DNA from: Pirellula sp.
Lineage (GTDB): Bacteria > Planctomycetota > Planctomycetia > Pirellulales > Pirellulaceae
NCBI GenBank assembly: GCA_044359895.1
Contig: JBIKLJ010000001.1
Location: 23,508 to 87,507, forward strand
Reading direction: 5' to 3'
DNA length: 64,000 nt
Below the pieces are notes generated by a model. It saw nothing but the letters and a program-made list of their open reading frames with translations, had not been told where the DNA came from and ran no database searches. Of this stretch, positions 1-64,000 are shown piece by piece; position 1 is the stretch's first letter, and each line of letters begins with the position of its first letter. Both the position numbers and the translations under genes were made by a program.

Positions 1-1254
1 GGGCTTGTTCGCTGCCAACAACGCAGCAATATCGTCTGCACTGACTGTTTGAGCAGAGTCGTCGATTTCTACCGGATCAGCCGAAACGCTCGTTTCGACG
101 GGCGGGGGTTCAGCGGGAGCGGTTGCAGGCGGAAGCACCGGACTCGGCTTGTTCCGCTGTTTGTTGTTGCGTATTTGAGCAAACAGGGCTTCGATATCAT
201 CAGGATCCGCCACAGCAGTGATGTCGTTAGAGTTCTCCGCTTCTCCGTTAGGTTGCACTTCAGCAGCCTTATCAACCGAACTCGGCTCCAGAGTGTTTGT
301 CTCGGCGGAGGGTTGTGCGATACCGTCTGAGGCGGCTAACGAATCGATGGCAACGTTGGATGTACTTTCGGAAGTTTCCAGCTGGGAATCCAGATATTGC
401 TTCTTGGCGTCATCCGAGGCGCTCGCTTCGCCGATCGATGGTTCCGTTTCGTTGGGGACGGGCGGCTTATCGGTCCAAGCTTGGTTGGATCTAGAGACAA
501 CCCCACACTTATTGTCGTCTGCGTGCAGGTACCCTTCTTCGAGCAAATCGATGATGGAATCCGTTGATTCGTTTCCTTCGATGAGCGTGACGCTGACGAT
601 ACAAGCGACAGGCAGGGGAGTACCTTGAAATTGGAAGAAGCTTGCGCTCGCAGCCTCTTCACGGATGCGTTGCATGGTCTCAAATGCTTTGGATTCGTTC
701 GAAGCAAAACTCAACACCATGAAACGCTCGGACTGGTACCGGGAAATGAAAGCTTCGTTTTCTAAGTTCAGTTTTAGGTGGTTCGCAAATGCGCGTATGG
801 CACTCTCGGTCGCCATCGCCCCATGCGTTGCTAAGATTTGAGAATATTCGTTGAGCGTGATCATGGACAGACAGGATTGCTTGCGATGCTCCGAACTAAT
901 CGAAGTCCACTCCCGAAGAAGGGAATCAAACCCCTGGCGATTGGTTAGTTTCGTGAGTCGATCTTGCCACGGACCCGGGATCTCCGAATGCATTTCACCC
1001 TCGATCCCTTGAGAACACAAAAACGGTTTCGCAGGACCACCGGCGGTACCTTTCCAGTTTTGCACGTATAAGCCTCGAAACAAACTCGACTGAAGAAAAG
1101 CCAATTTGGCTGGAGTCCAATCCGTGAGTTCCTTTTTGGCATTGCTTGCGTCGTCCCCCGAAACGCCATTGGGAGTCCATGCAAATGCTATCAAAAGCAA
1201 TACGATGATGGCCTCAGCACCAAGGCATAGATTTTCGATAGAGATGATGTCCAT
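1..1254 (-). CDS. Membrane-anchored degenerate GGDEF-domain protein with acidic/Pro-rich tail (3' end runs off the window)
   Basis: Not in the ORF track; translated by hand from ATG at 1254. It reads MDIISIENLCLGAEAIIVLLLIAFAW (TM-like), then QDRLTKLTNRQGFD (DxLTxLxNR start motif of GGDEF domains), then ISRYQSERF where ARYGGEEF is expected. The frame is open to position 1. Confidence 0.8.
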   Translation of the reverse strand, partial: MDIISIENLCLGAEAIIVLLLIAFAWTPNGVSGDDASNAKKELTDWTPAKLAFLQSSLFRGLYVQNWKGTAGGPAKPFLCSQGIEGEMHSEIPGPWQDRLTKLTNRQGFDSLLREWTSISSEHRKQSCLSMITLNEYSQILATHGAMATESAIRAFANHLKLNLENEAFISRYQSERFMVLSFASNESKAFETMQRIREEAASASFFQFQGTPLPVACIVSVTLIEGNESTDSIIDLLEEGYLHADDNKCGVVSRSNQAWTDKPPVPNETEPSIGEASASDDAKKQYLDSQLETSESTSNVAIDSLAASDGIAQPSAETNTLEPSSVDKAAEVQPNGEAENSNDITAVADPDDIEALFAQIRNNKQRNKPSPVLPPATAPAEPPPVETSVSADPVEIDDSAQTVSADDIAALLAANKP

Positions 1255-1596
1255 GTGTGATTCGTAGTGTTTAGATTGCGCAGCGACTTCATGAAGCTCG
1301 TCGAAAGAAACCAAAGAAACGTACAACGGACCCTGTGCGATGCATCTTTAGGAGGCCGCTGCGAAAAGGAATCCGTCTTAAAAGGAAGGGATTTTTCGGA
1401 ATGTAAGGATTATCCGCATTTGGCTCGTCAGCTTATTGACAACGGATAGCCTGCCAGAATAGGTTAATCCTATTCCGACTCTTTTGTCGGTTGGGGAAAT
1501 CCGAGTGCGAGTTGGAAATGGATGCATCAGGATTGAGGCTTGGAAATTTCCCTTTGGATCGAAAGAACAGAGAAACCTCGCTGAAGGAGCGAATCA

Positions 1597-1839
1597 ATGA
1601 TTGATTCCGGTTTTCAAGATGTGCTTGGGCAAGCTACTAAAATGCTTCATGACAGTCCCTTTTCTGCTTTGCGAGAATTGCGAGTTGAACAAGAAGGGGA
1701 GCTGGTGTTGCTTCGCGGGCGTGTTGATTCGTTCTTTTTGAAGCAGCTGGCTCAGGAGACAGTCCGTTCGGCAACACGAGGGATCGAGATGATTAACGAA
1801 GTTCATGTTGATGCTTCGAACTGCCATTCTTCTTCGTGA
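1597..1839 (+). CDS. Small BON-domain protein
   Basis: LRVEQEGELVLLRGRVDSFFLKQLAQETVR...INEVHV fits the BON pattern. AAGGAG Shine-Dalgarno sits just upstream. Confidence 0.75.
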   Translation: MIDSGFQDVLGQATKMLHDSPFSALRELRVEQEGELVLLRGRVDSFFLKQLAQETVRSATRGIEMINEVHVDASNCHSSS

Positions 1840-1942
1840 CCCGCCATCGTACGTTGGTTCTTTAAAAAAGCTTTCGCGACTGGGGTGTCGAGGGTATTTC
1901 GCTTGAACTATCATTCTTGGGGTGTTCTGTGCCCATTAGTTC

Positions 1943-2995
1943 TTGCAGGTGGTAGTCGCTATTGTGTTATCCTGGTTTAGCTTTCATGCGTTGCGAGTAG
2001 GTTGCATTGCGATCACGCTTTCTTGTTCCTTACATCCCGTGCGTGCCGATGAAGCCCCCAAGTCCTTGACGGTGGCCACTTGGAATTTGGAATGGTTTTT
2101 TGATGACTTCAAGTCAAACAACCGAAGTGACGTTGCCAAGGAGCAATCCTCACCCAGCAAAGAGGAATGGCAATGGAAACTCTATACGACCGCCGCCGCG
2201 ATCGCCAAATTTCAGCCTACCATCTTGGCTGTTCAAGAGATTGAAGATCGATCTGTCATGCAAGCCTTGACGAAAGCGCTCAAAGAGAATCACAACTTGC
2301 AATATCGCGTTGCATTCATCGACGGCTTTGACTCCGGTACGGAACAGGATGTTGCGATTCTTTACCAATCGGGCCTTGTCGAGTATTCGCGGCGCGAGCA
2401 AACGCAAGAAATGTTTGACTCGAAAGAGTTCTACAATCTGTCGAAGCATTTGTTTGCGCGGTTCGAATGGCAAATCAATGGCCGCACGGAATCGCTAGTG
2501 GTTCTGGTGGTTCATTTGCGAGCCACCGCCGATGCGGCGGACTTGCGACGCAAGCAATGCAAGCTCGCTCATGCATGGATGAAGGCCGGTATCGAAGCTG
2601 GAGAGAATCGAATCATTTTAGGGGACTTCAACGTGGAAGAACTGGCGGGCGAAGCCACCGAGGACGGGGATGGGATGTTTGACATCTTAGGGAAGCGGAC
2701 CGCAACGGAAGCGGATGATTTATTTGATTTGCTGGAACAGCTACCACCTGAAAAACGAAAGACTCATTTGATATTGGATAAGCAGTTCGATCGTATTCTG
2801 GTATCCAAGCCGATGCTTGCAACAGCACCGGGGCCTGGTATCAAATTTCAGACGATGGAAGTGCTTAGTCAGTACAACATTCGAGGCAACGAGGTGGACT
2901 TAGACCATTGGGATTCCCGCTACACCAAAGATCGATCGGAACGCGACATCAGCGATCATCATCCGGTGATGGCGACGTTCGATTTTCGAAACTAA
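1943..2995 (+). CDS. Endonuclease/exonuclease/phosphatase family protein, probably exported
   Basis: Motifs TWNLEWF, LAVQEIE, HLRA, ILGDFN, FDRILVS and SDHHPV are present; the N-terminus is hydrophobic. Confidence 0.9.
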   Translation: MQVVVAIVLSWFSFHALRVGCIAITLSCSLHPVRADEAPKSLTVATWNLEWFFDDFKSNNRSDVAKEQSSPSKEEWQWKLYTTAAAIAKFQPTILAVQEIEDRSVMQALTKALKENHNLQYRVAFIDGFDSGTEQDVAILYQSGLVEYSRREQTQEMFDSKEFYNLSKHLFARFEWQINGRTESLVVLVVHLRATADAADLRRKQCKLAHAWMKAGIEAGENRIILGDFNVEELAGEATEDGDGMFDILGKRTATEADDLFDLLEQLPPEKRKTHLILDKQFDRILVSKPMLATAPGPGIKFQTMEVLSQYNIRGNEVDLDHWDSRYTKDRSERDISDHHPVMATFDFRN

Positions 2996-2999
2996 AAAT

Positions 3000-3863
3000 A
3001 TGGATCCGTCATCTGAGCAAGTGGAGCCAAAAGGTTCATCCTCGAGACCCAACTGGCAGCTTCCCGAGGGTGTTTCTCGCGGTGCGTGGGATTATGTGAA
3101 TGAACCTTCGATTGCGACGGAGTATGATCGGTTTCACGCTGGTCATCCCTTGCTGGATTTGGATCACGAGATCATCACGAATCAGCTTGGAGACCAGCCA
3201 TTTCGACCGGATGGATCGCCCAAAATAGCGGTCGATTGCGGATGCGGAACGGGACGGAATCTTCTGCCATTAGCGGCTCAAGGATGGCGAGTCCTTGGTG
3301 TCGACTTGAGCAGCGAGATGCTGCGTGCGTTTCGAACCAAAGCGGACAAATCTTGGCAAGACCGAGTCTCTACGGTTCGAGCGAACATGGCGAATATTGG
3401 GTTTCTGAAGGACAATAGTGCGGATGCCGTTCTGTGCATGTACAGTTCGATTGGTATGCTTCAAGGGCGATCGAATCGACGCAATTTTCTTGGTCATGCA
3501 GCTCGTACACTGCGTGACGATGGCCGTTTTATTGTCCACGTGCACAATCGCGGTTCATGGCTTCGCGATCCAGGCGGCATACGACGGACGCTCGGCGATT
3601 GGTGGCGATCGAAGCGAGAAAAAGGCTGGGAGCTTGGTGATAGTGTGTATGCGTACCGAGGTCTCCCAACGATGTTCCTTCACATCTATTCGGAGAGTGA
3701 ACTTCTGGCCGATTTATCAGCGAGTGGCTTCCTACTTCACAAGTTGTATCGATTCAACAGAACATCCAGCCAAGTTCTCAAGGGAAGCTGGTTCAAACAT
3801 CTTCGAAGCGGCGGTTTTATCGCTGTGTGTAAGCGCAAGAGCAAGTCACTCGCAGCATCGTAG
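3000..3863 (+). CDS. Class I SAM-dependent methyltransferase
   Basis: Motif I VDCGCGTGR, followed by VLGVDLSSEML and ADAVLC. Confidence 0.85.
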   Translation: MDPSSEQVEPKGSSSRPNWQLPEGVSRGAWDYVNEPSIATEYDRFHAGHPLLDLDHEIITNQLGDQPFRPDGSPKIAVDCGCGTGRNLLPLAAQGWRVLGVDLSSEMLRAFRTKADKSWQDRVSTVRANMANIGFLKDNSADAVLCMYSSIGMLQGRSNRRNFLGHAARTLRDDGRFIVHVHNRGSWLRDPGGIRRTLGDWWRSKREKGWELGDSVYAYRGLPTMFLHIYSESELLADLSASGFLLHKLYRFNRTSSQVLKGSWFKHLRSGGFIAVCKRKSKSLAAS

Positions 3864-3879
3864 CGCTGCCCCCAGCATC

Positions 3880-4119
3880 GCACTGCTTTCCATTCGGGTT
3901 CACCCCAATCGGAAGCAACAACTGACAGCTACGCAAACGGTCGAATTGAGTAGCATGTTAGAAATCAAGTCATGGATCCTTTCTTTTGGATCTTCGGCAG
4001 AGGTACTACAACCACCGGAATTAAGAAAAAGTATTGAAGAAGAGATCCGACATTTACAAAGGGTTTATGGCAGCTCGTCAATCCAACGCCCCCATTCATC
4101 AACAGGTGAAAAAGCATGA
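3880..4119 (+). pseudogene. C-terminal (WCX-like) remnant of a WYL-domain regulator
   Basis: VELSSMLEIKSWILSFGSSAEVLQPPELRKSIEEEIRHLQRVY matches the C-terminal pattern of WYL proteins (EikxWilsfGxxaeVLxPxeLR). The HTH and WYL core are missing. The start coordinate is approximate. Confidence 0.75.
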
Positions 4120-4283
4120 TTACATCCGAACCGCATGTCGATTTGTCTTTCAAGCTGCGATGCGAATCCCAGCTTTGGTCGGACCACGGCTTTGCGCTCT
4201 TTGGTGCGGTCTCGCGTCTATTGCCAGACACCCCTGAAGCCAACAGTCTAGGTATTTTGCCGATTTCTGGTGGCCAGGTATGA
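4116..4283 (+). pseudogene. cas6: N-terminal remnant of Cas6 (MYXAN-type, DHGxAL motif), 55 codons
   Basis: Hand translation gives MITSEPHVDLSFKLRCESQLWSDHGFALFGAVSRLLPDTPEANSLGILPISGGQV*. This resembles the vDLxFxl..DHGYaLygAlsrllP...gihPIxG start of MYXAN-type Cas6. The ATG overlaps the WYL-remnant stop (ATGA). Confidence 0.7.
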
Positions 4284-4344
4284 ACATAAACGCGGACGAT
4301 GCAAGCGTGGTGATAAGAAACAAGTCCTCGCGTGGCCCAGTGAT

Positions 4345-4542
4345 CGTACCGTTACTGCAAATAAGATTTGGCTTTCCGACTCAGGGCGTCGCAAAGCGAT
4401 TGCTTTGTTCGAGGAACGATTGAACGACACATATGTGCATCCGCATACTGGGCAATCCATGGCTTATTCGCGAATGGTTGAGTTGGAGCTTCGGCTTTTG
4501 GAGAAGGAATGGACAGGCGAATCGCAACTTCCCCTTTCCTAA
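4345..4542 (+). pseudogene. cas1: C-terminal remnant of Cas1
   Basis: KIWLSDSGRRKAIALFEERLNDTYVHPHTGQSMAYSRMVELELRLLEKEWTGE matches the Cas1 C-terminal pattern GRrkxixxfExRl...HP..g...sY.R..ElqxRLL. The catalytic core is absent. The start coordinate is approximate. Confidence 0.75.
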
Positions 4543-4710
4543 GTCGTTTGCCTGTTGGTGGTTAGCAGTAATGGTTGGCGTAAAGACCAGGCTGATATTG
4601 TCTATGCTTACAAGAACGCCAATGGTATCGAGCGACATGCGGGGCTTTCGCAAAAGGAATTGGCTTGCTGGGATGCGTGAGCAAGAGTTTCAGTTGAAGT
4701 CGACGACAAC

Positions 4711-5085
4711 CTAGGTGCTGCTGGATTCAAAAGAGATCAACCTTGCACCACATTCGTAACAGCCTTTGCCCAATCGACGGCATCGAACAATCTTAGCCAC
4801 GGCTCGCCTGTCCATGAATGTAATGGTGACTCGTTCTTCCGGCCAAAGCTGTTCGTGCACAAGCAACCCAATTCCACATTTGGAAACATCTTTCACCAGA
4901 ACTCGCATCTCGCTATCGGAACGTGCAAGCATGGGTGGAGACCAGTCAATGCGAAGGTCTGCCTCGCAGCGGCATCGAAGACGACTGTGCTTGCGAGTCT
5001 CGAAGTGGGTGGTCTCGGTAAAACCACCTTCGGAAAAGAAGTTCGACAAGCTCGGGGGGAGCTGGACTTTTAGTATCCTGGTCAT
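4711..5085 (-). CDS. PilZ-domain protein (c-di-GMP receptor)
   Basis: RxxxR (RKHSR) and DxSxxG (DVSKCG) motifs are present. The ATG at 5085 overlaps the HD-GYP stop codon. Confidence 0.8.
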   Translation of the reverse strand: MTRILKVQLPPSLSNFFSEGGFTETTHFETRKHSRLRCRCEADLRIDWSPPMLARSDSEMRVLVKDVSKCGIGLLVHEQLWPEERVTITFMDRRAVAKIVRCRRLGKGCYECGARLISFESSST

Positions 5086-6050
5086 GTTATTTTCTCTGCT
5101 TCCAACAAGCCTATCCAAGCATCGACAAAAGCTGGGTCCAGCGAATGGTTAGACTCACGCTGTAAGATCGCGATTGCCGAAGTCACGCTTAGCCTTTGCC
5201 TTTGTGGACGATCGGAGGTAACCGCCTCAAAGGTATCCACGACCGAACACAATCGGGCCCATGGATGGATTTCAGACTGAACTAAAGCGGTTGGGTATCC
5301 TTTGCCGTCCACTCTTTCGTGATGTTGATAGACAATCATTAGCTCATCGCGAGACAAATCCGCAACCTTGCATAACAGCTTGTAGCCTAAGATCGAATGC
5401 TTTACGATTTCCTTCCGCTCAAACTCGTCCAGCTTTCGCGCTTTCTTAACTAACTTAGGATCCAGCTCCAACATACCAACATCATGCAGCAAAACACCCG
5501 TTCCGATCTTACTAAGATCCGACAGGGGATACCCTAGGCTCTCGGCTAGGAAAATCGCATAACATGCAACATTGACCGAGTGCGTTGCAATGTGATCGTC
5601 ATGACGCAAAATTTCTAGAAGATCCCGTAATGTTGGCTGGTTCCGGTTGATCAAGGAGGCAAAGACGCGGCTGAGGGAACGAGCAACACGCACAAGATTA
5701 TCTGGTTGCTTCATCACAAATGTTTTAGCAATTAGATCCCGAGATATCTCCATAATGTTGGTAAGTCGGGTCTTCCAAGGAAGAGTCTCATCCTCTAAAA
5801 ACCGCTCCCAATTCGAACGCAGATGTTCTTGAAACTGCTCGAATTGATCGTTGGATACGTAAAGATTGTACACCCCCTCCGACTCGAAGCTACCGATTTT
5901 ATTGAGATCAATTGCTTGTGTTTCGGATATCAGCAGAATCGGGCGATGGTCATTTTTTGCGCACGCGTAAATGTTGACTTCAGGGCGTGCGTCGTCAATC
6001 AAGCTAAAAATGCTTATAGGAATGAAGGTCTGGTTATTGGTCGTCAACAT
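5082..6050 (-). CDS. HD-GYP domain c-di-GMP phosphodiesterase
   Basis: THSVNV, LLHDVG, HHERVDGKGYP and VVDTFEAVTSDRP motifs. Confidence 0.9.
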   Translation of the reverse strand: MLTTNNQTFIPISIFSLIDDARPEVNIYACAKNDHRPILLISETQAIDLNKIGSFESEGVYNLYVSNDQFEQFQEHLRSNWERFLEDETLPWKTRLTNIMEISRDLIAKTFVMKQPDNLVRVARSLSRVFASLINRNQPTLRDLLEILRHDDHIATHSVNVACYAIFLAESLGYPLSDLSKIGTGVLLHDVGMLELDPKLVKKARKLDEFERKEIVKHSILGYKLLCKVADLSRDELMIVYQHHERVDGKGYPTALVQSEIHPWARLCSVVDTFEAVTSDRPQRQRLSVTSAIAILQRESNHSLDPAFVDAWIGLLEAEKIT

Positions 6051-6480
6051 TACCTGGATTGGACTTCCTAGAAATTGTCACACGGACTGCTGGACTTCGA
6101 AACCTAGGACGCAAAGAACTCCTGGCTATTCGATTAGGTTCGATTCCTTGGAAGTTATTTGGACGTGCAGACGGTTCATCTACTAATGTCGGCGCAATCG
6201 TACTATCCCGCCTCATGAAACCAACCAAGCATTTCGACATGGAGCAGAATATGGAGCTCCGAACTGAAATGAAAATCCAAAAATCGGAGCTGATAAGTCC
6301 GATCGAGGATCCCAAGAATGTAGATTCGGAATAATCGGCATGATTTGCATGGCCGTTGGGGGAAACCTTGCTGATTTCTCGCCCCTTGCTACCTCGGCTC
6401 GAACGATCGCGTAGAGTTTGCTCGGCAGCGAGAGTTTGCCGTTTGTAGCAATCTATTGTTTCAACGCGTTTTGGGGGGGA

Positions 6481-6861
6481 ATGAGTATGCCAAAGTCAGT
6501 TAAAGCCGGCGAAGAAGTCGTTACGCTCGATCGAAGACGGGGGAGCCGACGCTCTTCGGTGATTGCCGAAGAGGCACAAGTGAAGGCGCTGATCGCTCAG
6601 GAAAAGAGACGAACAAAAACCCAGCGCCGCCGTCAAATTGACCCTACCACTTGCGAACGCGATTACTCGGGCGATGAAGTGGAGTTTATGCAAGCCATGG
6701 ATGCGTACAAACGAAAGAATGGCCGCATGTTTCCTACGTGCAGTGAAATTCTCGAGGTCATTCGGGACCTTGGCTACACTCGGCCCGACCGAATTGCAGA
6801 CCCGGACTCCCTGGCTGCTTCGATCGAAGAAAATCTAGCTCAAGCAATTGAGGCAAAATAG
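6481..6861 (+). CDS. Conserved planctomycete hypothetical protein
   Basis: Arg-rich N-terminus, then RRRQIDPTTCERDY..EFMQAMDAYKRKNGRMFPTCSEILEVIRDLGY, a pattern I recall from planctomycete hypotheticals. The ATG at 6481 follows a G-rich SD-like run. Confidence 0.7.
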   Translation: MSMPKSVKAGEEVVTLDRRRGSRRSSVIAEEAQVKALIAQEKRRTKTQRRRQIDPTTCERDYSGDEVEFMQAMDAYKRKNGRMFPTCSEILEVIRDLGYTRPDRIADPDSLAASIEENLAQAIEAK

Positions 6862-7059
6862 TTTTCGCCCTTTCAGCAAAACAATCGGCATTTTGCAACT
6901 TTCCGATGCTGTGTTTTGTCTGATGAGCTCGTCCAATCGTTGACCTTCACTAGCCTCGGTCTACAATGCCTTGGTTCGCAGGGTGTCGCATCCCCAGAAC
7001 CAGCGTATTATCCGGTGCAGTTCGCAATTAAGACCTTCGGGTCAAGGCAACGATTTAGA

Positions 7060-7824
7060 ATGACCCAACGATGGCTGGCGGCTTTGCCTGTTTACAACGA
7101 AGCGCCTTTTGTTAACCAAGTTTTGGATGAAGTACTCAAGTACGCGCCTGATGTTCTGGCCGTCAACGATGGTTCTAAGGATGCCACCGGGGAACTTCTC
7201 GACCGGCGCGGTGACATTGCGGTCCTACACCACGAGCAGAACCGCGGATACGGTGCGGCCCTGAAAACGGCCTTTCAATACGCCATCGAAGAAGGGTATG
7301 AAATCGTCGTCACGCTCGATTGCGATGGCCAACATCAGCCCATGCGAATCCCACGCTTTGTGTCGGCTTGCCAAAACGCCGATATCGTTTCGGGCTCTCG
7401 CTACCTTAAAAAATATGACGGTGACAGCGTGCCGCCCGCCCAGCGACTGTTTATTAACAAACAGGTCACCAAAACCATCAACGATTTGTTCCATTGGAAT
7501 TTGACCGATACCTTCTGTGGCTTTAAGGCGTATCGCACGTCGGCTTTGGCCCAGCTCCAAATCACAGTGGAAGGCTATGCGATGCCGCTCGAACTGTGGG
7601 CACAGGCCGCCATGTTAGAAATGCGAATCATCGAAATCCCAGTACCGCTGATCTACCTGGACGAGTCGAGGTCGTTTGGCGGCGCACTCGATGATGGTAG
7701 CGTGCGCTTGGCGTACTACAATCAAGTCATCGAACAAAGCATTCAAGTCATGCTGGACCGGGGATACCAACTGCCCTCCACACCACCTACCACTTCGATG
7801 CAACGATGTGGGGAGTGTCCGTAG
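7060..7824 (+). CDS. Glycosyltransferase family 2 (DPM-synthase-like)
   Basis: LPVYNE, VNDGSKD, NRGYGAA, TLDCDGQH (DxD), VSGSRY and DTFCGFKAYR motifs. Confidence 0.92.
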   Translation: MTQRWLAALPVYNEAPFVNQVLDEVLKYAPDVLAVNDGSKDATGELLDRRGDIAVLHHEQNRGYGAALKTAFQYAIEEGYEIVVTLDCDGQHQPMRIPRFVSACQNADIVSGSRYLKKYDGDSVPPAQRLFINKQVTKTINDLFHWNLTDTFCGFKAYRTSALAQLQITVEGYAMPLELWAQAAMLEMRIIEIPVPLIYLDESRSFGGALDDGSVRLAYYNQVIEQSIQVMLDRGYQLPSTPPTTSMQRCGECP

Positions 7825-7825
7825 C

Positions 7826-9532
7826 GTGAGTGGGCCGGGCCACGAGGGCCAACGATCGCTGAAAGTGCCTCGTGAGAACAATACCTTCCTGTGTACTCCA
7901 CACGCAGGAAACGCTCAGAGACTGCTGCGCCAGAACCAATCTCAGAAAGACAGCCAATCCCAAGCTGACTGGATCCGGCCGCTGCAAACCTTGGCAAGGA
8001 CCCAAGCCCTTCAGGCGGCCCGCGATTACACCTCGACCTACGCTCCGCAGAGCATTTTGAACGCCGGGGCCGAACCGTCGAATTTGGTAGTCGGCGGCCA
8101 TCAACCCGAGCTCTTCCATCCGGGCGTTTGGTTTAAGAATGTTCTTTTGTCAAAGATCGCACAGTCGACGTCTTCGTGCGGCTTGCACGTCATCATCGAT
8201 CACGATTTGGCTCGGTTAGATGCGATCCGAGTTCCCGCTCAAAGCACTGCGACGATGGACAGCTTTGAGCATGGTATTGGATATGAGAAAGGCGAGCTTT
8301 ATCAGACAGCAATCGCACTTCCGATTCGATCCGATTTTGGCAATCGATTGCCATGGCACTTAACCCTAACGGACGGTACGGACCTTAGCCGCTGGAGAAA
8401 GGCCATTGACCAGATCGCTAGCGGTCTTGCTAGCTGCGGTGCTTTTGGCTCCATCGCTCAGGATAGGTTTCCGCTATTGAGCGAATGCCTATCGAAGTGC
8501 AAGAACTTTAGTGATGTGTTTTCCCAGTTTCGTCATCGGATCGAGATTGAACATGGGGTCTCGAATCTAGAAGTTCCGATCGGTTCAATCTGCGATGCTT
8601 CCGCCTTCGGTAGATTTGTGTACCATTGTGTGGCCGATGCGGATTCGCTCTGGAGCATTTACAATCGTTGTCGTTCGGAATATCGGCATCGGCATTCCAT
8701 TCGCAATCAAGCACAGCCAGTTCCCGAACTCTTGCGAGAAGACGGGATGCTGGAGCTTCCGTTCTGGATCTACAAACGCGATGTGGCTTCCTTCACGGAT
8801 CGGAAGCGGTTGTGGTTATTTGTCGATTCGAGTCAATCGTCTGACGAATATCAGCTAGTAGACCATCCCGATCCAGCCCAGCGAACGATTTGGTTGTCGT
8901 TACCCAGGGACCCAAAGCAGGTTGAATGGGCTTGGTCGCGATGGGTGGATGAAGGTGTCTGCATCCGCCCACGTGCCTTGATGACCACATTGTTCTTGCG
9001 CTGTTTTGTGGCGGATTTGTTTGTACACGGGATCGGCGGCGGGGCTTATGACGAACTCACGGACGCCATCATTTTGGCTTGGTTAGGCATGGAGCCCCCG
9101 GAGTACATCACGTGCTCCGCTTCTTTGCACCTGGGTTTATCGGCCAGCGGCGATGCACAGGTTGAAAGCATGCAGCGAGCGCATCGCGAATTGCAACTGA
9201 TGCGATCCGTTCCCGAGCGGTTTCTGGACACAACGCAAAGTGACCAAAAACAGCTGTTCGATGAGCACGCTCAGCTGCTGACGCATATTCCAGAGCGTGG
9301 TAAGAAGCGTGCGTGGCATGCTGAGGTCATTCGAGCTAAAGCACAGATGGAATCCGCAATCGCCGAGCAAAAGCGAATCGCGATCGCAGAACTTCAATCG
9401 CTTTACCGAACGCAACATCGGAACAAGATTCGCGATTCACGCGAATTTTCTTTTTGCTTGTTCCGGGAAGCGGATATCCTATCACGGTTGATCCATCTTG
9501 CCGATCAAGCGATGGATGTCTTGTCAAGTTAA
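7826..9532 (+). CDS. BshC-like putative ligase (conserved hypothetical)
   Basis: VVGGHQPELFHPGVWFKN, IIDHD, LFVHGIGGGAYD, a C-terminal coiled coil and REFSF. These occupy the same order as the TGQQ, GGPxE and QER blocks of BshC. The GTG start lies 1 nt after the GT2 stop. Confidence 0.6.
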   Translation: MSGPGHEGQRSLKVPRENNTFLCTPHAGNAQRLLRQNQSQKDSQSQADWIRPLQTLARTQALQAARDYTSTYAPQSILNAGAEPSNLVVGGHQPELFHPGVWFKNVLLSKIAQSTSSCGLHVIIDHDLARLDAIRVPAQSTATMDSFEHGIGYEKGELYQTAIALPIRSDFGNRLPWHLTLTDGTDLSRWRKAIDQIASGLASCGAFGSIAQDRFPLLSECLSKCKNFSDVFSQFRHRIEIEHGVSNLEVPIGSICDASAFGRFVYHCVADADSLWSIYNRCRSEYRHRHSIRNQAQPVPELLREDGMLELPFWIYKRDVASFTDRKRLWLFVDSSQSSDEYQLVDHPDPAQRTIWLSLPRDPKQVEWAWSRWVDEGVCIRPRALMTTLFLRCFVADLFVHGIGGGAYDELTDAIILAWLGMEPPEYITCSASLHLGLSASGDAQVESMQRAHRELQLMRSVPERFLDTTQSDQKQLFDEHAQLLTHIPERGKKRAWHAEVIRAKAQMESAIAEQKRIAIAELQSLYRTQHRNKIRDSREFSFCLFREADILSRLIHLADQAMDVLSS

Positions 9533-9558
9533 CATCGAGAAGTTTTTCGAGGTCCGAG

Positions 9559-10344
9559 TTACTTAGGATTCGTTACCAAACGTCGTGGGGCTTGCGTCAC
9601 CACTGAGGTTGGTTTCGCCTTCACCGACCTAGTGCTTTGCGGAACATCTCGTTGCACTCCTTCATCGAAAGATATGCCGGATCCTACGGCGACTTGGCTA
9701 GTGGTGTTTCGCGAACGCCTCATTGCGTTTGGATCTGGAATAGGGGCAATCACGTCAGGTTCGGGAGCCTTCTGAACCCTAGGCACTGCCGGAGTCGGTT
9801 CACCGCGAGACGCGGACGTTTCCGACTTCATTCCCTGTGTGGCAGGCTGGCTTGAAGGTACGCCAACTGTTGCGTGATGCGTTGTTGTATCGTGCGTCGA
9901 ACCGGAAGAGCAGGACGAGCATGTGCTTGAACCATGCGATTCAAAATGACCGTCGGCGCATGTCGCGCAGCCATCGTTTCCAGAAGGGTGATAGCGATGG
10001 CCCCACAAATTGCGAAGTCGGCCCAAGGCGGTTGGGAAGCTGCCGCAATGTTCACCCGTGAACTCGCCATTGCAGCCGCAAGGATCGCAGACCGGGGGAT
10101 CGTTGATATGCTCGTCCCAGTAAATTTCGCCACAGCCGGACGAACAATGGGCGCTCTTGATGCGATTGGCAACGCGTCGACCTACGCCAGAGAACGGGAC
10201 TTCGAACTGCCCGCAGCCGCCGCATCCGATATCGTTGCACGAACTCATCGAGCAACTGTCTCCCGCCATTCGAACGGAACAACATCCGACATGGCTCACC
10301 AATAGACCGGTCAAAACAAGCCATAGACCTAACGCTGATTTCAT
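9559..10344 (-). CDS. Cys-rich putative lipoprotein of unknown function
   Basis: Signal peptide ending HVG-C, 16 Cys in about the first 150 aa, a CSSGCGEIYWDE..DPPVCDPC block, and a Pro/Ser/Thr-rich tail. Confidence 0.75.
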   Translation of the reverse strand: MKSALGLWLVLTGLLVSHVGCCSVRMAGDSCSMSSCNDIGCGGCGQFEVPFSGVGRRVANRIKSAHCSSGCGEIYWDEHINDPPVCDPCGCNGEFTGEHCGSFPTALGRLRNLWGHRYHPSGNDGCATCADGHFESHGSSTCSSCSSGSTHDTTTHHATVGVPSSQPATQGMKSETSASRGEPTPAVPRVQKAPEPDVIAPIPDPNAMRRSRNTTSQVAVGSGISFDEGVQRDVPQSTRSVKAKPTSVVTQAPRRLVTNPK

Positions 10345-10488
10345 GTCGTCATCCCCCCGAGATTATTCTTTGATTTTTGCAAAGCTATGGCGTGGTTTGG
10401 CCTGGCTTCCCATCTGTGTATCGGCCGTCACAGTCGGTACAATCAGAAAATCTTTCCAGGTTTGATAGCTAGCACAAGATTGTGGTTT

Positions 10489-11136
10489 ATGACAATTCAG
10501 TTGATTCTTGATTCGCGATTGGTCGCCATCATCCGGCTTGATGATCTGAGCGCCGCCCAGCAGATTGCGGAAACGTTGATCGAGGCAGGTGTGCTGGCAT
10601 TGGAATTTACGTTAACCAATCCGCAAGCAGCCACAGAAGTTCGGAAACTTCGAGATTCGAACCGTCAGATTTTGGACGGCAAAGCGGCCATTGGGATCGG
10701 ATCCGTTCGATCGTTGGAGGAGGCCAAGATCGCGATCGACAGCGGGGCTCAATTCGTGGTGTCGCCCATCACGTCCGTTCCCATCATCGACTATTGCAAG
10801 CAGAATCGCATTGCCGTTTGCCCCGGTGCCTATACGCCTACCGAAATCGCAACCGGTTGGGAAGCGGGCGCAGACATCATTAAGGTCTTTCCTGCACGAA
10901 CGCTCGGTCCTGGGTACATCAAAGATGTTCTGGCTCCCATGCCTTATTTGAAATTGATGCCTACGGGTGGTGTGGACCACACGAACTTGAAAGCCTATTT
11001 CGACGCTGGCGCCGTAGCGGTTGGTGTTGGAAGTCAGTTTCTTGATCCAATTGCCATACAGAATCGCGATTGGGCGTCCATCGCACAGGTTGCAGCGCGT
11101 TATGTGACGATCTGTAGCCAGTCAGCACCCCGCTAA
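10489..11136 (+). CDS. eda: KDPG/KHG aldolase
   Basis: VAIIR, LEFTLT, IGIGSV, GAQFVVSP, PGAYTPTE, IKVFPA and LMPTGGV motifs. Confidence 0.93.
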   Translation: MTIQLILDSRLVAIIRLDDLSAAQQIAETLIEAGVLALEFTLTNPQAATEVRKLRDSNRQILDGKAAIGIGSVRSLEEAKIAIDSGAQFVVSPITSVPIIDYCKQNRIAVCPGAYTPTEIATGWEAGADIIKVFPARTLGPGYIKDVLAPMPYLKLMPTGGVDHTNLKAYFDAGAVAVGVGSQFLDPIAIQNRDWASIAQVAARYVTICSQSAPR

Positions 11137-12159
11137 GTGCCTACCAACATGATCAACATGTCAAACAATAACTCTTCTGAAAAATCTCGGTACGATGTGG
11201 TTACGATTGGCGAGACCATGCTTCGTTTTACACCAACGGGATTTACCCGGCTGGAACAAGCTGCAGCGTTGGAGTTGCACGTTGGCGGCAGTGAATCCAA
11301 TACAGCGGTGGGTCTTGCGAGACTCGGGAAGAAAGTAGCGTGGCTCTCACGGCTTACGGACAATCATCTGGGCCATCAGATTGCCAATGCGATTGCGTCC
11401 CATGGGGTGGATACCAGCCATGTAGTTTGGACCAAGCAAGACCGTATCGGATTGTACTTTTTGGAGAATGGAACTCCACCGCGCGCCAGTCAAGTCATCT
11501 ACGATCGAATGGACTCTGCATACTCACGCTTTCCCGTTGACGAACTCCCCGTGGATTTGTTTCAGACGGGGATTTCCAGATGGTTGCACATCACCGGTAT
11601 CTCATTGTGGCTCAGTCCCACGTCCAGAGCGTTGATCGCTAGGGCTGTTGAACTTGCTAAGCAGGCTCAGTGGAAGATCAGCTTTGACGTAAATCACCGC
11701 ACCTTGCTGTGTTCACCATCGGAAGCCCGCGAATTTTGTCAAAGCTATGTCGAAACCGCGGACCTAGTTTTTTTACCGCGTCGCGATGCGGTTCAGCTGT
11801 GGTCCTTGGATACCAATGCAACCGATGAAGCTGTGATGAACCAAATGTTGACCATGAGATCGGGCAAGCCAACCGTGATGACTTTAGGTTCACGCGGAGC
11901 CATGGCCGCCGATGCATCCCAGTCATTCATGAAGGCGGTCGTACCGGTCGAGCCCGTTGGGCGACTTGGAGGTGGAGATGCGTTTTCGGCAGGGTTCTTA
12001 AACGCCTGGCTTGACGAGAGCGACCTAGAACGTTCGCTTCGCTGGGCGATTGCATCGGCCAGAATGAAATACAGCATTCCAGGTGATCTGCCGATCTTTC
12101 TTCGATCGGAAGTCGAAAAGCTAGTCGATGGCGATGGTGCAGAGACGCTGGTTCGGTAG
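11137..12159 (+). CDS. kdgK: 2-keto-3-deoxygluconate kinase (PfkB family)
   Basis: IGETMLR, GGSESNTAVGLARLG, SFDVNHR and GGGDAFSAGF motifs; directly follows eda. Confidence 0.88.
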   Translation: MPTNMINMSNNNSSEKSRYDVVTIGETMLRFTPTGFTRLEQAAALELHVGGSESNTAVGLARLGKKVAWLSRLTDNHLGHQIANAIASHGVDTSHVVWTKQDRIGLYFLENGTPPRASQVIYDRMDSAYSRFPVDELPVDLFQTGISRWLHITGISLWLSPTSRALIARAVELAKQAQWKISFDVNHRTLLCSPSEAREFCQSYVETADLVFLPRRDAVQLWSLDTNATDEAVMNQMLTMRSGKPTVMTLGSRGAMAADASQSFMKAVVPVEPVGRLGGGDAFSAGFLNAWLDESDLERSLRWAIASARMKYSIPGDLPIFLRSEVEKLVDGDGAETLVR

Positions 12160-12197
12160 TTGTACCAGTCAGGGTGAACAGACCGTTTGCTTGTGGC

Positions 12198-13559
<1,362 letters not shown>

Positions 13560-13578
13560 TCAAAAACGTTAGCGAGAA

Positions 13579-14586
13579 CTAGTCAACGACTTTGGCGTCG
13601 ATCCACTTCATCAGGCCGCGAAGCTTTTGGCCAACCTTTTCGATTTGATGCTGTCGTTCTAGGCGGCGCGAAGCCTTGAATGCGGGTGCTCCCGCTTTGT
13701 TTTCAAGGATCCATTCCCGAGCGAACTTGCCGGTTTGGATCTCGGTAAGGATCTTCTTCATCTCGGCCTTGGTTTGTTCGGTGATGATACGAGGACCGCG
13801 TGTGTAATCACCAAACTCAGCGGTGTTGGAGATGCTGTATCGCATGTAATTCAAACCGCCTTGGTAGAGCAGGTCGACGATCAGCTTCAGTTCGTGCATG
13901 CATTCGAAGTAGGCCATTTCCGGTTGGTAGCCAGCTTCAACAAGTGTTTCGAAGCCTGCCTTGACCAGTTCGCTAACACCACCGCAAAGAACTACTTGTT
14001 CACCGAAGAGATCCGTTTCGGTTTCTTCTGCGATGGTGGTTTCGATCACACCACCTCGGGTTCCGCCGATTCCCTTGGCGTATGCCAAACCAAGCTTCTT
14101 TGTCAGGTCGGTTGCACCTGCCCCAAGAGCGATCAAGCAAGGGACGCCGCCCCCTTTGGTGTATTCGCTGCGGACCAAGTGGCCAGGGCCTTTGGGAGCG
14201 ACCAACAAAGTATCCACGCCCTTCGGTGGTTCGATTTGTCCGAAGTGCAGATTAAATCCGTGCGAGCACATCAGAACATTGCCAGGACTCAGGTTGGGCT
14301 TAATGTGAGTGCGATAAAGATCCCCTTGCACTTCGTCGGGAAGTAGAACGTTGATCAGATCCGCTTGTTTGGTAGCTTGATCGATTTCCATGGGTTGGAA
14401 GCCGTGGGAAACCGCGAGGTCGTAATTCTTGCTGCCAGGTCGTTGACCGATAATCACTTTGCAACCGCTGTCGCGCAGGTTTTGAGCTTGGGCGTGGCCT
14501 TGCGATCCGTAGCCAAGAATGGCGATGGTCTTATCTTTGAGGTGGGACAGATCGGCGTCGTTGTCGTAGTAAATGGTTGCTGCCAT
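13579..14586 (-). CDS. ilvC: Ketol-acid reductoisomerase
   Basis: [31 protein letters not shown] and SISNTAEFG motifs. Confidence 0.98.
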
Positions 14587-14720
14587 GTTAGGATCGCTTT
14601 TTATTATCGGGGGAAAGGATGAACTAGGGACTTGGGATTAGGAGACAACGAACGGACTTGGTCCAAGGGATCGATGGCTACTTGTGATTCATTTCATTAC
14701 GAAAATCGGCGTCAGTGAAA

Positions 14721-15251
14721 CTACTCGCGAGCGAGTTCGGCGGCATCTTCGTCCGGCTCGACATCGTTGGGGTTGCTGCCTCGCACCATGGCGATACGGC
14801 CTGTTCGCACGAGTTCTAGGATACCGTAGGGCCGCATCCGTTCGATGAAAGCCTGAATCTTGGTCTCGCGGCCCGAGATCTCAATCATCAGCTCTTCGGG
14901 GCCAACGTCCACGACACGCCCACGAAAAATATCCACCAGCTCACGAATCTCGGTTCGGACCCCACCGGAGGGAGCGCTCACTTTGATCAGCATCAAATCA
15001 CGCTCGACGTAATCTCGCGAGCTGATATCTTGCACTTCCACAACGGTCACGATCTTCTCAAGTTGCTTTCGCACTTGCTCAAGAACATGATTGTCCCCCA
15101 CGACGACAAACGTCATGCGAGACAAATTTTTGTTTTCCGTTTCTCCTACGGCAAGTGAGTCGATGTTGTACCCTCGCGACGCGAGCATTCCGGAGATGTG
15201 CGCGAGTACGCCAGGAACGTTTTGGACAACAGCGGAAAGTAGGTGCCGCAT
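14721..15251 (-). CDS. ilvN: Acetolactate synthase small (regulatory) subunit
   Basis: NVPGVLAHISGML..RGYNIDSLAVG, KQLEK, RDLMLIKV and ELVRTG motifs. Confidence 0.96.
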   Translation of the reverse strand: MRHLLSAVVQNVPGVLAHISGMLASRGYNIDSLAVGETENKNLSRMTFVVVGDNHVLEQVRKQLEKIVTVVEVQDISSRDYVERDLMLIKVSAPSGGVRTEIRELVDIFRGRVVDVGPEELMIEISGRETKIQAFIERMRPYGILELVRTGRIAMVRGSNPNDVEPDEDAAELARE

Positions 15252-15297
15252 GAAAGATTATGGGGGGTTATGGACACGGATAAAATGAAGACTGTCT

Positions 15298-16275
15298 TTG
15301 CAAATAAGCATTGCAACCTTCGGAGAGCTGGAGAATGATAATTCGACAAGCCATTTTTCTCAAGGGTTCACTTCATTGGTCCATTCGTCTTCCACTACCT
15401 ACGATTACCAACTTTTGGACTTTGGGCAGGGCCGCAAGCTGGAGCAATTAGGACAAGTAATTGTCGACCGGCCTTGCCCAGGAGCGAATGCGCCCAAGCT
15501 CAACCCGAAAGCATGGCAAAGCAGCCAGCTGGTATACCGTGATGGACCAGGGGGAGGATGGGATCATCAAGCCGCCGGTGGGGATACCATGGCGGGTATC
15601 AAGGAGGATTGGGAATGTCGCATTGGTCAAGTTCGTTTGGGGATTCGGCCGACCATTGCGGGCCAATTGGGTGTGTTTCCAGAGCATTGGGCGCATTGGC
15701 ATTGGCTTCGCGAGTCATTGGGGCTGGGAAAACAGGAGGTAGAACAAGAATTCGAAAAGCCAAGGGTGCTTCATCTTTTTGCTTATACTGGCGCGACAAC
15801 CTTAGCACTTGCGATCTCGGGATGCGACGTGACCCATGTGGACTCCTCGAAACCAACCGTCCAATGGGCTCGGGAAAACGCGGTCCGGTCCGGCTTGCAG
15901 AACGCAAGCATTCGGTGGATTGTGGATGACGCCAGTGCCTTTGTGAAACGAGAGCTACGGCGAAAACAGCAATACGATGCGATCATTCTGGATCCCCCCA
16001 CCTATGGTCATGGTTCCCAAGGGGATCGATGGCAGATTCGCCGGGACTTGGTTCCTTTGTTGTCGCATTGCTGGCAACTTTTGTCTGAAAATCGGAAGGC
16101 GGTTTTGCTTTGCGGGCATTCGTCGCATATCAGCATTCGCGATATCAATCAGGTTTTGGTGGCCGATTATGGTCGAAAGGGGGTCGGCAAGTGCGAGGTA
16201 TCGCAAGCGTTCTTGTTGGACTCGCACGATCGCAGGTTGGATTGTGGTTTTTCGGCCAAGTACAGCTGGAGCTGA
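15298..16275 (+). CDS. Class I SAM-dependent methyltransferase (RlmI/RlmK-like)
   Basis: YQLLDFGQGRKLE, GVFPEH, VLHLFAYTG, THVDSS and IILDPPTYG motifs. The true start is probably downstream of 15298. Confidence 0.85.
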   Translation: MQISIATFGELENDNSTSHFSQGFTSLVHSSSTTYDYQLLDFGQGRKLEQLGQVIVDRPCPGANAPKLNPKAWQSSQLVYRDGPGGGWDHQAAGGDTMAGIKEDWECRIGQVRLGIRPTIAGQLGVFPEHWAHWHWLRESLGLGKQEVEQEFEKPRVLHLFAYTGATTLALAISGCDVTHVDSSKPTVQWARENAVRSGLQNASIRWIVDDASAFVKRELRRKQQYDAIILDPPTYGHGSQGDRWQIRRDLVPLLSHCWQLLSENRKAVLLCGHSSHISIRDINQVLVADYGRKGVGKCEVSQAFLLDSHDRRLDCGFSAKYSWS

Positions 16276-16457
16276 CCCTGTGCAGCAATTTACGTTTTCA
16301 GCCCCTGGGCTTATCTCTTGGGCTTATCTGCGGGCGTTGCTAACCACAGACTGGGACGGTACGCGCTTTTCGACTTTTGGCGTACACTGCATCCGTCGGA
16401 AATTGCCTTTCCTGGGCGTTCTCGACCCTCAACTCTCGCAATCAAGGATGGCAAAAA

Positions 16458-17480
16458 TTGGCAAGAAATGAACAGCTGATTCGGCAACACAAGATAATCC
16501 AGATCTTGGAAAGACGACGCTACGGAGCTTCTCTCGAAGATCTCCGAAATTCGGTGGTGGAAGAATTGGGTTTGGGGACGTTGCATGTCCGAAGCATCCG
16601 CCGAGATATTGAAGCGTTGCAAGCCGCGGGGATGGGGATTGTCACGGAGGAAACGCAAAGTGGAAAAGTTTGGAAGATGAGCCGCGTCGAAAAGGGGCTC
16701 AACAAGATCACCATTACTTCAAGCGAGTTGATCGCGCTTTCCATGGGCCGGGACTTGTTGTTGCCTCTGGTGGGGACTCAGTTCTGGCAAGGCATCGAGG
16801 CGTTCTGGAATAAAGTTCGTGAACAACTTCCGGCTGGCGTTTGGGACCACTATCAACGTTATCGCAGAACCTTGGTCGTATTAGGGGGACCTGCTAAGAC
16901 GTACGAAAAGCAGCAAGGGATCCTGAAGACCATCAACCGTTCGATTCAAGAGCACCGCAAGCTTGAAATCGAATATGAGTCCTTGGGTAAGCCATTGTCG
17001 ACGAGAGTCCTGGAGCCCTACGGGCTGGCGATCTATCAATCGAGCATTTATGTGGTCGCGATCGAATCAGGGAAAAACGAGGACGACGATCCGCAAGATC
17101 GATTGCGCCATTGGAAGCTGGATCGATTTAGCAAAGCGACGGCACTGGATGCGTGGTTCAAGGCTGATGAAGAGGTGGATTTGGAACACCACCTAGGCAA
17201 GAGCGTTGGGATTTTCAGCGGCGAAAATCCTGTCACCTATACGATTCGATTATCGGCGAACGCTGCCAGATGGATTCAGGAAGATCCGTGGCACGCTCAG
17301 CAACAGCTGGAATTTCAAAGCGACGGTTCGTGCCTGTTGAGGGTGTCGGCTTACCATCCCATGGAAATCATCCCCAATGTTTTGAAGTTAGGCAATGAAG
17401 CTCAGTTGTTGGAGCCAGCAGAAGGCCGCAAAGAGATCAAGAAGGTCATCCAGCAGATGGCAAAAGATTATGCTTGTTGA
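16458..17480 (+). CDS. HTH-WYL-WCX transcriptional regulator
   Basis: N-terminal wHTH (RSIRRDIEALQAAG), WYL core (LEPYGLAIYQSSIYVVA...RHWKLDRF), and WCX tail (WIQEDPWH...VLKLGNEAQLLEP). Confidence 0.92.
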   Translation: MARNEQLIRQHKIIQILERRRYGASLEDLRNSVVEELGLGTLHVRSIRRDIEALQAAGMGIVTEETQSGKVWKMSRVEKGLNKITITSSELIALSMGRDLLLPLVGTQFWQGIEAFWNKVREQLPAGVWDHYQRYRRTLVVLGGPAKTYEKQQGILKTINRSIQEHRKLEIEYESLGKPLSTRVLEPYGLAIYQSSIYVVAIESGKNEDDDPQDRLRHWKLDRFSKATALDAWFKADEEVDLEHHLGKSVGIFSGENPVTYTIRLSANAARWIQEDPWHAQQQLEFQSDGSCLLRVSAYHPMEIIPNVLKLGNEAQLLEPAEGRKEIKKVIQQMAKDYAC

Positions 17481-17620
17481 ACCGCAGGCGCTAGCCGCGA
17501 TAGGGTCCAAACTGAACCGCAGGCGCTAGCCGCGATAGGGCTTTCCCTGAAAAATATGCGTAACGCGGCTAGCGCCTGCGGCTCAGGCAGATAGTAACGC
17601 GGCTAGCGCCTGCGGCTCAG
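17478..17620. repeat. REP/BIME-like cluster: two direct plus two inverted copies of TGA(A/G)CCGCAGGCGCTAGCCGCG
   Basis: Forward copies at 17478 and 17513 (both followed by ATAGGG). Reverse copies CGCGGCTAGCGCCTGCGGCTCA at about 17564 and 17598. Confidence 0.9.
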
Positions 17621-17699
17621 GTTAGTCCGAAAACGTTAGGCTTTACAATACATTCTCTTCATCAACACTTCATCACTTCAACAATCCGGCATCGACACA

Positions 17700-18428
17700 A
17701 TGACAATCCATCGGCCCGCGTTCACCCGACCTATCGTTCAAATTTCGCTCGACTTAACCAACATCGATGAGGCGTTGGAAACAGCGGCCCTGGCTATGCG
17801 GGCGGGTGTCGACTGGCTGGAGGCAGGCACCCCTTTGATATTAGCCGAGGGGCTGCACGGGATACGAGCATTGCGAAGTGCTTTTCCCGGGGTGCCCATT
17901 GTGGCCGACCTAAAGACCATGGACGGGGGCTACCTGGAGGCGCAAATGATGGCCCAAGCCGGAGCGACTCATGTGGTGGTCATGGCCCGAGCTCACGAAG
18001 AAACCATTCGCTGCGTTGTCAAAGCTGGCAAAGATTTTGGCGTGCAAGTCATGGGCGACAACATGATTTGCCCCGATATGGTGGCAGGTGCAAAGTGGTT
18101 GGAAAATTTAGGCTGCGATTATGTGATCCATCATATTGGATACGATGAAAGACGCGGGATTGCCGCCCGTGGATTGCGTATGCCCAGCCCGCTGGATCAA
18201 CTGCGTCAGGTTGTGGATGCCGTCAAGATCCCCGTGCAAGCCGTAGGTGGATTGTCGCTAGAACAAGCCATTCAATGTCCCGAGTATGGTGCTCCGCTCG
18301 TGGTATTGGGGGCACCGCTGACGATCGACGCGGATGCGTTCAAAACGGCGACCGGCGACTTAGAGGCTTCGCTGCGCATGATCTGCGAGAAGATTCATGC
18401 GAGTCAAGTGCGACAGCCCGGATGCTGA
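17700..18428 (+). CDS. HPS/KGPDC/OMP-decarboxylase superfamily enzyme (3-hexulose-6-phosphate synthase-like)
   Basis: VQISLD, WLEAGTPLI, IVADLKTMDGG, HIGYD and VQAVGGL motifs. Confidence 0.85.
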   Translation: MTIHRPAFTRPIVQISLDLTNIDEALETAALAMRAGVDWLEAGTPLILAEGLHGIRALRSAFPGVPIVADLKTMDGGYLEAQMMAQAGATHVVVMARAHEETIRCVVKAGKDFGVQVMGDNMICPDMVAGAKWLENLGCDYVIHHIGYDERRGIAARGLRMPSPLDQLRQVVDAVKIPVQAVGGLSLEQAIQCPEYGAPLVVLGAPLTIDADAFKTATGDLEASLRMICEKIHASQVRQPGC

Positions 18429-18488
18429 TTCTCGGGAGCGCATCTAGGCCTGTGCCCGCGGCTCATTTCGAACAAAGTGAGTGCCATT

Positions 18489-18552
18489 GGGCGCTAGCCG
18501 CGTTAAGTTCATTGCGCTAGAAACTTGGTTGCGGCTAGCGCCTGCGGTTCAA
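18489..18552. repeat. REP-like inverted pair
   Basis: GGCGCTAGCCGCG at about 18489 and GCGGCTAGCGCCTGCGGTTCAA at 18531-18552, the same family as at 17478. Confidence 0.85.
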
Positions 18553-18632
18553 GTTAGGACGAAATCATTGCTAGTCAACAGGTACCCAAGTAACTGATTC
18601 ATACGGTTAAGTTGTGGCGATGCTTGCTTGAG

Positions 18633-18989
18633 TTACTTGGTCATGTTCTCCAGCATGTCGTTCATGCCTGGGAACAATTCCGCCCCGCCGGTCAAATCCT
18701 TGAGGGCTCCGATGTGCAGTTCCTTGGCAGAGCGGATCGCTTGATTCATAGCATCGCGAGTCAGTTGTTCGAGCAAGGCTTTGCTTTCACCCGATGAAAT
18801 CCCTTCGGACACGCTAACCGATTGGACCAAGCCCAAGCCATTCATTTCAACGTTGACCGACATGCCATCGCGAATTGCAGATCCATAAACGCGGGCCGTT
18901 TCAAGTCTCGCGTTGATGGCTTTCATTTGGGGCCCTAGCTGCGTTAGGTTCCGCATGGCACCGGCGAGATTGGTTAGGTTTTTGAACAT
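18633..18989 (-). CDS. ybaB: YbaB/EbfC family nucleoid-associated protein
   Basis: GSA..GMSVNVEMNG..LVQSVSV...LEQLTRDAMNQA pattern in a 118 aa protein. Confidence 0.75.
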   Translation of the reverse strand: MFKNLTNLAGAMRNLTQLGPQMKAINARLETARVYGSAIRDGMSVNVEMNGLGLVQSVSVSEGISSGESKALLEQLTRDAMNQAIRSAKELHIGALKDLTGGAELFPGMNDMLENMTK

Positions 18990-19029
18990 GTCGTTGGAAT
19001 GAGGTTCGTGGGAGTGAGGGAAGTGCGGG

Positions 19030-20367
19030 CTATCGAACTTTGCGAATGAACAGCTTGAAATCGCGATCTATCTTAGCAAGATCTTCCCCAAAGCATGCTT
19101 GAAATAATTCGATTCGCTCTTTGGAGGTGGACTGGTTGCCAGGACTTTTCGATTTCAGCTGCTTTAAGTAGCTGACGAACTGCTTGGGTTTGCTTTTGAG
19201 TAAAAAGTATGTCAGTGCCCAAGATTCAGCGTAAGCATGGGTCAGGGTTTCGCCTGAGCGTAGGCGATTGTCGTGCAGCAGCAGCTGTTCGAGCGAGTCT
19301 TCTGGGCGAACAGTCAGATAGTTGGCAAAAACGTTGAGATTGTGGCGGTTTACTTTGCCAGTCCCGCCCCAGCCATTCGAACTGTTGGGATCAGGGGACT
19401 CGAAGAACATCGCCAAGCCTTCACTCAGCCATAGCGGATTATCGCCGAGCCTTACTTGAAGTCCGCTGTTGAAGGCGATTTGATGGCAAGCTTCGTGCAC
19501 AATCGTCGCGACCGTTCTTTCTGCTTGCGGTCTCGATAGGATTTGATTGATCAGTTCTTCACGTCCGACTTGGGCGTTGGGCGGAAGGATCCCTTCGATC
19601 CCAGTTAGATCGTACGAGGCCAGTCGATTGTTAGCTTGGTGGTAATAGCCGATGGTGTTTTCGGCACCGTCGAATTCGCTGCTTGCATGCTTGAGATAAG
19701 CGTCTTTGTCATCGAACACCATGGCGACCAGAGGAAACCTTGGGGGCGACAATTCGAAGCCTTTTTCTTTCCAAAACCGGTAGAAGCCTTTGTAGAGTCG
19801 CTCGTAGAGGCTCGCGTTCCAGCGGGCGTAAACGTCCGAGGTGTTGTAGCAAACGACGAAATGGTCTGTGACGATAAATTTGGAACCCGGTGGCATAGCA
19901 CGCAACGTTTTGCCTGCGAGTTCCTTGCTGGTGGTCGGAACAAGCGTCTCGGTTGGCGGAAGCTCCTCCAATCGTTGTAGATCGGCGGGAGGGACCGCCG
20001 TCAATACACCGTCCGCATCCAGGAACAAATGTCCCTCGGTCGGATTGCAGGACACGAGCTCCCCCGTGACCACCTGGGGCTGATTTTCAAGGTCGAAGGT
20101 AACGCGGTAAAGACGACCGATCAGGTTGCTGGCCTGGAGAGGGTTGGCAGGATCGGTGGGGACGGGTGCATTGGGGACGGGTGCATTGGGGACGGCGGCA
20201 TTGGGGACGGCGGCATTGGGGACGGGCTCAACCGGCTTTTCTTGAGCCCAAACCGAGTTATTGAAATACCCAACAGCCAGGTGGGCTAGAATCGTGATCC
20301 AAGAACACCAGAGCAGGCAATTCCTTTGGATCTTGCCCGTGGACTGTAGGACCGGGCATTCCTTCAA
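19030..20367 (-). CDS. DUF1570-domain protein (putative zinc metallopeptidase)
   Basis: TIVHEACHQIAFNSG (HExxH), PLWLSEGLAMFFE and YAESWALTYFL motifs. The start is placed at a TTG with a GGAG SD, because the longer ORF overlaps groES. Confidence 0.8.
   Translation of the reverse strand: MKECPVLQSTGKIQRNCLLWCSWITILAHLAVGYFNNSVWAQEKPVEPVPNAAVPNAAVPNAPVPNAPVPTDPANPLQASNLIGRLYRVTFDLENQPQVVTGELVSCNPTEGHLFLDADGVLTAVPPADLQRLEELPPTETLVPTTSKELAGKTLRAMPPGSKFIVTDHFVVCYNTSDVYARWNASLYERLYKGFYRFWKEKGFELSPPRFPLVAMVFDDKDAYLKHASSEFDGAENTIGYYHQANNRLASYDLTGIEGILPPNAQVGREELINQILSRPQAERTVATIVHEACHQIAFNSGLQVRLGDNPLWLSEGLAMFFESPDPNSSNGWGGTGKVNRHNLNVFANYLTVRPEDSLEQLLLHDNRLRSGETLTHAYAESWALTYFLLKSKPKQFVSYLKQLKSKSPGNQSTSKERIELFQACFGEDLAKIDRDFKLFIRKVR
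20158..20226. repeat. Intragenic 15-bp tandem repeat, about 4.6 copies (encodes a PNA(A/P)V linker)
   Basis: GGGGACGGGTGCATT x2, then GGGGACGGCGGCATT x2, plus a partial copy. Confidence 0.9.
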
Positions 20368-20413
20368 GTCAGTCTCCAAGAAGTTTGCGACCGTGACCCC
20401 TTCGACCTTGACC

Positions 20414-20746
20414 TTAAGAGAGGTCGTCGGATTCCGATTTTTTGCGACGGAAAACAGCCACAACGTCTTCCACCGGCACGACGTAGAGCTGATTGTCTGG
20501 TTCAAAATCGACGGGGATCGCGTTTTTGGGATGGAACAAGATTTTGTCATATTGTCGGAGCGGAACCGCTTCATCTTGTTCTACCTGATGACTTATCGTG
20601 ACAATCCAACCGGTGATAGTCGGGATTTCGGCTGAGTCTGGAAGCGCGATCCCACCTTTCGTTTCCCTTTTTGGTTCGTCTTTACGAACCAAAATCCGGG
20701 CTCCGACGGGCTCGATGTAGTCAAACTGTGGGGTTTTCTTTGCCAT
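20414..20746 (-). CDS. groES: Divergent GroES/Cpn10 family co-chaperone, with no adjacent groEL
   Basis: IEPVGARILVRKDEPKRETKGGIALPDSA ... VEDVVAV pattern. Confidence 0.8.
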   Translation of the reverse strand: MAKKTPQFDYIEPVGARILVRKDEPKRETKGGIALPDSAEIPTITGWIVTISHQVEQDEAVPLRQYDKILFHPKNAIPVDFEPDNQLYVVPVEDVVAVFRRKKSESDDLS

Positions 20747-20903
20747 CAGCAAAGCATACGGCAAGCCAATAAATCGGCAAGTACATTTGCACTTGCATTG
20801 AGAGGCAAATTCGTCATACTGCTGGGCTTCCTTACAAATCAAATGGGCATCCAAGTGCCCGCTATACCTCGAATTTAATTAATAGCAGCGGAACGCAGCA
20901 GGC

Positions 20904-21527
20904 ATGATTGAAACGATTGAAGTGGCCAAGCGAGATGTACTCGGCTCACGAGCCATGATAAAAATTCGCGAAAAAGGGCATATTCCGGCGATTTTGTACG
21001 GTCACGGCGAAGAAAACATTTGCCTGACTCTTCCGTTGGATACGGTCAACAACTTGATCAAGCATGGAACCAAGCTGGTTTCGCTGACGGGTGGCGTTAC
21101 GGACACGGCACTTTTGCGAGCCGTCCAGTGGAGCAGCATGGGCGATCGAATCATCCACGTTGACTTTGCACGGGTTTCTCAAACGGAAGACGTCGAAGTC
21201 ACCATTCCAATTCATTTGCACGGGGAGGCCCCTGGTGCTCTTTCGGCCGCTGGGCAGTTGCGATTCGTTACGCACGAAATCGTCATTCGATGCCCAGCTT
21301 CGTCGATTCCTGAGTATTTGGTCTGTGAAATTGGTGCTTTGCAACTGGGCCAATCGATTCACGTTAGCGATATGAAGCTGCCACCAGGTGCAACATCAGT
21401 AACGCCTGCGGCCATTGTGATTGCTCAGGTTGCTGTTGCTGCGGGTGAAAGTGCCCCAGATCCGTTGGCTACCTCTTCCGAGCCTGAGCTGATTCGTAAA
21501 GAAAAAGCTTCTGAAGCCGGAGCGTAA
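20904..21527 (+). CDS. rplY: 50S ribosomal protein L25/Ctc
   Basis: IPAILYGHG, VQWSSMGDRIIHVDF, IPIHLHGEAPG and LQLGQSIHVSD motifs. Confidence 0.95.
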   Translation: MIETIEVAKRDVLGSRAMIKIREKGHIPAILYGHGEENICLTLPLDTVNNLIKHGTKLVSLTGGVTDTALLRAVQWSSMGDRIIHVDFARVSQTEDVEVTIPIHLHGEAPGALSAAGQLRFVTHEIVIRCPASSIPEYLVCEIGALQLGQSIHVSDMKLPPGATSVTPAAIVIAQVAVAAGESAPDPLATSSEPELIRKEKASEAGA

Positions 21528-22153
21528 TGAATAATTTGGGTTCAATGGCTCGTCAAACAGATGCCGGAATGGCTTTGGTTGTTGGGTTGGGGAATCCTGG
21601 GTCCAAGTATGAGCGGACCCGACATAACATAGGATTTGATTGCCTGAATGACCTTCATGCTGGGATGGGTTCGCCCACCTTGCAGACCAAGTTTGAAGGG
21701 CAAGTCGCAAAAGGTCGAATAGGTGAACGGGATGTTTGCTTAATTTGGCCGCTCACTTTTATGAACTGCAGCGGGAGATGCGTCTCTCAGTTCGCTCGGT
21801 TTTACAAAGTGGAAGTCGAAAATATTTTGGTGATTTGCGATGACTTGAGCCTGCCACTTGGTAAACTCAGAATTCGAAAATCAGGTTCAAGCGGGGGCCA
21901 GAAAGGGCTGAACGACATCATTCAGTCGCTTGGGACGCAAGACGTTCCGCGATTGAGGATTGGAATCGATGCGACCCCTGAACATTGGGAAACCGCCGAT
22001 TACGTGTTAAGCAAGTTCTCCTCGTCCGAACGAGCAGTTGTGGAGCAAGGCCTCTCCTTTGCAGGAGGGGCCGTCTTCACGTGGTTGAAGGAAGGGATTG
22101 ACGCCGCGATGAACAAGTTCAATTGCGAATCAAAACCGCCTAAGATCAGTTAA
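21527..22153 (+). CDS. pth: Peptidyl-tRNA hydrolase
   Basis: VVGLGNPGSKYERTRHNIG, TFMNCSG, GSSGGQKGL and RLRIGI motifs. Confidence 0.96.
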   Translation: MNNLGSMARQTDAGMALVVGLGNPGSKYERTRHNIGFDCLNDLHAGMGSPTLQTKFEGQVAKGRIGERDVCLIWPLTFMNCSGRCVSQFARFYKVEVENILVICDDLSLPLGKLRIRKSGSSGGQKGLNDIIQSLGTQDVPRLRIGIDATPEHWETADYVLSKFSSSERAVVEQGLSFAGGAVFTWLKEGIDAAMNKFNCESKPPKIS

Positions 22154-22216
22154 GAGAAATCCGTCGAGTTTAGGTTCGAAAAAGAAGTATTGGGATCAGT
22201 TTCCAGGAGTTTTAAG

Positions 22217-22630
22217 TTGGTTACCGGAATTTACGAGTGCTTGTTCCTCTTTGACAGCAACCATTACGCTCGCGATCCAGGTGGAGTTTCGGGCGCCGCA
22301 CAAAACATGATCACCGAAATGGGTGGCGAAATTTTGGTTAGCCGTCTGTGGGCTGAGCAACGTCTTGCGTACCAAATCAAGGGACATCAAAAGGGAACGT
22401 ACTGGCTGACCTATTTCAAGCTGGATACCGCCAAGTTGAAAGAACTGAATCGGGCCTATCAATTGAACGAAAGCCTGCTCCGGTTCATGTTCACTCGCGT
22501 TGACGCGCGTTTGATCGATGCATTGGTAGCACACGCTCAGGAAAAAGTCGTTGTGCCAATCGATGTTCTTGAGAAGGTGGCCATCGGGGCTGTAGATGAC
22601 GAAGAAGAAGTCGAAGTCGACGAAGAATAG
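22217..22630 (+). CDS. rpsF: 30S ribosomal protein S6
   Basis: YECLFLFD, WAEQRLAYQIKG..KGTY and LNESLLRFM motifs. TTG start after an AGGAG SD. Confidence 0.93.
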   Translation: MVTGIYECLFLFDSNHYARDPGGVSGAAQNMITEMGGEILVSRLWAEQRLAYQIKGHQKGTYWLTYFKLDTAKLKELNRAYQLNESLLRFMFTRVDARLIDALVAHAQEKVVVPIDVLEKVAIGAVDDEEEVEVDEE

Positions 22631-22640
22631 GATGGCTGTC

Positions 22641-22670
22641 AATGCGACCATATCGAGGTCGCGTTTTTTT
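22641..22670 (+). terminator. Probable Rho-independent terminator or attenuator between rpsF and ssb
   Basis: AATGCGACC-loop-GGTCGCGTT stem followed by a T-run. Confidence 0.6.
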
Positions 22671-22700
22671 CAGTTGTTGTCATTTTGAGTGAGGTACATC

Positions 22701-23219
22701 ATGGCTAGCTACAATCGAGTTATTTTGCTCGGGAACCTAGTTCGAGATATCGAACTTCGATACACCAACAGCCGCATGGCTGTTTGTCAGAATGCGATCG
22801 CAGTGAATGACAGAAGAAAGAATGCAAGCGGCGAATGGATCGACGAGACCTCGTTCGTTGAAGTGACTTTTTTCGGCCGAACAGCAGAAGTGGTTAGCGA
22901 GTATCTGAGCAAGGGGTCACCGATTTTTGTCGAAGGCCGGCTCAAACAAGATACTTGGGAGAAAGACGGTCAAAAGCGCAGCAAACTCTATGTGATCGTT
23001 GATCGCATGCAGTTGCTGGGCGGCAAGAGCGATGGCAAGGGCGGTGCCGGTGCGGGTGGCGAAACAAGAACTCGTCCTTCAACACCAGCATCGTCCAGCA
23101 ATTCAAGATTCGTCGATTCGGCTCATGATGGCCCTGGGCCAATGCACCAAGCCAACTCCGACATGCACGTGTCCGAAGTAGGCGATGATATTTACGTAAA
23201 TGAAGACATGCCGTTTTAA
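22701..23219 (+). CDS. ssb: Single-stranded DNA-binding protein
   Basis: [30 protein letters not shown], and the acidic tail ...NEDMPF. Confidence 0.97.
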
Positions 23220-23303
23220 ACATACCGGTACAAGCCCGGCCTGTGGTGGCGGTTCAGAATTATCCAGCAGATATGACTTTTTTCGGATCAGAGTTCTAAG
23301 AAA

Positions 23304-23822
23304 ATGGCAGTTGCAAAAAAGAAGCGAATTCCCCAATTTCCACGCCTTCCTAAAGGACCCAATGGCGGCATCCAATTGATGCTGATCCAAGGGGTGGAGC
23401 ACCTCGGTAAGTCTGGCGACGTTGTGGAAGTGAAGCCAGGGTTCGCCAATAACTACCTGCTGCCTGAAGGCCTAGCGATCGTTGCAACCGATCACCACAA
23501 GCGAATGGTTGAAAAGCACCGTTCCAAGCTGCAAGAACTCGAAAAGCAACGGCTTGTTGGGCTCCGCAGCCTTGCTGACCAAATCTCGAAACAATCGATC
23601 AACGTCGAAGCGAATGCAAACGATGAAGGTCACTTGTACGGTAGCGTAGGCGCACCTGAAATCATCTCCGCCTTGAAGGCAAACGGATTCACCGTCAGTG
23701 CCGATCAAGTGAAACTGGAAGGTGTGCTCAAAGAACTTGGACTTTACACCGTCAAGATCCAGCTGCATCAAGACATTGTGACCGAACTGAAGGTGTGGGT
23801 CGTTCCGACCGCTGCACACTAA
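23304..23822 (+). CDS. rplI: 50S ribosomal protein L9
   Basis: LGKSGDVVEVKPGFANNYLLP and GHLYGSV motifs. Confidence 0.96.
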   Translation: MAVAKKKRIPQFPRLPKGPNGGIQLMLIQGVEHLGKSGDVVEVKPGFANNYLLPEGLAIVATDHHKRMVEKHRSKLQELEKQRLVGLRSLADQISKQSINVEANANDEGHLYGSVGAPEIISALKANGFTVSADQVKLEGVLKELGLYTVKIQLHQDIVTELKVWVVPTAAH

Positions 23823-23828
23823 AACTGT

Positions 23829-24683
23829 ATGCTGCCTAGAGAAGAATTCGTAGAACAAGCTTATCTATTTCGAATTCTTTCGGAACGCATCCATCAAGAT
23901 ATCACGCTCCAAGATCTCTTGGAGCAGTGTCGCTTCGAAGTGCTGGCAACCACCAAATTGCCTCTCGCCATCGGTTTTCTTTTGACCGAATTGAAACATT
24001 CCGGGATTATGGCCCCTGGAATGAAGCGACTTCAGCACTACTTCACGCCGTTCCAGACGTTTGTGATTGAGCAGTCCGAACAAGACGTTGGGCAGTTCGA
24101 TTTCCAATCCGCTCTAAGAGTCCTTCGGTTCGAGGCCGAATACAGGGCCAATACGGACAGCATGCAGGGCATGTTTTTTTATCAGTTCGAAGTACTCTGC
24201 CGGAATCGATTGAACTACGATCGCGGGCTAAAAGCGATGAGCCTTGATCCGATTTACTCCAAGGATTGGCATGACTGGTTATTGATCGTTCGCAAGCAAT
24301 TAGGGATCGTCGACATCGCTGATTTGATCTACGGCAGGAGCGAGGATTTCGTGGCCTACCGCAAGCGGCATCTCGGTGAAGACGCCGAAGCGGACTATCC
24401 GATTTTGTTTGGTGAACGCGAGGGGAAAATTGCATTCGCAAACCGACGCAAGGAGCCTCTGTTCTTGTTTGCGGCCATGCAGCGCCACCTGGGCTATCCG
24501 GCAGTCCCCAGGCGTGAAGTGCGTGATACGGCGATCGAAATGATACCGCAAATGCATCGAAGAATAGAACGTCTTGAGACTCGGCTCAAGTTCATGGAAG
24601 ACGAACAGCGGCAAGGAATCGATATCACCAAATTCTATTCGGCCAACAAGCCGGTTCCTATCGATTTGGATGAGATGCTTTGA
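23829..24683 (+). CDS. Conserved planctomycete hypothetical protein
   Basis: 284 aa ORF 6 nt after rplI, with EQAYLFR, FYQFEVLCRNRLNYD and LFGEREGKIA blocks. No recognisable domain. Confidence 0.75.
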   Translation: MLPREEFVEQAYLFRILSERIHQDITLQDLLEQCRFEVLATTKLPLAIGFLLTELKHSGIMAPGMKRLQHYFTPFQTFVIEQSEQDVGQFDFQSALRVLRFEAEYRANTDSMQGMFFYQFEVLCRNRLNYDRGLKAMSLDPIYSKDWHDWLLIVRKQLGIVDIADLIYGRSEDFVAYRKRHLGEDAEADYPILFGEREGKIAFANRRKEPLFLFAAMQRHLGYPAVPRREVRDTAIEMIPQMHRRIERLETRLKFMEDEQRQGIDITKFYSANKPVPIDLDEML

Positions 24684-24779
24684 TGGTTGTAACTACCTAG
24701 CCGCGTCTCGAAGAGATGCGTTTCTCACGGCTCCTTTTAACCTTATTGCAGACTGACTGCCTTACAGAATGTTACTGCT

Positions 24780-25448
24780 CTACGGCGCGGAACGGTAGCG
24801 TTGAATTGCTTTTTCGATCAATGCTTTGGCTTCCGTAGCGCCGAGGAAGCCATTCAGTTCAACCACCTTCCGCCCTTCGGGAAGTTGTTTATAGACTCGA
24901 AAGAATGCTTCAATTCGCTGTGTTTCCACAGCGGGCAGGTCTTCGATGGTGCGAATCGAATCGTAGGTTGGGTCGACTTGCGTGGTAGGAACGGCGATCA
25001 CCTTATCGTCTTCTTCTCCACCATCTAGCATTTTCAGAACTCCGATGGGGCGGACGCGTATTAATGCCCCCTGCACAATCGGTTCGCGACTGAGCACAAG
25101 TACGTCTAAGTTATCACCATCACCGGCGAGCGACGCAGTAATGACTCCGTAGTTCGCTAGGTAGACGACAGGCATCGACTGAAAGCGATCGACCGCAATG
25201 ATCCCCAACTCAGGATCAATTTCGTATTTGGTGAAACTCCCCTGCGAAATCTCGATGACTGCCACCACTTCCTCCGGGAATGACGGGCCTTGAGGAACGT
25301 CAAACGGATGCACCCACTGCTTGGCGCCCCGCATCTTTAGTGTGGCTGGCTGACCTGTCTCGGGACCAGCTTGCTGAAGTTGATAAGCACTTGCACACAA
25401 TAGTAAAAAACCAATTCCCGCGCTGCTGAACTGCTGTAATTTACTCAT
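24780..25448 (-). CDS. ppa: Family I inorganic pyrophosphatase with a signal-peptide-like N-terminal extension
   Basis: IEI..GSFTKYEID, VDRF, NYG, DGDNLDVLV, RPIGVLKMLD..EEDDKVIAVP and FFRVYK motifs. The N-terminus is MSKLQQFSSAGIGFLLLCASA. Confidence 0.9.
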   Translation of the reverse strand: MSKLQQFSSAGIGFLLLCASAYQLQQAGPETGQPATLKMRGAKQWVHPFDVPQGPSFPEEVVAVIEISQGSFTKYEIDPELGIIAVDRFQSMPVVYLANYGVITASLAGDGDNLDVLVLSREPIVQGALIRVRPIGVLKMLDGGEEDDKVIAVPTTQVDPTYDSIRTIEDLPAVETQRIEAFFRVYKQLPEGRKVVELNGFLGATEAKALIEKAIQRYRSAP

Positions 25449-25762
25449 TCAAAGCTCCTACAAACTCCGGACACGAATATGGACGCGCGCGATAGAGAAA
25501 ACATGCCATCTTGTCTAACCGTGCACAATCGTCTTTGAAGTCTCCCGATCTGCCAAGGTCTTGGGGAGACATTACAAAGTCGAGTTTCCGAATGAAGTCG
25601 TGACGAGCCGAACAACACTCGAGTCTTAACTTTTTCTTTGCGCAAACTTAACAGAAAAAACACAGTCCCCTGATAAAAAACTAAATATAAAGTTATAGTA
25701 ACGTAACCCACATTTGGGCTGCTGGTTTGATAAGTCGCGAGTTATTGATTCCGGTTGCCGGC

Positions 25763-25780
25763 CTTTAACCGGGGTTAAAG
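25763..25780. promoter_or_regulatory. Operator-like inverted repeat upstream of the DUF1559 gene
   Basis: CTTTAACC-GG-GGTTAAAG, about 35 nt before the ATG, in an AT-rich divergent intergenic region. Confidence 0.4.
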
Positions 25781-25814
25781 CCTTGGTACTTTCATAGATT
25801 TTTGGAGATTTTAA

Positions 25815-26756
25815 ATGCGCAAATCGTTCACCCGAAGCGGGTTTACTTTGGTCGAGTTGCTGGTTGTTATCGCGATCATCGGAATTTTGGTAGGCTTGCT
25901 GCTTCCCGCTGTTCAGAGCGCCCGCGAGGCAGCTCGCCGCATGCAGTGCATTAATAACATGCGGCAGTTTGGGTTGGCGATGCACAACCACGAGAGCGCA
26001 TACAAATCGTTCCCACAATCGCGCCCAGTCGACTTGGTAGGGAATCGGATGAGCTGGTGTATCGTGGTACTTGATTTCATCGAGCAATCCAATTTAGCGA
26101 ACATTTACGATAAGCGTGTCCGCTGGAACACGGGAGCCAATGTTATTGCTGGGCAAACCATTCTGCCTCTCTTCATTTGCCCATCATCGGCAACTGGTAC
26201 AACCCGGCTTCCCGCCAATGGTACGGGTTCTGACTTGGACGGCGTCGTCATGGGTGCTTCGGATTATATCGTAATGCACCGTCTGCGCAACCGCTTTTAC
26301 ACAGCCAATCGTCTGGTAAATCCCTTGGGAACAGCTGACCATGATGGGGTTTTGGTTGCAAACACCCAGACCAAGATTGGACAAATTTTGGATGGCACAA
26401 GCAATACGATTCTGGTCATGGAAGACGCTGGTCGACCAAATTGGTTTGTCCTTCGTCGCCCCCAAGGAACGATACTTCCGCGTCCGGAAGGCTTTGGCTG
26501 GACAGACCCAGACGGAGGCGCTGGCTCGATGGACGGTACGGATCGTCTGACGGGTGCCATCAACGGCGGCAGTGGCACTGGCACTTGCATTATGAATTGC
26601 AACAATGACAGCGAACCCTATAGCTTTCACACAGGGGGTATGAATGTGAGTATGGCCGACGGTTCCGCACGATTTATTTCGGAAAGCATTAGTGCGGCGA
26701 CCTTTGCTGCACTCGTCACTCCTCGTGGTGGTGAAGTTATTGATTCGGACTTCTAA
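25815..26756 (+). CDS. DUF1559 family prepilin-type N-terminal cleavage/methylation protein (H-X9-DG)
   Basis: [43 protein letters not shown] and [12 protein letters not shown] motifs. Confidence 0.96.
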
Positions 26757-26854
26757 GATGGAATCTGGTCAGAGTTCGCTTAACCAGGGCTTCATAGCCA
26801 ACGGTTGCGGCTTCGCTTGTTTTCTACACCACACCAACCCAACACGGCTATTCT

Positions 26855-27268
26855 ATGATCATCGTTCGTTACTCGCTCATGACTTGTCTATTCATGTTGG
26901 TAATGGCGGGTTGTGGTGGTGGCGGTGCGCTTCCCCGTCCTGAGGGTGTCAAAGTGAATGGTAAAATCCTCCAGGCAAATGGCTCGCCACTGCCTGGCGG
27001 AACTCTTATTCTCCGGCCGGATAAAGGCCTTTATGGCGCTACCGCTATCATTCAATCTGACGGCAGTTTTGCGTTGCAAGACACTTCCGGCACGCCGGAT
27101 ATAGTAACTGGTAAATATCAGGTGTTCGTCAGCTTTCCAAACCCGAGCCACGTGTCTCTCAGCAAATCTGTAGCCAAGCGTTACCAAGAAAGCGACGATG
27201 GTGACTCCGATGTGTTTGTGGACATACAGCAACCGACCGAAGAATTGATTATCCGATTGAAAAAATAG
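26855..27268 (+). CDS. DUF1559-associated lipoprotein (carboxypeptidase-regulatory-like beta-sandwich)
   Basis: Lipobox MAG-C, then VNGKIL..NGSPLPGG.L.L.P, IQSDGSF.L and GKYQV.V. Confidence 0.8.
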   Translation: MIIVRYSLMTCLFMLVMAGCGGGGALPRPEGVKVNGKILQANGSPLPGGTLILRPDKGLYGATAIIQSDGSFALQDTSGTPDIVTGKYQVFVSFPNPSHVSLSKSVAKRYQESDDGDSDVFVDIQQPTEELIIRLKK

Positions 27269-27365
27269 TCACACCAAAAAATGGCCAACAGCCGAAATCA
27301 GAACGCAAAAATCAGAAAGTAACTTGCGAGGCTGAACGGCAGTTTAAATCGGCAGCGCAGCGTGG

Positions 27366-27419
27366 GAACAGTTGAGCGACAACTGTTCGACATTGTCGAG
27401 CAGTTGTCCTCAACTGCTC
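27366..27419. repeat. Nested palindrome / long hairpin between convergent genes
   Basis: CAGTTGAGCGACAACTGTTCGACA-T-TGTCGAGCAGTTGTCCTCAACTG. The arms pair almost perfectly, and each arm contains its own CAGTTG..CAACTG hairpin. Confidence 0.75.
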
Positions 27420-27436
27420 AGAACTGGCTCATCGGA

Positions 27437-28399
27437 TCATGCAAGCGTTCGCTTTTGGAACTCGACTAACTCGCGATAATCTTCGTCAGGTAGTTGGAAA
27501 TCCAGTGCGCTGCGAAGCTCATGGACCTGAGTCGGATTGCGAAAGCCGACGATCGCGCCCGTGACGGCAGGATGCCGCAACGTGAATGCGATGGCGATCT
27601 CGCCCGCTTTCTTGCCGTACCGATCGCCAACCTGTTGCAGTTTTTCGGCGATAAGAAGATTCTTGGTAAGCAACGGTTCTTGAAAGTACGAACTGCGATG
27701 TCGCCAATCGTCTGCAGCTAAACTTGCGAGCCTTTCACGCGACATCGAACCGCTCAGGAGTCCAGAACCCATGGGCGAGTACACAATCACACCGATCTTT
27801 TCTTGACGAGCATACGGCAAAATCGATTCTTCGACTTCAGGGCGAATCATTGAATAGGGTGGTTGCAAAGAGGTAATCGGTCCGATGGCTTGAAGACGTG
27901 CCATTTGGGTCGCATTGAAGTTCGACACGCCAGCCCACCGGATTTTCCCTTCACGTTTCAGATCCAGCAATGTTGTCCAGCCCTTCTCGATGTACTCGTC
28001 AGGTTCCGGCCAATGGACTTGATAGAGATCGATCGTGTCAACATTCAGTCGGCGTAGACTGTCCTCGCACTCTTGGCGGATCGATTCGGGCTCCAGCGAC
28101 TTTACAATTTGGCGATCGGAATTCCAGGTCCGTTCGCACTTGGTGAAAACGTAGGGCCTAGTACCGCTGTAAGTGGAAAGTGCCTTTGCAACGACCTCTT
28201 CCGAATGCCCAAGTCCGTACACAGCGGCAGTGTCGATCCAATTGATTCCTGCGTCTAAGGCTGCATGGATGGCGTCGATCGAAGCTTGGTCGTCTTGGTG
28301 GCTCCAAGAGAAAGCCCAACCTGCTCCCCCCATGGCCCAGGCTCCGATCCCGATCGAAGTGATTTGTAGGTCTGAATTTCCGAGTTGTTGAATCTGCAT
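27437..28399 (-). CDS. Aldo/keto reductase
   Basis: IGIGAWAMGG, WIDTAAVYG, FTKC, IDLYQVHWP, GVSNF, SLQPPYS and YSPMGSGLL motifs. Confidence 0.95.
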   Translation of the reverse strand: MQIQQLGNSDLQITSIGIGAWAMGGAGWAFSWSHQDDQASIDAIHAALDAGINWIDTAAVYGLGHSEEVVAKALSTYSGTRPYVFTKCERTWNSDRQIVKSLEPESIRQECEDSLRRLNVDTIDLYQVHWPEPDEYIEKGWTTLLDLKREGKIRWAGVSNFNATQMARLQAIGPITSLQPPYSMIRPEVEESILPYARQEKIGVIVYSPMGSGLLSGSMSRERLASLAADDWRHRSSYFQEPLLTKNLLIAEKLQQVGDRYGKKAGEIAIAFTLRHPAVTGAIVGFRNPTQVHELRSALDFQLPDEDYRELVEFQKRTLA

Positions 28400-28481
28400 A
28401 CGTGCTTCCTAAGGAAAGGCATGTCAACCGCGCCTTTCGTTTTCGTTTTCGTTAACTATCGTCTGGTTACTTCTAAGAAAA

Positions 28482-29930
28482 TCAGTTCGTTGATTCGGTA
28501 ATTCCAAGCAGCTTTTTGATCTCATCTTCAAGGGCTTTGGCATTTTGCGGGCCGGAGCCTACCTTGATCATTCGGATCACCCCTTGTTGGTCCATTAGGA
28601 CAGCTTGAGGAATACCCTGAACGGCAAGCCGCTTATTGTAATCGCTGCCTTTGGGGGTCAAGACGAATCCATGTGTGAGTTCGTGATGGTTACGAAACGA
28701 TTCCAGCATTTCAAGCTCTTGCTCGTGCGACACATCCTCACCTCGCACGGCTCGTTTTTTCTGTTCGTCCCACACGAAGCCTTGATCGGACGTCATTCCT
28801 AGGATCACGAAACCCTTGTCGCCGTACGTGTGGCTCCATTCTTTCAAATGAGGGAAAGTAGCGATACAAGGACCACACCAAACGGCCCAGAAGTCCAATA
28901 AAACAACCTTGCCTCGAAGCTGGGCCAAGGTTGTCGGTTCCATTCCAACAAACGATTGAGCTTCATACTCGGGAGCTTCCGTTCCGACCAGTCGAACGCG
29001 TGCTAATGATGCCTCCAGGGAGGAAGACATGCGGTTGACGTTTTTGCTGAGAAAATCCAGTTGCTTGATTTTGGACTCATCACTCGGGGGTGGAAACGCT
29101 TCGATCCTGGCGGATAGTTCTTTCGCCATTTCCATACCGCGTTCTGGATCGGAGTAAGTTAGGGCGGAGATTTGTGCTGAACGAAGAGAGATATAAGCGG
29201 ACAGGTCGATCAAGGAATCTGGCTGCTCGTTTAGGTTTTTCATGATGAGATCTTCGGCGAGTTTCTGATACTGAGCCACTTCCGTTGCTGCAATGTCTCG
29301 AAATAGGCTCGAGAAGATATTGGTGGATCGAACGAGGTCGTTCAAATCACTTGTGCCTGAAGCGAGTCGCGATTGAACATCTTCGATCGAGCCTTGCATC
29401 AATTTCAAAGCTTCTTCAGGCTGCTTTAATTGAAGCAAACTTCGGGCAATTCTTGGTTCCAATTCACGCCGTGAGCTTAAAAGGCTATCCCCTTGCGCTG
29501 AGATTGCATTCAGCGTTTTGGTCATCAGTTCTAGAGCTTCTGGACCTCGGTCTTGTTGAATCAGGACGATGCTTAAAAAATCGGTCGCTTGCACCAAATC
29601 GCGTGCGGCTGCAGTGGAGATGGATGAAGAGCTAACATAGTGTTCGACCAAACTGATCAAGCGTTTTTCTGCCGCTTCCGGAGCTGCTTGCATGGTACGG
29701 TTAGCAAGTTGCAAACTGAGCGAAAGGAGCCTGGGGGAATTGGGGGATTCCTTGAGACCAGCGTCGAGCATGGCCCCCGCTTCGTTCCAGTTCGCAGCTT
29801 GGATCAAAGTATTGTATTCACCATAGGCAAAGCTATCCTCTGGCTTGTTATCAGAAGCTTGGTCTTGCGCAGAGGCCGTCAGGGCAAATAAAGCAAATAA
29901 AAGAAATACAAAGCGACTCAAGCGGTTCAT
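28482..29930 (-). CDS. Exported TlpA-like thioredoxin (CxxC) with a helical N-terminal region
   Basis: Signal peptide MNRLSRFVFLLFALFALTASA-Q; GKVVLLDFWAVWCGPC and VQGIPQAVLMD motifs. Confidence 0.9.
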   Translation of the reverse strand: MNRLSRFVFLLFALFALTASAQDQASDNKPEDSFAYGEYNTLIQAANWNEAGAMLDAGLKESPNSPRLLSLSLQLANRTMQAAPEAAEKRLISLVEHYVSSSSISTAAARDLVQATDFLSIVLIQQDRGPEALELMTKTLNAISAQGDSLLSSRRELEPRIARSLLQLKQPEEALKLMQGSIEDVQSRLASGTSDLNDLVRSTNIFSSLFRDIAATEVAQYQKLAEDLIMKNLNEQPDSLIDLSAYISLRSAQISALTYSDPERGMEMAKELSARIEAFPPPSDESKIKQLDFLSKNVNRMSSSLEASLARVRLVGTEAPEYEAQSFVGMEPTTLAQLRGKVVLLDFWAVWCGPCIATFPHLKEWSHTYGDKGFVILGMTSDQGFVWDEQKKRAVRGEDVSHEQELEMLESFRNHHELTHGFVLTPKGSDYNKRLAVQGIPQAVLMDQQGVIRMIKVGSGPQNAKALEDEIKKLLGITESTN

Positions 29931-30094
29931 GAGATCTCTCCTCAAGATAATGGAAATGGAAGGCTGCATCGGCCTTGCCGGCAATCACGAGTCCATTGTA
30001 ACAAATGAATTGAGCCCAAGATGCCAGAAGGTTTTTCATGGCATGACTTTATTCGTCCAGATCGGCATGGAGTCGTTCGTAGCTGTTAACAATA

Positions 30095-30461
30095 TCACAG
30101 TATTTGGCCAACGAGGCATCGCTGGAAAAGGTTTTCCATTTCTCGTGTCAGTCGTTCGCAATTGCAAACAGAACTAGCGCGGAGGCGTTCACGCATCGTG
30201 CTTCGCAACGTGCCCAGACGAGACCAAGACTCCCTTTGCGTCGCCCAGCTGACGGCTTGTTCCACATAGCCAGAGCAATCGTCTGCAACAAAATCGGACA
30301 GATGGCATTCACGCAAAAGAGATTGACTAGTCCGGGCAGCCCACCGGTCGCCGTTTTTGGTTAACACAGGTACCACGCGTTTTGAATTGTTCTTGGACAT
30401 ACGAACGATTGTGAGGCGATTTCAAATCCGAATTGGCTAAAAGCAAACTGGATTGACGGAT
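30095..30461 (-). pseudogene. Remnant of a SPINDLY/O-GlcNAc transferase (GT41)-like gene with an internal deletion or frameshift
   Basis: One frame reads VPVLTKNGDRWAARTSQSLL..HLSDFVA.D.SGYVEQAVSWA...LRSTMRERLRASSVCN.ERLTREME. An upstream shifted frame reads SSLLLANSDLKSPHNRSYVQEQFKTRG. Both match GT41 C-terminal blocks. The TPRs and N-terminal half are absent. Confidence 0.75.
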
Positions 30462-30898
30462 GTTCGTATCGAGATGCTGGGGTTGGGCGCGAAGAAAACG
30501 TCGCGGGGTTCTTAGAACGCTTTTTTCGCGAATTCAAAATGGATCCCGCTTGATTTGATTGAGAATCGACAATTCATTTTTGATTCCGACATTGTATTCG
30601 GCAAGCGTATGCTAATCCAATGGTCGCTTTGATCTCTGGCGATCACAATGTCTTGAGCGAAATAGCAAAGCGACGCCTACGCTGCGAGGCAAGGCTATCT
30701 TACAATCTAGCTACCATGCTCTCTTCGTTCGGTAGCGTGGCTTTGGCTCACCGCTCGACTACGCAAGTAACACTTGCAGAGCCTGCTCGGTCCAGCTTTG
30801 CAACGTTTACAACTTTACTTCGGTCACAATTCAAGATGATTCCATCGAATACCCAATTTTTTATCTTCCTCGGTGGTTTCTCGGGAAAAGGAATCCAG

Positions 30899-33800
30899 AT
30901 GGCGAAGGTGGGCGTCGCGATTTGTTTGGCAATGATCGCCATGGGGGTCTGTTCGGTAACTACAAACGCTCAGTTCTTGGAGCAAGAGCTTCTCAAGCTA
31001 GATTCGCAAACTCTGGGCGAGCTTGCACTGCGCGATGGCGATGCGGCTCGAGGAGCGGTCGTGTTTTTTCAACAGTCGATGGCGTGTTCCAAATGCCATT
31101 CGGTGCGTGATGGCGTTGCTTCGAATCTAGGCCCCAGTCTCGTTAGTGCCAAAGAACCTCTTGCCAATTCCCAGATCGTCGAAGCGATCCTGGAGCCCTC
31201 GAAAACAATTCGAAAGGATTATGAATCTGCGAGTGTTTTGACATTGGAGGGGGAAACCGTGACGGGACTGCTTGTAGAAAAGACGGACTCGCAAATCGTC
31301 CTGCGCGATTCAAACAACCTATTGGTGGCGATACCCATCCGCGAAGTCGATCAATACGCGAATCGCTCACAATCGATGATGCCTGCAGGCCAAGTGAATC
31401 AACTTACCAGCCGTCAGCAGTTCTTGGATCTGGTCAAGTACCTGATTGAAATTCGTGATGGTGGATCTAAACGTGCCAAGGAACTTCAACCTTCCGAGGC
31501 CATGCTTGCGATGAAGTTGCCTGAATACGAAGCGAGAATTGACCATGCGGGCTTCGTCATGGAATGGGGGCCGGAGTCGTTAGCAAGGGGCGAAGCTATT
31601 TACCGTCGGGTGTGCGGTAATTGTCATGGTACTCAAGAGGAACTAGGATCGTTACCTACCGCACTGCGATTCGCAGAAGGGAAGTTTAAGAATGGTAGCG
31701 ACCCTTTATCGATGTACCGTACCCTGACTCGGGGATTCGGTTTCATGCCCGCCCAAAGTTGGATGGTGCCTTCGCAAAAGTACGATGTCATTCATTACAT
31801 TCGCGAAACCTTCCTCCGCCCCTTCAACGCTTCTCAATGGGTACCGATCGACGCTAGCTACCTCGCTGGCTTACCACATGGTGATACACGCGGCCCTGAA
31901 CCTAGTACCATTGAGGCATGGAGCGCGATGGATTACGGCGCCAGCCTGACCCATTGCTACGAAACCCCAGGGGATGCGTTGAACATTGCTTACAAAGGCA
32001 CCGCTGTTCGGCTCGATTCGGGCGCCGGTGGGGTATCGCGAGGCCAACATTGGATGATCTTCGATTCGGATACTCTTCGCGTTTCTACCGCTTGGTACGC
32101 ATCCGAAGACCAGAACGGCTCGCGTTTTATCGACTGGCGCGACATTCAAATGAATGGGGAGCATCAAGTTCATCCCCGAGTCAGCGGCCACGTTGTGCTT
32201 GCGAACGGAAATGGACCGGGTTGGGCAAATCCTGGCACCGGCTCGTTCACCGATGATCAACGCATCGAAGGGCGCGATCATCGCAGGTATGGGCCTCTTC
32301 CAAAAAACTGGGGCAATTATCTAGGTCAATACCATCATGGTTCCAAAGTGGTCTTCGCTTACACTCTAGGCAATACCAAAATTTTGGAATCGCCCGCTAG
32401 CCTGTCGGACATCTCGGATGAAGGCCCACCCGTTTTCTTGCGAACGTTCAACGTTGGGCCTCGCGAACAGGACCTCATTCTTCAAGTTGCCGATTCCACG
32501 ACCGATGACACGCTGGTATCGCTGGGTGATTCGAAGACTCCCTTCGCCATCGCCACCAGGGACCTTCACGCAGGCGTACTGCCGATAACCCAGCAGGTCT
32601 CTTGGACACTCGATGAAGGTAACCTTCGACTGCGCATTCCCGCGGGAAGTGAACCGCTTCAGTTTTGTCTCTGGATTACTGAGAATCGGAACCAAGAATC
32701 GTCGAGATTAACTCAGGTGGCCAATCAAGTCGCTGCGGCATCTATCGACTATGGCTTGGATCTTTCGAAGCTGACTCAAGGTGGACCAGCTCAATGGCCT
32801 CAGATTCTCGAGAGCACGATCGCGACGTCCTTTGACGAAGGTCCCTTCGCAGTCGATGTGTTGAACGCTCCCGATTCGAACCCTTGGTTAGCCCAAATGA
32901 GGTTCACCGGCTTGGACTTCTTTGCAGATGGAAGCATGGCGGTCTGTACTTGGGATGGGGACGTTTGGCGAGTTCGCATCGCGGATCAAGAAAATCGTCT
33001 TCAATGGCAACGCATTGCTTCCGGCCTGTTTCAACCACTCGGACTGAAAATCATCAACGAAAAGATCCACCTTACCTGTCGTGACCAGCTAGCTGTGCTG
33101 CATGATTTGAATGGCGATGGGGAAACCGACTTCTACCAGTGCCTGAACAACGACCATCAAGTTACCGAGCATTTTCATGAATTCGCTATGGGCTTGCAGG
33201 TCGACGATCAAGGTAACTTTTATTATGCCAAATCGGGACGCCATGCTCTCGAAGCCATCGTACCTCAGCATGGTACCCTTCTTCGAGTCAGCCCAGACGG
33301 TTCACGAACAGACATCATCGCAACAGGCTTTCGAGCCGCCAATGGTGTCTGTCTCAATCCCGACGGTTCTTTCTTGGTCACGGATCAAGAAGGTTTTTGG
33401 AACCCCAAGAATCGAATCAACTGGGTCACTTTGAATCCATCTGGGAAACCCAATTTCTATGGCAATATGTTTGGGTACCACGATGTTACTGACAGCTCGG
33501 ATGCCGCCATGGAACCGCCCCTGTGTTGGATCACGAACGCCTTCGATCGATCGCCCGCGGAATTGTTATGGGTCAATAGTCCAAAATGGAAAACACTTAA
33601 TGGCAGCCTGCTCAATCTTTCGTATGGCTACGGAAAGGTGTTTGCGGTGCTCCATGAACAAGTCAATGGGGTCCGGCAAGGTGGCATGATTCAGTTACCT
33701 ATCCCCAACTTTCCAACGGGTGTTATGCGTGGACGTTTTCGACCTCAAGACCAGGAGTTATATCTGTGTGGAATGTTTGCCTGGGCAGGCGACGCAACCG

Positions 33801-34174
33801 CCCCTGGTGGTTTGTATCGTCTTCGTGTTACAGAGCGACCTGTTATCCTACCTACCGAATTGCATGCCCAAGAAGGAGGCTTGCAATTGGTATTCTCAGA
33901 ACCCATCGACCCCAAGTCGGTCACAGAAGATCGGATCGCCATCAAAACTTGGTCCCTGAAGAGATCCAAACGCTACGGATCAGATCACCATAACGAAAAG
34001 CAGCAATCCATTCGATCAATGCGAGTGTCTGCGGATGGTAAGCGCATCGATATCGAGCTGCCGAAACTGAAGCCCACGTGGTGCATGGAGATTCAATACG
34101 AATTTCGAACGCTCGCGGGCGAAAAGGCTGAAGGTGTGATCCATAACACCATCCATGTATTAGATGGTCAGTAA
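30899..34174 (+). CDS. Large exported di-heme c-type cytochrome / beta-propeller protein (PVC heme-binding domain plus DUF6797-like region)
   Basis: Signal peptide, then GDAARG..F....CSKCH..LGPSL, a second heme motif CGNCH, and a sorbosone-dehydrogenase-like propeller (ATGFRAANG, TDQEGFW). Confidence 0.85.
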   Translation: MAKVGVAICLAMIAMGVCSVTTNAQFLEQELLKLDSQTLGELALRDGDAARGAVVFFQQSMACSKCHSVRDGVASNLGPSLVSAKEPLANSQIVEAILEPSKTIRKDYESASVLTLEGETVTGLLVEKTDSQIVLRDSNNLLVAIPIREVDQYANRSQSMMPAGQVNQLTSRQQFLDLVKYLIEIRDGGSKRAKELQPSEAMLAMKLPEYEARIDHAGFVMEWGPESLARGEAIYRRVCGNCHGTQEELGSLPTALRFAEGKFKNGSDPLSMYRTLTRGFGFMPAQSWMVPSQKYDVIHYIRETFLRPFNASQWVPIDASYLAGLPHGDTRGPEPSTIEAWSAMDYGASLTHCYETPGDALNIAYKGTAVRLDSGAGGVSRGQHWMIFDSDTLRVSTAWYASEDQNGSRFIDWRDIQMNGEHQVHPRVSGHVVLANGNGPGWANPGTGSFTDDQRIEGRDHRRYGPLPKNWGNYLGQYHHGSKVVFAYTLGNTKILESPASLSDISDEGPPVFLRTFNVGPREQDLILQVADSTTDDTLVSLGDSKTPFAIATRDLHAGVLPITQQVSWTLDEGNLRLRIPAGSEPLQFCLWITENRNQESSRLTQVANQVAAASIDYGLDLSKLTQGGPAQWPQILESTIATSFDEGPFAVDVLNAPDSNPWLAQMRFTGLDFFADGSMAVCTWDGDVWRVRIADQENRLQWQRIASGLFQPLGLKIINEKIHLTCRDQLAVLHDLNGDGETDFYQCLNNDHQVTEHFHEFAMGLQVDDQGNFYYAKSGRHALEAIVPQHGTLLRVSPDGSRTDIIATGFRAANGVCLNPDGSFLVTDQEGFWNPKNRINWVTLNPSGKPNFYGNMFGYHDVTDSSDAAMEPPLCWITNAFDRSPAELLWVNSPKWKTLNGSLLNLSYGYGKVFAVLHEQVNGVRQGGMIQLPIPNFPTGVMRGRFRPQDQELYLCGMFAWAGDATAPGGLYRLRVTERPVILPTELHAQEGGLQLVFSEPIDPKSVTEDRIAIKTWSLKRSKRYGSDHHNEKQQSIRSMRVSADGKRIDIELPKLKPTWCMEIQYEFRTLAGEKAEGVIHNTIHVLDGQ

Positions 34175-34201
34175 TCTACCATGCGTCTCGCTCGGCCCGC
34201 C

Positions 34202-34226
34202 CGTAGCGGATCTGGCCATAGATCCG
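34202..34226. repeat. Short REP-like hairpin between convergent genes
   Basis: CGTAGCGGATCTGGCCATAGATCCG contains a CGGATCT/AGATCCG stem. Only one copy is present in the window. Confidence 0.45.
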
Positions 34227-34245
34227 ATTCCGCTTCGTCTCTCGC

Positions 34246-35478
34246 CTACCGTTCAGCCTCCTCGGTGGCTTTCAGCGAACCTTGTTCGATCAACTGGCGT
34301 TCAAGCGTCAATCTTGGCACACCCAATTGAGCAGCAAAGGAAGCCACTTCTTGCAACGCCGTGTCAGCTTGAACCTGACCTTCTCCCAGTTGCGACTTTC
34401 GCAGCACAGCTCGTATCAGTAAGTTTTTAGGCGTGTGCTCCGTTTCGATAAACTCCAACAATTGAGTTTGATAACCCACGGCGGAGAGAAGCGAGGTTCG
34501 TAACGAATCCGTTGCCATCGATGCGAACCGCTCTCGGATGATTCCGAAATGGGTTAGTGGGGGTAAGGCTGTTTCCTGCAGATGCTGGTACAGTTCATGC
34601 TGACAACACGGAACCGCCAGAATAACACTGGCGTTCCATAGGACGGCTTGCGCTAAAGCAAAGTCAGTTGCCGTATCACAAGCGTGCAACGATATCACAA
34701 CGTCGACGTCCTTCTCTGGCTTGTAGCCCGCGATGTCACCCACCTCAAAGGTTAGATTGCTAAGCGACAATCGGTCAACAATTCGATTGCAGGTTTCCAC
34801 CACATCGGCTCGGCGATCTAATCCGACGATGTGGCAACTGCGTTGGAGGACATGAGTCAACAAGTGATGTGTCGCAAATGTTAAGTAACTTTTGCCACAA
34901 CCGAAATCGACCACTCGGAGCGTCCGGTCTTTCGGTAGCTTCTCGGCAACGTCGAGAATGAACTCCAGAAAGCGATTGATCTGCTTGAACTTTTTAGAGT
35001 GGCTGGCATGTACTTTGCCGCTGGCGGACATCACGCCCGTCTCGACTAAAAAAGGACAGACCACGCCATCTTGAATCAGATGATTGCGTGTGCGATTGTG
35101 GTTGGTTATCTCGGAAACTGGACCTGGAACAGTTGTTTCTACTTGCGTTTGCCGCAGCAAGCACTTTCCTTTTTTGGAGTACTTTGCCTCAATCGTATGG
35201 GTGGTTGTGGTGAGGTGAACATTGCGAAAAGAAATGGTTGCTAGCCGTACCAGTTCCGTTTCAGCTTCCTGCCAACCATAGTTCTTATGAAACTGCTGAG
35301 TAGCAGTTTGGGACGTAAATTGTAGATGGGTTGAACCGTCGATGAAGATCGGTCGAACATCGACCCGCGAGTAAGGGCCATCTGCCGACCGTGGTGAACT
35401 GAAAACGACTTTCCTAATCGAACGTGCCCGGGTTGAAGCTCGGACAAGTTCGATCAGGTTAGTTTCGTTTTCCATCAC
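34246..35478 (-). CDS. SAM-dependent methyltransferase (Methyltransf_32-like)
   Basis: KFKQINRFLE, VVDFGCGKSYLTF, SLHACDTATD, VPCCQHE and EHTPKNLLI motifs. Confidence 0.9.
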   Translation of the reverse strand: MMENETNLIELVRASTRARSIRKVVFSSPRSADGPYSRVDVRPIFIDGSTHLQFTSQTATQQFHKNYGWQEAETELVRLATISFRNVHLTTTTHTIEAKYSKKGKCLLRQTQVETTVPGPVSEITNHNRTRNHLIQDGVVCPFLVETGVMSASGKVHASHSKKFKQINRFLEFILDVAEKLPKDRTLRVVDFGCGKSYLTFATHHLLTHVLQRSCHIVGLDRRADVVETCNRIVDRLSLSNLTFEVGDIAGYKPEKDVDVVISLHACDTATDFALAQAVLWNASVILAVPCCQHELYQHLQETALPPLTHFGIIRERFASMATDSLRTSLLSAVGYQTQLLEFIETEHTPKNLLIRAVLRKSQLGEGQVQADTALQEVASFAAQLGVPRLTLERQLIEQGSLKATEEAER

Positions 35479-35484
35479 TCAGTT

Positions 35485-38400
35485 TTATTCCACGGTTTGA
35501 ATCGTAATCGCCATCACCACGGGGGCAGAACCATCCGGCCCCTTGATGAGTTCGATCTTCGAAAGCGATTCCTTCGATGTTGGTCGAACCGATAAGTATC
35601 TTATCTGGCGGCCATCCAAATCGAAAGCAAATTCGCTTTTCGGAACGTCAACGCGTTGAATATAGTCCGCAAAATGCTCACCATTGATCAAATTGTGATC
35701 TTCGGTTGTGCCATCGGCGAAATGCAACCGAACAATCATCGATACCGACCCAGCTCGAGAAGCTGGGAAGGACCAACCACCAACGCCGCCCAGAATATGG
35801 ATGGCTACCGCCGACGCTCGGCAGGTGATTTCCACCTGCTTCGGCATCTTGGGTGCAAAATTACCCTGAGGACCATACAGCATGATCGCATTGGGCTGCG
35901 AATCACCTTGAGGATCGATCAAAAGGAATGGAACCTCTTTGAACATTTTGGGAGACCAGTCCGGGAAGACGAGCCTTTCGATCGTGTTCTTCTCATCGAA
36001 GAACATACCCTTGGTGGTGATCGAGGTTGCGACGCTGTTGATGGGCAATGGCACATACTTGCCTTTGCTCGTCAGAAACTCAAGTAAGTCGGTCATCTCC
36101 GTCTTGGTCATTTGCCCTTCGAAGCCTTCAGGCATCAATGACTTTTGGGAAGCGATCAGTTCTTCGATGTCCTCGCGGAGAACGACTTCTCGTTTCCCTT
36201 GCGAATTGATCAGCTCGAGCGATGTCTTGCTCTCACTGGCCAACATGCCCGTCAAAACAATCCCGTCGGTGGTGCGAATGCTGTAGGTTCTAAAGTTCCC
36301 TTCAACACTTCGGCTTGGATCGAGAATGTTCATGAGCAGTTCTTCTTTGGGGTGCACAGCCATCCCGGTAAGGTTAGGCCCGATGTTCACACCGATTTCT
36401 CCGTGCACGTGGCACAGGGCACAATGCTTTTGATACATGGCCTTTCCATTGGACACGCTTCCGGTTTCGTGCGTGATAGGCATCCAAGCTTCGACCACCT
36501 TTTGGCGATCGCTATTTGGAACTCCGCCGGCGGATTTCATGACTTCAAGAGCCTTCTTCTTCACTTCCGCATTGGGGTGATCCCGCAAGGCTTGCTTTTG
36601 GTCGAGTTGCAAGTCGTTTAAGGTCAACTTACCTGACTCAATTGCATCCAGTAGTTCCAGGGTGGATTGAGGCCGATTCAGTAGCAGTCGGATAGCCACC
36701 TTCTGAACTGCGGGTGTAAACATGCGAACATGGTCCACCACCAAATCCGCCAAACCTTTCACTCGCGAACCTTCTAGCGATCGCAGAATCCCAGTCGCCA
36801 ATTCCGTCGAAGACTGAGTCGAAATCTGGTTCAGGATCTCTTCTACAATTTGCGTGCTTTCCGGTTGAAGAACCACGGATTGGACGGCGGCCGCGATCCG
36901 GCTATTGTCATCCTTGGCGGCGTCCGAGAAGACCAAAGTCAGTTCTTTTTGGATGCTCGCGATGCCCGCTTCGAGCCCTTCGATCTTGACGACCGAGGCT
37001 AGCTGCAGGACTTGGCTTTTGGTTTCGATCGGAAGATCGCTGTTGAGCCACGATTGCAGCAATGCTGTCTTGGCTTTTTCCGAGACCTTTAGCGAATGCG
37101 TTTTGGGCCAACCTTCGACCAAGCCCCCAACAATTCTCGATGCAATTTCGCCATTCTTTACGGTCGAAATCAATTGTTCAAAGTCGGAAGCGCCCAACTT
37201 GCTGCGTGCAACATGTTCGGACACGATGGATACACGGTCAAGCGATGCTGGAGAAAGCTTTAGATCCTTTTGATTCATCATGCTTGTCAGCACTTTCGAT
37301 GCGTGCCGCGAAGCCGCCGTAGTCCAAGCATCCAGCAACCATTTGTCATTACGAACTTCCGCTCCCCGGGCGACCGATGCGATGCGATCTGGTTGCGACA
37401 AGACTGCTCCTAAAGCATCTTGATAGTCGGGAATATCAGCCACCTTGAGCAGAGCAGCCAGGCGTACCTGAAGGTCCGTGTCCATCAAAAGCTGATTGTC
37501 TACGATTGCTGCCAGCGTGGCTGGGCCATTCTTGGCCACTTGCAAAGCGTTGCGTCGAACGCCCGGGCTTGCATGCTTTAGCGCTTTCGAAGTGGTCGTC
37601 TCGGACAATGCTCCAACGCCATCCAATACCCACAACGCGTGCATCGATCCAACGCATAGCTTATCGGAGTCGGAAGGTCCTTGATTGACCAGCGCCTGCA
37701 AGGCAGCAAGCGTTTCTTGTTTCAGCTTAAGACGTTCGATCAACAATCGCTGGGCTGTTTTTCGCCACAGCATGGTTGGGTGCTGCAAAGCTTCAACCAG
37801 GGCTTTCTCGTCGCTTGGATTCAAGCCGTTCTTGACCGATTGGTCTGCTTTGGCAAGAGCCGCTGCATCAAGCCCTTCATCGCCTTGATAGACAACGCGG
37901 TAGATGCGTCCATATTTTTTGTCGCGTAGCTCGCTCTCGTAGGCATTGCCCTTGCCGGTGGTGAAACCTTGGGGCGTTGGGTTGTGCTGCACAATGAAAT
38001 TGTACCAATCGATAACCCAGACATTTCCATCAGGTCCGACTTCTGCCATGGTCGGGGCTGCCCATTCATCTTGGCTAGCCACTAGATTGAAAGGACTTGC
38101 GCTCTTGTAGCCTGCGCCCACTCGATCCAAGATAAACGTGCCCACCAGGTGCCCTGTTGGCTCGCATACAAAGGCGACGCGGTTCCACCAGGATTTTGGA
38201 TATCGCCTTGCGGTGTACAGCGCATGGCCGGCACCCGCTGTATAACCACCGTGTTGGTCCACTTGCCGGACATTAGGTGTAATCGCATCAAACAAATGAT
38301 TGTCCGCGATAGGGCCCAAAACTTCAGGCGACCAACCGTTGACTTGCTCGTAATAGCGGTTGGAAATTGGCATAAAGCAACTGGGGTTTCCATTCGCCGT

Positions 38401-40071
38401 CGAGCCAAAAATCAGCCCCTCTTCGCTCAGGCCAAAGCCCCAAGTGTTGTTGTTGGTAGATCGCATGAATTCAAGCTTGTTGACACGAATAGAATGCTCA
38501 TCAAACTTGTTGGTGCGGCTGGTTTCCACTTTGCCATTCTTAATGGCAAACGTTGGAGCTGTTTCGTCGGAAGCACCTGGTGCTACGGCGAACCTCCAAA
38601 AACCCTGACGGAATTTTTGCTGCTTTTGACCGTTGATCACCGGCTCGGAATCGTTGTAGCCCTGCATGGCCCAAATCCAATTATCGAGTCCATATTGGAA
38701 GTTGCTGACACCACCGTGGGTGTCCCCCATGGCCCAACCCGTGATCAATTCTTGTCGCATGTCAGCGACGTCATCGCCCGTGGTGTCCTTCATATAGACA
38801 GTCTTTTGACCGTCCTGAACGATCACCCCGCCGCGGTAGCAAACCAAAGCTGTTGGGATGCTCAACTGAGTCGCAAAGACGGTAAACTTATCCGCGACGC
38901 CGTCATGATCCGTGTCTTCGCAAATGCGAATCCGGTCACGGCCCTTGCCAGGCGGTTGAAGTTCGTTTGGATAATCTATGGTTTCGCATAACCACAGTCG
39001 TCCGCGATGGTCCCAGTTCATGGACATTGGCTTGCCGGCCAAACCAGCTTGCTTGTTCGTAACGCCTGGGCTCTCTTGTTCCGATGCCCAAAGCCTTAAG
39101 TCAAACTGCTTGGGTGTAACAAAGTGTTTTGCGGATTCCTCAGGCGAGATGGGATCTTGCATGGTGGTAATCGGAGCGCCCATAGTCCCCCACTTTTGTC
39201 CGGGTGTATAGTTCGGGATCTTGGCACCGACCTCGGTGTAAGTGAACTTGTTCAGGCCGTCTTCGATCGTCGTCATTTCCGGAATAGGAAACCGATTGGG
39301 ATCGGAAAAAGGGGCTACATCTGATAGCGGTCGCTTGGCAGCCCATTTGATCCCACGTTCGAGCAGATTGTGAAAGCCATCTTGCTGCCAGGTATCCATG
39401 TTGTGTCCCCAGGCTGTGTAGAAGACGCGGCCTTCTCCTTGAGTGCGAATCCAAGTCCAAGGTTCCGCGTCCGTTCCTTCTGCCAGTTTTCCTTCTCGAC
39501 GTTCCTCCAGCACAGTTCGGTTGACTGGGTTGTGCTTGTGATGCACGTAGGTTTCGTCCCAGCTTTCAAAGCCGCCGAACCCCTTCATGATTTCGTGATC
39601 CGGCTGGGTGATCTTGGTTGCAAAGCGTTCTCCGCCGTGCGACAAGAACTGACCACCTACCAAGTTGATATATGCATCTGAATTCCTGAAGCAGTACGTG
39701 GCACAGTGGATTGGAACCAATCCTTTGCCTTTCTCCACAAATTCGATCAATGCCTTCTCTTGATCTTTGCTGATCTCATCGATGTTCGCATAGATCAGCA
39801 GCGCATCGATGGTTGCCAGTTTCTGTGAGTTCAGCGTCTCGTCAACACGATCGCTGTACACCAGATCGATTCCGGCTGCGGCCAGCGGTTCGCGAATCGC
39901 GCGGAAGAAATTGGCAGGTTGGTGATGGCCATTGTCGCCAAGAAGGATCGCCTTGACTCGCTCCTGAGCCCACGCAGGGAGGCTTATGGAAGTCAACGCG
40001 AACGCAAAAAGCATCAGCAACCGCACACGCTGTGGCAGGCTCTGACACATGAAACAAGATTCAGTACGCAT
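35485..40071 (-). CDS. PVC-type heme-binding CxxCH protein with ThuA-like, beta-propeller, HEAT and C-terminal sugar-binding-like domains
   Basis: GDNGHHQP..LLIYAN..PIHCA..YTAWGH (ThuA-like); WDHRGRLWLCETIDYPN and STNNNTWG (propeller); NGKAMYQKHCALCH..IGPNLTG (heme). Confidence 0.9.
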   Translation of the reverse strand: MRTESCFMCQSLPQRVRLLMLFAFALTSISLPAWAQERVKAILLGDNGHHQPANFFRAIREPLAAAGIDLVYSDRVDETLNSQKLATIDALLIYANIDEISKDQEKALIEFVEKGKGLVPIHCATYCFRNSDAYINLVGGQFLSHGGERFATKITQPDHEIMKGFGGFESWDETYVHHKHNPVNRTVLEERREGKLAEGTDAEPWTWIRTQGEGRVFYTAWGHNMDTWQQDGFHNLLERGIKWAAKRPLSDVAPFSDPNRFPIPEMTTIEDGLNKFTYTEVGAKIPNYTPGQKWGTMGAPITTMQDPISPEESAKHFVTPKQFDLRLWASEQESPGVTNKQAGLAGKPMSMNWDHRGRLWLCETIDYPNELQPPGKGRDRIRICEDTDHDGVADKFTVFATQLSIPTALVCYRGGVIVQDGQKTVYMKDTTGDDVADMRQELITGWAMGDTHGGVSNFQYGLDNWIWAMQGYNDSEPVINGQKQQKFRQGFWRFAVAPGASDETAPTFAIKNGKVETSRTNKFDEHSIRVNKLEFMRSTNNNTWGFGLSEEGLIFGSTANGNPSCFMPISNRYYEQVNGWSPEVLGPIADNHLFDAITPNVRQVDQHGGYTAGAGHALYTARRYPKSWWNRVAFVCEPTGHLVGTFILDRVGAGYKSASPFNLVASQDEWAAPTMAEVGPDGNVWVIDWYNFIVQHNPTPQGFTTGKGNAYESELRDKKYGRIYRVVYQGDEGLDAAALAKADQSVKNGLNPSDEKALVEALQHPTMLWRKTAQRLLIERLKLKQETLAALQALVNQGPSDSDKLCVGSMHALWVLDGVGALSETTTSKALKHASPGVRRNALQVAKNGPATLAAIVDNQLLMDTDLQVRLAALLKVADIPDYQDALGAVLSQPDRIASVARGAEVRNDKWLLDAWTTAASRHASKVLTSMMNQKDLKLSPASLDRVSIVSEHVARSKLGASDFEQLISTVKNGEIASRIVGGLVEGWPKTHSLKVSEKAKTALLQSWLNSDLPIETKSQVLQLASVVKIEGLEAGIASIQKELTLVFSDAAKDDNSRIAAAVQSVVLQPESTQIVEEILNQISTQSSTELATGILRSLEGSRVKGLADLVVDHVRMFTPAVQKVAIRLLLNRPQSTLELLDAIESGKLTLNDLQLDQKQALRDHPNAEVKKKALEVMKSAGGVPNSDRQKVVEAWMPITHETGSVSNGKAMYQKHCALCHVHGEIGVNIGPNLTGMAVHPKEELLMNILDPSRSVEGNFRTYSIRTTDGIVLTGMLASESKTSLELINSQGKREVVLREDIEELIASQKSLMPEGFEGQMTKTEMTDLLEFLTSKGKYVPLPINSVATSITTKGMFFDEKNTIERLVFPDWSPKMFKEVPFLLIDPQGDSQPNAIMLYGPQGNFAPKMPKQVEITCRASAVAIHILGGVGGWSFPASRAGSVSMIVRLHFADGTTEDHNLINGEHFADYIQRVDVPKSEFAFDLDGRQIRYLSVRPTSKESLSKIELIKGPDGSAPVVMAITIQTVE

Positions 40072-40184
40072 ACTCAAGTAGCTCCAATTCGATGGTTCCA
40101 ACCCGAAGGCTCGGGATAGAATCGGGGGGTGTGTTGTTGGAAGCTGACCCGTGTGGCCAGTCGTTTTGATGATGTCTTTACGAT

Positions 40185-41300
40185 TTACTTCAAGGTGAAT
40201 TCGGGTAGCTTCACAAGCTGTCCACCTTGTTTTGTGCTTTCGTGAGCACATAAGCCGACGCATGTCCAGTTCGCACTGGTCACAGCATTCGGCCAGGGAT
40301 CCCGGTCCTCGACCAAGGCAGAAAGAAACTCATGAACCAAATGAGGGTGTGAACCACCGTGACCACCACCCTGAATAAAGGACAAGTGGTCCGCATCTTG
40401 AATCGACTGGGTGAACATTCGAATCGGCTCCGGCAGCAAATGGGCATAGTCTGGAACTTGAACTTCGCTTGCGATTTCGTGCTCCGGTAGTTTCGCGGTA
40501 TGCAAGACGTGTGGCTTGCCTTCCACCAGCGACCATTCAAAACTCTTCTTGGTTCCGTAAACATCGAAACTCTCCCGGTATTGCCGAGCCGTATCGAACA
40601 GGAATCTCCAAATGTGGGCAGCAATATCGCTGTCCTTGATCTTGAGATGGCACGACTCAACCGCGTACTTGTTCCCGGATTTGAGAGCCAATTCTTCACT
40701 GATGGCACCCGACCCAAAGCACGATACGTATTCTGCTCGTCCATTCACCAAGCCCAGCACGGGGGACACCACGTGGGTGGCATAATGCATCGGAATCATC
40801 CGTTCCCAATACTCGGGCCAACCCTGCATGTCTTGCGGGTGCGAAGCGGCCATGTACTGGATCTTGCCCAGTTCACCCTTTTGGTACATTTCTTTGATAA
40901 ACAGAAACTCGCGGCTGTAAACGACAGTCTCGGCCATCATGTACTTTAGCTTCGTGTCCGCAACCAACTGGCAGATTTGGTCGCATTCCGCGATGGTGGT
41001 GGCCATCGGCACGGTGCACATCACATGCTTGCCCGCCTTCAGAGCTTGCATGCTCATCCAAGCATGATCGGGGATCGGCGAATTGATATGGACGAAATCC
41101 ACTTCCGGATCCTCGAGGACCTTGTCGAATTCTCGATACCTTTTCGCAATGCCGAACCGGTCACCCACTTGGTTCAGATCTTGTTCGTTCCGACGGCAGA
41201 TGGCGATCACATTGGCGTTGGGATGCCTCTGGTAAATTGGGATGAATTCGGCGCCGAAACCGAGACCAACCATAGCGACATTGAACTTCTTTTGCGTCAT
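40185..41300 (-). CDS. Gfo/Idh/MocA family oxidoreductase
   Basis: VAMVGLGFG, VHINSPIPDH, GKHVMCTVP and GGGHGGSHPHL motifs. Confidence 0.93.
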   Translation of the reverse strand: MTQKKFNVAMVGLGFGAEFIPIYQRHPNANVIAICRRNEQDLNQVGDRFGIAKRYREFDKVLEDPEVDFVHINSPIPDHAWMSMQALKAGKHVMCTVPMATTIAECDQICQLVADTKLKYMMAETVVYSREFLFIKEMYQKGELGKIQYMAASHPQDMQGWPEYWERMIPMHYATHVVSPVLGLVNGRAEYVSCFGSGAISEELALKSGNKYAVESCHLKIKDSDIAAHIWRFLFDTARQYRESFDVYGTKKSFEWSLVEGKPHVLHTAKLPEHEIASEVQVPDYAHLLPEPIRMFTQSIQDADHLSFIQGGGHGGSHPHLVHEFLSALVEDRDPWPNAVTSANWTCVGLCAHESTKQGGQLVKLPEFTLK

Positions 41301-41334
41301 TTTTAGGAGAGGTTAGGAGGGAAGGGATATTTTT

Positions 41335-41346
41335 TGACAATTGTCA
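41335..41346. promoter_or_regulatory. Perfect 12-bp palindrome TGACAATTGTCA in a divergent promoter region
   Basis: Lies between the oxidoreductase operon and the XylR-like regulator, and includes a TTGACA hexamer. Confidence 0.5.
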
Positions 41347-41434
41347 GGTTGATAGTGTTGTCGAATGGCCCATAATGAGCCATGATAAATTGCGCAAAAA
41401 AAATGAGATTTTTCACCTGCGTGAGACTCCATGC

Positions 41435-42607
41435 ATGCGATCGAAAGCCAGAAAAGCGGTTGCCCTCCTGATTGAGACCTCCAATGCCTACGCTCGTGGA
41501 TTGCTGGAGGGGATTGTCGAGTATCAGCGGGAACGAGACAGTTGGTCGATCTTCTTACCTGAACAAGAGCGTGGTGCAGCTCCGCCCAGTTGGTTGAAAA
41601 CCTGGGTGGGGGATGGAATCTTGGCTCGAATCGAAACAGCTGCGATTGCACGATCGGTATCGCGATTGAGGTTGCCGGTAGTGGATCTTAGTTCATCGCG
41701 GGTTGTGCCGGACATACCATGGGTTGAAACCGACGATCTTGCGATTGCTACTTTGGCATTTCAGCATCTTTATGAAAAAGGGTTTCGCAATTTTGCTTTT
41801 TGCGGACCGCGAGGCTTCAATTGGGCAAGGTGGCGTCGAGATCATTTTGTGGCACTTTGTGAGCGTGCGAAGGTGGACATTCAAGTGTTGGAAACGGGGT
41901 CCCCTTATCGTAAAACCAACCTTCGATCGAAAGATGACGATGCAATTTCCAAGTGGCTTTCGAAACTGAATAAACCGGTTGGGATTCTGTGCGCTTATGA
42001 CATTCAAGCGCAAGTGATCTTAGATACTTGTCGCAATCTACAGATCTCTGTACCTGAAGAGGTTTCCGTCGTAGGTGTGGATAACGATACGATCCTTTGC
42101 GAATTGTGTCATCCGTCTTTGACCAGTGTCGTACCAGACGCACGAGGTGCCGGCTATCAAGCGGCGAAACTTTTAGATGACTTGATGTCCAAGCGTGCGA
42201 GAACCGCAAATCCAACTCCGCGGCCGGCCAAGTCTATCCTGCTCAAGCCGCTTGGGATGGTACAAAGGCAGTCATCCGATATCACTTCGGTTTCGGATCC
42301 AAACGTTTCAGCGGCGATCCGTTTCATTCGTGACCATGCTTGCGATGGAATTAATGTGATTGATGTGCTGTCGCATGTCCCTCTTTCGCGGCGGGCGTTA
42401 GAGGCTCAGTTCTTCAAAGCAACCGGGAAGACTCCGCATGACATGATCCTTTCGGTTCGATTGGCTCGCGTTCATCAGTTGCTCAAAGAAAGCGATCTCT
42501 CGTTGGACGAGATTGCGAAGCATTCAGGCTTTGAGCATACGGAATACATGAGCGTCGTTTTCAAAAAACATTATGGTCTTCCGCCCGGCCGCTACCGCCG
42601 AAGCTAA
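41435..42607 (+). CDS. XylR-type regulator (periplasmic-binding-protein-like domain plus AraC HTH)
   Basis: VALLIETSNAYARGLLEGI, GDGILARI, VVGVDND, and the C-terminal LSRRALE..F..IAKHSGF..EYMS.VFKK..G..PGRYR. Confidence 0.92.
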   Translation: MRSKARKAVALLIETSNAYARGLLEGIVEYQRERDSWSIFLPEQERGAAPPSWLKTWVGDGILARIETAAIARSVSRLRLPVVDLSSSRVVPDIPWVETDDLAIATLAFQHLYEKGFRNFAFCGPRGFNWARWRRDHFVALCERAKVDIQVLETGSPYRKTNLRSKDDDAISKWLSKLNKPVGILCAYDIQAQVILDTCRNLQISVPEEVSVVGVDNDTILCELCHPSLTSVVPDARGAGYQAAKLLDDLMSKRARTANPTPRPAKSILLKPLGMVQRQSSDITSVSDPNVSAAIRFIRDHACDGINVIDVLSHVPLSRRALEAQFFKATGKTPHDMILSVRLARVHQLLKESDLSLDEIAKHSGFEHTEYMSVVFKKHYGLPPGRYRRS

Positions 42608-42717
42608 ATCGCCTTCAATAGCTGAATGGAGCAAGCGTACAATGAGCGGCTTGCATGAAGGGTATTTCGCGACCGAACCGGCTTCGCCTTAGCCGTTCAC
42701 TTGTCGTTTTCGCTTGC

Positions 42718-43593
42718 TCAAAATGTTGAGCCCGAGATGCGTTCGTAGGCTTCAATATACCGCTGCCGCGTTTTTGAAACGATCTCTTCGGGAAGAATGG
42801 GCGGAGGACTGTTTTTGTCCCAAGAAGTTGTCGAGAGATATTCACGAACAAATTGTTTGTCATAAGACGCTTGAGCACGGCCTGGTTGCCAATCGTCGGC
42901 TGGCCAGAATCGTGAGCTATCCGGCGTCAAGACTTCGTCAATCAAGATGACTTTGTCTTCCCACATGCCCCATTCCAATTTCGTGTCGGCGATGATCACG
43001 CCGCGTTTGGCTGCAAGTTCGACGCCGCGGTTGTAAACAGAGAGTGTCTTTTGCATCAGTTCGTTGGCGAGCGATGCGCCAATCGCTTGGCTCATGATTT
43101 CAAACGAGACGTTCTCGTCGTGTCCCGATTCAGCTTTTGTCGCAGGGGTGAAGATAGGTTCCGGCAAGCGATCGCATTGGGACAAGCCCTTTGGAAGCTC
43201 GATCCCGCAAACTCGGCCTGTGGCTTGGTAATCTTTCCAGCCGCTGCCTTCCAAGTAACCGCGTACCACACATTCGAAGGGAATCACCTGCGCTTTGCGA
43301 ACCACCATGCTTCGCCCTACCAGATCCCCTTCGGGGTCATGCGATCGGACAGCGTCAGGCACTTCGGTGCTGATGAGATGGTTTTCGATTCCAAGTGCCT
43401 GAAACCAGAATAAGCTCAATTGCGTAAGCACTCGGCCTTTGTCCGGGATTCCGTTAGGCATGACCCAATCAAACGCGCTAATGCGATCGGTGCTTACGAT
43501 GAACAGAGTATCCCCAAGGTCATACACATCGCGGACTTTGCCTTGCCGGCGCGGGAACGGGAGATTGGTTTCTAGCAGAGGCCGGCTTGTCAT
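42718..43593 (-). CDS. purC: SAICAR synthetase
   Basis: QGKVRDVYD, TDRISAFD, ECVVRGYL.GSGW, IADTKLEWG and DEVLTPDSSRFW motifs. Confidence 0.98.
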   Translation of the reverse strand: MTSRPLLETNLPFPRRQGKVRDVYDLGDTLFIVSTDRISAFDWVMPNGIPDKGRVLTQLSLFWFQALGIENHLISTEVPDAVRSHDPEGDLVGRSMVVRKAQVIPFECVVRGYLEGSGWKDYQATGRVCGIELPKGLSQCDRLPEPIFTPATKAESGHDENVSFEIMSQAIGASLANELMQKTLSVYNRGVELAAKRGVIIADTKLEWGMWEDKVILIDEVLTPDSSRFWPADDWQPGRAQASYDKQFVREYLSTTSWDKNSPPPILPEEIVSKTRQRYIEAYERISGSTF

Positions 43594-44243
43594 TTCACTT
43601 CTTCGGCAGTCATTTTAAAAACAGCAAAGTGGCCGCCATCGGGATATTGAAACGAATCAGGATCGATTTCAAACTTGCCCTTCACGGTCACCACGCGCGT
43701 TGCAAAGGTAGCGGTTTTGCCGGGTGCCATCTCCACGATCACGCAGTCGTACAAAGCGGCTCCAGGGCCAAAGCAGCATTCTTGGTTGTCGCGAACTAGC
43801 ACAAATTGCTTGATGCCCGTTTGCTGAAAAACCGATGTTGGGAGAATGAAACCTCGAAGCTTCAGAGTTCGTTTGGAGAGCTCTTTGATATCGGGGGTGA
43901 TCATTTCGGGAAGAAAGGCACCATCCTTTTCGATGTCAAACTTCAGGTCATCAAAGGTGATGTCCCCTTGCTTCCGTGCCGCTTCGCGCTTCTTGCGTTC
44001 TTCCGCAAGCTGCCGCTCGGTCTTGGGTGGCGTCGACGGATCGGTGGGAGGCGTACGATCCATGCGTGATTGAGGAGCCGATTTGCTCTTGGCCGCAGGT
44101 TCGGTTGCAGCAGGTTCGGCTGCCGCAGGTTCGGTGGCTGGGTCGGGAGGCGTATCGAACTTGGCAAGGACCCAAGCATTGGGCGCGGGAACGCTTACAA
44201 GCGAAAAGACGCAGAAAAGTGCATACCGGAAAATTCGTTGCAT
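43590..44243 (-). CDS. DUF3299-like exported protein
   Basis: ITFDDLKF, LKLRGFILP and FVLVRDNQECCFG motifs. It has a signal-like N-terminus and an EPAA linker. Its stop overlaps the purC start. Confidence 0.75.
   Translation of the reverse strand: MQRIFRYALFCVFSLVSVPAPNAWVLAKFDTPPDPATEPAAAEPAATEPAAKSKSAPQSRMDRTPPTDPSTPPKTERQLAEERKKREAARKQGDITFDDLKFDIEKDGAFLPEMITPDIKELSKRTLKLRGFILPTSVFQQTGIKQFVLVRDNQECCFGPGAALYDCVIVEMAPGKTATFATRVVTVKGKFEIDPDSFQYPDGGHFAVFKMTAEEVK
44095..44139. repeat. Intragenic 15-bp tandem repeat x3 (EPAAx linker)
   Basis: GCAGGTTCGG recurs every 15 nt. Confidence 0.8.
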
Positions 44244-44371
44244 GACTTTGGCCTTGGGTGTTCTAGAGAACCATGACTGCGAAACGCGTAACTCCATCCT
44301 ACCTGTTTCCCGCTTCCTATTCTAGAGAGAACCGAATTCGATAGGGAATCGCAGCGAAATGAGCTTTGGAA

Positions 44372-46156
44372 TCAAGGCTGTTTTGGGCCGTCGTTCACCA
44401 GTTTGATGCCAAGTTCTTTCAGCTGACGCGGGGAGACTTCGGAGGGCGCCCCCATCATCAGGTCTTCGGCCTTTTGGTTCATCGGGAACAAAATGACTTC
44501 CCGGATATTAGGTTCGTCTGCAAGCAGCATCACAATGCGGTCGACCCCGGGTGCAGATCCTCCGTGCGGTGGAGCTCCGAACTTGAATGCATTGATCATG
44601 CCACTAAACTGCTCGTCCACCACGCTTCGATCGTAGCCGGCCAATTCGAAGGCCTTGTACATGATCTCGGGTTTGTGATTTCGGATAGCTCCGGACGAAA
44701 GCTCGATCCCATTGCAGACGATATCATACTGGTAAGCCAAGATATCCAGCGGATTCATGGTGACCAGAGCCTCCATTTCACCTTGCGGCATGGAGAATGG
44801 ATTGTGGCTGAAGATAACTTTCTTCTCCACTTCGTCGTATTCATACATGGGGAAGTCGACGATCCAGCAGAACTTGAAGATGTCCTTTTCGATCAAATCC
44901 AGTTCTTGACCGACACGTGTTCGGGCGAGGCCGGCCAGTTTCGCAACGGTGTTGGCTGGCCCGCAGGCAAAGAAGACACCGTCATCGGGGCCTAGTTTCA
45001 TTTGCTGAACCAATAGGGCTACGCGTTCGGGTCCTAAGTTCTTAGCGACGCCGCCGCCCCCTTCGCCACCTTTGAAATTGATATACCCTAGGCCAGCATA
45101 GCCTTCGTCTTTGGCCCATTGGTTGGTCCCGTCGAAGAAACTTCGGGCACGAGTGCCAGCACCCGGGGCTGGAATCGCCCGCACGACGGCACCCTCTTCA
45201 ATGGCTTTCGCGAAGACGCCGAACCCGCCACCCCGGAAGACTTCGGTGACATCTGCAATCTCAAGTGGGTTTCGCAAGTCGGGCTTGTCGCTGCCGTACT
45301 TCAGCATGGATTCCTTGTAAGCGATACGGGGGAACGGTGGTGGCGTGACCGCTCTCTTGCCGGAAAATTCTTCGAAAACACCGTGCAGAACGGGCTCAAT
45401 GGCAGCAAAGACATCCTCTTGCGTCACAAAGCTCATTTCAAAATCCAGCTGATAGAATTCGCCTGGAGACCGATCGGCTCGAGCATCTTCGTCCCGAAAA
45501 CACGGAGCGATTTGGAAGTAGCGATCAAAGCCCGCCACCATCAGCAATTGCTTGAACATTTGCGGCGCTTGAGGCAGCGCGTAAAACTTGCCGTGGTGAA
45601 TTCGGGACGGAACCAGAAAGTCGCGGGCACCTTCGGGGCTCGAAGCAGTCAAAATCGGGGTTTGAAATTCCGTAAAGCCTTGGTCGATCATGCGTCGGCG
45701 GAGGCTGGCAATGACTTTGCTTCGCAGAACAATGTTCGCGTGAAGCTTTTCGCGTCGCAGATCCAGAAAGCGGTTGCGAAGACGGATTTCTTCAGGATAT
45801 TCCGCGTTTCCGAATACCGGCAACGGCAAGTCCGCGGCCTCGGAAAGCAATTCGATCGAGGTGGCACGCACTTCGATTTCGCCGGTTGGCAGGTTTTCGT
45901 TGAACGCCTCGGCACCGCGCGAGGTGACTCGGCCGTCCACCATGATAACAGATTCGCTCCGTACGCTTTCCGCTAAAGCAAAAGCGGGGCTGTCGCGTTC
46001 GACCACAATTTGGGAAATGCCGTAGTGATCTCGCAAATCGATGAACAGCAAGTTCCCGAAGTCACGTTTGCGATAAACCCAGCCAGATAGCCGTACGGTT
46101 TGGCCAACATTCTCTTTACGAAGCTGCGAGCAATGGTGAGAGCGATATGCGTGCAT
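44372..46156 (-). CDS. aspS: Aspartyl-tRNA synthetase
   Basis: [46 protein letters not shown] and PPHGG.APG.DR motifs. Confidence 0.98.
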
Positions 46157-46355
46157 TAATTTATCGAATAAAAAGAGCGATTGGGATCGATGTCAACGTT
46201 TTCTTAGCTCAGCAACTTATCGACAAGGCTGTTGTTTCTCAACCCCAACGTGTGGAGAAGACAGCCTTATGGCAGTCACAGAGTTGGACAGGTTAGGGCT
46301 TGTACCCTATGATTCGACCCGATTCCATCCATGCCAACCCGATGATCTTGTCGCC

Positions 46356-46949
46356 ATGATCCTTCTCATTGATAACTACGATTCTTTTACGTACAACCTC
46401 GTTCAGCGGCTTGGCGAGATCGACGGTACTTTGGATGTGAAGACGGTTCGAAACGACGAATTGACGATCCAACAGATCCGGGACATGAGGCCCAATCGGA
46501 TTTTGCTATCTCCAGGCCCATGCACTCCCAATGAGGCTGGAATTTGTGTTCCGGTGATTGAGCAGCTGCACAAGGAGATTCCGATTTTGGGTGTATGTCT
46601 TGGTCACCAATCGATTGGGCAGGCCTTTGGAGGCAAGATTGTCCGGGCGCCTGAATTGATGCATGGAAAGACCGACCGAATTTCGCATGACAATCGGGGG
46701 ATGTTTGCTGGGCTTGCGAATCCTTTTGTGGCAACCCGTTATCATTCTCTGGTGATTTTGCCAGAAAGCCTACCCAAGTGCTTGGAGGTCTCGGCCTGGG
46801 TTCACGATTCGAACGGAAATCGGATTATCATGGGGGTTCGCCATCGTGAGTACGCGGTGGAAGGTTGGCAGTTCCACCCCGAGAGTTTCTTGACCGAGCC
46901 AGGCCCTGAATTGCTCCGCCGATTCTTGTCCTGGTCCCATTCCTCTTAA
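46356..46949 (+). CDS. Glutamine amidotransferase (anthranilate/aminodeoxychorismate synthase component II, TrpG/PabA)
   Basis: IDNYDSFTYNL, LSPGPCTP, GVCLGHQ, TRYHSL and QFHPES motifs. Confidence 0.95.
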   Translation: MILLIDNYDSFTYNLVQRLGEIDGTLDVKTVRNDELTIQQIRDMRPNRILLSPGPCTPNEAGICVPVIEQLHKEIPILGVCLGHQSIGQAFGGKIVRAPELMHGKTDRISHDNRGMFAGLANPFVATRYHSLVILPESLPKCLEVSAWVHDSNGNRIIMGVRHREYAVEGWQFHPESFLTEPGPELLRRFLSWSHSS

Positions 46950-46972
46950 TACGTTTTAGTACGTTCTTCAGC

Positions 46973-48508
46973 ATGCTTTGCGTCACGATTGCCCGTACCC
47001 GTCATAAACATATGCTCTCCGAACACGCCCAGCTGGCGGAGCTGGGGGCGAAGCTCGTAGAGCTCCGCTTAGACTACATTGGTCGAAGCATTGACTTAGC
47101 GAGATTGCTGAAGAACCGACCGACACCGGTCGTTGTCACGTGCCGACGCAAGGAGGATGGCGGTCGCTGGGACAGAACGGAGGACGAGCGACGAATGCTG
47201 CTGCGGTCAGCGATCGCGATGGGGGTGGAATATGTGGATCTGGAGGAGGATACGGCCAAGGCAATTCCGCGTTATGGGAAAACCAAGCGCATTGTCAGCA
47301 TGCACAATTTTGAGGGAACACCTCAGAATTTGCAATCAATTCATGCTGACTTAACGAAGTGCGATGCAGATATTGTGAAGATCGCAGCCTTGGCCAATTC
47401 GTTTGTCGATACCGCTCGCATGATGGATCTGATGAAGTCGGCATCGATGCCAACCATCGGTATCAGCATGGGAGAATATGGAGCACCAACGCGCATCTTG
47501 GCCTTGCGTTACGGGGCCCCGTTGACATTTTGCGTTTTCGATTCAGAACGTAAAGTTGCACCTGGGCAATTGAGTTTCGACCAGATGAAAAACGTCTATC
47601 GAGCCGAGACGATTACTCGGGATACCAAATTGTTTGGGGTGGTAGCGGACCCCGTGGCCCACTCCTATAGTCCGCTCATTCATAATGCTTCTTTTCATGC
47701 AAATCAGCTGGATTATCGTTATGTGCCGTTCCGGGTTTCGCCAGAAGACCTGAGCTATTTTCTGAAATGGTGTCAACAAGAAAATATCGGTGGCTTGAGC
47801 GTTACCATCCCGCACAAGCAGACGATTTTGCCCATGCTAACACAAGCCGAGACAGCCGCTCAAGAGATTGGTGCATGCAATACGGTAGTGTTTTCTGGGG
47901 ACGAGTTGCTGGGATACAATACGGATTATCGCGCTTCGATGGATTGCTTGACGGAAGCCATGACAAAACTTTCCACGGCAGAAAAGCCGTTCGAGAGAAC
48001 GAGTGCTTTGATCTTGGGAAGCGGTGGGGTTTCTCGAGCGATCGGGTATGGGTTGGCCCAGCGTGGGGCGTTGGTCAGCATTACCAGCAGAAACATGGCA
48101 TCGTCGGAAACGCTGGCTAGGTCGCTTGGGGGTAAGGCAATTCCATGGGAACAGCGTCACTCGGTCCAAGCGCGCATCGTTATCAATGGAACACCGGTTG
48201 GGATGTTTCCAGAAATGGACGAAACCCCGTTTCAGACCAAGGGATTGCTGGGTTCCCCCTTGGTTTTTGACACCATATACAACCCGGAGCAAACGCTTTT
48301 TATCAAAGGAGCCAAAGCTGCACAGTGTCCGGTCATTACGGGGTTGCAGATGTTTGTGCGGCAAGCGGCATATCAGTACCGACTTTTTACGGGGCTTGAG
48401 CCACCGATTGATGTGATGATCAAGATATTGAAAAAGGCGATTTCGCCTGTCAATTATAAGGACATTGAAGAAGAAGACGAGGACGATCCGGAGTCTGGCG
48501 AGGACTAG
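46973..48508 (+). CDS. aroE: Type I 3-dehydroquinate dehydratase / shikimate dehydrogenase fusion (AroD-AroE)
   Basis: VELRLD..VVVTCRR..IVSMHNF..IVKIA (AroD-like), then GVVADPVAHSYSP..SVTIPHK..GYNTD..LGSGG..NGTPVG..G.QMFV.QA (AroE). Confidence 0.95.
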   Translation: MLCVTIARTRHKHMLSEHAQLAELGAKLVELRLDYIGRSIDLARLLKNRPTPVVVTCRRKEDGGRWDRTEDERRMLLRSAIAMGVEYVDLEEDTAKAIPRYGKTKRIVSMHNFEGTPQNLQSIHADLTKCDADIVKIAALANSFVDTARMMDLMKSASMPTIGISMGEYGAPTRILALRYGAPLTFCVFDSERKVAPGQLSFDQMKNVYRAETITRDTKLFGVVADPVAHSYSPLIHNASFHANQLDYRYVPFRVSPEDLSYFLKWCQQENIGGLSVTIPHKQTILPMLTQAETAAQEIGACNTVVFSGDELLGYNTDYRASMDCLTEAMTKLSTAEKPFERTSALILGSGGVSRAIGYGLAQRGALVSITSRNMASSETLARSLGGKAIPWEQRHSVQARIVINGTPVGMFPEMDETPFQTKGLLGSPLVFDTIYNPEQTLFIKGAKAAQCPVITGLQMFVRQAAYQYRLFTGLEPPIDVMIKILKKAISPVNYKDIEEEDEDDPESGED

Positions 48509-48524
48509 CCTGGATTGTTCGTAC

Positions 48525-48597
48525 TGAGCCGTGGGCGCTAGCCGCGATACGATTTCCGTCCAAAACATGTATTTCGCGGCTAGCGCCTGCGGCTCAA
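48525..48597. repeat. REP-like inverted pair
   Basis: TGAGCCGTGGGCGCTAGCCGCGAT followed by TCGCGGCTAGCGCCTGCGGCTCA, the same family as at 17478. Confidence 0.9.
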
Positions 48598-48637
48598 GTT
48601 GCTACCCCTGCGGTAGTCCGGCGAGGAGGATTTTGGT

Positions 48638-49159
48638 ATGGAGAATCCCGGGATGAATCCCACGGTCAGCTCCTTTTTGTGTCGCCAAGGAAGGGGGCTA
48701 TGGAAATGGATGGAAGAGGGCTGGTTCCGTTTGAAGCTATCTAGGCCCTACCCAAGGCGTCAGACGGACGAACCGTTGGGGGCCTATGGCGAACGGCTAG
48801 CTGCCATTTTTTTGGAACGGCAGGGCTACCTCATTCTCGAGCGATCGTACCGCATCAAGTCAGGGGAAATCGACTTGATCGCGGTTTGGAAGGGACGCGT
48901 AGTGGTCTTTGTCGAGGTGAAGACTTGGGCGGCCCAGTGGGAGAACGCAGGAGGGCCGAGCGACGCCGTGGACGACAAGAAACAAGAAAAGATAACGCGT
49001 GTGGCTTTGTCGTACATGAAACGCCACCATCTGCTCGAGTCGCCCGGCCGAGCCGATGTGATCGCCGTTTTTGCAGGTGTCCAACCGGGCGAGCGACCAA
49101 AGTTCCGACATTTTGTGAGCGCTTTTGAGGCGACGGGACAGTTTCAAATGTTCTCATAA
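48638..49159 (+). CDS. yraN: YraN/UPF0102 family putative nuclease
   Basis: GAYGE..AA.FL...GY.IL, GEIDLIA and VFVEVKT motifs. Confidence 0.9.
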   Translation: MENPGMNPTVSSFLCRQGRGLWKWMEEGWFRLKLSRPYPRRQTDEPLGAYGERLAAIFLERQGYLILERSYRIKSGEIDLIAVWKGRVVVFVEVKTWAAQWENAGGPSDAVDDKKQEKITRVALSYMKRHHLLESPGRADVIAVFAGVQPGERPKFRHFVSAFEATGQFQMFS

Positions 49160-49423
49160 GGAAACTCGCATTGCCTTGTTTCCGAGGGCAAGTTGAGTAC
49201 TTTTCGAAGGCCTCCAACCTCATGCCAGTGGCGGGTAAAGCCGCATTAGCGGCTGGGTCAGGCGTGCGAAAAGCTCAAAAATGTATTGAAATTCATAGTT
49301 TTCGCATTAAAACTTGGAAGGTGTGCGTTAATATTCGATTAGCGGTTTAGCGTCCAAACTGGATCGTTTTCCAAATAATTTGTTTTGTTTCTTGTCTTAT
49401 TTTCTTTCTCAGAGGTTTCCAAT

Positions 49424-50548
49424 ATGGGACGTTTCTTGAGTCGTCATCGTACTCGGAGTGGGTTTACGCTGGTTGAGTTGCTGGTCGTTATCGCGATCAT
49501 CGGTATCCTGGTGGGGTTGTTGCTTCCTGCTGTTCAAGCTGCTCGTGAGGCGGCCCGAAGAATGCAGTGCAGCAACAATCTAAAGCAGTTGGGGTTGGCT
49601 TGCCTCAATTTCGAAAGCGCTTACAAGCGATTGCCACCGGGCACGCTGACAGCCGGTCCGGTCGGCGGCCTGTATCCTCCTCAAATTGGAACTCAATTCA
49701 ATCAACACTCTGGGATCGGCCACCTTGCTCATTTGTTCCCCTACATTGAACAAACGACCCTTTACAACAATTATCAAAATGCAAACAACCTTGATCCTGA
49801 CACCAATGGTGTCGGGGCATTGACGGGCTCCCCACAGGAGTTGATGAATCGATATTGGTTCTTTACCGACAGCTGGTTGAGTGCTCAGTATCGTATACCT
49901 GCTTTGTTGTGCCCAACCGATCAAGCCGAATTGGCCACCATCAGTTCTATTTCCACAACTCAATTTATAGCACCCTCTGCCATGGCAATGCCTGTGGGAT
50001 CTCCGGAATACGTCAACCCAACAAGTGCTTCGTTTCACGTATCGATCGGGAAGACGAACTACCTAGGAAACGGAGGCCGAAACGGCAAGACGGGCTCGAA
50101 CGCTATTTCGACCGTGCTTCCAGACACCACTTTGGGTATTTCGTGCGACGCATGGACAGGTCCGTTTTTCGTACGAAGCAAGACGCGTATGGCTGGTTTC
50201 CAAGATGGGACAAGCAACACATTTCTGTTTGGTGAAGTCACTGGTTTGTTTTCTCAGCCAGCCCGACGTTCTGGACGTCAGGCTTCATTTTGGTTTATTT
50301 CCAACGGGCCGATGTATACCAAGTTCATGATTCCAGAACCTGCTATCAATGTAAACGACCCCCTGGAAGGCTGGCGAAATTCGGTTGCGTTGCCAGGCCC
50401 AGTTCGATTTAGCAGCATGCACACTGGCGTTATCAATATGGCCTCCGCGGATGGCTCGGTTCGATCCGTTTCGGTTACCATGGAAGGCGCCAATTGGTTT
50501 CGATTGAGCGGCATGGGTGATGGACAAATTGCAAACGTTGAAGAGTAA
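49424..50548 (+). CDS. DUF1559 family prepilin-type protein
   Basis: [43 protein letters not shown] and [12 protein letters not shown] motifs. Confidence 0.96.
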
Positions 50549-50554
50549 AGGATT

Positions 50555-50746
50555 TTGAGGATGAAGAAAGTGAATTTCGTATTGCTGTTTTTATGTGCTT
50601 CACCCGCCTTGGTTGGGTGTAGTAGCTCCAACGAGGCGAAGCCGGCTGAGAATATTGTGCAGGAAAGGCCCATGGGCTACGAGAAAGGCCCTGACGGAAA
50701 GATGAAGCCTTCTAGCGGAATGACTTCCGCGCCCTCGAAGCCGTAA
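50555..50746 (+). CDS. Small lipoprotein partner of DUF1559
   Basis: MKKVNFVLLFLCASPALVG-C lipobox, directly after the DUF1559 gene and before a terminator. Confidence 0.75.
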   Translation: MRMKKVNFVLLFLCASPALVGCSSSNEAKPAENIVQERPMGYEKGPDGKMKPSSGMTSAPSKP

Positions 50747-50775
50747 TATCCAAGCTATCGCTAACCATATGGTCT

Positions 50776-50808
50776 AAGGTCACTAGATGCTATCTAGTGA
50801 CCTTTTTT
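50776..50808 (+). terminator. Rho-independent terminator
   Basis: Perfect 12-bp stem AAGGTCACTAGA / TCTAGTGACCTT followed by a T-run. Confidence 0.9.
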
Positions 50809-51230
50809 GGTTTCTGGAGTACGTTTTTTGGGAGTGTTCTGGGCCGAAATCTTCAGCAGCCTCTGGGCGTTTTCAGGACCTCAGAAAGCCAATGGGCCAT
50901 CCGATGATCTCGAAGTCGGAATTTGCTTTAGCCTGAATTCTAGGCATTTTTGGGACGGATTTGCCAGTAAGCTTGCTGGCATTCCGGCATTTTTTTACGA
51001 AAGTCCTTGTTTTCGCCGGTTCTTGGATGCTGCCTCCAATTGTTGCGTTGAATGCGCAGAGAAAAGGCTTGTGCGAAGTATTGCCACAAAAAAGATGTTT
51101 TTTTCCTTAATTCTGGGCTCTTCAATTGGCATGCTGACGTTATGATAGTTGAGCTAAGCGTCACCTCTCCAACGTGTAGCACTCAACAAATTTCGTTTTT
51201 TTTCGTTGGCTTTTTTTTGAGGGTTCTTCA

Positions 51231-52370
51231 ATGGAACGTTTTCTAGGAACGAGACCAGGCCGTCGCGGCTTTACGCTGGTCGAGCTTTTGGTTGTTATTG
51301 CAATTATTGGTATCTTGGTCGGTTTGTTGCTACCTGCAGTGCAAGCGGCACGTGAAGCTGCTCGTCGTATGCAGTGCACGAACAACATGAAGCAGTTAGG
51401 TTTGGCTGCTCTCAATTTTGAAAGCGCTTACAAGCGTCTTCCTCCAGGGATTCTGACCCCTGCGATTGGTGCAAGTGGGGTTCTGGACCAGGCTCCGCTT
51501 GCTGTCCAGTTTAATCAGCACTCAGGCGTCGGGCACCTAGTTCATTTGCTGCCGTACATGGAGCAGGGTTCGATTTACAACAACATTGCGCAATATACGA
51601 ACTTGGATCCGGATACGAACGGTGTGGGTGCTGTTACTGGTTCGCAGCAGCAGTTGATGAACAACTACTGGTGGACGAATGACCCGGGTGCGTGGGATCA
51701 TGTTCACTACCGCCTTCCTTCGCTGCTGTGCCCAAGCGACACTGCGGACGCGCCGATGCAGAACTCGATTCTGACAACGTTTTTCACTGGTACGTCACCG
51801 ACGGCTCTCGGTATGAGCTTTGGTTTCTACGGTACAACGACCAACAATGACGCTTACCATACAACGATCGGTAAGACGAATTACTTGGGTAATGGCGGAC
51901 GAAGTGGGAAGTCAGGGGTTATGGCGATCTCGACAGCAAATCCATCGTCAACCGCAGGTGTTCCGATTGATTCGTTGTGCGGGCCTTTCTTTCAGCGAAG
52001 CAAGACTCGTATGGCTGCGTTCATGGACGGTACGAGCAATACGTTCCTGTTTGGCGAAGTTACTGGTTTGTTTTCAGTTCCTGCAAGCCGTACTGGCAGA
52101 ACCCGAGCTTTCTGGTTTGTGTCGAACGGTCCAATGTACACAAGATTTATGTTGCCTGTACCATCTCAGGTTGTTACCGATCCAACTTGGGGATGGTTGA
52201 ATGCTGCCAATTTGCCTGGTCCAGTTCGATTTAGCAGCATGCACACTGGTATTGTGAACATGACTCATTCGGACGGTTCTGTTCGATCGACGGCTGTGAC
52301 AATGGATCCGATGAACTGGTTTAGGCTCGGCGGAATGGCCGACGGTCTGATTGCTACTGTGGAAGAATAA
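51231..52370 (+). CDS. DUF1559 family prepilin-type protein (close paralog of 49424-50548)
   Basis: Same N-terminal motif and [12 protein letters not shown]. It shares [40 protein letters not shown] and [13 protein letters not shown] with the upstream copy. Confidence 0.96.
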
Positions 52371-52381
52371 AAGGGATATCA

Positions 52382-52579
52382 ATGAGATTGTTAGTTTGTA
52401 GTTTGTTGTTGCTTTGTTTCTGCGTAGTGGTTGGTTGCGAATCGTCCTCGGGACCTGCGACCCCCACCACGACGGTTGTTCCTGAGCGTCCACAGGGGTT
52501 TGGTGCTCCGCCACCTCCGGGTGCAGGAGCTGCCGAAGCCGGTAACAAGGCGGGTGCAAGCACTATGAAGACTGAATAG
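52382..52579 (+). CDS. Small Pro/Ala/Gly-rich lipoprotein partner of DUF1559
   Basis: MRLLVCSLLLLCFCVVVG-C lipobox, with an AAGGG SD-like sequence upstream. Confidence 0.75.
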   Translation: MRLLVCSLLLLCFCVVVGCESSSGPATPTTTVVPERPQGFGAPPPPGAGAAEAGNKAGASTMKTE

Positions 52580-52595
52580 TTGCTAGCGTAGAGAA

Positions 52596-52630
52596 TAAAA
52601 AGGGTCGTAAGAAATTACGGCCCTTTTTTT
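52596..52630 (+). terminator. Rho-independent terminator (possibly bidirectional)
   Basis: AAAAAGGGTCGTAA-GAAA-TTACGGCCCTTTTTTT. Confidence 0.9.
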
Positions 52631-52756
52631 ATTTTGTCCTTTCTGGATTGTTTAGCGCCTTGGCTTACGGAATGGCATGGAAAAGGTACAATGCGATTGC
52701 ACGTAACACAATTGACTTGGACCCCGGGATCGGAAAGCTAGTTCGGTTTTTGATTC

Positions 52757-54373
52757 ATGAATTTGCCCTCGAAGGCTGTGGATGACACGCCTGATAATCG
52801 CCGTTCTAGCGCAAGCTTTTCAACAGAACATTTGCTCAGCGAGCGGGTGCTCGTTATGGACTTTGGGTCGCAGTATGCGCAGCTCATTGCCCGCCGGATC
52901 CGCGAGCAAAATGTCTATTGCGAGATTATTCGACATGATATTTCGGCGGATGTGATCGCAGCTAGGAAGCCGATTGCGATTGTACTCTCCGGCGGCCCCT
53001 CGAGCGTTTACGAAGAGAACGCCCCTAAGTGTGACCCGCGGATTTTCTCGATGGGAATTCCAATACTTGGGATTTGCTATGGGATGCAACTGGCAACTCA
53101 GGCGTTAGGGGGGGCTGTTGAAAGTTGTCCGTCGCGCGAGTTTGGTCGTTCTCGGTTGCAAATTGGCTCCATGGAGAAATTGTTTGCGGGCTTTCCGCAC
53201 GAGATCGATGTGTGGATGAGTCACGGCGACCAGGTGCGATCGTTGCCCGAGGGCTTTGAGCTTCTTGCGTCCACCAGCACCTGTCCTTTTGCTGCGGTGA
53301 AGCATAGTTCGAAAGCCATTTACGGATTGCAGTTCCATCCCGAGGTCTCCCATACTTCCTTGGGCGGAACGCTCATTCATAACTTTTTGTACAATATTGC
53401 TGGCTGTGAAGGCAGATGGCACTTGAGCGATTTTGCCAACCGTTCAATTGAGCAGATTCGCCAAGCGGTTGGCACAGACCGAGTGATTTGTGGATTGTCG
53501 GGGGGGGTGGATTCGTCGGTGACGGCGGCGCTCCTGTATAAAGCGATTGGTCCGCAGCTAACTTGCATTTTGATTGACAATGGTCTTTTGCGCAAAGACG
53601 AACAGGCCGGGGTGATTTCGGAATTCACGAATCACTTCAAGGCAGACTTACGTGTCGTGAATGCGAGCGATCGGTTTCTGGAGACGTTGGCCGGGGTTTC
53701 TGATCCGCAGGAAAAGCGTCGTCGAATTGGTCATGCATTTATCGAATGTTTCAAGGAAGAAGCGGTAAAGATCAACGGAGCCAAGTATTTGGCTCAGGGG
53801 ACCCTTTATCCTGATGTCATCGAAAGTGGTGCGGCGCCGGACGGGCCAGCGGCCACGATCAAATTGCATCATAATGTGGGCGGGTTGCCCGAGCAGCTTG
53901 GTTTCGAGTTGATCGAACCGTTGCGAGATTTGTTCAAGGACGAAGTTCGGAAACTTGGCGTTGAGCTTGGGCTGCCAGAGCATTTGGTTTGGCGGCATCC
54001 CTTCCCTGGTCCAGGGTTGGCGGTACGTTGTCTCGGGGACATTACGAAGGAGAAACTCGATGTGTTACGTGAAGCGGACGAAATTGTCGTTAACGAAATC
54101 AAAAACGCGAACCTCTATCGTCAAACATCACAAGCGTTCGCGGTGTTGCTCGAATCGCAAAGCGTTGGCGTTATGGGTGACGCGCGGACGTACGAAAAAG
54201 CAGTTGCCGTACGGTGCGTAAACACCGATGACTTCATGACGGCCGACTGGAGCCATCTGCCCTATGATTTGCTCGCCCGTATTTCAACTCGCATTATCAA
54301 TGAGGTGCGAGGGGTCAATCGGGTCTGTTACGACATCAGCTCGAAACCACCTGCCACTATCGAATGGGAATAA
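52757..54373 (+). CDS. guaA: GMP synthase (glutamine-hydrolysing)
   Basis: [54 protein letters not shown] and [10 protein letters not shown] motifs. Confidence 0.99.
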
Positions 54374-54382
54374 ACGTTCGCA

Positions 54383-56056
54383 ATGAATCGTTCGTACATC
54401 TATCAGATTGAAGACCTGACCAAGCGTCACGGGCAGAAGGAAGTTCTCAAGAACATTTGGCTTTCTTTTTACCCTGGCGCGAAGATTGGTGTTCTCGGTT
54501 CCAACGGGGCGGGGAAAAGTACGCTCCTACGCATCATGGCTGGGACCGATAAAAATTTCGACGGAACGGCTCGTTTAAGCAATGGTTTCGTTGCCGGCTA
54601 TCTTTCGCAAGAGCCGCAATTGAATGTCGAAAAAGATGTTCAAGGCAACGTGGAAGAAGCGGTTGCTCCAAGACGCGCGGTCCTGGATCGTTTCAATGAG
54701 ATTTCCAACTTGCTTGGTGAAGTCACTGATGACAAGCAGATGGAAAAGCTTTGTGATGAGATGGCCAGATTGCAAGATGTGATCGACGCCCAAAATCTTT
54801 GGGAGCTGGACCGTCAGATCGAGCAGTCGATGGCGGTGATGAACTTGCCACCGGGGGATGCAGACGTCACGAAGCTTTCAGGTGGCGAACGTCGCCGTGT
54901 TGCGCTTTGCAAATTGCTGATACAGCAACCAGACCTACTTCTGTTAGACGAACCCACTAACCACTTGGATGCCGAAGCGGTGAATTGGTTGGAGCAGCAT
55001 TTAGCCAAGTACCCAGGGACTGTCGTTGCGGTCACTCACGACCGTTATTTCTTAGATAATGTAGCGCAGTGGATTTTGGAATTGGATCGCGGTGCGGGTT
55101 ATCCTTTCGAAGGAAACTACACGAATTGGCTAGAGCAGAAGCAGAAGCGGTTGCTGATCGAACAGCGATCGTCCGCAGCCAAGCAAAAGATTCTCGAGAA
55201 GGAATTGGAGTGGATACGGATGTCGCCACGTGCGCGGCAGAGCAAGAGCAAAGCACGGATTACCGCTTACGAACAGCTAGCGGCAGAGCAGTTTGAAGAA
55301 AAGCCAGACGAGCTGGAAATACAGATTCCACCTGGAAAGCATTTGGGCGAAGTGGTTGTTCAAGCAGAGGGGCTTACCAAGTCGTACAACGATAGGGTAT
55401 TGATCGATAACCTAACGTTCCGGTTGCCAGCGGGTGGAATTGTGGGTGTGATTGGTCCTAATGGTGCGGGAAAAACAACGCTGTTTCGCATGATCACTGG
55501 GCAAGACACTCCGGATTCAGGCGCACTTCGTGTTGGGGACACGGTTGAGCTCGGGTATGTCGATCAATCTCGCGATTCGTTAACCGCAACCAACACGCTT
55601 TATCAAGAAATTTCAGGGGGCTTGGACTTCTTGGAGGCGGGTGGCAAACGCATGAATTCGCGAGCCTATGTTTCGAAGTTTAATTTCAAGGGAACCGACC
55701 AAGAGAAAAAGGTCGGCGATTTGTCTGGCGGTGAGCGTAACCGAGTTCACTTAGCGAAGCTTTTGCGAAAAGGCTGCAATGTTCTGCTGCTCGACGAACC
55801 TACCAACGATCTCGATGTGGATACCTTGCGTGCGTTGGAAGAAGCTATCATGAGCTTTGTTGGTTGTGTGGTGGTGATCACGCACGATCGATGGTTCCTG
55901 GATCGTATTGCAACCCACATTCTGGCGTTTGAGGGGGACGGTTATGTTCATTGGTGCGAAGGGAACTTTGCAACCTACGAACAACAGCGGCGGGAACGAC
56001 TTGGAATTCAAGACGACCAGCCTCAACGGTTCCGTTACAAGAAGTTAGCAACATAG
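54383..56056 (+). CDS. ettA: Energy-dependent translational throttle ABC-F protein
   Basis: [21 protein letters not shown], two LSGGE and LLLDEPTN motif sets, ELEWIR..P.ARQ.KSKAR and HILAFEGD. Confidence 0.96.
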
Positions 56057-56101
56057 ATTGTTTTTTCAGGTTTCACCCTCGTAGAATTGCTGACGCCGTC
56101 C

Positions 56102-57412
56102 ATGGAGAAAACTAGAGTTGCCATCGTTGGCATGGGAACGGTCGGTACCGGTGTTGCTCGATTGCTCCTGGATCATGGGGACCGATTGGCCCGCCATGCG
56201 GGGCGGGTGCTTTGGTTGGAGAAGGCCACCGTTCGCGATTTGAACAAGGTCAGAAACATCCGTCTTCCGGACGGAATTCTAACGGGCGATTTGCAATCGA
56301 TTCTGACCAATCCAGAAATTGAAGTGGTGGCCATGTTGGTTGGGGGGTTGGAGCCCGCTCGAACCTATATGCTGCAGTTGCTTGAAGCAGGTAAAGACGT
56401 CGTCACGGCCAACAAGGCTGTGCTTGCCGAGCATGGCGAAGAATTGTTTGATCGGGCTAGAGCCTTGGGGCGAACGATTGCCTTTGAAGCTAGTGTGGGT
56501 GGTGGGATTCCAATCATCGCAAACATTAGCCAGTGTTTTTCGGCGAATCAAATTTTGTCTCTGCGAGGGATTCTCAATGGGACCAGCAACTACATTATTT
56601 CTCAGATGGACGAGCAAGGTGCCGACTACGCGGTTGCTCTGAAGCATGCTCAGGAATTGGGTTATGCGGAAGCCGACCCAACCATGGATGTCGATGGAAG
56701 CGATGCAGCGCAGAAGCTCGCTATATTGGCTCACTTGGCTTTTGGTGTTCGAGTCAAGTGGCGAGAAATTTACCGTCGCGGTTTAGAAGCGTTTCAGTTA
56801 ACCGATTTGAAGTACGCTACCGAATTGGGCTATCGGATCAAGCTGATTGCAACGGCTCATCTGCAGGAGAATGGCCTTGAGCTGCATGTTTCCCCAACAT
56901 TAATCCGCCGCGGAAGGCCCTTGGCGGAGGTCCGTGGAGCGTACAACGCGGTGACGGTGGTGGGTGACGCTGTCGGCGACATGTTTTTTCATGGTCAGGG
57001 CGCTGGCCAAATGCCGACAGCTTCGGCGGTGGTTGCCGACATGATCGATACAGCAGCAGGTCGAACGGACATTACGTTCCGAAGGTTGGAGTTGTGGTCG
57101 GATCGGGAATCGAAGATTGGTTTGTTACCTTACGAACAGACGCTCAGCCGATACTACATGAGATTTTTCGTGGCGGATGAACCCGGTGTGTTATCGCAGA
57201 TTACCGGGATTCTTGGCAAGCATGGTATTTCGATTGCGTCGATCATCCAGCATGAGCCAACCAGCGATCATCAGCCAAGGCAAGTACCACTTGTGATCAT
57301 GACTCATGAGGCCAATGAAAAGGCCGCTTCCTTAGCGAACGAAGAAATTCGTAAGCTGGAAAGCGTCAGCCAAGAGTCGGTGAAGCTGCGAGTGATGGAA
57401 GCGAGTCGATAG
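56102..57412 (+). CDS. hom: Homoserine dehydrogenase with C-terminal ACT domain
   Basis: GMGTVG.G, VVTANKA, FEASVGGGIP, GILNGTSN, GYAEADP and GQGAGQMPTASAV motifs. Confidence 0.97.
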   Translation: MEKTRVAIVGMGTVGTGVARLLLDHGDRLARHAGRVLWLEKATVRDLNKVRNIRLPDGILTGDLQSILTNPEIEVVAMLVGGLEPARTYMLQLLEAGKDVVTANKAVLAEHGEELFDRARALGRTIAFEASVGGGIPIIANISQCFSANQILSLRGILNGTSNYIISQMDEQGADYAVALKHAQELGYAEADPTMDVDGSDAAQKLAILAHLAFGVRVKWREIYRRGLEAFQLTDLKYATELGYRIKLIATAHLQENGLELHVSPTLIRRGRPLAEVRGAYNAVTVVGDAVGDMFFHGQGAGQMPTASAVVADMIDTAAGRTDITFRRLELWSDRESKIGLLPYEQTLSRYYMRFFVADEPGVLSQITGILGKHGISIASIIQHEPTSDHQPRQVPLVIMTHEANEKAASLANEEIRKLESVSQESVKLRVMEASR

Positions 57413-57454
57413 AGACAGAATGATTTTAGTTAGGATACGAGAGGGCGAGCGACA

Positions 57455-58678
57455 ATGAAGTGGGTCATCATTATTCCGGACGGATGCGCGGATTATCCGG
57501 TCGAAGCCTTGGGTGGCAAGACGCCCCTTCAAGCAGCCAACTTGCCATCGATGGATGCGATCGCAAGGGTTGGATGTGTGGGGCAAAGCGACAACGTGCC
57601 GCTCCACTTTCCTGCGGGAAGCGAGGTCGCCAACATGTCACTGCTTGGCTACGACCCGAACCAGTTCTTTTCAGGACGAGCGCCCATTGAAGCGGCTGCT
57701 CAGGGAATTCAATTGGGGCCACATGATTTTGCCATTCGATGCAACTTGGTCACGGTACAAGATCAAATCATGGTCGACTTCACCGCGGATCATATTTCCA
57801 GTGCGGAAGCAGCGACCTTGATGAAAGCGGCTCAAGATGCTTTCGGAGGAACTTGTTGGGAATTTGTGCCAGGAGTTAGCTACCGTAATTTGTTGATCTA
57901 CCGCGGCAACGCATCGCAAGGGGCTCCGTTCTCCGGCGATACCAGAACCAGCGCGCCGCATGACTTGACCGACGGAAGCGTTCTTGATGATTTCCCGAAA
58001 GGGCCTGGCTGCGACTTGCTTTGTGATTTGATGGCCAAAAGCGAGCCTTTGTTTGCCAATCACCCGGTGAACTTGGCGCGAGCGGCGAATGGCAAACGGG
58101 TTGCGACCACATTATGGTTATGGGGGTTGGGTCGAACACCGCAATTGGCTTCGTTTGAATCAAGATTTGGAGCACGCGGGGTCATGATCACCGCCGTCGA
58201 TTTGCTTCGGGGTTTGGGAGCTTTGGTGGGCTGGGATCGCATCGAAGTAGAAGGAGCGACTGGCTACTTAGATACCAATTACGCTGGCAAAGGCTCGGCT
58301 GCCATCGAAGCCTTGAAGTCCTACGATGTTGTGTGTGTCCATATCGAAGCACCGGATGAAGCGAGCCATGAAGGTCGCGTCGACGAGAAAGTGAAAGCCC
58401 TGGAATCGATTGACAAACACATTGTTGGACCGGTGCACGAAGCTCTAGAGCAGTATGGTGAGTATCGAATCCTTGTCATGCCAGACCATCCGACGCCTGT
58501 TTCCACCAAGAAGCACTCGCACGGTTTTGTTCCCTTCGTGACTTGTGGATCTGGGGTCGCAAAGGATGGTAGCGAAACCTATGACGAAATTGCGGCAGCG
58601 AATTCTGGGTTTCAGCTTCAGAACGGCTGGGAATTGATTCCCAAATGGATGCAGTCGACCGATCGCTTCGGCAAGTAG
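57455..58678 (+). CDS. apgM: Cofactor-independent phosphoglycerate mutase-like protein (archaeal-type; proposed homoserine kinase subfamily)
   Basis: IIPDGCAD.P, GSEVANMSLLGY, GRAPIEAA, HIEAPDEASH and MPDHPTP...H motifs. It lies between hom and aspartate kinase. Confidence 0.9.
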   Translation: MKWVIIIPDGCADYPVEALGGKTPLQAANLPSMDAIARVGCVGQSDNVPLHFPAGSEVANMSLLGYDPNQFFSGRAPIEAAAQGIQLGPHDFAIRCNLVTVQDQIMVDFTADHISSAEAATLMKAAQDAFGGTCWEFVPGVSYRNLLIYRGNASQGAPFSGDTRTSAPHDLTDGSVLDDFPKGPGCDLLCDLMAKSEPLFANHPVNLARAANGKRVATTLWLWGLGRTPQLASFESRFGARGVMITAVDLLRGLGALVGWDRIEVEGATGYLDTNYAGKGSAAIEALKSYDVVCVHIEAPDEASHEGRVDEKVKALESIDKHIVGPVHEALEQYGEYRILVMPDHPTPVSTKKHSHGFVPFVTCGSGVAKDGSETYDEIAAANSGFQLQNGWELIPKWMQSTDRFGK

Positions 58679-58760
58679 CTCGGGAAATAGAATAGATCGC
58701 ACACGTACTTTCTCTCCTTACCTGTTCCAACATACCTAGTTCCAACACTCAAGATTTGAA

Positions 58761-60539
58761 ATGCCTTTGATTGTCCAAAAATTTGGTGGCACAAGTGTTG
58801 CTACTCCAGAAAAAATCCAAGCGGCGGCTCGCAAAGCTATTCGCGCGCAACAGGAAGGGAATCAAGTCGTTGTGGTGGTGAGCGCGATGGGGCACAACAC
58901 CGATCATTTGATCGAACTGGCAAAGCAGGTGAACGATGAGCCTCCGGCGAGGGAGATGGACATGTTGCTCAGCACGGGCGAGCAAGTGAGTGTGGCGTTG
59001 ATGGCCATGGCGGTCCATCGTTTTGGCCACAAGGCCGTCTCATTAACGGGCGCTCAAATGGGGATCCTAACGGATAACTCATTCACAAAAGCTCGCATTA
59101 AAACGATTTCGACGGAACGAATTCGGCGTTTGCTCGAAGCTGGCAACATCGTGATTGCGGCTGGCTTTCAAGGTGTAGATGACGACCTCAACATCACAAC
59201 CCTAGGTCGTGGCGGGAGCGATACCACCGCGGTTTCGCTGGCAGCGGTCTTGCGAGCTGATGCCTGCGAGATTTATACCGATGTCGATGGTGTGTACACG
59301 ACAGATCCTCGGCTGCTGCCCGAAGCCAGGCAGATGGGACAGATTAGCTACGACGAAATGCTGGAGCTGGCTAGCTTGGGCGCGGGGGTGATGCATAGTC
59401 GATCCATCGAGTTTGCCAAAAAATTTGATGTTCCGATTTGCGTGCGCAGCAGTTTCTCCGATGCGCCCGGTTCGATGATTGTCTCCGAACCTGAATCGTC
59501 ATCGGTACCGGTTTGCGGCGCTGCGTTGACCAAGGATGAAGCTCGAATAACCATCTTAGGTGTACCTGATAAACCAGGTTCTAGCTTCGAGATCTTCAAG
59601 CGTCTTGCTGATCGTAAGATCACGGTCGACATGATTGTGCAAAACATTGGCCAAGGAGATCTTGCCGATATATCGTTTACGGTTCCCAACGAAGAACTAA
59701 AAGATGCCTTGCGCGCGGTCAACGAAGCGGCCAAGGTTGTCGGTGCCTCTAGCGTCACCCACGACGACGCAGTCGCAAAAATTTCTGTCGTCGGGTTTGG
59801 TATGGCTGCTCAAACCGGTGTTGCCCAGCGCATGTTTGCTGCGTTAGCTGTCGCTGGAATCAACATCCAAATGATCACGACCAGCGAAATCAAAATCAGC
59901 GTGCTCGTGCAGCGTTCTGAAGCGACGGCCGCATTGCGAGCTGTCCACCAAGGCTTTGGATTGCATCTGAAACCTTCGGATGCAAACGTCTGGCGCATTG
60001 GCCAGAAGGGAGCGAGCGACTTGAGCGCCAGTGACATCATCGAACGATTGCGAAATTCTAATATGGAGCAACTGACTCTGCTGGATATTTCTATGGTCGG
60101 TGACCAAGCACGCGTTACCTTATCCGGGGTTCCTGATACACCAGGTCTTGCCGATAAGGTCTTCAAGCAAGTGGCAGAAGCAGGTGTGTTCGTGGATATG
60201 ATTGTCCAAAGTTGCGATGGCTACCAAGGGGAGACAAGCATCAGCTTCACGGTTCCCGAAGAACAAATGGATAAATGCTTGAAGGTATTTGAGTCGATGG
60301 ACTACAAGTTTCGCAAAATCAGTGGCTCGATGGACATCGCAAAGTTATCGGTCAGCGGCATTGGGCTAAGAAGTCACACAAGCGTTGCAATCGCCATGTT
60401 CAAGTCGTTGGCTGATTCGGGCATTAATGTCTTGATGATCAACACGAGCGAATTGCGAGTCAATGTCGTGGTGGATGGCAAGCAAGGCCAGAAGGGGCTC
60501 CAATGTCTACAAAGTACCTTTGCAGCTTCCTTGCTGTAG
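58761..60539 (+). CDS. lysC: Aspartate kinase, long form with duplicated ACT region
   Basis: VQKFGGTSV, VVSAMG.NTD, TTLGRGGSDTTA and IYTDVDGVYT.DPR motifs; the ITTSEIKIS / INTSELRVN blocks appear twice. Confidence 0.97.
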   Translation: MPLIVQKFGGTSVATPEKIQAAARKAIRAQQEGNQVVVVVSAMGHNTDHLIELAKQVNDEPPAREMDMLLSTGEQVSVALMAMAVHRFGHKAVSLTGAQMGILTDNSFTKARIKTISTERIRRLLEAGNIVIAAGFQGVDDDLNITTLGRGGSDTTAVSLAAVLRADACEIYTDVDGVYTTDPRLLPEARQMGQISYDEMLELASLGAGVMHSRSIEFAKKFDVPICVRSSFSDAPGSMIVSEPESSSVPVCGAALTKDEARITILGVPDKPGSSFEIFKRLADRKITVDMIVQNIGQGDLADISFTVPNEELKDALRAVNEAAKVVGASSVTHDDAVAKISVVGFGMAAQTGVAQRMFAALAVAGINIQMITTSEIKISVLVQRSEATAALRAVHQGFGLHLKPSDANVWRIGQKGASDLSASDIIERLRNSNMEQLTLLDISMVGDQARVTLSGVPDTPGLADKVFKQVAEAGVFVDMIVQSCDGYQGETSISFTVPEEQMDKCLKVFESMDYKFRKISGSMDIAKLSVSGIGLRSHTSVAIAMFKSLADSGINVLMINTSELRVNVVVDGKQGQKGLQCLQSTFAASLL

Positions 60540-60599
60540 TGCGATGAATGCCGCTGGAGTGCAACTAATGCCAAGGAGTGGGCAATGCACGGGCCCGCA

Positions 60600-61628
60600 T
60601 TATTTGATCGGGATCAGTGGGAATTGGTAGCTTGGCCCTAAACAACAGTCTTGGTCGCCAATTCCTGCAGCCTTTTTGTGTTCCGTATTCAGATAGGGAT
60701 GATCAACATGCACTGCGTCGATACGATCGACTCGGACGTATCGTATCTGTCCGTTGGCAAAGAGAATGTTGGCCGCGTTGCGTCCGTGCACCACCGGACC
60801 ATTACCACTCGATTCCATGGACAGAATGGTATCGCCGATCAAAGCAAAATTGTTGTCGGATTCCATCGTCGGGGTGATGTACTGTCCGCTCAAAACGTAT
60901 CCTAGGTTGTAGGCGTAGTTTCCACCTGCCGTGTAGCGTAAGTTAGTTCGAGTCGAAGGCGAAGATGACAGGAATGTGATTGTCGTTGGGATAGGTTGAT
61001 CCAAGTCAATCGACTCGGTTGCGGGGCACCAGACGCGTTCGGAGGATGCCAGCAGACCGGCATCTTTGAGTCGCATGGGATAAATTCCAGCAAAAGACAA
61101 AGGACCATGGATATCGATATTCGGAACTCGTCTGTCGGTGTTACCGTAGGCAAACGATTGAATGGCTTGGCCAAGTTCACGCAGATTGGCGGCGCAAGTA
61201 ACGCGTCGCGCAGACTCCCGCGAAACAAAGATCGAGGGTACGACAACGCAGAGAATAATAATTCCAGCAGCCAGGGCAACCAAACTATCAAGCCAAGCGA
61301 GTTGGGTGGCGGGTGCGCTTTCGAATGCGGGCACTGTCATCGAACCCGCAGGCGCCAACGCTTGATCCGAATTAGCGATCAGGGCCATCGTCGATTCCGT
61401 AAGGTCGCGTGGTGGGTTGAAATCCGATGGTGCTAGATCCGTACTGTCCGGTGTGCAATCCAAAGCATCGCGAGGTTCGAACAAATCCTTCAGATCAAGA
61501 ACTCTTTGAGCAACGACAGGGTCCAAGGACAGCCGCAGGGCGATCTTTTGTTGTTCGTCTTCTGGAAGTGCTTCTAGCAAAAAGCCCAGCAATGTTTCGT
61601 CGGAGATATGCTCGTTGTTGCGGCCCAT
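60600..61628 (-). CDS. Putative anti-sigma factor fused to a DUF1559-like domain
   Basis: N-terminal ETLLGFLLEALPEDEQQKI (anti-sigma-like helix), then a TM segment with SRESARRVTCAANLRELGQAI, and C-terminal HGRNAANILFANGQIRYV. It lies directly downstream of the ECF sigma gene. Confidence 0.7.
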   Translation of the reverse strand: MGRNNEHISDETLLGFLLEALPEDEQQKIALRLSLDPVVAQRVLDLKDLFEPRDALDCTPDSTDLAPSDFNPPRDLTESTMALIANSDQALAPAGSMTVPAFESAPATQLAWLDSLVALAAGIIILCVVVPSIFVSRESARRVTCAANLRELGQAIQSFAYGNTDRRVPNIDIHGPLSFAGIYPMRLKDAGLLASSERVWCPATESIDLDQPIPTTITFLSSSPSTRTNLRYTAGGNYAYNLGYVLSGQYITPTMESDNNFALIGDTILSMESSGNGPVVHGRNAANILFANGQIRYVRVDRIDAVHVDHPYLNTEHKKAAGIGDQDCCLGPSYQFPLIPIK

Positions 61629-61696
61629 CGAAGCGATAGATAGTTCCGAAAGGAAAAAGTGGGAGGGGTCAAGTCACTCGTTGCGACAGCAACGAT

Positions 61697-62449
61697 TTAC
61701 TTCTTAGGAGTCTCTGCGTCAGGACTCATTTCATGGGTACGCAACCAGATCTGATTTAGTTTGCGAACCGCAGTAAAAACTCGACTCTTTACGGTACCGA
61801 TTGGAATCTGAAGAATTTCGGCGATATCCGAATACTTCATGCCCTGATAGAAAGCCAGCTGAATCAGTTGTTGCGTCGGTTCGCTCAGTTCTTGCACTGC
61901 CATGCGAACTCGGGCTCCGGTTTCCTTTTGAATTGCCAGTTGGTCTGGACTTTCACTTGAGCTTTGGAGACGCTGCGCTAGCGAGTCATCAGAATCGCTT
62001 CTGGCGGACTTGGCGTCCAAACTGACCGCCTGATGCCGTCGGTTTCTTCGCATGAAGTCGATGCTTTTGTTGCTGGCAATCGCGTACAGCCACGGGCGGA
62101 ATCGGCGTCCTTTTTCAAATTGATCGATGCGAAGATGGACACTTAGAAAAGTTGCTTGGAAGACGTCTTCTGCCTGTTGTGCGTCCCCGACGAATCGACG
62201 CAAGAAGGTGAATAGTTCGCGTTCATAGCGTTTAACCAGTTGGGCAAAGACGTCGGGACTTCGAGATTGAAGGTAGGACTCGACCAACTGTTCGTCGGTA
62301 ACGTCTGAGAGCGCTTCGGAGCTAGGAATGGGCAAAAAGGAAGTGTCGGGCTCCAGCCCTTCTTCGATGCACGTATTCAAGTCCGTTGGCTGGTTCATGA
62401 TCGCACTTCCTAGAGGTCGTTTTAAAAAATCATCCACCGTACAACTCAC
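61697..62449 (-). CDS. ECF sigma-70 family RNA polymerase sigma factor
   Basis: AEDVFQATFL, FRPWLYAIASN..IDF.R (region 2), and LAFYQGMKYSDIAEIL.IPIGTVKSR (region 4). Confidence 0.96.
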   Translation of the reverse strand: MSCTVDDFLKRPLGSAIMNQPTDLNTCIEEGLEPDTSFLPIPSSEALSDVTDEQLVESYLQSRSPDVFAQLVKRYERELFTFLRRFVGDAQQAEDVFQATFLSVHLRIDQFEKGRRFRPWLYAIASNKSIDFMRRNRRHQAVSLDAKSARSDSDDSLAQRLQSSSESPDQLAIQKETGARVRMAVQELSEPTQQLIQLAFYQGMKYSDIAEILQIPIGTVKSRVFTAVRKLNQIWLRTHEMSPDAETPKK

Positions 62450-62600
62450 GATGGATTTTAGGGCTGCTCTTCGGGCCCAAATATTAAATTTTGGTACTTT
62501 TCAAACAGACGATCGTCTTAAGACTGACTGCATTGTAATCGACGGGGGAGACGGAAGTCAAAGAGATCCATCTCTCGGCCGGCTAATTCCTCAGTAATGA

Positions 62601-62628
62601 TTGACAGCGCTCCGAGGGTTGTTATTCT
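62601..62628 (+). promoter_or_regulatory. Probable sigma70 promoter for the permease gene
   Basis: TTGACA, a 16-nt spacer, then TATTCT preceded by TGn. Confidence 0.55.
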
Positions 62629-62684
62629 CGCCTAAGTATGGTAAATCGGCATTTTTTTATCGTGATGAGAGCGGCTTGAAATCA

Positions 62685-64000
62685 ATGGGACGGAATTATC
62701 GATGGGCGGCCGCGGGCGATTGGAATGCTTATTTTGGCTTGTTGCTAGATAACATCGCTGGTCTTGTTTTGATGGTCGGGTTGTTGGTGGGTGGTTTCGG
62801 CATTCCCGCGGACTTCGTTTTGACTCGAATGGTGCCGGGGACCGCGGTCGGAGTTTTGGTTGGCGATTTGCTTTACTTTTGGCTTGCTTTGCGTTTGGCG
62901 AAAAAATCCGGCAGATCGGATGTGACTGCCATGCCGCTTGGTTTGGACACTCCCAGTATTTTTGGGATCTCCATTTTTGTGGTGGGTGCAGCCTACACGT
63001 CGACTCTGCAGTCCGGAAAAACGCCAGAAGAGGCGGCGAACTTTGCTTGGCAGATTGGAATCTGCTGCATGGTTTATTCGAGCTTGCTGAAGTTCATTTG
63101 TTCCTTCGGTGGAAGCTGGATCCGCAAGGTCATTCCGCGAGCGGGATTGTTTGGATCGCTTGCTTCGATCGCGTTGGTCATTATCAGTTTTGTCCCGTTG
63201 GTCGACATCGTTCGCGAGCCTTTGCCAGGCTTGATCGCATTGTCGATTGTCCTAACCAGCTTGATTGGCCGTGTTCCTTTGCCTGGGAAGATTCCTGGAA
63301 CATTGATGGCTTTGATGGTTGGTGGCGCTGTTCATTACCTGCAGCGGATGGTCATGGGTGAGCCCTTGCTTTCGGGCGATTTTGTTTTGACCGCTGGCTA
63401 CCCTTCGACTGCGTGGATGGAGACCTTTGGATTCGGTTGGTGGCAACAAATGGGCACCGCTGCTAACTACTTACCTGTGGTGCTGCCGTTCGCACTTGCG
63501 ACGGTTGTCGGCGGGATCGATTGCACGGAATCCGCGGCTGCGGCTGGGGACGAGTATTCCACGGGGCACGTGTTGGGGATCGAAGCGTTCGCGACTTTGG
63601 CGGCTGGAATTTGTGGAGGCGTGATTCAGACGACACCTTACATTGGGCATCCCGCATACAAAGCGATGGGCGGACGAGCCGCGTATGTACTTGGGACTGC
63701 ATTGACGATTGGCGCTATTGGGCTGATCGGCGGCTTCAGTTATTTTTACTTGTTGGTGCCTAAGTCGGTGGTATACCCTATTCTCATTTTTGTGGGGCTA
63801 GAGATATCGGCACAAAGCTTTCTTGCAACACCCAAGCGCCACTATCCTGCTTTGGTTTTAGCCTGTGTGCCGGCCCTTGGATTCCTTGCCTATCTTTTTG
63901 TAGACCAGGTGCTTGGAGGGTTCGGAGTTCTTTCGGTCCAGAATTCGGTCACACTGAGACCGGACGTTCAGCAAGCAGTAGACACTTTCGGAAAATTAGC
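62685..64000 (+). CDS. NCS2-like (xanthine/uracil/vitamin C) permease, runs off the window
   Basis: Hand translation from ATG 62685 gives MGRNYRWAAAGDWNAYFGLLLDNIAG..VTAMPLGLDTPS. It has many hydrophobic segments and no stop before the window end. Confidence 0.8.
   Translation, partial: MGRNYRWAAAGDWNAYFGLLLDNIAGLVLMVGLLVGGFGIPADFVLTRMVPGTAVGVLVGDLLYFWLALRLAKKSGRSDVTAMPLGLDTPSIFGISIFVVGAAYTSTLQSGKTPEEAANFAWQIGICCMVYSSLLKFICSFGGSWIRKVIPRAGLFGSLASIALVIISFVPLVDIVREPLPGLIALSIVLTSLIGRVPLPGKIPGTLMALMVGGAVHYLQRMVMGEPLLSGDFVLTAGYPSTAWMETFGFGWWQQMGTAANYLPVVLPFALATVVGGIDCTESAAAAGDEYSTGHVLGIEAFATLAAGICGGVIQTTPYIGHPAYKAMGGRAAYVLGTALTIGAIGLIGGFSYFYLLVPKSVVYPILIFVGLEISAQSFLATPKRHYPALVLACVPALGFLAYLFVDQVLGGFGVLSVQNSVTLRPDVQQAVDTFGKL

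Follow-up and report, generated by a model that had tools for sequence, protein, structure and literature searches.

Debris of a type I-MYXAN-like CRISPR-Cas operon in a lake-dwelling Pirellula, very probably dismantled in place by successive short-homology deletions

Decayed and orphaned CRISPR-Cas loci are familiar as array-only or cas-less remnants in Listeria and Escherichia, and such remnants appear in comparative genomics papers. The intact system closest to the locus described here is type I-MYXAN, with the Cmx gene set of Myxococcus xanthus, represented among the NCBIfam models by cas6_cmx6, MYXAN_cmx8, cas5_cmx5_devS and cas1_MYXAN. Regulators adjoining defence systems include the BrxR/CapW-type family, whose members are described as WYL-domain transcriptional regulators in PMC9122601. 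In this work we analyse a stretch of 64,000 nt from Pirellula sp. (assembly GCA_044359895.1, contig JBIKLJ010000001.1, positions 23,508-87,507 of the forward strand), hereafter called the window, in whose coordinates all features are given unless another contig is named; its genome is a draft of 426 contigs that is 91.7% complete. Where labels are needed, G denotes the genus genomes, of which 67 were examined, and L the contigs and loci compared, including metagenome contigs.

Profile and alignment searches show that the forward strand at 3937-4518 retains a type I-MYXAN-like CRISPR-Cas operon in four collinear pieces, namely the tail of a WYL regulator, the head of cas6, a bit of a Cas4 domain and the C-terminus of Cas1. 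They lie between two convergent genes, in a relic of about 0.8 kb that runs from about 3883 to 4681. The initial annotation, which had given the span as 3880-4545, was right about the location and wrong about the extent. Its three coding remnants in one orientation (a WCX-type WYL C-terminus, a 55-codon Cas6 N-terminus and a Cas1 C-terminus) are indeed found on this strand at the places it gave, and the searches against WYL/WCX, Cas6 and Cas1 profiles returned significant matches to all three peptides, with scores far beyond chance. It is very probable, in our judgement, that this stretch is the debris of a type I-MYXAN-like operon of about 10 kb, non-functional and dismantled in place by successive deletions between short homologies.

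The operon from which the pieces descend can be read in intact relatives, which show exactly the order proposed for the ancestor: WYL, cas6, cas3, cmx8, cas7, cas5, cas4/cas1, cas2 and array. In G023 (contig C13) it comprises a WYL gene (349 aa), cas6/cmx6, cas3, an unassigned gene, a second cmx6, cmx8, cas7, cas5/cmx5, a cas4/cas1 fusion of 582 aa and cas2, followed by an array in which a 36-nt repeat occurs at least 23 times. The WYL homologue of this genome matches HTH-type regulator models at its N-terminus, and its fusion covers cas4 profile positions 3-180 and cas1_MYXAN positions 3-347. Two cas6/cmx6 paralogues (L027 5452-6060 and 9150-9758) share this one operon, both above the TIGR02807 cut-off. 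G076 (contig C184) follows the same plan with a DUF559 gene added between cas5 and cas4/cas1, and carries an array of at least 15 repeats. A metagenome contig of 10.2 kb, L057, holds WYL, cas6, a cas3-like gene, further genes, cas7, cas5, DUF559, cas4/cas1 and cas2, and served as the best single reference for aligning the relic. Against it the window resolves into three collinear blocks of 83-92% nucleotide identity (85-92% against G076): 3937-4280 corresponds to L057 1112-1455 (83%; WYL tail and cas6 head, contiguous), 4278-4348 to 8665-8735 (87%; the Cas4 piece) and 4348-4517 to 9896-10065 (92%; the Cas1 piece). All pieces are thus collinear with one intact operon, as descent from a type I-MYXAN locus entails.

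The two DUF559-bearing operons, L057 and that of G076 (L038), are alike at their ends, where WYL/cas6 and DUF559-cas4/cas1-cas2 are 67-94% identical in amino acids, and divergent in cas3, cas7 and cas5, which are just 26-31% identical; modules have therefore been exchanged within the operon lineage. A further metagenome contig of 2765 nt (L058) belongs to a G076-like strain (WYL 97% and cas3 99% identical), and its cas6 at 1728-1981 matches residues 1-39 and 154-204 only, which looks like an internal deletion, the start of the operon seeming intact in other respects; this may be another locus starting to decay.

The first piece, at 3937..4119 (+), consists of the last 60 codons and the stop of the WYL regulator and matches the WCX profile PF25583 with E 1.2e-10, residues 25-64 of the translation of 3865-4119 covering positions 36-75 of the 76 in the profile. 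The piece corresponds to residues 281-341 in the G023 protein, is 83% identical in nucleotides to L057 1112-1288, and is 99% identical to the tail of an intact 339-aa WYL gene on contig L051, which carries what we call allele A of the same site. Start codon, promoter, HTH and WYL domain are all missing from the window, where part of the WCX domain alone remains, short of an HTH-WYL-WCX regulator; allele A keeps both PF13280 and PF25583. The left edge of the piece is junction J1, a lone copy of the 10-nt direct repeat ACGGTCGAAT at 3937..3946 (+). This repeat occurs twice in L051 (10938-10947 and 11947-11956), and the window has one copy with both flanks, so that J1 is a deletion of 1,009 bp between direct repeats, which removed the WYL promoter region and codons 1-279. 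Also lost through J1 is a conserved palindrome, GATTGGACA-N5-TGTCCAATC, that stands upstream of the WYL gene in L051 (about 10990-11020) and in L057 (about 160-190), a candidate operator of the WYL regulator.

The head of cas6/cmx6, its first 55 codons, follows at 4116..4283 (+). Its start codon (4116-4118) overlaps the WYL stop (4117-4119) as ATGA, an overlap that had been read as a trace of translational coupling and that is conserved in the intact operons of G023 and G076. The piece matches the first 44-47 positions of PF09559 (E 3.5e-7) and of TIGR02807 (E 3e-6; positions 3-47 of 197), and aligns to Cas6 residues 1-52 of G023 and 1-55 of G076. Its 27.3 bits against TIGR02807 fall below the 98.85 bits set for a full-length Cas6/Cmx6, to be compared with 182.9 bits for the G023 homologue. 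Homology to L057 is contiguous up to position 1455, where junction J2 joins it to 8665 with the microhomology GTA, present on both sides, at window 4278..4280 (+). This connects codon 55 of cas6 to codon 90 of cas4, and about 7.2 kb are missing between them: the rest of cas6, cas3, cmx8, cas7, cas5, DUF559 and cas4 up to codon 89. The TGA at 4281-4283 that ends the cas6 head is there because J2 shifted the frame.

Between the cas6 and cas1 pieces the initial annotation had left about 60 nt to a possible third gene; they belong instead to the Cas4 domain of the same fused cas4/cas1. This fragment of 23 codons (4279..4347, +; residues 90-112 of the G076 protein) was recognized by tblastn, with amino acid identities of 95.7% to G076 and G022 and 91% to G023, and nucleotide identities of 85-87% to G076 and L057. 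At junction J3, an overlap of about 2 nt (TA) at 4347..4348 (+), L057 position 8735 is joined to 9896, which amounts to an internal deletion of 1,161 bp (387 codons) that leaves the Cas4 and Cas1 pieces in frame; in G076 the two matched pieces are separated by 1,160 nt. The Cas1 fragment that follows (4348..4518, +) has 57 codons, about residues 500-556 of 567 in G076, to which it is 96.7% identical in amino acids and 92% in nucleotides. The open reading frame 4270-4542 matches cas1_MYXAN (TIGR03983) over profile positions 277-340 of 347 with E 8.1e-24 and 84.2 bits, far from the 358 bits of a full-length MYXAN Cas1. The catalytic core and the last 11 codons are absent, and residues 90-112 and about 500-556 are all that is left of a Cas4 nuclease and a Cas1 integrase. 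The WYL/cas6 half of the relic is 54-67% and the cas4/cas1 half 95-97% identical to G076, and we considered separate source loci for the two halves. This is unnecessary, as G023 and G076 show the same contrast of rates between themselves and L057 matches both halves at 83-92% in nucleotides.

Homology to the operon ends after 4518, at junction J4 (4518|4519), 11 codons short of the natural cas1 stop, and the reading frame stops at 4540-4542. The 163 nt of unrelated sequence that follow (4519..4681) take the place of cas2, the array and the 11 final codons of cas1. Relaxed tblastn, short blastn and pattern searches of this tail revealed neither cas2 nor a leader nor a degenerate repeat; no Rfam family or tRNA was detected, no DNA or protein match turned up in the 67 genus genomes, and comparison with the intergenic regions of G002 and G005 gave no similarity above shuffled controls. 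Its last part, 4643-4681, is shared with the sister species that carries allele D (below), and the 124 nt at 4519-4642, which match nothing, may once have flanked the array on its far side.

On the left the relic is bordered by an intact gene for a SAM-dependent methyltransferase (3000..3863, +; Pfam Methyltransf_25, E 1.6e-17), followed by what remains of the ancestral methyltransferase-WYL spacer (3864..3936), as delimited by comparison with the other alleles. Synteny with G002 and G005, sister genomes free of the relic, stops at about 3882 and, in G005, resumes at 4682. The convergent gene on the right (4711..5118, -), predicted by gene finders in a version of 124 aa, keeps its synteny in G002, G005, L059 and all alleles. 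It had been named PilZ, which its motifs RKHSR and DVSKCG favour by resembling RxxxR and DxSxxG, whereas Pfam gives no PilZ match even at E 10; we therefore speak of a PilZ-like gene. Inside the spacer, at 3885..3932 (+), lies a dispersed REP-like hairpin repeat (fold -13.5 kcal/mol, z -1.3). Its imperfect hairpin is followed by a linker, conserved and of the ACAACTGGAAGCTACAAG type, and after about 50 nt by a second hairpin, which is GC-rich. Twelve copies lie on 11 contigs of the window's own genome (besides the window: C36, C51, C143, C237, C9, C24, C412, C406, C153 with two, and C224); it is also found in many members of the genus, with copies clustered on contig C88 of G008. These 48 nt were examined as a possible 37-nt minus-strand CRISPR repeat and rejected because the copies occur singly and scattered, continue into common sequence past the hairpin and have no spacer periodicity.

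The 91.7% complete draft contains no other cas1 and no cas2, cas3_core gives only sub-threshold matches to generic helicases, and TIGR04413 (Cmx8) and TIGR02586 (Cas5/Cmx5), both of which match G023 proteins, have no match in it, nor in any control genome. The absence of an array, already noted from the sequence, is upheld: searches for the 36-nt repeat of the G023/G076 type came back empty for the window with up to 3 mismatches allowed and for the whole genome with up to 8, and a k-mer scan of the genome found no array, only spacer-less tandem repeats, a negative to be read knowing that arrays often fail to assemble. Those at C222 4261-4480 and C285 37312-37660 repeat hairpin units of 56 nt and 32 nt (GTACGACGGACTTCCAAGTCCGTC) in tandem, have no spacers and are not CRISPR.

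It could be argued that the small frames, i.e., the Cas6 head, the 90-codon Cas4-Cas1 mini-frame and the 54-aa WCX tail, were retained for a function such as that of a decoy or a regulator, since the three frames have no internal stops, cas4 and cas1 remain in frame and the window's allele is widespread in lake metagenomes. Such retention is very improbable. No promoter-like site (nor any terminator-like one) rises above chance within 3800-4800, and the operon promoter region was removed by J1; the surviving Cas6, Cas4 and Cas1 pieces have no catalytic core, and alleles of the same species delete these very pieces. One junction in three would be in frame by chance alone. Between allele A and the window, the 745 nt of the relic differ by 7 substitutions (3 non-synonymous and 4 synonymous), as dense as the 81 in 8,172 nt of flank and too few to test for selection. 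The remaining frames thus appear to be inert debris, as far as can be told from sequence, and the gene-finder calls of a "54-aa WCX", a "55-aa Cas6" and a "40-aa" protein are artefacts that should be annotated as pseudogene debris.

Evidence for dismantling in place comes from alleles of the same site, retrieved from public assemblies of the same species by exact look-up of the methyltransferase protein, which is 100% identical in alleles A, B and C. Their flanks are 97.3-99.98% identical to each other (left 99.5-99.98%, right 97.3-99.0%). Allele B is that of the window and recurs with 100% identity in one contig each from ENA (L050) and JGI (L054); 20 lake-water runs contain its relic, and no RNA run does. 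Given a draft of 426 contigs and a dispersed repeat at the left edge of the relic, one may suspect a chimera of metagenome assembly, yet these independent contigs are identical to the window over 8.7-13.9 kb across all junctions, and Logan contigs from two other runs (X14 and X17) span the relic, over 3890-4750 and 3890-4900, with zero differences, which leaves an assembly artefact next to no probability. Contigs of four runs show no alternative joints at the relic. In one low-depth contig (X20) cas4 continues leftwards across J2 at about 93% identity, and this contig probably comes from a relative.

In allele A (L051) the 339-aa WYL gene is whole, with its WYL and WCX domains, and is followed by the same cas6|cas4|cas1 junctions; this allele equals the window plus 1,009 bp flanked by ACGGTCGAAT. 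The step from A to B is therefore a single deletion, directly observed, and J1 must be the latest of the window's junctions. Several separate deletions had been proposed from the start, and this one is now shown directly through L051; the junctions number four, not two or three. Allele C, seen in L047 and five or more additional contigs, retains other parts: WYL residues 1-73, cas6 123-171, cas5 180-224, the whole DUF559, cas4 1-25 and cas1 519-556. Since A and C each hold pieces missing in the other, neither derives from the other, and their ancestor must have had an operon complete from WYL to cas1 residue 556. The window is identical to L051 and L047 at 3850-3946; J4 is letter-identical in B and C, and A is gapless against the window across it. 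Because J4 and its tail are common to the three alleles, J4 would predate their split and be the first lesion. The coexistence of such non-nested alleles points, on sequence comparison, to independent parallel erosion with one step observed.

Beyond the species, allele D (L059) comes from a sister whose methyltransferase is 89% identical in amino acids to that of the window. It contains WYL 1-171, a 172-nt piece of a middle gene of the L057 type, the spacer with DUF559 and cas4 1-90, after which come 44 unrelated nt, the tail sequence from 4643 and the PilZ-like gene. At the same site G002 keeps only the spacer and DUF559, this gene being 90% identical in amino acids to the copy in the G076 operon, and G005 has about 150 nt resembling the cas5-DUF559 spacer of L057 (73.5% identity, E 3.5e-20), which are not a dispersed repeat in that genome. 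At least six relic states of one site are thus known, three of them within the window's species. An intact operon between the methyltransferase and the PilZ-like gene might have been expected in the nearest sisters; these show other relic states instead, and no whole operon was met at this site among the 67 genus genomes, the exact-protein look-ups and one metagenome scan.

The DUF559 gene, which is Vsr-like, has its place between cas5 and cas4/cas1, with inverted repeats of about 42 nt on either side. Operon copies are found at L038 13573-14001 (G076), L057 7945-8373 and L029 2650-3084 (G022), and relic copies at L047 11681-12103, L059 2510-2935 and L004 2592-2996 (G002); it is missing in G023 as well as in the genome of the window. 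Full-length copies, about 90% identical in amino acids, persist in alleles C, D and G002, three independent relics whose neighbouring cas genes are all destroyed. As another observation on these alleles, the right end of J2 in A and B (window 4279-4282), at cas4 codon 89/90, lies within 4 nt of a breakpoint of allele D (L059 3228-3231); no hot spot is claimed, since a rough count (some 17 breakpoints over about 10 kb) gives such a coincidence a chance of roughly 8%.

In G076, G023 and G022 the intact operon occupies genomic contexts that differ from the window site, which implies that the operon reached this site as a mobile island. The same fact could be used to argue that recombination from related lineages carried a fragment that had collapsed beforehand, or several variants of the operon, into an intergenic hot spot, the alleles then being products of transfer. 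In addition, the cas5 end of allele C is G076-like and allele D carries an effector-module piece of the L057 type, so that pieces in the two alleles resemble different operon variants, and the right flank is more divergent between alleles than the left. The site may indeed have seen two or more variants of the operon, or recombination between lineages. As an explanation of the relic itself, however, import is quite improbable, since the left spacer and an identical J4 with its tail are common to A, B and C, these alleles keep complementary pieces of one collinear operon, and A turns into B by a plain direct-repeat deletion on a background that is 99-100% identical.

The mode of these deletions can be read from the junctions. 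Those of the window show overlaps of 10 nt (J1), 3 nt (J2) and about 2 nt (J3), and all junctions readable across the six site states have a perfect or near-perfect overlap of 2-10 nt. Short overlaps of this kind are expected for RecA-independent illegitimate deletion, and we infer, by applying this established knowledge, that the same short-homology mechanism was at work here.

The preferred history, dismantling in place, would begin with an operon of WYL, cas6, cas3, cmx8, cas7, cas5, DUF559, a cas4/cas1 fusion, cas2 and array, situated between the methyltransferase and the PilZ-like gene in an ancestor of the lake planctomycete clade. Probably J4 came first, as its sharing among alleles suggests, and with the 3′ end of cas1, cas2 and the array lost, immunity would have ended. 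The roughly 7.2 kb of J2 and the in-frame 1,161 bp of J3 would have gone next, in either order, and J1, the last step, would have taken the WYL promoter and 279 codons in its 1,009 bp. We infer that loss of the operon was neutral or mildly favoured. A stronger proposal, in which the operon left after J4 was purged repeatedly and independently, in one species and its sisters, by active selection against the leftover interference genes and not by neutral drift, the alleles forming a natural time series and DUF559, intact in three independent relics, being a self-sufficient passenger or itself selected, seems to us unlikely.

The relic is ordinary pseudogene debris, a decayed CRISPR-Cas locus of a known kind, but one that is unusually cleanly resolved. 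It offers a junction-resolved case of a defence operon vanishing in a wild, uncultivated population, useful for studying how fast CRISPR-Cas turns over, and by which mechanisms deletions arise, in freshwater Planctomycetota. The WYL regulators beside defence systems have their counterpart in the WYL and WCX protein that comes first in the operon of the intact relatives and of allele A, whereas the window keeps just the last 60 codons of it. MYXAN models are the best family for both the cas6 and the cas1 pieces, and the gene order, the ATGA overlap and the cas4/cas1 fusion of type I-MYXAN are all found in the relic's intact relatives; the window differs in having 55, 23 and 57 codons left of cas6, Cas4 and Cas1 and in lacking cas3, cmx8, cas7, cas5, cas2 and an array, a relic and no system. 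Like decayed CRISPR-Cas loci elsewhere, it arose by a few large deletions that left stubs of the terminal genes; unlike them, its site presents at least six relic states and is resolved to the level of individual junctions.
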